A stretch of DNA of 64,000 nucleotides from Ptychomitrium polyphyllum (Eukaryota), in assembly GCA_973851085.1 (NCBI GenBank), contig OZ316775.1, positions 18,042,001-18,106,000 of the forward strand, written 5' to 3'. Below the pieces are notes generated by a model that had not been told where the DNA came from, ran no database searches, and was given only the letters and a program-made list of their open reading frames with translations. Below are positions 1-64,000 of the stretch, piece by piece. The number at the start of each line of letters is the position of its first letter. The first letter of the stretch is position 1. The translations under genes and the position numbers were made by a program.

Positions 1-3000
1 GCATCTCCTCTACCATGCAAGCCGAGTACTAAAGGTTTGAAGACACCATCAGCACTGAGAGAAAGCACTTTACTCAACAGCACGGCTCTGATGCCCAAGG
101 TTCCCAAACCGTCTCCAGCGCGTAACACGCAATCTTTAGGCCAGAGTCAAGGAGCTCCAAATCAAGTGCCTCCTCAAGGTCCGGGCCCGGATCAAGGAAA
201 TGGCATCAGAAGGAAACTAAACCTAGATGTTCAAGCTGGAGGAATAATTGAGAATATCTTGAATGCGACTTTTACGGATTCCAATGACACGGGAGTGAAG
301 GTAAGTCGTGACATGATAGGTCGTGACATATTAAGTTAGTTTACCAAAGTGGATGGAGTTGCATTTTTCTGTCCAAGTGTTTACGAGACGGAATACCTTT
401 CAGTTACTGTGTATTCAATAATGGAAATTGAAGCGCTCGTGGTAGGAAGAGGCTCTGCTTGTTTAAGCAGGATCCTGATGCGCGTACTTCTCTCCTTTTC
501 GTATGAGCTGTGTGTCAGGTTTTAGTCAGAATGCGTCCGCTCAACAAGAAAGAGATTGTTGAGGAGGCTACTCAGGTGGTTGTAAAGACATCACCCAATT
601 CACTATCACTGGCTGACCAACAGTTCACATATGATGCAGTTGCTGGTGAAAATGAGTCGCAGGTATGCTGAATTTTCTAGGCACATGTAGCTTGACACCG
701 TAGTTCTACCTTTGTGCGAAATGGCCGCTTCTATGTCAGTCCCCTGACAGAAAATCCTGTTGTCTTTGCTTCGCTACTCAGCAAACCGTCTTCGACATGG
801 TGGGATTACCTATGGTGGAGAATTGCTTGGCAGGTTTCAACAGCTCTATTTTTGCATACGGCCAGGTATTGCAGTCATTCAGAACATGAAATACTTCTGG
901 ATGGATAGAAAGCTCCATATGTTCACAATATGATGGCACTATTGAATTCGAGCTCAGTTGGTTGGTAGAACTGCTTTTCTCTTTGTGACTCCGTTGTATC
1001 ACTCATTTCGTTGTTTTCATGTGAAATACAGACGGGAAGTGGCAAGACACATACTATGTGGGGCCCAATGCCTGATTCCAACTCGGAATTAATGGCCATA
1101 GAGGAACGTGGCGTCACTCCACGTGTTTTCGAGCAGTTATTTGCTCGCATCCAGCAGGTCTGTAATCTTTAATAGTGAACTACTCCGTCCTGATCACTAG
1201 TCTTCTGGAAGTAAACGACTTCTTCAGGAGTTTCACGGCTAACCTTAGATTTTTTGTGTTAACTGATTGGATAGCTACATGTTTTCAGGAGGAGCGAAAC
1301 AATGTCGATAAGCAGCTGCGTTACCAATGCCGATGCTCCTTCCTTGAGGTATTATCTATTGCACGCTGGAGATAATGGATAGGATGGTAGGTTTTGAAAC
1401 GCCTTCCTTGTAATAGGGTGACATTTCATTGTGATACGTACTGTAATGACGTGCGGATTGTGGATTGTTTCAGATATACAACGAGCAAATTACTGATTTG
1501 CTGGAGCCCTCTCAGAAGAATCTCTTGGTACGTACATTAAATGTCTGGTTGATTGTAGAATGTTAATCCTGGTGGTTGAATCTTTCCATGTTGGCGTTTG
1601 TCTTGACTACAAAATTGTGAGGAGTGGTTAACAGATCAGAGAGGACTCAAAGACTGGAGTCTATGTAGAAGGCCTTACTGAGGAATATGTGTCCAATTTG
1701 GATGACGTTACCCGCCTTCTTGTTCGCGTACGATTCTTACACCTCGGAATAACTCACTTTCCTCCAACCTTTCTTGATGACATTTCTGAGACATAAACAT
1801 GAGCCATCAGTTTGCTTCGAGGGGCGTTTCTAGTTACTTCCAAGTGAAAATTCTTCTATTACTAGTCACTACTGATATTGTCCTCACCTTAACAGGGATT
1901 GGCTAACAGAAGAGTGAGCTCTACGGCTATGAATAGCGAAAGTTCACGGTCACACAGTGTTTTTACATTTGTCATTGAATCCCGCTCTAAGGTAATCGCA
2001 ATGTCCCGTGCTTGTGGATTGATCAGTAAACCTACCTTTGTAAAACTTATTCTAGGCATTGTCGTAATCGACTCACGGATCATAATTTCTGTACAGAGTG
2101 CAGCAGAGGGCGCCAGTAGCGTTCGTACCAGCAGAATGAATCTTGTAGACCTCGCGGGTTCAGAAAGACAGAAACAGACAGGAGCAGCTGGCGAGCGCCT
2201 GAAAGAGGCGGGAAATATCAATAAATCACTGTCACAACTTGGGTAAATAACCAAATCGTGTACATAGAGCTTTTTGTGATACTAAATATCGCTTCGTCTT
2301 TCCTCGATGTCATCTCATCAGAAACGAACCGTCTAGTCGTAAGACGGAATCAACTGCTCTATGGCTAATAGCTCATGTTTGTATCTCAGAAATGTCATCA
2401 ACATCCTTGCGGAAGTGGCTCAAAGTGGGAAACATCGACATATTCCATATCGTGATTCCCGACTGACTTTCTTGCTGCAAGAGTCTCTTGGTGGAAATGC
2501 AAAGCTTGCCATGATATGTGCCGTCTCCCCAGCTAGCAGGTGTGAAATGTTGATATTGCTGGACTTGCCTTTCACGGGTATCAATTTTTATGAGGGTCAA
2601 GTAATGAGTACTAATGTGAGTTTGTTTTTTCTGAATGATTTTAACAGCTGTAAAACCGAAACGCTTAGCACCCTGCGGTTTGCTCAGAGGGCAAAGGCCA
2701 TGCAGAATAAGGCAGTTGTAAATGAGGAAACTGCAAACGACGTAAATCTTTTGCGCGAACAAATTCGACAGCTTAAGGTACTTTGAATGTTGGTGATTTA
2801 TCTTAATGCCTTTCGAAGCTGTTGATTTTTGATCGTGCTCATATACACAGCATCCTAGTTATAATTCTATCATTTTACCGCGGATAATGATGATACACTA
2901 TTGTGGACGGCAGGATGAGTTGATGAGGATGAAGGCGAACAACAGTCAGCCTGATGGAGTTGCAGCTTGTGGATTCACTACAGGATGGAATGCCCGCCGC

Positions 3001-6000
3001 AGTTATAACCTTCTCAAGCTAAGTCTCGGCCAGCCTATGACTATTCCTCCCAGCGAGGTCAGAGACATCGATAAGGAGCTGGAGCTTAGACCGGAAGCAT
3101 TTGATGAGGAGCTAGAAGTACTCAGCAATGATAAATCGAATGGTGAGGTTCAAGCATTAGTGCCTGTGCAGAATGAAAGACAGACACTTGAAGGTGTAGC
3201 TGAAGAACCAGGTTCATTTGATCAAGAGAGCTCAATGCTGTACGCGTCTGCAATTGCTGACACAAGTCATGCCCCAATAACTCCCACCTATAGCGTTTCT
3301 CCGAATGTGAAAGAGATCATGAAGGAACCATCAATTGAGTTCCCTTCTGGCCTGCCAAAGTCTCCCTTGAGTGGCGCATTTCGTATCAGCAAGGCATTTG
3401 CATCTACTACGGACCAGTTGGCTGCGAGCCTGACTCGCGGAATTGAGATTCTAGATAATCATCCGCAGAATTCTGTATCTCTTCTTAGAAGGTAGGATGC
3501 TCGTTTAGAAAGCAAATCTTGAGATTAAGTTCCTTTTGTCTCGTGATTTGATCTGTACTACGTAATTTTAGTCTCTAATGCTGGCTGAGGTGACCCATGC
3601 AGGTCGGCTGGGGTGCAATTTAATTTTCAAAGGAAGGAATATCCGACGTCAAGGAGGGAAGCAATGCTCTTGAGACTTACGAGTTCGTGCAATACTCCTT
3701 TGCCAAGACAAATTCAGGATGTTGAATGCACTCCAGATAAGAAAATCAGGCCGATGAGCCCACAAGCTGAGTCACCTTCAGGAGGGGAATTGTCTCCTTG
3801 GCCTCAGATCACACTAGAAGATTCTTGCAAACTTTTGGCTGCAACACCCCCAGCTCAGAAACAACGCGCTCAGGTAGATTTGTCCAGGATGAAGCCATTG
3901 CCGAAATAAAATATAAAACACCATAACACTCGTCTACTTTTGGAAGTTCTGGACGGTTGATGATTGTCTGATTCTCCGCGCTTGTAAGGGTTTGTTACTA
4001 GCCACTAACATCAGATGTGATTTGTACGTGTAGGCGTTGGAGGCATTACTCTTAGGTGCAGCTAGACGGGAAAAAGTTGCAGAAGAAAGGATTGCTCAGC
4101 AAGCTGCAGAACTCGAGCATCTCAATCGTCTGGTAGCGTTTTATCTCTACATAGTCCTGATTGTGCCCCCATTTGGTTACTTGTCACTCGTACATTGAGG
4201 TCACGATGTTCGTTTTCTAATCTTTTGTTCTTTTTCTGGCACTCAGATGTGTCAATACAAGTTAGAGAGGGAGTGCAATGCTGTTTTACAACAAAGTCGA
4301 GAGGAAAAGATTGCCCGGATGCAGTGCTTGATGGATGGTATCCTCCCTTCAGAAGAGTTTCAGAAGGAGGAATGGGCTGTTCTTAAACTCGAACACAAGG
4401 TGCACATCAACACGTTTTATCACCACATTTCACCACCTGAGTATTGGGCACTATACTTTACATGCTAGTTGAATATTAACTCATTCTTTGGGTGCCGGTA
4501 GTGATGAATAGATGACTGATTCAGTTCCTCGACCTTATATTATTCAGATTCTTCAAGAGAAGTTTGACCAACACCCGGAATTGGCAGAAGCGAAAGCCCA
4601 GCAGGAATTGCTACAGCATGAACTTGAAGAATACAGGTCCTTCTGTGATCTTGGAGAACGCGAGATTCTTCAGAATGAGATTGCGCTTCTTCGAAACCAT
4701 CTGACCGTATACCTTGAATCAGAAACATCTAGATCCTTGAAGCAGCGTCGGTTCTCTCACCCCATTAAAGACGCCGTTGCATCTCTTAGCGCTGTTCAGA
4801 TCCTGCCGGCCGACGCTTCACTGGAGGCACTACCAAAACAATCATTTACTTCTCATGATGGGAACGACTTATCTTCAGTGACAACTATGGAGGCCTCTGG
4901 TAGCAGGGATTTGGAGACGGATCAACATGAACAAGATGGCAACGAAGACTTGCCTCTGATAATTCAAGAACTGAGGGAGGAACGTGATCACTACATGCAG
5001 CTTGCGGAGAGGGGTCGAAAAGAACTTGAAGGGGAAAGGAGGTATGCGAATTATGTCATCCACTGGTGAATGTTCTCATTTTAGTCAGGAAGTTAAGGAG
5101 AACATTTCATCGTGATCCTCAGTAGCGTATTAATGTATTGAATTGGACTTCATGAGCAGTTAGCACTCCATGTTTAGTCTCACTGCTCCTCGGCGTTGAG
5201 ACTCCATTATGGGACATATGTGTCTTACTTCTTGGGATTTGTTCTCTGGTCGCAGGTGTTCACAAGAAATGCACGACGCGCTTCAGATGGCAATGACAGG
5301 CCATGCTCGGCTTCTAGACCAGTATGCTGAATTGCAAGAGAAGCACATCATATTGGTGTCTAAAATGCGTGAAATCCGGGATGGTGTGAACAACGTGAAG
5401 GCATTGGCCAAGAAGGCTGGATTGACTTGCTCCGAAGATCGTTGGTTTGATGCCCAGGCTACACAAATTGTGTATTTGAAGGCTGAGCAAGAACACTTTA
5501 AAGACGAGATCAAGGGATTACAATCTCAACTCCGCGATACTGCTGATGCTGTCCAAGCAGCTGGGGAGCTTGTGGTGCGACTAAAGGAGGCTGAGCTTGA
5601 TGCTGTAACTGCTAAGGTTTTCTCCTCAGACAAACACATAGTCCTAGACTACTGTCGATTGGAATTAGGAATCTGTGAGTATGTCGTTTGTAGCCACTGA
5701 TGATTCAGATTGTTCAACTTTTTACCTGTATGTTATGCACAGACGAAGATCTTCGCATCGCATGCGAAGAATTAACAGCCACCGAGCGTCTTCGAGTTTA
5801 TTTGAGACCCTCTGCCCTACATGCATTTAATTTTGTTCACTCGGTGACGTGACAGGAAGAAAGAGATACAGTAGAGCAGACTGTGCGTGCGCTCCGCAGA
5901 AAGCTCGATGTATTGCAAAGAGACCATGTTGAAGAGATGTCAACCTTGCAACAATGCTTACGAGAATTTGGTTCACAATTATGCTCGTTATGTGGGGCAA

Positions 6001-6443
6001 GCACGACAATAGAAGGCATCAAAGATAGCCACAATGTCCGTACTGGAGGTGCCATTGAGGCGGACCTGAAAGTTGAATTGGCAGAAGGTTCAAAGAGTAT
6101 CGGTGTGTCGGAGAGCTGTAGCAGTGTTTTAAATGATGACAATACAAGCGATGCTGATAGTTTGATAAGTGTTGCGGTAACGATTCTGAAGGGTTCTACG
6201 CTTAAGGATCAGACAAGTGTTTTGGAAAGCTGGTGTAGTGGCAAAGATGAAGGAGAGGAACACTTTGGATTTGAAGAAGATGGTGGGATTGAGATGCGGA
6301 CTTTATGCAGGAAAGGGTATCAGTATCTTAGAGATTTGGAAGCAGAGGAGCTTGAGGATGACATCCAGGATGATGAGTTTTTGTGTGAGACATGCGGACT
6401 GCCTGCTACCAACGGCATGAGAGTTTGTGACTTATGCGTATAA
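1..6443 (+). CDS. Kinesin-12 family motor, PAKRP1/KIN12A-B-like (phragmoplast kinesin); multi-exon, start codon upstream of the window
   Basis: Spliced exons give the motor motifs VLVRMRPL (519-662), [14 protein letters not shown] (782-865, 1032-1157), [32 protein letters not shown] and [20 protein letters not shown]. The tail [19 protein letters not shown] resembles the KIN12A/B C-terminal coiled coil. The last exon 5856-6443 ends in TAA. The frame is open from base 1. Confidence 0.92.
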
Positions 6444-8034
6444 TGGTAGATGAATTCATATTGCGCAATAAATCGTAAGCGCGTGGCGGAGAGGTCAAGA
6501 ACATGGCCAAAACGGTCGGGATGAGCTTGCGGCATCTCAGCCGAAATCTAAGCTTTGGGTTGGCCTCGTCCACAGTTCAGCTCAAAGCCTATTCTTTGAA
6601 ATGTTCAATGGCCGAATATATTTACTCGGAGTTCTCCTTGTGGGCTACGGTGGACCTGAATACGTGATTTTCCTACAACAATGATCCAGTTCGGAGGGCT
6701 AATCGGGTTCTGCAAGTCTCTCACAATATGTTCCAAAATTCCCCTATTTATCAACCGGAAGCCCAAACTGTTTGCGCTTACTCCTATTTTATTTTTGTAG
6801 AGATGTCTTACCAAACTAGAACGCGAAGGTCGGAACTCGATCAATCTAGTTTCAAAGTTCACCTTTCATATTACATAGTTTCGAGCCATAGCTTAGCCAT
6901 GTTCACATACTCATTGCAACCCATTAGCTTCTCATTATCTCATGAGAAAGAGGAGGTTGCACACCGAAGGTGTGCATGAGTAATAGTTGTCCCGGCTTTG
7001 TGTATTATGTACAGAGGGTAGTCCTCCTTTTAATGAAATAAAGCAATCACAATCTTTCGTGGCAACTATAGATCCGTTGTGAGACCATCGTGTTTGATAA
7101 TCCAACTGTCTACGACAACTTTTCCCATTAGTACCTATGTCGAACTAAAACTACCAGAACAATATATTCAAAAATGATTCACCACGTCCATTTCAACGAT
7201 GTATAAATTTGAATATCCTCGTTTCGCAAGTTGAACTCAGATTAAAAATTTAAACTAATTGGAAGCTTCGATGACTGCCGGCCCTTCATACGACAAAGAT
7301 TTGGTTAAGCACTGACAGCCCTGACCATCTCCCAATACGCTCGTCGGCATTCCATGATAACGATCACCGACTCCATGTGGTTGCTTGGCTGGTAAGGGCG
7401 GCCATGCTCTAAGAGTTTCAACTAAAAGGTTCAACTAACCTAGGTACGAAAATTTCCAGGATGCTAATATTTGTTACTCTACTACAATCTAACCTTGCTA
7501 TTATGACACTCCAGTATATGATAAACCTTAACTATAGGACTCCTTTTTGTGCGACCAATTTACCAGGTTCAAAATTTCCTCTATAGTATGATAATGACAC
7601 TTTGTAATACACCAATTAAGATTCTCCATTTGTCATATAATAGAAGTGATTAATACTTAATATGGATGAATTCATTTGAAATGATGAATATTTGAAAAAA
7701 AATAAGGAGCTTCATTTATTTATAATTGAAAATCTTATAAGAACTTTCAAAGTCTAGGATTAGAAAATGGTAGCTAGGATTTGTGTGGTGCTAGGGTTTG
7801 AAGATGGCGACTACTGTTTAGGTGGCAGCTAGGACTTGCATGGGAGTCAGTATTACATTTATTTTTCCTTTATAAAACCTAGCAAGTTTAGCACCTTAGT
7901 GTAACTTTCCATTTTGTGATTTTTTTCTCTTACCTTTGCAAAATTCACTCTAAAGAAAAATAAAATGAAAGGGGATTACAATTATCAAAACACTTTTGAA
8001 TCGAGATAGACTTACTTGAGGAAGGAGCACCTAC

Positions 8035-8082
8035 AATCACCACTTAAAGGAATCACCACTTAAAGGAATCACCACTTAAAGG
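8035..8082. repeat. Perfect tandem repeat, 3 x 16 bp (AATCACCACTTAAAGG)
   Basis: Units read directly at 8035-8050, 8051-8066 and 8067-8082. Confidence 0.95.
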
Positions 8083-9894
8083 AATAGAGCATACCAATAT
8101 CACATTGAATTGAATTGAACTTAATTGCAGCCAATAGTCTGAGTTTCCCATTTTCAAAAGTTTGAAAATCGAAGTTAACCAAATAAAGAAAATGTGATGA
8201 AACAAGTTGAAGGTTTGAATTTTATACTTAGTTGGGTGAAGATTCGAGAATATATCTCCTACAGTATATCCGTGTGCATACAGTCTGCCGTTCTAAGGTG
8301 CCGTCTGTACTGTACTGTCATATGCATTACAGAACGCCCATGGTAGAACAGTAACAAAATTAAACCAAGTCAAACACCATGAACTTTATATCAAGATTGA
8401 CCCAGAAACGATGACTTTCTGTTCGACAATTACGGAGTAATTATTCTCATGCAACTGATTCATTATACCAAGCACATTGCAGTATTTGGTTTCTCCCATT
8501 CGGGTAGATGCCCACACTAATCCAACTATTTAGAAAGATGAAGCAATGAAGTCTCAACATCCTTAATTTGTAGGCCGCTCATACAGTTCCAGAGAAGTAC
8601 ACACTCAAGTGATTGTCAGGATGAAATAAGAAAGCAACAATAAAATTGGAAATAATTCTGCACAACGGACAGTGTATGTGAATCAAGTGGACACAAAAGC
8701 AACAAGAATTCATGAAATACAATGACGACGTTCCATATAGGTAGAAGTTGGGGCTTAAGAGAATTGACGTACTAACGTAGACAGGGATAAATGGAAAACG
8801 TGCATTTTCGTAACTTCTAGCTTGGACTCTACATTAGAGATAAGCACAGAAAGCCCACTAAGAGGAAAAGACAGTAGGTCTGCTCACCAGTGAAATACGC
8901 CCCTTCTTCCCGACTCAGCCAACCTCAGTTCTAAAGACGTTGCAACGGCACTCACGCTCTGTTTTGTCGATTAGAGTAGCCAATATGAGTCCTTTCCAAG
9001 ACCCCACATTTTGAAAATTCAGATGCATAGCTTGAAAGCTTCGCTTGCAGGCAGTCTTACACCAGAGAGAAGTGAGAAATGGGTGACTGAAATGCTTGCT
9101 AACTAGTAATTAAGGTTAGGTAATAATGAGATATACGACCATCCAGGTCCTTATGCTCGAGGCAGGAAAGGCAGACCCTGGAATACCCAGCCCCACTCTT
9201 GGATGGAAAAACAAGAATGAAATAATACTACGGAATCCGAATTACTAAGTTTCCCAGACACAGGGGTTGATGTTGCAGGTCCCATTCAGACTTTGCAAAT
9301 GCAGCTAACCCTCCAGTCTCTAAAGAAAACATAATTTAGGCAAAAATGGATTTCCAAAACATGACATTTCCCACAAAAATCGAAAGAGTCAGAAAGAAAG
9401 AAAATGTGTCTTCGTTTTGCTTTACAGCTTATTCATAAAGCGACACGCCCTATGGACTACAAGTATATACAAGTATGAACTACAGTTGCTAATTCGAATT
9501 TCCGCACACGTGTGACAAACCTCACCAAAAACACTGTTACTCTGCTTCACATCCTCCATTCCGGCTCCTCTACACAATCCCAGCGGTACTTTGCAGCCTC
9601 TGTTTCGACAAAAGGTTCAAGTAAATCAGATAGTGAAACATCTCGTGATAAAGTTCACATCAGAAGCTAATACGCTACAAAACATATACATCATCAAATA
9701 ATTCATTGTTGTCACTGCCCCTGACAAAAAAGTGAGAAAATTTAAATTTAACCTCAATAAGACTGTACCTTTCATAGGCAAAATATATGTAAAGTCTTCA
9801 GCCACCTTTTCTCACCGCATCCTAGATAAGTCGTAATTTGTCTCCACATAATGTACTCTAGCCCTGTGTCATCTCTGTATGCTCGCCAATCGGA

Positions 9895-11576
9895 CTAGCT
9901 GGAAGCTACATGAAAATTACTGCCGTTAGATTAACAGCCAGAGAAACTGAACGTCCACAATAGGAACTGCGCAAATATAAGAAAGGCGAACAAAAATTCC
10001 ACAACAAGGTGCTAAAATACAGAAATAATAAAAGAAGCATGGCATAAGAAAGGACGCTTACGAAGGCCGAGGACCTCCTTGCAGCCATTTGCAGTCTCGT
10101 TATCCGTCTCTGGCCATTTCTCAAGTTCTGGTTGATTAAATACCATCGAATGATCTGTTAAACAACGAAGTACACGTTTGTAACCTTCTTGAAAGAGATA
10201 CGAATCCATGACGAGGAAGATCCGAAGAGCTTTTCAAGGACCCCCTCTTCATGCGTGTTTACTATCATCACACAAATAAATGGATCATTTGTAATGCAGG
10301 AAACTACCTTTTTGCCATTTCTTTGCTGCGCCTTTAATACCCCACTCCTCTCCAAGAGTCAGATGACAATGCTGTTTAATAGAATCAAGGAGTGTGAGGA
10401 GCTCATCAATATTTGACATGAAAGTCTTGCCAGTAAAGCCCATTTCCTTGATCTTGCCGATAGTCTCTGGACGAATTCCAAAGCCATCGAAGAAAGATTC
10501 CAAGTCTGCAGCTTCAGCTACGTTTGGTGCCTGTTTGGCAGCATCAAGAACCTAGATAAAATCTCACGACAAGAAACATACGCAGCCCTTCCGTTACGAC
10601 TAAGCAACGGTCATAACCGCATACAAATTCTTTTACACCCCATATCAAAATTTCACTACTAGACATCATAGACCAATCAGAAGACATGGATACTTCAAGT
10701 CGGTTCCAGTCGCAACACAACAACTGCAATGCTAGGTTCGAGTGAAAAATCTTTAATCATAGGCGCCATTAATCCATATCAATATTAAGCATAAATCTAT
10801 TTCAGAAAAACGCTTTCAAATGAAATACTGATAAGCCTATGCTTTATACTATCAAACTCGATATGTTGTCTGTAGTCCGTTTGCAGTGTGACCTGAATTC
10901 ATGACGACGAACAGCGTTCGAAAACTAATTTGGGTGAGCGAAAGAAGCTGTGTCGATCTTAACGACGAAAAACACATTGTCCAAGTGCTACTCATAGTCA
11001 AAAAATGAAAGGAAACAAGAGAAACGAGACATTAGAGGTTTCTTGGACCTTCCACTAATTCACAAATTTATTTTTTCTTAATAAGGACAAAAGAAAAGAA
11101 AGGGGCATGGATGACTTTTATACCGCAGACTTAACCGGCGAGAAATTAACGTAATTGACGCCAGGCAATCCCCCGGCCTGGAACACCATGCTCCGAAACG
11201 CCTGCTCCACAGCCGACTTCTCCCCCTTCTGCAGCGCGGCCATGAGATCCATCTGCTGCTGCGCGCTGTCGAGACTGTGATCCGACGACGACGTCGCGCG
11301 CGGCTGGCGAGGCGTGCGGTCCTGGCGCTTCCGCTTCACCTGCGACTTGGCGATGTCGATCAGCCGCAGCTCCTCGCGCGCCTCCTCCGGGCACGATGGG
11401 CACCCGGACACGCCCGCGGACCGCTTGTTCCCAAGCAGGTGCGCGCGGATGCGCATGGCGTTGCCCTGGAACTCTTTCGCGCAGTGCACGCACCGCACCA
11501 GCGTCGCCATGCCATGCCGCTCCGGCTCCTTCACCACCAACACATGACTCCACTCCACTCCCTTCACCTTCACCAT
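9895..11576 (-). CDS. Predicted chimeric protein: hAT-type BED zinc finger plus LEAFY-type SAM oligomerisation domain (about 265 aa)
   Basis: Exon 11576-11124 encodes W..H..CVHC..F.G...RIRAHL..C (zf-BED) and a hAT-like segment EQAFRSMVFQAGGLP. Donor GCG|GTATAA and acceptor tttatctag|GTT join it in frame to exon 10551-10308 (LESFFDGFGIRPETIGKIKEMGFTGKTF...LTLGEEWGIKGA, matching the LFY SAM pattern). A further in-phase exon follows at 10154-10062, then a stop near 9895. The splicing is predicted only. Confidence 0.6.
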
Positions 11577-13402
11577 CCCTCACCCTTCCTCCCTTCTTAC
11601 GTCCACCCCGCCCTTTCAATTCGCCGACTCACCATCCAGCGTTCTCAACCGAACCGAACAGAACAGAAAAGATTAAAAATAAAAAAAGAACGAAAAAATA
11701 TTCCTCCACCGAAAAAACGAACTTCCCAAGCTCCCGTGCCGCGAGCCCCTCGGTTCTCGTTTGCAGTTCCCTTCGCCCCCCGCAACTTCCTCCCACGCAC
11801 CCCTTGCGCTCACGCTCACAACCTTCCCCTGTCGCTCGCTAACCCTAGGCGCGCTGGGAACCAGCGCCCTGCCCGCCGTTCCCCTACAACCAACGCCCCG
11901 CGCCTCTACTCAACCCCCTCGCGCTCGCGCTCCCGCTCCCGCTCTCGCTCTCAGCCCTGCTCTCATCTCATCGTCAGAGTGCGAGTGCGTCAACAGCGCT
12001 CTCCTCGTCTCTCTCGTCGCGATCGCCCTGTTTACGACGCCTCCGCTCTCCGTCCCCCGGTCCCTGTCTCCCCACCGGTTTCTAGCCGCGACCTGCGGTA
12101 GCTAGGCTGCGTCCTGTGGTCGGATGCTCCATGGCTCCCCCTACCACTAGCTGCTGCACGGCTAGGATGGCGTCTCGCTTCTGTTGTTGCGATCCGACGG
12201 CACGGGCTTGGGTCCTTTAGCGCGGCCAGTCTGGAGGTGTCAGAGCGTACAACGGGATGCTGCTTCTGAAGGCGTTAGTGTAGTTAAGGCCGATGCTATC
12301 TACTGCTTGCGTACGCTGAGAATGGGGAATCTGCGAAATAAGTAGATAGTGTCGAATAATTTATTCTACCCGAGTTACTCGCTCTCAACTTACTATCCAA
12401 CTTAAATTTACGTTGAAACTGGCTCTGCAAGTTCCCAATGCTGGAAAAGAAAAAGAAGAAGCGAAAAGAAAATCTGAACCTGCGAATTGGCGAGAAGGCT
12501 AATTTTAAACGATGTTTTGTGATCTACGGTACTAGAAGGTGCGCAACCAGCCATAATTCTTTAGAGGAATCTGCCATTGTTGCTTTACGGTAAAGGAAAC
12601 GAGGCTCCAAGATGGTCGGGATTGCGTTTCTTTGGATACGGCGTGGTAACTTGCTGAGAAGTCATGTTCAATAAAATGTTTGGCCGTAAGAGAAGTTCGA
12701 TCGTCGATGAACGAAGTTCCACCCCCAAATAAAGTAGTACTGTAAGGTACAGTGAATGGCGGCTCCGAGTTGGGTCACACCATTTACATTGGAACAGCGA
12801 ATGCAGAAATTGTCCATAACGAATATTCTTTGAGAAGATTTGGAGAGTGAGTATGCCTTGAGAGCTTCTTTGATTCTGTGTGCGGTTTTCTGATTGCAGG
12901 TTAAGTTAAGTAAGCCGGACGTTTCTGATCAGTCAACACTTATGCTGACTCTGGGAGTCGAGACCCGCTCTGTCTGATTCACCTTCATTTGATCTTCTTG
13001 AAGAAGCTCATTTCCATATGTGCTTCACAGCTGATAAAAGTAGGGTTAGACTAAAATATGCAACGACAAGCACCGACCTCCATTTTTTTAGTGTGTGGTA
13101 TCCACTCGTCCTCGAACCACAACCATTTCCATTGATTTTCAACCTACGAGAATCATCTACACCGTTGCTGAGGAAAGACCACCGCACAAGGCTACCGAGA
13201 AAGCACTTTGGCGAAGGAGAAACATAAAGACTCCCTTAAAACCGAATCAAATTAACAATCGGATTGCGTTTTCTCATTCAAGAAAACGTTACACGGCGCA
13301 CCGTATAATCTTTCCCACAGGATATGATGCCTTAAGAACTCATGCTCTGCATACAATACTACAAGTCACAGCTCGGCCGATGTGGCCATTTAACGTTTAG
13401 AT

Positions 13403-27077: not shown

Positions 27078-29292
27078 CGTGAACGCTTCAATAATAACAA
27101 ATTCCTACCACTAATGCAACTGACGCTCGCAGCCAACCTCCGAATACTCCCTCTCTCTTGCTCAAAAACTCGCCTCCAACAGAACCAATTTAGCTCCCCG
27201 AACGCAAACCTCGTACACTTCCAGAATCTCCACACTTCTCCCTTTTAAACTCCACGCCTCAGAGCTCAGAAATGAAACCTTCACACGAAGTCGTCAAGCC
27301 ACTCTCCTTCCCTCTCTTCGTGGAACTCGACACAAGGGCACAGGTACTGCCAACCCGCTCCGATCTCTCTTTGGACTCACATCCTCTCCCCTCAAGATTC
27401 TACAGCCAGGCACATCGACAAGCGTGACCTCGAAAGGTGCCAGAAACGCAGAACCACTGCGCCATCAACGAAACCTTCGCCACAATCTTCCTCCAGCTAT
27501 ACTTTCGTCCTGCACAGGCGCTCCGCTCTTGCTTTCTGACTCTCATCCTCCACCCTCGGCTACAGACATCATCTCCAGCGCATTATGTGAGAGTAGCCTC
27601 CACTACTGTAAGGATTCCCAAGCGGCTCTTAGAAGCGAGCTCCCGACAACCCGCCGCGCGCAACGCGAGATTGCAGAATTAAGAGACCTCTCGGATGCTG
27701 AACAACAGTGGTGTCGAATGGGAATCCACAGTAATGACATCCCGTTTGGTGCAAAAATAATCTCCGTCCCAAGTGCGCACAGACTCGCGCAATGCCTGCC
27801 GAAGCTTCTCCAGTGCACGCATCCTTTCTCTGCAACTTGAAGGTCCGTTGACACTCGGCGTCAAGGACTCCAGTTCTCCGCTGAAACCTGTGTAATACTT
27901 CTGTGATATTTATCTGATGCTGAAGTGACTCCCGCACGATACACAGGGCCACAATGGGCTGTCATCACACAGCCCTGCTCTGTCCGGGCTAGGCACCAGC
28001 TGCAGCGAGGCGAATGCACGAGGGCTAAGGTTTTCGATTGATACCTGTGTGATGCCCGCTTGAAACATGTGTGATTGCAAAGTGGACAACTTGCAATTTC
28101 GGAAACGATTCTCGGCCACTATATTTAGCCATCGAGGTCCGATTCCTGGAGTGCGGAATCTGTGTGGCTGCCTACTCTCTGGTGGTGCGGTGCGGTGCCC
28201 GAGTCAACGATCGGTGTCCAGAGTCGGCTCGAGTTCCCAGCTCCCTAGATTGCGTTGATTTGGAAGTTTGTCACTGGCTGTCTTGGGTGCTCGGGAGAGT
28301 ATTATATTCAATAGTGATTATCCCCGGCAAGACAAGCCAAGGTCCATGAAATTATAATAGCTTTCGAAAAGGTTTAATACCACTTTTTAATTGAATTTAA
28401 GATCATGATAAGTTCAAGTTGGTGATTGGATGGATAAATTGATAATAGTGGTGATTATGTTGTGACTTGCCCAAAGGACTAATCATAACCTATAAAAAAA
28501 ACAAGTTTGACAACCACTGATATAAGGGTTACACTAAGTTGCACAAATTTCCACTAATGATTGGATGGAAATCTAAAAATTAGCCCTAAAGACTCTCTAT
28601 TTTAGGCCAAGCTAATCTTTAGAAATTTATATTTGAGTGACTTGATATGATATTCTAATGTAATCCAATACAATCTCAATTTCAATTGATGGGTCTTTTA
28701 CAGATGAAAATTCAACATCCTTCCTTATTGATGTGTCACTGGTGCCTCCTTCTTCACATCTTCTTGGCCTCAATGTTATATTTGCTACAAGCTGGCCTGA
28801 AGTTTGTTTGGCCCTAGGCTCAGGTGGAAAGCAGCCACAACAACCCTTACCCCACTACAAAATAAATTCTGCCAGGTGACCTCACAAATTACTCCCACAA
28901 GAGGGCCCCTCGAACAAGTATAACCTCTGACTGGCTAAGATTGTGCACACTGCACCAAGTCCAAATACAGCAACTCAATGTCCTTGTGTGGCAAGATTCT
29001 TAGCCATAATTTAGGGCAGGCAATACAGCAAGTAATAAGACAGTCGATCATGGCAGCCATCAAAATCTCTAGATATATAGAGCCTGCTGTACGTTTCCAG
29101 CACAGTCCTTATTGGAATATTTCCAGCACACTCTGTGATACTAGAATACCAGTTCCCATTCCCTAACCGTGGGTGGAGAAATTTCTTGTGTTGTGGTCCC
29201 CATTATCCAGAATATATGGCATTTTGCGGTATTTTAGGTCATGTTTTAGGATCTCTGTTGGTACAGTAGTTACCCCTAATGCGGGAAAACCC

Positions 29293-29322
29293 TGGGTATC
29301 GCCAACCCATAGGCGATACCCA
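29293..29322. repeat. Perfect 11-bp inverted repeat (TGGGTATCGCC / GGCGATACCCA, 8-nt loop)
   Basis: Arms at 29293-29303 and 29312-29322. Confidence 0.9.
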
Positions 29323-29524
29323 ACCGTGTTTTCGAAACGCAGTTGAACGGGGAAAAAAATTTATTTCTTTTTTTTCATTCGTGAACGCGAGGTGTAGGTG
29401 GGATATTAGCCCGGGCGCATTAGGCAAGACTCAAATAAAGTATCACAGCGTCTTCTTCGTACGACGGAGTATTGTAGAGAATCTAGTGAATATTTCTTGT
29501 GTTGAGCCATTTGTGAAGAAGTTA

Positions 29525-29695
29525 TTATAAAAAAAGTAAAAAGAAATGAAAAAAAGTAAAAAAATAAAATAAAAAATAAAAATACTTTAAAAAAGTTAAA
29601 AAAAAATTTTAAATTTTTTTTTAAAATTTTTAAAAAATAAATAAAAAATAAATTTAAAAAAAAATTATATATATATATATTTATATATAAAATTC
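29525..29695. repeat. Low-complexity A/T tract with (TA)n
   Basis: Runs of poly-A and poly-T plus TATATATA, with almost no G or C. Confidence 0.9.
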
Positions 29696-30963
29696 AATAC
29701 ACCCATTATGATTGATGTTATTTCTCATAACAATTTATGATGTTTTAAACCAATGCAAGAGAAGTAAAAACCATTTTTATCTGTTCTTATTTTAGTCTAA
29801 AGAGTCACCTTTCAGTTACATCTAATCACACCTTGTAAATTCTTGCTATATACCTTCTTTATATAATGTTCAGTGTGTTATATGTTATATTTTGATGCAT
29901 TAGATTTATTTTTTTAAAACTTATTACAAATAAAAGGCCTAGTTTATTTAATCACAGAGAGCATATTGAATCCAAAAGCAAACAATTTTATATGCACTTT
30001 CTTCAAACATGATGAAATCACTTTCAACTAATTATCTTGGTTTTAGGTGCTCATACTCTTTGCCGGTCTCACATACTTCGACGGTTTTGGGCATTGCACC
30101 GGCCTCCCTGCCTCCTTTGGGCACGCGCGGGTTTAAAGCCGACGGCGCATTCAGATAAGGAGCCAGTTGGCTATTACCCACGTGGCAACTGCTCATTCAC
30201 TAAGCTAGTGGCAACCTCGCAACCGAACCCGGATTGCTCGTGAGATTTCCTGCATGCAGACAGAAATCACCGAATTCGGCACCTACAGCGGCCAAGCTCG
30301 AAGCCAGTTCGGAATTTAAGTTGTTGTGGAGCTTTGTTGTTGAGTTTGCAGGTGCGTCGTCTTGGTCACATAATCCTCTGCATGTGCACATCTCGCAACG
30401 TTCGTTGCATGGGATGGTGGTCACTCTATTGTCAACTTCCTCGAGGTATAGTACAGCTCTTCAACAGGCAAGCTTTTTAGGTTATGTGTGCTAGCATCAT
30501 GTGGTTGTGTGATTCTGTGAAGCTTGGACGCGAACGAGCTTCTGTATTTGAGTTTTTTGATCTGTATGTGTGATGGTGGAATGTGGGAGAGGGCCAGAGA
30601 AATGTGAGGTCGTTGCTGTGGGGAGAAGCCTTTTTAGGTTTAGGGTTTTGAGGTGAGGACGAGGAGTTTGGGTAACTCGATCGAGGTGGTTGAGATTTTT
30701 TTGGTTGTTTGTGCGCTTGTGTTGCGCTGGGTTTATCTTGGGGTTGAAGGGATCTGATGATTTTGAGACTTTGTTGGTTACTGTACAAGGTTTGGACGGT
30801 CTCGTGATTGTGGAGGACTTGTGATGAACCACGCGTAATGCCCGTTTGAGCGGCAATTATTTCAGCAGATTTACCGACATATTTCAGTTGGGGTCTTGAC
30901 TGTGGCATCATCTTATTATCGTAGACAGTGTACTTTTTTCGGTTGAATCGTCTCTGGGATATT

Positions 30964-31025
30964 CTGATTGTTTTCGACGAGTTTTGGTACGTCACTGATT
31001 GTTTTCGACGAGTTTTGGTACGTCA
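30964..31025. repeat. Perfect tandem duplication, 2 x 31 bp (CTGATTGTTTTCGACGAGTTTTGGTACGTCA)
   Basis: Units at 30964-30994 and 30995-31025, about 250 bp upstream of the dirigent ATG. Confidence 0.95.
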
Positions 31026-31275
31026 CCATTATCTGAGGAGGACTCTAGTTGTGAAAACTTCTACTCTGCTGTTAGTGATGTTTGGCACAGGTGGAGATTT
31101 TTATTTGCGTGCAGTGACCTAAGAATTAAGTCAATGGTTAGTTTGGTTCATGTCATAGTAACATTTGTCCACGCGCTGAATGTTTGATCGTTTGCATCAC
31201 AGAAAGCATTTGCTGATTGTTGACATCAACGGCCGGTGCAGTTAACGGCTTCAAGACTGATCCCTAATCAGCGCA

Positions 31276-31806
31276 ATGTCAAACCAGCAAGTTGGAGCTG
31301 TGGCACTTGTAGCACTCGCTTCATGGGCTTTGGCGAAGCTGGGCTACTCTTTGGTGTCAGCTCCCAAGGAGTCGAACCTCGCACTCTACGTGCACGAGAT
31401 GCGAGCACCTCCAGACTCGACTGTCTTGGCAGCTGCAGGAACTGGCAAAAATGACTTCACGAATATCGGCTTCGGAAGTTTCCTGGTGTTCGACAACGAA
31501 ATCAGGGATGGTCCTGATCGCAACAGTCCCTTGCTCGGTCGACAAAGAGGTTTTGGACCCATTAGTGACTTACAGGGCAAGCAAGGCATTCAGCTAACTT
31601 CTACCATGGTGTTTGGGAGGGGGTCGAGCTACAATGGAACTGTCACCTTTCAAGGAAACGTAGGTGGCCCAGAGCCCACTACGGAACTTGCAGTTTTGGG
31701 CGGAACAGGGGATTTTAGAGGTGCGAAGGGGTATGCCATTGTCGAGGCAGTCAAGACAAGTCCACTTGGGGCCGTGTTTCGGTGGAACCTCTACTTATCT
31801 TACTAG
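31276..31806 (+). CDS. Dirigent protein (176 aa, single coding exon)
   Basis: Hydrophobic N-terminus followed by dirigent motifs LYVHE, FGSFLVFDNEIRDGP, LLGRQRG, YNGTVTFQG and ELAVLGGTGDFRGAKGYA. Confidence 0.92.
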   Translation: MSNQQVGAVALVALASWALAKLGYSLVSAPKESNLALYVHEMRAPPDSTVLAAAGTGKNDFTNIGFGSFLVFDNEIRDGPDRNSPLLGRQRGFGPISDLQGKQGIQLTSTMVFGRGSSYNGTVTFQGNVGGPEPTTELAVLGGTGDFRGAKGYAIVEAVKTSPLGAVFRWNLYLSY

Positions 31807-34800
31807 AGGGCAATTTTGCTATAGCTGTAAATTTGTGATTGCATCCTATGTGAATTGCTCCATTTGTATTAGTGAAGGATTCACGGTCTTTGTTCAACTT
31901 GTTGAGTGTAGCTCCTGGCTCTGAGTTACCTTTAAAACCGCTGGTACTAGACTTGAAGTTGACGTTTACGCCATAGTAAAGCTTAATTAGCTTACGATTT
32001 CGTTTGTTCTGGGGCATTGCCTAATATGGAATGGCAAGCTATCGTATGGTCGATTTGTGAGTTGTGAGGAGAATGTAAAGTAGCACTCTTGAAGAGCCTC
32101 TTGTACTCTATAACTGTAAGCACCACATAAATGCACATATATTCTGATTGCATTTCATTAAATAGACATTCCCTACTCCTGAAATGTGCTCTATTCGGTA
32201 AGATAATTTGCTTGACTAGTGCAAGTTCTATGGCTCGACTTCAGATTGGGTTACAGTGGCGACCATTGTCAACAAATCAGGCAGAATGTGTGAACGACTT
32301 AGATATCACACTTGAATTTGTAACAATTGATCTGCTTCTATTGTCACATGGTAATTGATATGCGTCCTTTGGTATGGCATGAGAGCGAGCGCAACTGTGT
32401 GCAGGAGCATGATGAAATGTGGAAATGACGAAACGTTGATTGTGTTGCGGATAGTTATATCCTTAGATGCATAGATTCAAATGTGGATCTGTTTGGTGGA
32501 TGCATCCTTCTTACATGCTCTGACGTGACAGAGTAGAGTACCTAGTAGCATCACAGAAGGTGAAAGATGCAAGACTATTTATGTCCTAAGTTCATATATT
32601 TCAGCATGGACTTAGTTGTATACATCCATTGGCAATCTTAAAAACTTTGACACATATGCCAGTTCTTAGAAACTCACAAATCACGAGTTTTATCTTGACA
32701 TTAAGGATGGCAGCACGGGGAACGTAGCGAGAAAGGATGATCTTCCGGGCAGCAGCGACAACAGCGCTGGCAAACTGTGTATGAGAGTGGTGTGAGTGGG
32801 AGCTCGGCGTGCACGCTGCACCGCTGTATCAGAGCCCCCGCAGACAGAGATGGCCAAGGCATCCTTACAAGGGACGGCAATGCTCACCTTGACAGTCCGG
32901 GCATATCAACTTCATGCAGTTTTCGAGGTCTAGATGATACTCGTGTGATGTTTCTGCAATACTCAAGTTCTACCCGAGCGGGTGTATTTGAAAAATGGAC
33001 AAGACTGATGGCATTGTCAATACCGTCATGACTTCTGTAGTCCACTCGGGTAGTGTTTGAGTGGAACGTCTGCTTGCCTTACTACACGTCAGTTTTGGTA
33101 TAGCTGTATATTTGTGTCGCATCTGATGTGCATTGCTTCATTTGTACTAGTAATGTAGTCACTATTTTTGGTCATGTCGTTGAATGTAATACTTGACACT
33201 AAGTTTCGTTCAAAACTGCAGTAAGCTTTTGATGTTTGCGTAACAAGCTTAGCATACAGAAATTCATCATTCTGAAACACTGCCCAATTATGGTAATGGC
33301 AAGATTCCGTATGATCAGTTTGTGAGCTTTGAGGAGAATGTAAAGCGACATGGTCTTTAGATTTCTTTGGATTTCACATGTATGTATCCAAGATTCCAAA
33401 AAGGAACAAATCTTGTTTAATGAAATACGAGAACTGACATTTTCTGTATTAAATACCTCAACCACTCTGGTGAGAACTGTCTGCAATGGAGATAAATGCG
33501 TTACTATATACATGTAGGCTGCTTGAAATCCAACATTATTTTTCAAGTAGACATTCCGAACTACTTGTAAAGACCAAAAGATAATCTCATTAAGAAGTAG
33601 GTGTCTATGCCATGATTATACACTGGGTCATAATTTCCAATTGCTGTAGAAAGTACAACTTTAAGCCGAACGTGCAAACAGTCAAACCGCATATCTGACT
33701 GTCTAAGAAACTGAATGGGATTGTGAGAATTGATATAAATTACATTGTTTCTATGAAAAATGACTTTGCATTCCTCTTTGGTATTGGCTAAAGCACATAT
33801 GTATAAGAAAGCATGATGACGATGTTCAGATAAACATGCTTTTGTTAGTCCTATCATGCTGAACTGTGGCAAATATGTTCACAACAGTGCAGCATTCTTA
33901 CAGTCTGACGTAGCCCAATGATATAAAAAAGTTGAATTGTGGAAAAATCAAGTTATGTGGGCTTGAGCTGCTTCTAGAATCCTACATTACTATCATAATT
34001 TCTTCTTCTCGAATACTCACTCCGTGCTTGTGAGAAAATTGCAACTAAAGCTGTTACTGTGTAGTGGGGAAATAGTTGCTGATGAGCACGAGTATACCGC
34101 CGTCACTGAATTTCGAAAATTCTCGTAAGTTCTGAAGAGACCACTAGGATTTCTGATTGCTCTACTGTAAATTTTACATCCATTCTCCATCGACTCCCGG
34201 TTCTCTGCACATAACGGAAAAGATAAACGACATCACAACATCGCATCTGCTGCCAGCAGCCAGCGGCTGCGTCAGATCTTATATGCATCTCCATAGACCA
34301 GTATCTTTTCAAACGGAAATATCACCATGAAACGTTCACTTAAAGCCTTTCAGAAAGTTGATAGAAGTATTGAACTAATATTCACAACGATGGCATCACA
34401 TGAAGTATAATTACCACAGGGTACAGTGAGTCCAGGTAGGACTTTTGATTCTCACCCGTAGTCTCTAAGGATATTAATCTAGCGCAAGGATAATGAAAAG
34501 CTGCGCACATAACCAAACATCGTCAATTATTTAATCATAGATCTAGTGACGCAGCCGCTGGTCTGCCACTTAGTAAGACTGCATCAATTTTATTTCTACT
34601 TTTCCTTTTTCTTTGGGTGCAATGCTGAAAAACTGAATTCATAGCAAAGGATAGAAGTACAACTGCACAGCGCAGCAGCGGAGCAAACCATCGCTCGACC
34701 TCTCTCAAACCACCCTGACCACCAAACAAAATATCCCACACTGGAGCAGAAGGGTCAACATTCTGCGTCCAGATCTTGTCTAGACTTCATCAGATTAGGA

Positions 34801-36083
34801 CTTTGCTCTTCGCAATGAAGAATCAGTTACATCGGGCCAGAAAAAGGAAAAAAGTAGAAACTCCTACATACTACTGAAGTTGTAAAAAGCTACTTGCGCT
34901 TCAACACCTAACTAGTTAATGATTTGCGTGGTCACTGCCATCAGTAAGCCGATTTTGAACCAAAGCCGGTTCTCCTCAATCTGGAGGCTACTCTTAGGAT
35001 AGTTGAGGTTGCTGCAGCTTCCTCCGGGGCAGGAACTCCAATTAAACTCATTGACATTTCCTGAAATGTTGAATGTTTCGCTCGCTTCCTTCTGCAACGA
35101 AAGATGCTTCTTTCTACAGAATGGTACAGGTTGAACCAGGTCACAAGCTTACGAACAATATACCCCTGCATCTGGAGAATAGATGCAGCTTTTAATTAAC
35201 CAAAATCTCTACCAGTGAAGCTAGGGACGCATCGTAGTATGTGCCTCATAATTCCTCATCTCCCATATCGAAATGCTGCGGAGTTTGCAAAGACCAAGCT
35301 CAGAGGCATTCTGAAGGTCTCGCAAGAGCTCAACTCAAATTTGAGCGAAATAACTCTATCACCTCGATAGTCCAGGTTTCCAATTAGGGTTGGTGAATTA
35401 GGTCTCATGTTCAAATCACAGGGACTGCAATGAACCTGTTACACAAAACCTGAATTCCATGTTGGAGATAGTCAACACCTCGTAGGAAAGATCTCCCCTG
35501 TGCATTCCGTTTGTGCAAATGATGTAGATATGTTCCAAAATAGTTTGGAAACTGGCTCCCCTACTACAACACAGCTTCCAGAGTTTCTTATCTTGTCAAA
35601 TCTGTCAAAAAGAATTTTAAGTGAATGACAATCGGTGTGTTACACAGCATTCTTGTAACATCTCATACCAACCAGATTACTGGTCCTCTATACATTGTCA
35701 GCATCTGAAATCTCAACTGCAGTTCATCTTCGTTTCTATCTAGAACTCAACCAACAACTGTTTCGCAGCTCCAGATTACGGACGAATTAAAAGGACAGCA
35801 CAATGCAAGCTGCTGTAACGGGGTTATTCAGAACTTTTCAAAATAAGAAGTTAACAAGACTGGGCTCATCACACGTGAACTCTGCATTCACTTTACCCAC
35901 GTGTATCATCATTATCTGGCTATTTAGGCTGAAGCTCTCCAGCAATATAAGTAAGTCCTTGAACCAAACTTGGCAAGAACAATGCAAAGGAGGTGTTTGC
36001 CATCTGAACAACTTACACATGGTTAGTCGTCTCATCGCCCAAGCTCTCAACAACTGGCTTTCACAACTAAATGCTGCATACAG

Positions 36084-37306
36084 TCACTCTGTTCCTGACA
36101 CTCTTGTCTTCTGTTCTGCAGTTCTGTCCCTTACTCTTCTTCCTGCTTCTTCTTCTGCTGCTGAATTCGATTCAAGAAATCTCAATACCCCTCCAAACGT
36201 AAGTCTAGCTTCAGGATCCAATTGCCAACACCAATTCAGTGGTTCACGCGTCCAGCCATCAACATACTCAGGCACCTTAGTCACTCAAGAACAAGATCGT
36301 AGTTCCTTTCTAAATGACCTTCAAATGGCAGCTTCCCTGTCAGGATCTCGTAGTAAGTCATTCCATAGCTATAAACGTCTGCTTGCATTCCTCTCTTTGC
36401 AAGCTTGCAATGTCTCAGGTGCCCTAAGGAATCCAGTTCCAATAACAATAGAGCACTCAAAGTCGGCTATATATAGTACCATCCACCTTCTTTGCCATGA
36501 ATGAGCACATTGGATGCTTTGAGGTCCCTGTGAAGGATATTATGATCATGCAACCACTCCATCCCGTCTGCTCCTCTTTTTGAGAATGGTCCAGAGTCTT
36601 GGCTAGTTCTCAGTGTCATATGGCTAGTTTCCCTTTGCGTCAGAAATGCAAACCTGCCGTCCTTCAATAATGTTCCACGATACACATTATAAATGCACCT
36701 CAACCCCTGATCAATATGAATCTTAAGCTCCACAGTTTCCACATGTCTGCCATAACTGCAAGTATCCCTCGGGCCATTGGGCTTCAACTGGCGCAACAAA
36801 GTCCCCTTCTTGAAGACCTTCAGCACCCTCCTCACATCCGTTTCACGTTTACTTGCTTCGTGCCACTGAACCTGGGCATGGTAGAGTTCTGCCTGTCCGC
36901 CCTCCGCAAACTTCTCCCCAACCACCAACTCACCCACACTTCTACGTATTCCCAAATCATACCCGAAGGTGCGGAAGAATCAGGAGGGATGCCTTTACAG
37001 TTCCTTGAACACTCGAACGTTGTCGGCCCTCACTGCCTCCTCGTCATCTGTGTCGCCATCGGACTCCATCTGCACTAACTGGCTCCAGTGGCCCCTGGTA
37101 TGCTCGATCTGCTCCTCAATACTGGTACAACCTTCGCTACTCTCCATCCTCTCTCTAATCCTCTCACTGCGTGGAGAGGAGGTGGATGCATGCTCAGAAG
37201 TTGCAGTGGCAAGTGCTGTGACATATTCCAAGTCGCTTGATGCACAAGAAGGGCCTGAGGAGGCCGATTCTTTAATCTGGCTGGTGCACGCATTTGTATT
37301 TCCCAT
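36084..37306 (-). pseudogene. Decayed TKL/Raf-like protein kinase pseudogene
   Basis: EKFAEGGQAELY, VLKVFK and ILHRDLKASNVL in one frame. IADFECS..GTGFLRAPE, ADVYSYGM..EILTGKLPF and CWQLDPEARLTF follow across frame changes. In-frame stops near 36995 and 36980, several frameshifts and internal deletions. Confidence 0.85.
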
Positions 37307-39904
37307 TGTTTTACTGCCCTAACACTGGAACCCGCTCCTTTTTCCTGTAACTCAAATCAGCAAGCACACCTGAGATGTTGGGGTTCAAATCGAGACCATA
37401 CCAAAGTTCACGTCGAAATAAAAATCTCCTGCAACCTATCTCTTTCTTGAGCTGCCGGGAATGACCAAATTGAACACGGCTACACCAGCAAAAGCGTTTT
37501 ACGTGAAATCTGGACGATTAATGCTGCTCAAATGCCGCGGAACTAACACTTAATCAAAACTCTATAACTACAGCCACTGGAGTACGCAGAATCTGCACAC
37601 TTGTAGCAAATACGTGAACGATGAAAGATCTTACATGGCAGGCGACCAACAATGAATCAGCGATCGCTATCACACACTTCGGGGTAAGGACTAGGAGAAA
37701 ATCCCAGGAAACAGTTACAAATCCGAAAGCTTCCGACACGAAGAAGACTTGCCATTCCTCCCGCGTAGTCAGTGCATTCTGGCCGGCCCTGATGACAGCA
37801 GGGGTGACAACAGGGGCGACACTCACGCTTCGGATACGTCTCCGAGTACGTGTAGTTGTTTGTTGTAAACCGCAACCGCTCCTCAAGTACATCCGGACCT
37901 GCTAGGGCTTGCGAACTGTGGGTAGACGAAGAGTTAGGGGATGCAGATTCACTGTAGCCGCTGCTTCAGACCATTGGATCTTGTTCACCCGACGTATCAG
38001 GTGGGAGTCGAGCAGCCAGATGCAGCATTCTGAAGTTCCGGCATCGTCTGTTGATTCTCCGAGGCGCAGTGACCTGCGATCTCAGCACTAGGGGCACAAA
38101 TTCCAAGATGTGGCCCAGTTCAACTTGGGCACTTCACGTTCAGATTGTGAAAGTTATTGATGCTCACCATTCATCATATCCGTAGCTTGCCACAATTTCG
38201 TGTTCAAGCTCAATGTGACGACCGCATGCTGCACAAAACAGAAGATGTCAAGGTGTGATGCTATTTTCCTCAGCTCATACAACTAAAGATCTCACCTGAA
38301 CCTCATGATTAAACAATAATTTCGACAACGTCAAAACAGCGTGGATAGAGATCACGACACAGTGAAGCTCTACTGGCAGAATGAATTCCGATCCAAATGA
38401 CAGAGTGCGCACCCACTCGTTGCAATGAAATTAACGAAAGGTTTCAGAAGCGATGGCCACAGAGGAAAAAATAACCTTGGGGTTCACGACGTCCAGGACG
38501 ACAGTTTGAACCCCGTCCATATATGTAAACTTAGCACAATGGTATTAAACTGTGCATGGAATCAAATCACAACCTTCATGCACGTTTCATAATTCGTACA
38601 TAGATCACGGGGTAGTGCTCAATGAATTAAAACTCCTCAAAAACCACATTTTAATCTTCAGCCATAAGGAAATAAAAAATAGATTACAAGTGAGGACATC
38701 GTATCTAGCAACTAAACAATTTCCACAGCAACTAGCAGTTTATGTGAGTTACCTCAACAAGCTGATCGGTACATGCAACAGTTAGATGTTGCGAAGAATT
38801 CTGACGAACACTAAATTTTGACGATGGGAAGTGCAAAAGTACCTTCTAGAACATGAACTTGCCATTTGCAGTGATGATGTCAAAGAAAGCTAATTTCTTC
38901 TTTCTCCATATGGACCTCATTGTATCCGTTGTGCATTACTTTATGTTAATCTTCAACACCACCAAAAAGAGGAAGCAAATGGCGTTACAGTGAGCTCAGG
39001 AACCTTTTTCATTTGAAGCCACACGCAAGTAACTTAAACAGACTGTTCATGATCTGTGATCACTCTCAGTGATATGCACGGTGACATCCGGATTCTGTAC
39101 ATAACCAGCAATTACACGTGACATTAAGCTTGAACCAGTGCAGCCACTGTCGGCCCCAGCCGCCAGACTTGATAAATTTATGCAGCTGGAAATTTTTTAA
39201 GTATGTTCTGCTGCCTTAACCAATACGCACATACTCTAAATTTGTGGCTGCAAGCCTGTGACGCAGCAAACTTGGGGCGTTGCAACCTTAGGTTTCTCGT
39301 GCAGTTATGCAGGATAGAGTTGAAACTGAAAAAAGTGAGTTGTGGTGTATGTATTACCGACTTATGTCTGGCCTCACTTGAGAGGACAAGGACATAGTTT
39401 GGATGTGCACGTACATCCACCGGATTGCATTAAACAAATTACTTCAGGCTGAATGCATGCTAAACGCACAATGACGGTCTTTACAGATCCTCGCGTTTCA
39501 ATACATGCTCTGCTATGGTTACAGCTCGAAATCTGCATCTTGACCAGCTGACCATGTGCTTGAAACTTGATGCAATGGACAAACTGATTACTGTATACGA
39601 CTATGACTCAGACATCAGCTCATTTTCATCCCCTACCGTCACTGCGCCTAAAGCCAACATTATCCGTGCAGTTTGTAAACTTCACGAAGTGAAGTGTACG
39701 CTGGCGCGAGATAAGTGGTCGGGTTTGGGAGGCGGTGACGGTTTCGGGTGTGGAGTGTGAGAGAGACGGATCAAGGTGGACGTCATGGTGACAGGCGCTC
39801 CGGAGCAAGGGATTGATGATCGGGGGTGCGAGTGTTTTTTACAGTGTGGTTTGGCAAGCGAGGTGGTGTCGTTGATTAGGGTTTCGGAGCACAGCAGGGG
39901 AGCC

Positions 39905-40633
39905 ATGAAGTCGGAGATGGCAGGCATGGAGTTCTCGTGCGTAATGGACTCCATCGAGAAGTATCAATTTCCAGCGAAGGAGTGCGTGTTGCCGTTGCTT
40001 TCTAAGGTGCTGGGGTACGCCATCGTTGCGGCGTCAGTGTTCTTGAAGCTGCCCCAGATTTACATCATTGTCAAGAACAAGAGCATCAAGGGTTTGAGCG
40101 TGGCCAGCTTCGAGCTCGAAGTGGCGGGGTTCACGATCGCGTTGGCGTACTGCTTGTTCAAGGAGCTGCCGTTCTCGGCGTACGGTGAGCTGGTGTTCAT
40201 CCTAGCACAGAGCGTAGTGTGTTTGGGTTTGATCTATTACTACTCTCCCAAGGTGGGTGTGTCCGTATGGCTGAAGACTGCGCTCTACTGCGCGCTGGCG
40301 CCTACTCTTTTAGGCGGAAAGCTGGATGCGAAGCTGTTTGAGGCGTTGTACGCTTGCCAGCATGCGATTTTCTTCTGTGCGCGTCTGCCGCAGATTTATG
40401 AGAATTTCAGGAATAAGAGTACGGGGCAGCTGAGCTTTATGACGAGTTTCATGTCCTTTGCGGGGTGTGTGGTGCGGACGTTCACTAGTGTTCAAGAGAA
40501 TGCTCCGTTGAGTATGTTGGTGGGGTGCTTGTTGGGTCTTCTTACGCATGGTACAGTGTGTGCGCAAATCGTTGCTTACAGGTCGTCATCTGAGGCGGTG
40601 AAGACGGAGAAGAAGGCTAAGAAGATGGAGTAG
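39905..40633 (+). CDS. MPDU1: Mannose-P-dolichol utilization defect 1 homolog (PQ-loop membrane protein), intronless CDS
   Basis: Two PQ-loop repeats (FLKLPQIYIIVKNKSIKGLS and ARLPQIYENFRNKSTGQLS), plant-type N-terminus FSC..S...FPAKECVLPLLSKVLGY, and a lysine-rich C-terminus KAKKME. Confidence 0.9.
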   Translation: MKSEMAGMEFSCVMDSIEKYQFPAKECVLPLLSKVLGYAIVAASVFLKLPQIYIIVKNKSIKGLSVASFELEVAGFTIALAYCLFKELPFSAYGELVFILAQSVVCLGLIYYYSPKVGVSVWLKTALYCALAPTLLGGKLDAKLFEALYACQHAIFFCARLPQIYENFRNKSTGQLSFMTSFMSFAGCVVRTFTSVQENAPLSMLVGCLLGLLTHGTVCAQIVAYRSSSEAVKTEKKAKKME

Positions 40634-43419
40634 AGTTTTCATGGGGATTGAATGTTTTTCCTCTTTCTAGAATCTGACTAGGTGCTCAGGTGTGCCAGCA
40701 GTTGTTGATAAAGATTTGCAGTGCCATTTGGTACGTGTCAATCCTTTTCTGTGTATAATTATTTAGGGTTTTCCAAACAGAGTTGCGTAGATTGAGCTGC
40801 CGATGCTGCAGAATGGGAGGGGGAACCGGTCTTGATCTGCTCAAAGATGAGGTATTACATAATTGGTCGTGTGATATCCATTCGAGTTGCAGAGTTGGAC
40901 ATGAATTTTCAGTCTCATTGATGTGAATAGTATGGCTTTTGTTTAGGATTTCTCTTGAAAATTCATTGGTAAAGATTGACCGATTCAACTCAGCGTATAT
41001 TGTTGTTAACAGATTTTTCCGCTATTTTATTTCAGAAGTTGGAATATTCTGGTTCAGTTTGCTAGGAGTGTGCTAAGTGATTCACTATAGAGACACTTTT
41101 TAACAGTTTTTCTTTCTCATCAATGCTTTGATGGTTATGTACGAAATGAGTAGGATAGTTTGGACCAACGATGCTGCAAGGCTTCTGTTTTTGTAAAATA
41201 GGATATTGACAGAACGCAAATCCTGAACAGGAATTCAGTACTTAGATTACTTGCTAGTATTCTACTACCTGTTGTTGGTCTTAAATGTATGCGGGTGGTA
41301 GAGTTGGAAGTTGTTTACGATCTGGTAAGTAGAGCTGACGAGCATGTTGAAGATGTTGGATCTTCCAGCCTAGGTTTGTTTCCGACTCTTGAAAGACAAT
41401 ACACAGCGAGCTCGTGCACGTGTAACACACACTTGGTCCATCAGCCAGCACTCAACTCTGAAGGGATTGAAGAGCTTGAACGTCACGAGGTCTGCTTTCT
41501 GCTCTGGCTTTTGGAAATTCAAATACCTTTTTGATGCTCATCTCTTCTCGGTGGTCAAATACCAGGAGGTGGCTCTTGCAATTAGTTGGAACTCTGCTTC
41601 ACCGATTTAGGTTTTCAGAGAAAACCTGTGAGCCTTGTTAATTAATCCATGCCTTACCAATGTCTGCATGCCTCACTGAAGGAATATGCTATAAATGAAA
41701 GGCTTAAGTTTAAATTCTCGCAGTCGACTAGATCGTATCTTCGGTTATTTAAGATCGAACATAGATAGTGCGGGGCTTCGAACTGGCAACTCTAGAATGA
41801 GAAATAGAAATTAACCAATCTGATAACCAAATTCAGGACAAACCGAATGCAGAATGGCGATTCTCTTAAGTCGGCATTGTTCATTAAGTCGCTTTGTTAG
41901 TAGTCGTTTTCTTAGTGGTTGCTGGCTGTGCATTTTTGTCACATGTTCTGTAGTTGCACCTGGGCACCTCTGTATCTTGATCTCTTGGTCAGATATGCAT
42001 GCTGCTCTTTCACCTAAGCAGAGAACGAAAGAAAGAGAAGAAAGGAGACGAAACGGAGGGAAAGTAAAGGAGAAGCAGCCTTCAAATTCGAATTGCCTGA
42101 TGACGAGCAGGAAAATTGCTTAACAGTCCATTATAATCGCGATACATTTAATTCTTGTAAGCTGCGATTTAGTCATTAACTTCCAACAAAACAGTTAGCA
42201 TTGTTTCTTAAGCTTCATCTTCGTGTTCATTAAATTTGTGCTTGTGGAGACTGACAGTCTTCGTTAATATGTTAAATTGCAATGACTGATCATCGATAGA
42301 ATCCAGCAACCTTGTTCTTAAATGATCTACTTGTTTAGCAAGCTGATTATTGATCACCGACATGACGAAGTTTGTTTCTATGCACTCCAGGTGGATCTCT
42401 TAATCTTCCTCAATTTTTCTGAATTCCGACTACTGTAGCAGCTGAATGAAGTTGTAGTCACACGCTTGTTTTGTCTGATGACTTATCCTAAGGAGTTTGC
42501 ACCTTCAATCTGTTCCATGATCCCATCATATACTCTCTATCTGGTAGTCAAAATTCACACAATAAAGTCAGTCAAAAGGCGAGATTGAAAGCATATTACT
42601 CGGTAGACCGACAGATCAAAACAACTGCATGGATGTTTGGCATATGTGCATAAAAAACTAGCACTTGGAGTTACTCACGAGCACTGGCTTGGATAATTGC
42701 AGGAAGCGCTTACCATAGAGTATATTTCCCACTTCTGCTGTCTGTCAACGTTGCTTGCCGAGGTAAGTCAATACTCAAAAACGTAATTTCTGAGGCTGAG
42801 GAGAAAGCGGACCTTGTAAAAGTTTGTCAACAGAAAAATCTTGTCTATTTCATTTGTGTTGGGTTTTTGGGAACTGAATCAATTCAACAAGGCAATCTAC
42901 GTCAGCTGTAGCTGCATGATTTCTGTTACTAAAGAGAGGACCCACTGGTTGTTATTCGGAGTACTTTACATGTTTTCTGGAGCCTCAAAGCATCACTGAA
43001 AGGTGAATTCAGTTACTGCAACGATAAAAGCATGCAAGCTTTGCTGGTTTGTATGCTGCGTTCTTTGATAGTTCATATTTTGTGAACACTTAAATCAAAC
43101 GGTAGTCAATCCATAGAAATATTAGCTTCGTCTATCTGTATCAATTGCAGCACATGAGTTTTAATCTCAAGCATGGCTCCAGCAAGTGCTGTATGGCACA
43201 TTAATTCCACACAATTTGTGGAATTAGATATCCATCACATCATGCTTGAAAATGGTCGATTTGTTATGAATTAGAATGAGTGATATTGCACACAAATCTC
43301 ACCTCTTGGTTGGAGGTGTTATTACCCACTGATATTGAGTAGGTACAAAGCCTAAACACGGGCTGTCACACAAAATCAACCCATGATTCGTTGAGGTCGG
43401 ACATAACTGTCGAACAGAT

Positions 43420-43478
43420 TATATTTCCCTAGTGAGGCTTATGTTCCTTAGTGAGGTTATATTCCCTGGTGAGGTTTA
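43420..43478. repeat. Imperfect tandem repeat, 3 x about 19 bp (TATRTTCCYTRGTGAGG core)
   Basis: tatatttccctagtgaggct / tatgttccttagtgaggt / tatattccctggtgaggtt. Confidence 0.75.
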
Positions 43479-45535
43479 TTGTTGTCACAAGTTTGGCATT
43501 GCCCACCTCCAACTTACTTAGCCTGCACAACGAACTTGGTGCTTAGAGTGTGCATCATTCACTCAACTTCCACACAAGACAAATAAGTGTAACGAACAAC
43601 ATAGGTAAATGAATTCATGGCTGCAGTTATCTTTGATTACAATATTGTATTCTGTTTCAGTATATCTGAGGGCTTTCGTTAGATTTAAATCAAAATTCAA
43701 ATATGAAGTTGACAAGAACAAAGGAGTCCACAATGTTACTTAGCTCATTGAATGTTGATTTTCGAAATACTATCTGCTAGGGGGACTTTAGGCTCTTCAT
43801 TCTAACACGCCAACAACGCCGGGGTTGCATGTGAGAATGCCGCACCACGGAGGTTTGAAATAGATTAACAGGCGGTGGCGACTCTAGTAATAGGTAATTG
43901 TCTTAGCTGGGAAGCGAAATTCAAAAGGGTAAATGGCAGGACGACATAACCCTCACCGTGACTTTCAACATCTTTTTCCTGAACAGTACCTTGAAATTTT
44001 CAACTTTAGGCCACTGGAGTCCACCGAACGATGACCTGAAGAATCATCTATTCGTGAGCTGGAGTACACAACCTCATTCCCTGGTCAAATTTAGGCTTCC
44101 GGCTTTCTGCAATAACCCCAAATCTTTATCAACGCTAACCACATGGCAGAATTACTGGTCGTCTACAATTAAATAATCAGAGAACTGAAACAATCTTCAG
44201 GCATGATACACCCCTAAGGGAGGCAAGGGAGGTATGTGGTTGATGAACACTTTCAACCTCCAATTGCAAAGCTGGATGAGATGGTCTATGTATCCATTTT
44301 GCCAGGGTCACTGTAACTTTAAGCCATGAGTTCATCAATTGGGGTTCTAAAATGGACTTTACATTAAGTTTTTATAATATTCAGAAAATCTAGTTTGAAT
44401 CTTTTTGAGCTCTTTGTTTGACGGAATTGAAAAATCTCAAAAAACACTTCATTTTAGAATACCATATTCCAAACCGATCATCTGTAACCAATTCGAGAGA
44501 AATTTGAATTGTGAGTTCTGAATTTTTACAAAATATGTGATGGTTCATATGTCAAATCTAACAGTATAGATATAAATTTCAATTCAAACTCTACAACTTT
44601 TGTTTGCAAAGCAATTTCAAATCATCCATCCAGGTAACATTCTATACTGGATCTTTGTAAATCTTCAAAAATGAGTGGGATCCTCTTTTGAGGGTTAAAC
44701 GGAATTTCATCAGAGCTAAATCTTATTAAGGCGTTACCAGTCAGTCAAAAAGAAATTTGATTACGTCACTCTTTTAAGGTTACCTTGATTTGTGCTTCAA
44801 TCATCAGCAGAGACTTTTGGACCAGTCACAAATAGCTTGGCTGATAGATCTCATAAGATTTAGAGTCCTGGCTTCATTGAATTTGTTGTCTTAAGGAAGA
44901 TGCTGGTCTGGTCATGTTTACTTAATGACATACCTAGTTTCTACAAGTGTTCATCTGAGATTGCATCCGCTCCTCGTCGACCACTGTATGGAATTGCCGA
45001 AGTCGTCTACTGACGCTCCATGAGTCCTACAAGTGTGTTATATGTCCTCCACCCCGCTCAATATTCACCATTCTTCTCTTGCAGTTTTAGGCTGCTGACG
45101 ATAGTTTTGTGCGGAAGCTGACCCTGCCAAGGGTCCAGCCGCCAGCTTTCGCAACTCCAACTCCTGCTGTGCAAGCACAGGTCAGGTCATATTTGGTCGA
45201 CTCGTAGGCGGCTACCGACTGGCCGAGGCTCTCAGGCGTCCTTTAGTAAGATTAAAGAAGTGATAAAAGGTTGAGACTAGGACGTGGGAACACAGGAAGC
45301 TAGCTGATTCAGCTCTTCCACTTCCACTCGTTATTGCACTTCCTTCTACCCGGGGAAGTAGTTGTTATCAAAAGACTAGGGAATATAATCACTTCGTGAA
45401 GGTCTTCTGCTTGAGAGAATGCGAATCTGACGTGCTGAAGGTCAAGTTGCTCCTCTGGTCGGGTGAAGTCCAATTCTCTAGTAGCTGCTTTGCGTTGCCG
45501 GTTATAAGCAGTACGAAATAATCAACTTAGGCATC

Positions 45536-48420
45536 ATGGAAGCCATCACAAACAATGGTCATGAGTACATTAGGAACAGATTTCACAAGACGAAGCAGGT
45601 GGATGAGTTTTGCGTATCTACACCAGCTGTTGTGCAGGGAGCCGATCCCTTGAACTGGGGTCGCGCTGCAAAGGCATTGGAAGGGAGTCATCTCGAGGAG
45701 GTGAAGAGTTTCATCAAGACATTCTATGAGGCCAAAGAGGTTCGTCTGGAGGGCATGAGCTTGACCGTTGCTCATGTGGCTGCAATTGCTCGCCGACCAG
45801 AGGTGCTTGTCGAATTGGATGCCGCGGTTGCTAAGGGTCGAGTAGACGAGAGCTCTAACTGGGTGCTAGCGAAGATCATGAAGGGCTCGGATATCTATGG
45901 TGTCACTACCGGTTTCGGAGCCACTTCTCATCGCCGAACCCAGCAAGGAGTGGAACTGCAGCGAGAACTCATCAGGTTTGTCTCTAATGCTCATTTAATC
46001 ACTTTCTTGAAGCTTCCAATCTGGAAAATGTATTCATATCACGAGGGATCTTGGGCACTCTAGATTGCTAGCTAGGCCCACCTACAATTCGCAACTTTAA
46101 GTATAAAGGCACGTTACAATGTAGGAACATTAATTGACGAAATCGAGTTAAAAATCGTAGATGCAAATGTTTGATGCAAAAGAGGAAGATCATTAGGAGT
46201 AATTGTATACATGGGTAAAAGTGCTGTAAATAGGACGGAAAGTCTTTGCGACAAATCCACCTAAGTTATGTTGCCAGTAATCTGTTTCGAACCTCTGAAT
46301 CGTATGTATGTATTCAGTCAGGTAAGAAGGGTTGTTCAAATTCGTTATTCCGGTTTGTCAGGTTCTTGAACGCGGGAGTGGTAAACTCTGGCAACACTCT
46401 TCCTGTAAGCACAACCCGGGCTGCGATGCTTGTCCGAACCAACACCCTCCTGCAAGGATACTCCGGCATCCGGTGGGAAATTCTGGAAGCCATGGAAAAG
46501 CTTCTCAACGCCCAATTGACGCCAAAACTGCCGCTGAGGGGAACCATTACAGCGTCCGGAGACCTCGTCCCCCTTTCCTACATAGCAGGTACAGCTTGAA
46601 CTTCACTAGAATTTACCTGTTCCACATGGTGATGTGATTAGGCTCTGAACTAAATGTGAACTAATTGTTTTTAAAGGAATCAGCTAGATTGGACATACTG
46701 TGTCATGAAACACGAGAAAAGCTTACGGAAGTGGGATGCTTAGGCACTAACTTTTGTTTCCTCCACTGGTGGAACACAGGTCTCCTCACAGCGAGACCAA
46801 ACTCCAAGGCAGTGACCGAGGAGGGGAAGACAATTAGTGCAATGGAGGCTCTGAGGATGATTGGCAGGGACCAACCGTTTGAGTTGCAGCCCAAGGAGGG
46901 CCTGGCTATGGTGAATGGGACTGCTGTAGGATCTGCCTTGGCATCCACTGCGTGCTTTGATGCCAATATCCTTGCTGTCCTGGCCGAAGTACTCTCTGCG
47001 CTTTTCTGCGAAGTGATGCAGGGGAAGCCTGAATTCGCCGACCCTCTTACCCACAAGCTGAAGCATCATCCAGGCCAGATGGAGGCAGCTGCAATCATGG
47101 AGTGGGTCCTAAACGGAAGCTCTTACATGAAGGCAGCTGCGAAATTGCATGAAACCGATCCCTTGAAGAAGCCCAAGCAGGATCGCTATGCTCTTCGTAC
47201 TTCGCCTCAATGGCTAGGCCCTCAGGTATGAATGATAACTTCGAGAACTCTCACTGTAGAGTAAGAAGCAGTTATCGGTTGCAAGATCATTTGTGAAGAG
47301 ATTCTCTTGAGGGATCGATGTTAACGCTGTGTTTGTTTCGCTCCTGAAGGTTGAGGCAATCCGCAATGCTACGCACTCCATTCAGAGGGAGATTAACTCT
47401 GTCAACGATAGCCCCCTCATCGATGCGGCAGGAGACAGGGCACTACACGGAGGCAACTTCCAGGGCACTCCAATTGGAGTATCCATGGACAATATGCGGC
47501 TCGCCATTGCCGCCATCGGCAAGCTCATGTTCGCCCAATTCTCCGAGCTCGTGAACGACTTTTACAACAACGGGCTGCCCTCCAACCTCAGCGGTGGACC
47601 CAACCCTAGCCTCGACTACGGCATGAAGGGGGCCGAGATCGCCATGGCCTCATACCTATCCGAGCTCAACTACCTGGCAAATCCCGTCACCACCCATGTT
47701 CAAAGCGCGGAGCAGCACAACCAGGACGTGAACTCTCTCGGCTTAGTCTCCGCTCGCAAGACAGAGGAAGCAATCGAGATCCTTAAGCTTATGAGCTCCA
47801 CATTCCTGGTCGGGCTCTGCCAGGCCATCGACCTCCGCCATATCGAAGAGACAATGCAGGCAACTGTGAAGAACATCGTCAGCCAAGTTGCAAAGAAGAC
47901 GCTCTTCATGGGCCCCAATAGCACCCTTCTTCCCGCCAGATTCGCAGAGAAGGATCTCCTCAGAGTCGTCGACCATCAACCAGTGTTCACCTACATCGAC
48001 GATGCATCCAGCCCCACTTACCCTCTCATGGAGAAGCTGCGACAAGCGCTCGTCCAATACGCCCTCAAAAACCCCAACAACGAAAAGCTCGCAGACACCT
48101 CTGTTTTCAACAAGATTGCCGCCTTCGAGGAGGAGCTCAAGGAGAGGCTCACCTCCGAAATCCCACTCGTCCGGGAAGCCTACGACAGCAAGAGAATCTC
48201 CTCCGTTACTAACAGAATCGAGAACTGTAGAACCTACCCTCTGTACAAATTCGTCCGCGAGGGGTTGCAAACGCAGCTGCTCTCTGGCCTGCGCACCATC
48301 TCACCAGGCCAAGAGATCGAGAAAGTATACGATGCAATCTGCGGGGGTAAACATGTGGCTCCTCTCATGCAATGCATCGAAGGATGGAGCGGCGCTCCAG
48401 GACCATTCCCCTGTGGCTGA
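45536..48420 (+). CDS. PAL: Phenylalanine ammonia-lyase, copy 1 (4 exons)
   Basis: Exons 45536-45975, 46362-46588, 46780-47225 and 47350-48420. Motifs [22 protein letters not shown] (Phe-type selectivity residue), [38 protein letters not shown] and [12 protein letters not shown]. Confidence 0.96.
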
Positions 48421-51400
48421 CGATGTGGATCATCACCATGTAGATAAAACATTTCACTTACATATTCATTGGGCACAAATTGATGAGCTCCGACTGAGGA
48501 GATGCCATTGTCTCCATTGAGATGGTCCGTCGTTGTAGCTAATTTGTAAACAAGACAGTAGAGCTAATTTAGCATCCTGAAATAATGACGACGATGTTGA
48601 GCAGTGAAGAGGAAGCAGGAAAACGAAGGTTACAAAGAGATACAATGAAATGCAAGATTCTTAGGAGAAATGAAACTCTAGAGTACAGAATTGTTAACGG
48701 AAAATCACAATTCGTTAACAATTTTCATATCATACCTGCCGATTGAGTACTCTGTGGATTTTTCTAATGCCAACAATTCGTGTAAAGGTTGCAATGAGCT
48801 CCAATCGGACATAGAAGGATCGAAGTGCAGAGTGGCGATCACAAAGGTTGTATGTACCATCAAGTCATTATAGGATGTATAGGCTAGCTACTTCTCAACT
48901 GCAGCACTGAAGTGGACGTGAAGGTTTACGTGTGCTGTACCCTAAACCTAGAAATTGACTCAATCGAAGAATCCTCTTCTTCAGCATCTTGCCACAGCGA
49001 AAATTGAGTGAAACTTTCTCTGAAGACATCAATAAGTGGAAGCCTAGGGTTCAGCGTGAGCTTGTGCAGGGACAAGCTCCAGGAAAATCCACTGAGCCTC
49101 AGTTTCTAATCAACGTTAATTTTGAACTCCCCCTTTCACGGTCGCATACGTTTTGTTTAAAGTTTGATTCTTCAGCGCACTTTAAAAGCTGAAGTCTAAA
49201 ACCCTAAACCCCAGCGGTGCGACCGAACTGGAAACCTGCCGTTCAACAGGTGGTACTCTACCAATTCACACTTGAGTGTATACAATGCCAGTGATCAATG
49301 GACCTAGCATGAGGTAGCACATCAGTTAATATGATGTGCTAGGCTGTTAGCAGTACATACCCCAAGCAACGTCTCAATAGTAATCTACATAATTCACTAC
49401 AAATCCTAGCACAGCCATAATCTGCCACGGGCAAATTCAACCCCCATCTTCATTTGAGATGATCCTCAGCGTTTTGATGCCCTGGCCTCTTCATTTCAAG
49501 GGTGCAGAATTTATTTTTGAGGTCTTCATCAACAATCCCATTTAAGGTCTATGCACCATTTGTGGCTTTCAAGCAGGACTGTAAGATGTCGAAGTTGTTT
49601 GTAAACTATCGTATACGCTGGACTCGTCGTTTTTTCATTATCTTAAAACATTCGTCATGCACTACCGATACCAGAACTTCGCATTTCCTTGTGCCGGCGG
49701 AGCATGCACCGTGATGGCTGGAATGGTGCTCCTGACATGTTCCATTTCTCTCCGGCTGTGAGGAATGATCTGTTGCTCTTAACTTCGTCTGCAATTCCAA
49801 ATGCAAGTTGGAATAATTACGACCCTGGATTGAGAGTCCAATGGTCACAGCATGATGAGCCTGAGATTGGTAGTTACAGCTTCGGTCGTGATTGTTCTTA
49901 GTGAAGGTGCAACCGGGGACAATGTTCATAAAATTGGATCCATATTGGTCCAATTCGGGTTCGCCAAAGATTGGCGGGCATCCGGCTTCTTTCTGTCGTT
50001 GACTTCGCTGCCAAATTAGGGAGGCCGTGCTAATGAAAGGCGATACTGGCGGTGATAACGTCATATGATTCCTCTTGATGCTGTCTGTACTTCTGCGTCC
50101 TGAATGCCTTCTTTTTAAGGCTTTCATTTTGGCGATACCACATCTTTAGATGCTCCGATCCTGCCCATTCCGAAAGCCTATCTGCGTCACCGCACCAAGC
50201 GGCGATCTTAAGGTTAGAACTGAGAAACCGGACGCTTAAAGATATTCATGGCAATAAATTGCGACATATAATCTGTTTCTATAGAAGTTGAATGCAAGTC
50301 TAACTTCACCCCCAAGGTACGTAACTCCTTTCTATCAGCCATTTCAAACTTGATGACAACTAGGAAAATCTCCCCCAACCTGTCCAACCCCACCAAAATG
50401 TGCACAACCTCGAAGAACAACAAAGAACCAGAATCGAGTGCCGAAATAGGTCTGGATCAATCCTCCACGAACAACAACGGTCACAACGCAGATTACGCCC
50501 TTAAGAATAACAAACAAATAAATTAATCAAGAACACACACATTATGCGCATTGTTTTCTATACAATCCTACCATCTCCAGCTGTGAAGGCTCCTCGAAAA
50601 CTCTATTACTCCAGCCACACTATGGACATCAAGATTGAAACTCAAAAGCAGTCACGAAAAGTAAAAAGAACTTGCAGCTCGGAAAAAATCGCACGAACCA
50701 AGCGCCAAGAAACGAACCCCTCACCAGTGACTGCAAAGACAACGGTACAATCCGTATGAAACTGCAGCACTGTCGGCACGGGACGAGGAGTTGGACTGCA
50801 GCTTGCTCTGAACGAAACTCTGGAGCTCGGCGTACTAGGATAACATCTTACACGGCAAGTGTTAGTTGATCAGCGTTAGCGAGGACCCCATCCTCAGGCG
50901 CAACCAAAGTCCATGAGCTCCATCACTCCAAACAAAGCTGCAGTGCAGTCGACCTCGAAACACCACCTCGAACTAAACCACCGCAAGCTCCGAATGCCAG
51001 AAGTGATTACCCAGGCTCAACTACATGCAACTCAAACTCTAGCCATGATTCCCAGGCTCAAACCCTAGCGATGAATGCTGCAGCCGAACCAACAAGTTGT
51101 CGATGCCATGAGCCCACCATGCCATGAGCTTACAATATGCTGGAGCTCGTCGCTGATGAGTTCGTGTGGACGAAGCCGACACTCTAATCTAAGACTTCTA
51201 CAGATTCTAAGTACTTACACGTTAACGAATGGTAGATTATGGTTGGAGTTCGGCAGAGCGTAGTGGGAAGTGATGTGCGAGATTCATTCCAAGGACAGAA
51301 CCTTCGAGTTTGTTGTTGATATTGCAGTCCAAAGTTATAGTTTTATTATGTCTCTATATTTTTACACACAAAAAATATAAAAATTCGAAAACACCAATTA

Positions 51401-52344
51401 TCTTTTCTAGTATGAGATTCACTATCTATTTACATAAGACTATAGTTTTTACAAAAGGTAAACATTTTTACCAGGGTTTGAAACAATTGGTTTCATCCAT
51501 TTTAGAAAAATTGCATAAACATCCTTGGTAAAATTGCTCACCTTGCGTAAAAAGACAAAGCCGTCTCAAAACAATTAGTGCCTCTTGCACTGAAGAGCCT
51601 AAGCGCTGTGCTGGTGTTAGGATGGCCCTGTCACTGTGGCTATACACGTATCTAAAGACAAATCCGGAAAGTACATAAATCAGTGATCTAGTCACAGCTA
51701 GTTTCATGTTCACGTCCACAGATGCACCTGATTTCACACTTTGAAAGCCTCCTATTCTAAATGTCAGTCATCTGCTTCGAATTCATATTCAATCTGAGTC
51801 TTACAATCTTGCTCTCAACATAGTTCAACATTTCCCTTCAATAACTACACCATATCAGTTTCTCAATTCTCAAGAATATGTCTCTTATTGACGTTGTATC
51901 TGAATTAATTCTCGAAGTTAATAGTATTACATTGTCTAAAACTATACTTAAAATTAACTGCCGAAGAATGTTATAGTGGATGATATCAGATACAGCGACG
52001 GTCCTGGATACACAGACGGTTAAGGATACTGGCACCCCATGACCGACTTGGGAGGTGCGACCGTGGAACCATGGTCGAGAGCACTCACAATAACAGGCAC
52101 TCCACCTTATCCAGGGGCTAAGGGCAGTGCCCCAGGTTTAGCTTGAGCAGGGTTTTCCAGGAATGGGTTACCTGTCGAGGCCTGCTGAAAGAAGTGCAGT
52201 AGAAAATTGCATTGCCACTTTGCTGAAGAGTTGAGGTGATTTTAGTGAGGAAGAGGGGCACGGCACTATGAAGCTGTGCGGCTAGGCGATTGCAGCGCAG
52301 GATTTCGTGGTGTGGGCGTGGAGGTTTAGCGGGAGAGGAGAGCT

Positions 52345-54819
52345 ATGGCAGCTGCCATCACGAGGGTCGCACTGGCAGGAGCGTCATCTGGGAGAGAACA
52401 AGCGGCATTTAGAATTTCGAACATTCCAGAGGGGTCGCTCTCGGTGGTCCGTTCGAGGTCGAGGGTGATGGTGCGCGTTGAGGCGTCCCAGTGGCTTTCG
52501 AGGTTTGAGTCTGGTTGTCATGGTTTGCGGGATGTAGGGCCGAGGCGAGGTGGTCGCCGCTGCGTGCTGCGGTCGGCGGTAGGGCGGGTTTTTGCGAGTA
52601 GCGCTGTCGAGGATAAGGTTTCTCAGGGGGAGAGTCCGCGTGCTGAGAACGGCAGCAGTGGGGAGGCACCGGAGGTGTGAAATTTCTCCACAACTGTAGA
52701 ACCCCAGTTTCAGAATTTAGGGTGGTCGCTATCTTGAGATTTAGGGTTTAAGGGTTTCAGGCTTTAAGAGTCGTTAATTTTGTCAGTTTTATTTTGCACA
52801 TAAGGAATTTCGATGCAGAAATCATGTTCTATACTCGCAAGCCTTTCGTAGTCATTCAGGGTTTTTACTGGTACCAGGTATCTCAAGATGAAGGAGTGAG
52901 GAAGGACAGTGACAGTGCTGCTCGGAGCTCCAGCGAGTTCGAGGACATGGAAGACATTGAAGTGGAAAAGGGATTTAAAATGAGTCGCGTGTGTGATAGG
53001 CTGATAGATGTGTTCTTGGTGGAGAGGACCAAGCCAGAGGACTGGCGAATTCTCATAACATTCAGCCAAGAGTGGGGTACAATCAGGCCCTATTTTTTCA
53101 GGCGCTGCGAATCCCAGGCTAAGTTAGCGGAGGATCCCAAAAAGAAGGCAGATCTGCTCAAACTTGCAAGGCAAATGAAAGAGGTTCGTCACCAGATTGC
53201 GAAGAATGTTCACCTTAGAGGACCTGAATTCTTTGACTGTATTGAAGTTTTGCACTTCAGTTCTGCTCCCTTGTGGCTGGATGGAGCTGATTTTTGGTAG
53301 TTACTCCTGTTCCAGGTGGACGATGATATGCAGCGTCATAACGAACTTCTTGCCAAGGTCAGAGTATCTCCTCTGGAGCTGGATGCCATTGTGGTACGCC
53401 ACCGGGAGGACTTCACTGGAGATTTTTTCCAGCACCTTCACTTACTCACGGAGGCCTGTAAAGATGATCTTGACAGAAGAGAAGGTTCGAGCACACATTA
53501 TCATGATATTATATTACCATAAAACTTTACTTTGCTCTCGCTTATTTAATTTTAACATGAGTCTTAGAGAATTTCGTACTCGCTTGTGTTTTAATCCATC
53601 TTCGTTGGTTGGATTCGAGTAACTACTTTGGGTATGGTTGATTTTCTTGATGAGCTTGTTCTAGTGCTCAGTTAAATAGACCTTTTCTGTTACAGAAATC
53701 ACAACCATAGCGTCAAAGTGCCTCATTGCTGTTGAAGCATATGACAGAGCATCAGAAGATGATGGATATTTGGATTCGGCGCAAATGAAGTTCGATGATA
53801 TCTTGAGTGCTCCTTCTTTGGAAGCAGCTGCTGCAAAAATTGACAACCTTGCAAAAACCAAGCAGTTAGATTCTACGCTTATGCTTTTAATGACGAAGGC
53901 CTGGGTTTCAGCAAAGGAATCTACTTTGATGAAAGACGAGGTTAGTCTCATTTGTCTAATACGCTGCTTCTCCACCTGAAGAGTTTCCACCTTTTGCTTC
54001 TAGTGGTTGTCAAGAGAATCACTTTCACTTTAGTCGTTGAACCAGGGCCTGCAACACTGTCATTCCAATTTACCCTTTTGCGATTTTTTGCACCTACACA
54101 GAAGCTTTCTAGTGCTGCTGGAAAGAATTGTGTAACTCACATAATGGTCTGACATGTTTTGTATTTCACTCTAATGGATTATTATCACACTGGGTTGACT
54201 TGGCAGGCTAAGGACATTATGTTCTATCTCTATAGTGTTGCAAGGGCAAACGTGGCTAAAAGCGTCCCTAAAGAGATTCGAATAATACGCCATCTGCTCA
54301 GCATTGAGGACCCTCGAGAACGGTTTGAAGAGATGACAAATGCGTTCTCACCTGGTGATGAATTGGAAGGGAAGGACCAGGACGGCCTTTTCACGTAAGA
54401 ATCCTTTGGGTGCATTACACACATAGTCCATTTTTGTGGTCCATTTTCGTGTGTATATTCACAAGGAATCAAATCATCATATGTTTAGCAGTTTGCATGT
54501 TATTGTATTGTTTGCCCACAGTGTGTTCAGTTGCAGTGTTGGAATTATGTTCAAATCATAGCGAACTTCCTTGAAGCGCGACCTCTTCTTGCTGTGGCTT
54601 TCGTCTTCCTTTTGGTTTGTTGCTACCTTGGCCTAAGCGATTGTTTTGATAGATTGCAGAAAACCGGAGAAACTGTTGAAGTGTATTAATATCGTTTTAG
54701 ATGCTTTCTACTCCAACAAAAAAGGAACCCTCATTAAAGAAGCTCAAAACTTGTTGAACCCTAGTGTTATATCTAGACTGGAGATCCTTAGGGATGTGTT
54801 AGAGGAACAATTTATTTAG
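52345..54819 (+). CDS. At4g37920/At1g36320 (CDB1/CDB1L)-family organellar protein with transit peptide, multi-exon
   Basis: MSRVCDRLIDVFLVERTKPEDWRILITFSQEW..IRPYFFRRC, AQMKFDDILSAPSLEAAAAKIDNLA...LDSTLMLL..KAW..AKESTLMKDE and PKEIRIIRHLLSIEDPRER...AFSPG. Arg/Ser-rich N-terminus. Stop TAG at 54817-54819. Confidence 0.85.
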
Positions 54820-56369
54820 GGAGCTGTGTTTATTAGCTACATATGATCAACTTCGCTTTAATAGTGGAGCTGTATTTAGAAGAATTATGTTTTTGATGTA
54901 TAACCTTCACCTCAAAGGCGTCACTTGAAGTCGCTTCTCAGGACATAAGTTGAATTACTTGAACCAGAACGCCAGGCTTTGTCTTGTAAATTCAAGCAAG
55001 CCTTTCTAGTGCAAACAGCACTCATAGAGATTGGAGTACTTAACTCCCAAGTATCACAGTGGCCTAATTTAGTGCCTCAAATGTTTAGTCAATCTTTTGA
55101 ACTACAGTTCTCATTCAGTATTGTCTTATTCATTTATGAGAGTTGTTGGCTTGTAAAAATTTGAATTTTACAAGCGTCAATAAACCTTTGACTATTTATT
55201 AATCCATTGACTTTTGTTGAACCAAATATTAGTATTTTCAAAGTGTATGAATTGAAATTTTCTATCACTATGTTCTAAAAGTAACAAAAACAAAAGGAAA
55301 AGGAAAAACATTTCTTGATGACTTACTTTTAAAGATAGATGTGTCAATTGTGGTAAAAAATAGTATTATTTTGTTCCTTTGCGTATTAGCTTGAGAAGAG
55401 CAAAAGATGTTCTTGAAACTATTGAAAAACTAGAGGTGAAAATGGCTGTCAAAAATGAGCAAAATTCAATGACTTCAATGAAAAAAATCAAAGACGTTTA
55501 AGGATTGATTGAAGATTGTAAGGATCTATACTAGGAATCAGTGTTTATGGTGCTAAGATAACTGATTAGCCCTATTTTCCTTGGGTTGTGGTTATTAGCT
55601 GTCGAAAGAAGTCTGGATTAAAAAATTTAATACATGTTCACCTATCTCAACATGTTTATTTCCTCCACGAGGATAATTTGACCTGTCAAAAGTTAGGTCA
55701 AAAGTATGGGGCGAAGACTTTCCGGACCCTGCTTGATTTATGTTCTCTATTCTAATGTCGGACAAGCATCTTCGAGTCTCCATTCGAGAGATAGACCACT
55801 CTGGTATTTTTACTAAAGGCAAATGTTTGACGTCGTAGACCAGTTTCTTCACTTTCAATCCCGACAATTTTTTTGTACTTAACATTTTGCTTCCAGCAAG
55901 AAATGCAGAGGTTTGTGTTATTAACGACAGGGACCCTACACAGTTCTGGCTGATGAGGGCGGCTGCAATCAGGTCTTCTATGCTGGTGCAAAAGGTCTCC
56001 GTTGTTAGAATTGTCAACGAAGATGACAAAGGTGAAGGGCACACATATCTGAATTCTTGACATGGGTGTGGCCGCCGTGAGGTTATTAAATGAGACCTCG
56101 TATAGAGCCTATGCAGTAACTTTGAATGACTCTATCCATAAGCGCAGGAAATACAAATATTCTTGGTGCAGGTCGTGCACAAGAGATTTTAGATTTATAG
56201 CAAAACTAAGTTTCAAATCAGAGACAATCTCTCAATATATTTGCAGAATTACATAAGTAGCGCTTGAACTGGACTTATCATCCAGCTTCCTGTCTGCACT
56301 TCCTGCTTATTAGATTCCTGATCACTCCTACCAAGTCCCTCCCATAGTTCACAGCAAAACTTTTTTAAC

Positions 56370-58833
56370 ATGGAAGCAGTTGCAAGCACGAGGGGAGATG
56401 GCGTCGGTAGTGACCCCTTGAATTGGGCTTGCGCTGCAGAAGCAATGAAAAGTTGTCACCTTGACGAAGTGAAAGACTACATCAAGACATATTACGAAGC
56501 AGAGGAAGTTGTCATTGAGGGCAAGGATTTAACCGTGGCACATGTGGCGGTCATAGCTCGCCGGCCTGAGGTTGCCGTCAAGCTAAATACCGGTGTCGCG
56601 AAGAGGAGAGTGGTTGAGTGCTCTGACTGGATCGTCCAGTCGATCAACGAGGGTAGAGATATCAATGGCGTCACCACTGGCTTCGGAGCTGCGTCTCACC
56701 GACGTACCAACCAAGCCTTGCAGCTTCAGCAGGAGCTCGTCAGGTCAAACATAATCAGCAAGCATAAAATTTCGATAGGAAGAGTTCGTATTGGTTTATT
56801 CAGATCTGCTCTATCATTTCAATCTGTAAGCGGCAGACATAATTGACACTACTGCATATAATTGACTAGGTTTCATGCTGAGTTGCAGGTTTTTGAACGC
56901 GGGCATTATTGAACCCGGAAACAAGCTTCCCGTCAGCACAACTCGGGCGGCCATTCTTGTTCGCATCAATACGCTCATGCAGGGGTACTCTGGCGTCCGG
57001 TGGGAGATGCTTGAATGCATGGGAAAGCTTCTGAACTCCCAAATCACCCCAGAACTACCGCTCAGGGGGACCATCACAGCATCCGGAGACCTTATCCCCT
57101 TAGCCTACATCGCTGGTTAGAATTTGCGCGCATTCATCACTTGCTTCATGCACGGATGTTCAGAATCTTCCTCATTTTAAATTTAAAATCTAGAGGTCGT
57201 TCTGATATGAATCTCCATGGCATCGTCGTGTGGGCACAGGCCTGCTCATAGCGCGCCCAAACTCCACGGCTGTGACGAAAGAAGGGAAGATCCTCTCTGC
57301 GCTCGAAGCTCTAAAGCTGGCAGGAATTGACAAGCCCTACGAGTTTCAACCCAAGGAGGGCTTGGCTCTGGTGAATGGCACAACGGTGGGGTCAGCCTTG
57401 GCCTCCACCGTATGCTTCGACGCCAATATCCTTGTCGTGTTGGCAGAAGTCCTTGCTGCGCTCTTCAGCGAAGTGATGTACGCAAAACCGGAGTACACCG
57501 ACCCTCTTACCCACAAGCTGAAGCATCACCCTGGCCAAATGGAGGCAGCAGCAATCATGAAGTGGGTGCTTGACGGGAGCTCCTTCATGAAGGCGGCCGC
57601 TAAGTTTAATGCCACCGATCCGCTGAGGAAGCCCAAACAGGATCGTTATGCTCTTCGAACTGCACCTCAGTGGCTTGGTCCTCAGGTACCAGTCTGTCTG
57701 CCAGTTCCTCTGTTCGAGATTATGGAGTTCTCTTGAAAGCATTCCGTTTCGGGCAAACTTTAATACCTGCTTAATTTTGTTAGGTGGAAGTAATCCGTAG
57801 TTCGACGCATTCCATTCAGAGGGAGATCAACTCCGTGAATGACAACCCGCTCCTTGACGTATCACGAGATAAGGCGATCAACGGAGGCAACTTCCAGGGC
57901 ACTCCCATTGGAGTGTCCATGGACAACATGCGCCTCGCCATCGCTGCCATTGGCAAGCTCATGTTTGCTCAGTACAGTGAGCTTGTGAATGACCTCTACA
58001 ACAATGGCTTACCGTCTAACCTAAGTGGCGGACCGAATCCCAGCCTCGACTATGGGATGAAGGGCGCCGAGATAGCCATGGCCTCGTATCTCTCAGAGCT
58101 CAACTATCTGGCCAACCCGATAACCACCCACGTTCAAAGCGCAGAATGTCACAACCAGGATGTCAACTCTCTTGGATTCATATCCGCTCGAAAAACAGAG
58201 GAAGCGATAGAGCTTCTAAAATTCATGAGCGCCACCTTTTTGTTGGGACTTTGCCAAGCGATTGATCTCCGCCATCTGGAAGAAACAATGCGAGCAGCAG
58301 TGAAGAGCATCGTCAGCCAAGTTGCGCGGAAGACGCTTCTTGAAAAGCCTGATGACGCGCACCTGCCTGTTGAGACCGATCTGCTCAGAGTTGTGGAGCA
58401 TCAGCCCATCTTCACGTATATCGACAATCCATCCAGCCAAACGTACCCTCTCATGAAGGAGCTTAGACTGATGATGCTCCAACACGCGCTGCAAAACTTG
58501 GAAGATGAAAACTTAGCAGGGACATCTCTGTTTCATAAAATTTCCATCTTCGAAAAGGAGCTCACAGCAAGATTGACAACTGAAGTTCCACTGGTTCGAG
58601 AAGCTTACTATAATAAGGGACACAGCAGCGTCGAAAACAGGATCAAGGAGTGCAGGACCTATCCCCTCTACCACTTTGTTCGCTCCGAGCTCGACACCCA
58701 GTTGCTCTCCGGACACCGAACTGTCACCCCAGGTGAAGACCTTGCAAATGTGTACAGATCCATTCGTGACGGTAAATACGTTGCTCCTCTGCTTCAATGC
58801 CTGGAAGGCTGGACCGGTGCTCCTTCCTTTTAA
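56370..58833 (+). CDS. PAL: Phenylalanine ammonia-lyase-like, copy 2 (divergent; catalytic-loop Tyr replaced by Asn)
   Basis: Exons 56370-56743, 56889-57115, 57240-57685 and 57784-58833, with the same three intron positions as copy 1. MIO ASG is intact ([17 protein letters not shown]). The loop reads [16 protein letters not shown]. The ORF is uninterrupted. Confidence 0.93.
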
Positions 58834-61800
58834 GCTGAATTACCTTCTACATAATTTTGGTGCCGTCCGAGCTGATTGCATGATAGTTGCACAATGACCA
58901 CTGTTCTCATCAGAGCAATAGTTTTCTGTCTCCGGTAACGTAGTTTCTAACAATGCTACTTCCTACACAGCTGACAATCCATTACTTGTACAAAACACTG
59001 ATCGCTACAGTAGCTATGCTGTCACTCTTCCGAGTTGCGGGACAGCCCAAGTGTGATAATGAGTTCACATTTCCAGTTTTGTATGGAAGAGGTGTACCTG
59101 TAGGCTACGTTTAAAGCTCCGCAAATATGCGTATTGTAGACTAAGCACAGTGAACGTTTGAAACAATGCATCATGCCATGGGTCTCTCAAACATAGTGAC
59201 TAATCATGTTAATTATCATAAAAGTGGACTCAAGCCGTAGGGGAAAGAAAACCACATTCTGAGCGTGTGTGCAATATCCATAATTGATACGCATCTTCTG
59301 AAAATCAAACGTCGACAATGAAAGTTAAGGTAGTTGTCAACAAAGAGTTCTAGACGGAAAACAAAAATCTTACACGCTAAGCAAACAGATCGTTTGCACA
59401 ACTTGCCTACAGCCGAATTGTCTTCTACATTACTATCCCTCAAGAAGTTCACATCGCAGTATGTTGTGACCTAAGAGGCGATGAGCATATGGTAACGTCA
59501 ACAGATTCGTGCTTCCGTCCAACTCCTTTAGCCTGCAGAATGGCAGGCATAAATTACATTAGCTATAAGGCAGCAATACAGAGGATCTGGCATCTGGTTA
59601 TCTCAACTGAAGCTTCAGATGATGGTTAATACCCTTAGTAGACATATTCAAGCCAGCCGAGAGACCAAGAGCCATTGCTGCAAAAATACTGTAGAGATAG
59701 GGAAAGGCTTTTACGTCTGGAGTCTGTTGCATACGGTGCATGAGATGAAGTGTAGTGTGGCGCATCCTCCCCATGTGGAAATCTTGGTTGAAGCTGGAAA
59801 AAAGAAAGCTCGACCTCAGAAAATACATCATGTATTCAATACTAGACACCAGACAAGCAATCACATTAATCAGGACGGAGAGGAAACGAGGGAGTCTCTA
59901 TCACTACTGACAAAACTGAGATAAATCATCAGAAAGAAGGCTAACAAAGTACTCTAACATTACAGGACACAGTAAAAAGTTTCAAGACTACCTTGTAGTG
60001 CACATCATCACGATCCCAAGGGGCTTGATGGACCATTGACATGTTCAGCTGCAGTTCCCACACAATTATCAGCCCTCATCACCCAGTCGTACTAGCAGCA
60101 AATCAAAATGTTCCAACATTTTAAAAAAACTCAAGTGAAAATCGGATACCCAAAACCTGGAAGAGAAGTTCGAAAAGGAGAAAGTAAACATGCGGAAACA
60201 CATGCCTGCGTTGCGTGGAGGTCATGATCACCAGAAACATCACAGGGTATCTTGTGCTTGTCCTGAGAAGGTAATTGGGAGCCGTTGGTGGGGTGTAGTT
60301 GCTGTTCAACGGGAAGTTCCTGATGAACAGATGGTTCAACCAATGGTGCACTGTGCTGCGATACCTCAACCACCATACGTTGAGGATTCATATCATCCAT
60401 AAAAGGTACCCAAACATCGCCATCAACAACTGCCGGGTACGGGTATGCGAAATCCTTAAAGAGATCGCAGAGAAACAGCAGCAACAGACATGGATTGATA
60501 CGAGCCAGTTCAGTAGACTAATACGATGCTCTAGAAAGTTTGATCACTCGCTTTCAGAAGACTGATGCTGGGACACCCGCCGCACAAGTTGTAAGAAAGA
60601 AAGAAGCCAAATGATCACCTCAGCCGTCTTAGGAATGTTGTCGAAGGTGGCGAATGGAGCAGTTCGCGAGTTGCAGGCAATGTAGGGCATGGGATCGTGA
60701 CCGCGTGCACATTTGACTGTCTCCTGGTCCTTGAACCATGGCGCCCCGACTGCGTCCGCCCGCTTCTCATACTTGGGCAGGTCATGCATCGTCGCATAGG
60801 GTGCATGCGTCGACATCTTTTAACATCCGTGTCAGTTACCTCACTACTCTGCCAGACCCGCAACCACTTCAGTCCATAGCTCCATCACTCCCCACTCACT
60901 CACATCACCAGCTCCAAGGAACCTACCAAGAACTACACAATGACCCTCCAAAACCGCTCAACAAAACTTCCCACATCAAAGAGATGCTAAGAATGCCATT
61001 ACGAGCACCACCCCACACCACCGACAGGAAACGCAACACGCGCGTTACAAACCTAACAGAAGACAAACAATGCCCACCTAAAGATCAATCCACAAAACTC
61101 CACACAAGACCCCGTGAAACGAAACAACAGACACAAACCAGCACAACATGAGAACCTCCAACCACACACAAATGGAAGGGCATGACAAAGACGTGAACCA
61201 CCATGTCGTCACCTCCCAACACATGGAAAAGAACATGGAAAACAGGTTGCCGTTCGAAACACACTCACCTGGATCCTTCACTGGAACTAGTACAGCATGA
61301 AAAAGGACCCAAACGAAGGCAAATGCTGTAGCCTTAGAGCACAGTCGTGCTGGTCCGGTGGAGAATGGAGCTGCAACTGCAAAAACAGACGAGCGATGGC
61401 GCACAGATTGGAAATTGTTGAGCAACGAAGGCCCGCAAGCCCTGCACCGACGTAGAGACCGGTACGAATACGTATCGTTCCTCCATGACGTACTGTATAT
61501 TCCGTATCGAGTATCAGTTACGTATAGCATGCAGTCAGTTGGGTAACGGTACTGTGGATGGTTCTTGTGGAGTTATGTAGTTATATATAAGACCTAATAG
61601 ATGTAGAATTTATATTGATATGACGTACGACCCAATGAACTGCAATTTGCTAATGACATCCAGAAGTATACTGCAATCCACTAAGTTTCTTAGTTCATAC
61701 ATTACTATGTAACTGCATAACCTACAGCTTCGCAAGGCAGGAGAGATCAAACCCTTGTTAGGGATGGAGGGTGCCAATTAGAAAGATCAAATAAGCTGTT

Positions 61801-62869
61801 TGGTTTTCTGGAAACAGTTTGCCCCTTGCCTTAATAATGCATGCAGGTAACTGAGATGTATGCCTTCGCACATTTTATCCAACCATGTTATAGGAAGGAA
61901 CATGTGAAGGTTCTTCAGTCGAACAGCAAGCAAGCATTGTAATCATCTGACTGCTTTTCGTGAACAACACTTGGGCTTACAACTTACTTTGTAGGCGGGA
62001 ATATAAGGCTAACGGTGGCACACGAAGCACATATATGAAGTGAAAGAATTGGATGTTTTTAGGTTAAGTCATGTGAGTGCCAGTTTGTAAGAATTTGTGT
62101 AGTGGAAACGGCATTATGCCCAATGTTGTAGGGGACCAATGTAAGTTAATGAAATCTTTGATCATTTGTTCCAAAGGTGGAACCTAAAGAAATTTCCAGA
62201 ACTTCAAAGATTATCTTCCTACAAACAAAGTTTGAATCTCCATTGCAAATGGTAAATCCACTCCTTTGGTTTGATAGGAGAATATTGACTTGGGATTCAT
62301 CAATCTCTAAAGGTTGATACTCCACAAGAGAATCTTATCTAATCTTTATATAACTTTCTTGTATTTATACTCATATTATTGAATATTCCATTAAACAATG
62401 AGATTTGTCTTCATTTCTCTCATTATCACTCTTCCATCCTTCCATCTAAGTGGCCTTGTATTTGTCATAAATTTGTTCAAAAATCTAAATTTGAATTAAA
62501 TAAGCTTCAATCTATATTTTCATGCTTGAAATTTATCTTTTCTAAGAATGAATGAAAAGGCCTTTAATCCCAAAGCAAGTGAGTCATCTTTTCTCCTACC
62601 TTTACTTTGATAATATGAAATTTTAATCTCATTTGGAAACAACATTTTGTTTATAAAGAATTTTGCCAAACATTCTTTTTTTTGTCTTTTATTGGAGATC
62701 AATTCACCAATCTCTTGGTCCATATGAATAACAATACCTATAATATTAATAAATACAATGCATATATTAAGCTAAAACAAATGTTATATTTTACATATAA
62801 AATGAAATAAAATAATATTTATATGTTTCAAATGAATATACCATGTGTGTTTCTTGTATGTAAAAATCT

Positions 62870-63790
62870 CGGCTGGGATTTTTGTGTCATGCCTTTTGGA
62901 CTTACCAATGCACCCGCCATTTTTGAACACTTGATGAATGATATATTTTGGGAATGCCGCGATGATTTTATTGTATGCTATCTAGATGATATCTTGATCT
63001 ATTCAAAGAATCCAAAAGAACTTGAACGACATGTTCGCATAGTCCTATAAGAGCTATAAGATGTCGATTTGTATGCCAAGCTGGAGAAATGTATATTCCA
63101 TGAACCTCAAGTGGAATTCCTTGGTTATATAATCTCCAACAAAGAATTATTGATAGATCCAAAGAAGGTCAAAGCAGTTAGCAATTGAAAGAGGCCAAAA
63201 TCAATACGTTAGGTCCAATACTTTCTTGGATTTGCAAACTTTTATAGGATCTTCATCGAGGACTATTCTTGAATAGCTACACCACTCGCGGGACTAACAT
63301 GCAAGGAAAAGCTTGAATGGAGATCTGATGCTGAGGATGCATTCCAAAGTTTGAAGCGAGCTTTTACCACAGCTCTTATTCTGGTCCATCCGGACTTTCC
63401 AAAGCAATTTTATCTTGAAATAGATGCTTTCGACTTTGCACTAGAAGCAATTTTGCCACAAATGGGGAAAGAAAGGAGACTCCATTCAATTGCATTCCAT
63501 TCCAAAAAAAATTCAGGTGCAAAAATCAACTACGAAATCCACAACAAGGAATTCCTTGCAATTGTGGATTCTTTCCAAAAATGGCGTCACTTACTCGAGG
63601 GGGCCGCGCATCCAGTGATTGTATATACAAATCACAAGAACTTGAATATTTCATATCAGCCCATGTTTTGAATTGCCGCTAAGCTTGTTGGAGTATGTCT
63701 CTATCTTGATTTGATTTTTGCATTACATATTGACCCGGAAAATAACAAGGGTTATCAGATGCTTTGTCAAGGCGATCATACATTGCGCCA
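62870..63790 (+). mobile_element. Degenerate Ty3/Gypsy LTR-retrotransposon pol fragment (RT + RNase H)
   Basis: VMPFGLTNAPAIF, YLDDILIYS, KLEKCIF..VEFLGY, FLGFANFYR, RNase H LEIDAFDFAL and NYEIHNKEFLAIV..WRHLLEG. Several in-frame stops and frameshifts. No LTR recognised. Confidence 0.92.
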
Positions 63791-64000
63791 AAAGGAGGGA
63801 GAGGCAGCACACAATTAACAAGCAACTTTGTTGAAACCCAAATGGTTATATATACACACAACCACCATTTCAACTTTGGAGGATTCATTGTTCCTTGACC
63901 AGGTGCGTGTGGCATCTATTAAGGACCCTCTTATTTTTTATATCAAGCGTCGTTCCAACAACCTCCCTAAAGATGTGTCTAAGTTCAAATTAGAAGACAA

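What the first reader, a model, noticed from the sequence alone, without database searches (positions are those of the whole stretch)
9895..11576. Transposase-derived BED zinc finger spliced to a LEAFY SAM domain, with no LFY DNA-binding domain
Seen: exon 10551-10308 reads LESFFDGFGIRPETIGKIKEMGFTGKTFMSNIDELLTLLDSIKQHCHLTLGEEWGIKGAAKK. It aligns by eye with the LFY N-terminal SAM domain (Arabidopsis, from memory: LEGLFGPYGIRFYTAAKIAELGFTASTL...ELLVGERYGIKAA), sharing LE..F...GIR..T..KI.E.GFT..T and L..GE..GIK.A. The upstream GC-rich exon 11576-11124 encodes a BED finger and joins in frame through canonical GT/AG sites. No LFY DBD motifs (EHPFIVTEPGE, NGLDYLF, KPKMRHYVHCY, WYVPTKL) were found downstream. 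Known: the LFY SAM drives head-to-tail oligomerisation and is normally found with the LFY DBD. Inference: this is either a new oligomerising transcription factor with a transposase DNA-binding module, or a modulator that co-polymerises with LFY and redirects or inhibits it. I am not aware of this architecture being described.
Basis: partly seen in the sequence, partly recalled or inferred. Interest (0 to 1): 0.9.

Follow-up and report, generated by a model that had tools for sequence, protein, structure and literature searches.

The report
Moss transposon–LEAFY chimeric gene family
Mosses carry a conserved, spliced gene family that joins the front end of a DNA-transposon enzyme (a BED zinc finger) to the oligomer-forming SAM domain of the plant regulator LEAFY without LEAFY's own DNA-binding domain, likely making a self-assembling transcription factor that appears not to have been described.

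Summary
Confirmed and extended. Exon 2 is a LEAFY-type SAM (Pfam 41.6 bits, above cut-off; fold Z 10.9 to Ginkgo LFY SAM). Exon 1 is the first ~150 codons of a DUF659-type hAT transposase (37% identity over 143 aa), cut before the catalytic domain. No LFY DNA-binding domain is present. It is not a pseudogene fragment: relatives occur in Physcomitrium, Ceratodon and Sphagnum as several paralogues, an intronless contig matches a genomic relative with three GT-AG introns removed at the same phases, and dN/dS is about 0.04-0.09 in both domains. The SAM keeps T72, T75 and basic end-helix residues but has a family-wide four-residue deletion and E83>N, so self-oligomerisation is likelier than co-polymerisation with LFY. 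Best reading: a host-transposase fusion transcription factor in which SAM gives avidity to a single BED finger. DNA binding, oligomerisation and function are untested. Ten literature searches found no description; databases label members 'leafy-like'.

The parts
11124..11576 (-). Exon 1 (codons 1-151): 5' end of a DUF659-type hAT transposase. BED-type finger (W9, C29, C32, H46, C59; about aa 1-75), long helix with a basic stretch (about aa 64-95, possible nuclear localisation signal, inferred), linker, and a remnant of the helices that precede the catalytic domain in transposases (about aa 105-150)
   Evidence: 37% identity over 143 aa to P0105, a DUF659 protein; ligands invariant in 21 of 21 family rows; AlphaFold pLDDT 85-94 over aa 11-80; dN/dS 0.046 for aa 1-75 against L001
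10531..11123 (-). Intron 1, 593 nt, GT-AG, phase 0 (an in-frame alternative AG precedes 10551; TAA at 11120-11118 would end an unspliced, BED-only product)
   Evidence: phase-0 intron at the matching place removed in L002 relative to L018
10308..10530 (-). Exon 2: LEAFY-type SAM domain (about aa 160-226)
   Evidence: PF01698 41.6 bits; model of near-identical P0028 aligns to 4UDE at Z 10.9, rmsd 2.0, 73 residues; dN/dS 0.041 against L001
10155..10307 (-). Intron 2, 153 nt, GT-AG, phase 1
   Evidence: a GT follows at the same phase in 6 of 6 genomic loci inspected; phase-1 intron in L018
10062..10154 (-). Exon 3: short C-terminal tail with a conserved Trp and Cys, predicted disordered
9895..9905 (-). 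Exon 4 coding part with the stop codon; a second AG before 9898 would give a tail 10 residues longer that resembles P. patens isoform P0022

Best explanation
This is a spliced, conserved moss gene made by fusing the 5' end of a hAT transposase to a LEAFY-type SAM exon, and it likely works as a self-oligomerising, sequence-specific DNA-binding regulator. Shown: exon structure, domain homologies, splicing in relatives, purifying selection, several paralogues across mosses, absence of the LFY DNA-binding domain and of the transposase catalytic domain. Inferred origin: before Sphagnum split from the Physcomitrium/Ceratodon line, a hAT element came to lie upstream of a duplicated LFY-type SAM exon; a phase-0 donor inside the transposase frame spliced to it, and the rest of both parent genes was lost. 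Inferred mechanism: one BED finger reads only a short motif with low affinity; head-to-tail SAM oligomers would array several fingers on a flexible linker and give cooperative binding to clustered sites, possibly sites first spread by the parent transposon. The SAM thus would replace the multimerisation that the whole transposase provided. Whether it activates, represses or organises chromatin is not known; no activation or repression domain was recognised.
For: Splicing: L002 (1,672 nt, no introns, translates exactly to P0009) matches genomic L018 in four blocks (100, 97, 100, 100%; the 97% block includes a 21-nt overhang) with GT-AG introns of 251, 203 and 149 nt at phases 0, 1, 1, the phases of the window model; L001 is colinear with the window's four exons over 624 of 774 aligned bases; Logan protein P0024 is identical at 256 of its 258 aligned residues. 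Selection: dN/dS 0.046 (BED), 0.041 (SAM), 0.069 (whole) against L001; BED 0.054-0.087 against 6 genomic loci. Family: 20 proteins of 171-340 aa, 19 with PF01698, 6 with zf-BED_2 PF26664, 0 with PF17538; separate, well supported paralogue clades each hold Physcomitrium and Ceratodon members. Transposase origin: profile A2 hit 355 representatives at E<=0.001, most of the 150 listed over the exon-1 part; 23 of 58 that I chose for a Pfam scan carry DUF659, which in most starts near residue 150-185, right after the matched stretch; an HMM of 20 transposase N-termini with no family member scores exon 1 at 103 bits. Zinc ligands and R42, R44 are invariant in 21 of 21. SAM interface: T72 and T75 in 21 of 21, R112>K in 21 of 21, R116>K/R in 20 of 21 (residues named in PMC4844672, placed through the 4UDE alignment). 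Precedent: Hermes makes an array of single BED domains by multimerising (PMC10368747, passages); LFY SAM gives cooperative binding to clustered sites (PMC4844672, passages and Discussion).
Against: No binding, oligomerisation, localisation or phenotype data. The window's exon 1 does not reach Pfam zf-BED (best family member E 0.045, below cut-off), and its fold matches solved BED domains only weakly (ZBED1 2CT5 Z 3.8, tied with unrelated rows). The mid-loop surface differs from LFY (net three residues shorter in 21 of 21 against 99 of 99 angiosperm LFY; E83 aligns to N), so polymerisation could be weakened or lost. BED domains also serve as protein-binding or decoy modules (BED-NLR, search listing of PMC7761493). 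The transposase HMM was built from hits found with the family profile, so that score is not fully independent. dS is near or above 1, so the ratios are rough.
Confidence: 0.6

Rival explanations
1. A modulator of LFY: its SAM co-polymerises with or caps moss LFY oligomers, and so inhibits LFY or tethers it to BED sites.
For: T72, T75 and a basic end helix are kept; single-face LFY SAM mutants still pair through the intact face (PMC4844672, passage), so one compatible face would be enough to cap a polymer.
Against: Invariant family-specific changes at or near the interface (four-residue deletion, E83>N, R104>E, R112>K) suggest a surface co-evolved with itself; SAM identity to an orchid-like LFY is only about 34%; the BED finger is as constrained as the SAM, which a mere cap would not need. 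The comparison used angiosperm and Ginkgo LFY only; no moss LFY was retrieved.
Confidence: 0.17
2. A transposon-control factor: the BED finger still binds hAT subterminal repeats, and SAM oligomers coat or silence the elements or poison transposase assembly through the retained helices.
For: The whole transposase N-terminus, not just the finger, was captured, and its last part is still recognisable (window tail 7.9 bits against a best of 6.1 among 466 scored shuffles of 500; P0021 tail 17.1 bits). Vertebrate KRAB-transposase fusions bind their cognate elements (10.1101/2020.05.07.082677, abstract).
Against: The finger is nearly frozen across distant mosses (62-67 of 75 residues identical in Sphagnum and in one paralogue clade), which fits fixed host targets better than a race with transposons; one paralogue clade has lost the tail (P0039 tail -1.3 bits).
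Confidence: 0.12
3. A non-DNA-binding adaptor or scaffold in which BED and SAM are both protein-interaction modules.
For: BED domains occur as integrated domains in immune receptors (PMC7761493, search listing); SAM domains bind many partners (PMC4844672, passage); the same SAM exon is reused with an unrelated partner domain in Ceratodon P0350.
Against: Invariant arginines on the helix that carries the His ligand (R42, R44) and a basic stretch after the finger in 8 of 8 members printed fit nucleic-acid binding and nuclear import (inference).
Confidence: 0.09
4. Chance neighbours: a decaying LFY fragment beside a transposon relic, or a mis-joined gene model.
For: An in-frame TAA lies 3 nt past the donor, so exon 1 could end alone.
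Against: Intronless contigs join the exons; the exons lie in the same order in 15 of 16 genomic loci, the 16th ending at its contig end; dN/dS under 0.1 in both domains.
Confidence: 0.02

Closest known systems
LEAFY/FLORICAULA transcription factors (SAM_LFY PF01698 + C_LFY_FLO PF17538)
   Same: SAM domain of the LFY type by sequence and fold; T72, T75, G70, E103, K108 conserved
   Different: No LFY DNA-binding domain; SAM lies C-terminal to the putative DNA-binding part, not N-terminal; mid-loop deletion and E83>N, R104>E, R112>K; kept as several paralogues, whereas LFY duplicates are described as rarely kept (10.64898/2026.04.13.717636, passages)
DUF659-type hAT transposases (BED + DUF659 + Dimer_Tnp_hAT; class I of PMC9296551)
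   Same: First ~150 residues homologous from the start methionine, same W...CxxC...RIRxH...C pattern
   Different: Cut by a splice donor before DUF659; no catalytic or C-terminal hAT domain; four-exon host gene under purifying selection
Host-transposase fusion transcription factors of tetrapods (e.g. KRAB-transposase fusions, KRABINER; 10.1101/2020.05.07.082677, abstract and outline read)
   Same: Transposase DNA-binding part joined by splicing to a host regulatory domain and conserved
   Different: A plant case; host part is an oligomerisation domain taken from a developmental regulator, not a repressor domain; transposase part is the first exon
Domesticated hAT proteins: DAYSLEEPER/SLEEPER, ZBED1/DREF, ZBED6; Drosophila BEAF-32 (listings; domain layouts recalled)
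   Same: BED finger used by a host protein, with self-association supplied by a second domain (recalled for DREF and BEAF-32)
   Different: Those keep transposase-derived or other self-association domains; none is known to me to use a LFY SAM; SLEEPER is described as angiosperm-specific (title of PMC3499209)

Membership tests
LEAFY family | N-terminal SAM_LFY domain above Pfam cut-off | tested here: met
   41.6 bits against 25.2, though C-terminal to the finger here
LEAFY family | [quoted passage not shown] | tested here: not met
   No hit in window ORFs; LFY DBD HMM finds nothing in the window, 18 loci or 104 stored proteins; 0 of 20 relatives carry PF17538
LFY-type SAM domain | Five-helix SAM fold closest to 4UDE | tested here: met
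   Z 10.9, rmsd 2.0, 73 aligned; next SAM Z 7.4; Foldseek rank 1, E 0.005; model of P0028, not of the window protein itself
LFY-type SAM domain | Head-to-tail interface residues T72, T75, E83, R112, R116 | tested here: inconclusive
   T72, T75 kept in 21 of 21; R112>K 21 of 21; R116>K/R 20 of 21; E83 aligns to N beside a four-residue gap
LFY-type SAM domain | Oligomerises in solution | not testable with these tools
   Needs SEC-MALLS; the complex predictor was not available
BED zinc finger | Pfam zf-BED (PF02892) cut-off | tested here: not met
   No hit for the window exon; 10 of 20 relatives hit weakly, best E 0.045
BED zinc finger | Pfam zf-BED_2 (PF26664) or language-model neighbours | tested here: met
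   Precomputed PF26664 on 6 of 20 relatives (name); residues 1-85 of P0028 score 0.97 to clusters with zf-BED 41% and zf-BED_2 38% of members. PF26664 could not be run on the window protein itself
BED zinc finger | N-terminal Trp, CxxC, His and fourth ligand | tested here: met
   W9, C29, C32, H46, C59 in 21 of 21; C29, H46, C59 invariant and W9, C32 in 90% or more of a mixed alignment with transposase-like N-termini
BED zinc finger | Fold match to solved BED domains | tested here: inconclusive
   ZBED1 2CT5 Z 3.8 over model 1-82, ZBED2 2DJR Z 3.2; tied with unrelated rows; no Foldseek match at E<=0.001
BED zinc finger | Sequence-specific DNA binding | not testable with these tools
   Needs DAP-seq, EMSA
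Autonomous hAT transposon | Catalytic DUF659 and C-terminal Dimer_Tnp_hAT domains | tested here: not met
   tblastn of 6 transposase-like proteins hit the window only inside exon 1; no such Pfam hit among 150 window ORFs
Autonomous hAT transposon | Terminal inverted repeats and 8-bp target duplication | tested here: inconclusive
   11 short inverted pairs in 7000-13800, none convincing as ends; none expected after so long
Host-transposase fusion gene | Transposase-derived exon spliced in frame to a host domain | tested here: met
   (splicing seen in relatives)
Host-transposase fusion gene | Purifying selection and conservation across species | tested here: met
Host-transposase fusion gene | Regulates transcription through sites derived from the cognate element | not testable with these tools
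   No genome held; needs ChIP-seq and knock-outs

The most novel reading that the evidence does not exclude
Early in moss evolution LEAFY's polymer-forming SAM was given a second, transposon-derived DNA-binding module, founding a hidden LFY-related family that forms mixed oligomers with moss LFY and tethers it to sites spread by an ancient hAT element: a natural domain-swap experiment showing whether SAM polymerisation alone confers cooperative, pioneer-like binding, and the first endogenous SAM partner of LFY.
Probability: 0.17. Interest if true: 0.9.

Novelty: new variant of a known kind. Interest (0 to 1): 0.74.

Why it matters
The LFY literature treats its SAM as tied to the LFY DNA-binding domain and LFY duplicates as rarely kept (10.64898/2026.04.13.717636, passages), and a survey of plant BED genes reports none in P. 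patens (PMC9296551, Discussion passage). Here four P. patens loci (source names LOC112279448, LOC112273240, LOC112286713, LOC112292190) encode BED-SAM proteins labelled only 'leafy-like' or 'uncharacterized'. It would be an old plant example of a transcription factor born by transposase capture, testable at once in a moss with routine gene targeting. It offers a natural test of what the LFY SAM does on a foreign DNA-binding domain, and a candidate partner or competitor for moss LFY, which controls the first zygote division (as cited in PMC5737466, passage). It also warns that domain-based counts of moss 'LFY' genes can include non-LFY proteins.

Tried and rejected
No whole genome held, so copy number and other paralogues in this organism were not tested. 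No RNA holder listed for the stretch; the two runs laid were contigs that show no joint in the gene: no evidence on expression either way. The complex predictor was not available, so no dimer was modelled. A search for LFY proteins listed 120 of 242 hits, and every full LFY named there was an angiosperm protein, so I could not place the SAM among moss type I/II, hornwort or algal LFY and built no such tree. Synteny: 10 neighbour ORFs of the window had no tblastn hit in the 18 loci (flanks up to 6 kb). No terminal repeats. Alignment of L001's 3' end to the downstream window scored 139 against a shuffle maximum of 125: weak, not used. PDB sequence searches gave nothing for the finger; Foldseek gave no match at E<=0.001 for either model. 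Acceptor 10551 rejected in favour of 10530. Pseudogene reading rejected. Earlier scan findings: none. Literature: ten searches gave no description of a BED-SAM_LFY protein; one search found no paper with six accession numbers. The library lacks most subscription journals, gene-model ids of the Pp3c type were not searched, and no supplements were read, so members may stand in gene lists.

Full report
Observation. The window is intron-rich plant DNA with kinesin, dynamin-family, photolyase, P450, dirigent and aromatic amino acid lyase genes; no whole genome is held. On the minus strand a GC-rich frame starts at ATG 11576 and a second frame at 10551-10288 hits Pfam SAM_LFY (E 1.2e-10, 41.6 bits, cut-off 25.2) and the Ginkgo LFY SAM chain 4UDE (E 1.1e-5). 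The donor at 11123 is phase 0 and in frame with two acceptors. Among 24 exon combinations scored against four close relatives, the best was 11576-11124, 10530-10308, 10154-10062, 9905-9895, giving 259 aa, identical to Logan protein P0024 at 256 of 258 aligned residues. No LFY DNA-binding domain was found by Pfam or by an HMM of 40 LFY domains over the window, the 18 loci and 104 stored proteins (controls scored 141 bits or more).

A family, not an accident. The SAM exon found 20 longer proteins of 171-340 aa among 388 candidates; 19 carry PF01698, 6 PF26664 (zf-BED_2) and none PF17538. A profile search gave 47 proteins; the 11 with an organism name are Physcomitrium, Ceratodon or Sphagnum. Most full-length members have the same layout: finger, basic stretch, variable linker, SAM, short tail. 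A tree of 20 members has two clades with full support that each hold Physcomitrium and Ceratodon rows, three Sphagnum groups, and the window's closest relatives on short, weakly resolved branches; the root is arbitrary. P. patens has four loci by source names.

Splicing and selection. A metagenome scan gave 18 loci. Two are intronless. L001 is colinear with the window's four exons, with all three junctions at the modelled places. L002 translates exactly to P0009 and matches genomic L018 in four blocks with GT-AG introns of 251, 203 and 149 nt at phases 0, 1, 1; it is most simply a transcript. Of the other 16 loci, 15 hold exon 1, the SAM exon and the tail exon in order; L012 ends after exon 1. 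Nei-Gojobori dN/dS against L001 is 0.046 (aa 1-75), 0.101 (linker), 0.041 (SAM), 0.069 overall; for 6 of the 15 genomic loci the finger gave 0.054-0.087, and the SAM had saturated synonymous sites in 5 (pN 0.08-0.11, pS 0.77-0.86) and 0.039 in one. dS is above 1 in nearly all these comparisons, so these are rough. Splicing in this organism itself was not observed.

Origin of exon 1. Pfam zf-BED does not recognise the window's exon and reaches only E 0.045 in relatives. But HMMER over 1.84 billion representatives with the family profile gave 355 hits at E<=0.001; below the family itself most of the 150 listed match within profile positions 1-155. I scanned 58 of the 150, chosen mainly for length: 23 carry DUF659, 13 zf-BED, 4 Dimer_Tnp_hAT; DUF659 usually begins near residue 150-185, just after the matched stretch. 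Exon 1 is 37% identical over 143 aa to P0105 (pairwise E 1e-24) and 35% over 85 aa to the full-length transposase-like P0140. The alignment runs from the start methionine through the finger to a conserved helix-glycine-proline element near residue 138. One hit is from the alga Chlorokybus; most are unnamed. An HMM of 20 such N-termini scores exon 1 at 103 bits and its last 52 residues at 7.9 bits against a best of 6.1 in shuffles (the 20 were found with the family profile, so this is not fully independent). Six of these proteins hit the window only within exon 1. So exon 1 is the 5' end of a DUF659-type hAT transposase cut before its catalytic domain. The language-model search agrees (0.97 to zf-BED clusters). 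AlphaFold gives a confident hairpin-helix finger (pLDDT 85-94 over aa 11-80), but its match to solved BED domains is weak (Z 3.8).

The SAM. The model of P0028 aligns to 4UDE at Z 10.9, well above other SAMs. PMC4844672 (passages and Discussion read) names T72, T75, E83 on the mid-loop face and R112, R116 on the end-helix face. Placed through the 4UDE alignment, the family keeps T72 and T75 (21 of 21), has K at 112 (21 of 21) and K/R at 116 (20 of 21), but is three residues shorter between G70 and G106 than 99 of 99 angiosperm LFY SAMs, with a four-residue gap that puts N at 83, and has E where LFY has R104. Both faces are thus constrained but remodelled. I read this as a retained self-interface with its own specificity; this is inference, no moss LFY was available for comparison, and no complex could be modelled.

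Mechanism. Hermes BED recognises a four-base motif and the transposase builds an array of single BED domains by multimerising (PMC10368747, passages). LFY SAM oligomers give cooperative binding to clustered or weak sites and access to closed chromatin (PMC4844672). A BED finger on a disordered linker (pLDDT under 50 over aa 84-156) joined to a SAM would combine the two. I put this at 0.6; LFY modulation at 0.17, transposon control at 0.12, a non-DNA adaptor at 0.09, an artefact at 0.02.

Comparison and novelty. It fails LFY membership (no DNA-binding domain) and is not a transposon. It meets the testable features of a host-transposase fusion gene as described for tetrapods (10.1101/2020.05.07.082677, abstract and outline). 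PMC9296551 (passages and section 15) reports no zf-BED gene in P. patens and does not mention LFY; PMC6588583 (passages) collected only LFY genes with intact domains; 10.64898/2026.04.13.717636 (passages) has no mention of BED; PMC8742948 and PMC5737466 (passages) add nothing on it. Ten searches found no description, within the limits given under Tried and rejected. Restriction to mosses is likely but not shown: it rests on the names available and on 150 of 355 hits listed. The direction LFY-to-family for the SAM is assumed from LFY's wider range, not tested.

Verdict. A real, conserved, apparently undescribed moss gene family with a new domain combination born by a known route. Interest 0.74.

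Noticed in passing
P0350 (Ceratodon KC19_9G122900): The family-type SAM stands at the N-terminus of a 416-aa protein without the finger, followed by an unrelated part with a Walker A-like motif (motif recognised from memory; no Pfam hit): the SAM exon seems to have been shuffled again, or the gene model is fused.
   Followed up: partly
P0343 (Sphagnum balticum), P0346, P0172, P0209, P0125, P0163: A diverged lineage with an eroded finger (first CxxC missing in the models) and changed end-helix region: SAM-only or decaying copies.
   Followed up: partly
L006:14-5496 and L007:6001-11477: Two family paralogues lie tail to tail about 3 kb apart.
   Followed up: no
window 9898-9820 (-): A second acceptor 7 nt past 9905 gives a longer tail like P. 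patens isoform P0022; the similarity continues in frame past a TAG near 9858, so the 3' region is conserved beyond the stop.
   Followed up: partly
window 7570-7800: A short AT-rich repeat with many diverged copies elsewhere in runs X1 and X2 (dozens of partial contigs, loose ends), between the kinesin gene and this gene.
   Followed up: no
P0097: A copy of exon 1 whose changes look like wholesale C-to-T substitution; perhaps a bisulfite-type library rather than a real gene (inference).
   Followed up: no
window 45485-48417 and 56322-58830 (+): Two aromatic amino acid lyase genes in the same orientation about 8 kb apart.
   Followed up: no
window 63273-63668 (+): Reverse-transcriptase RNase H-like fragment, likely a retroelement at the window's end.
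   Followed up: no
window 20353-23185 (+): A photolyase-domain exon is followed by alpha/beta-hydrolase exons on the same strand, possibly one gene.
   Followed up: no
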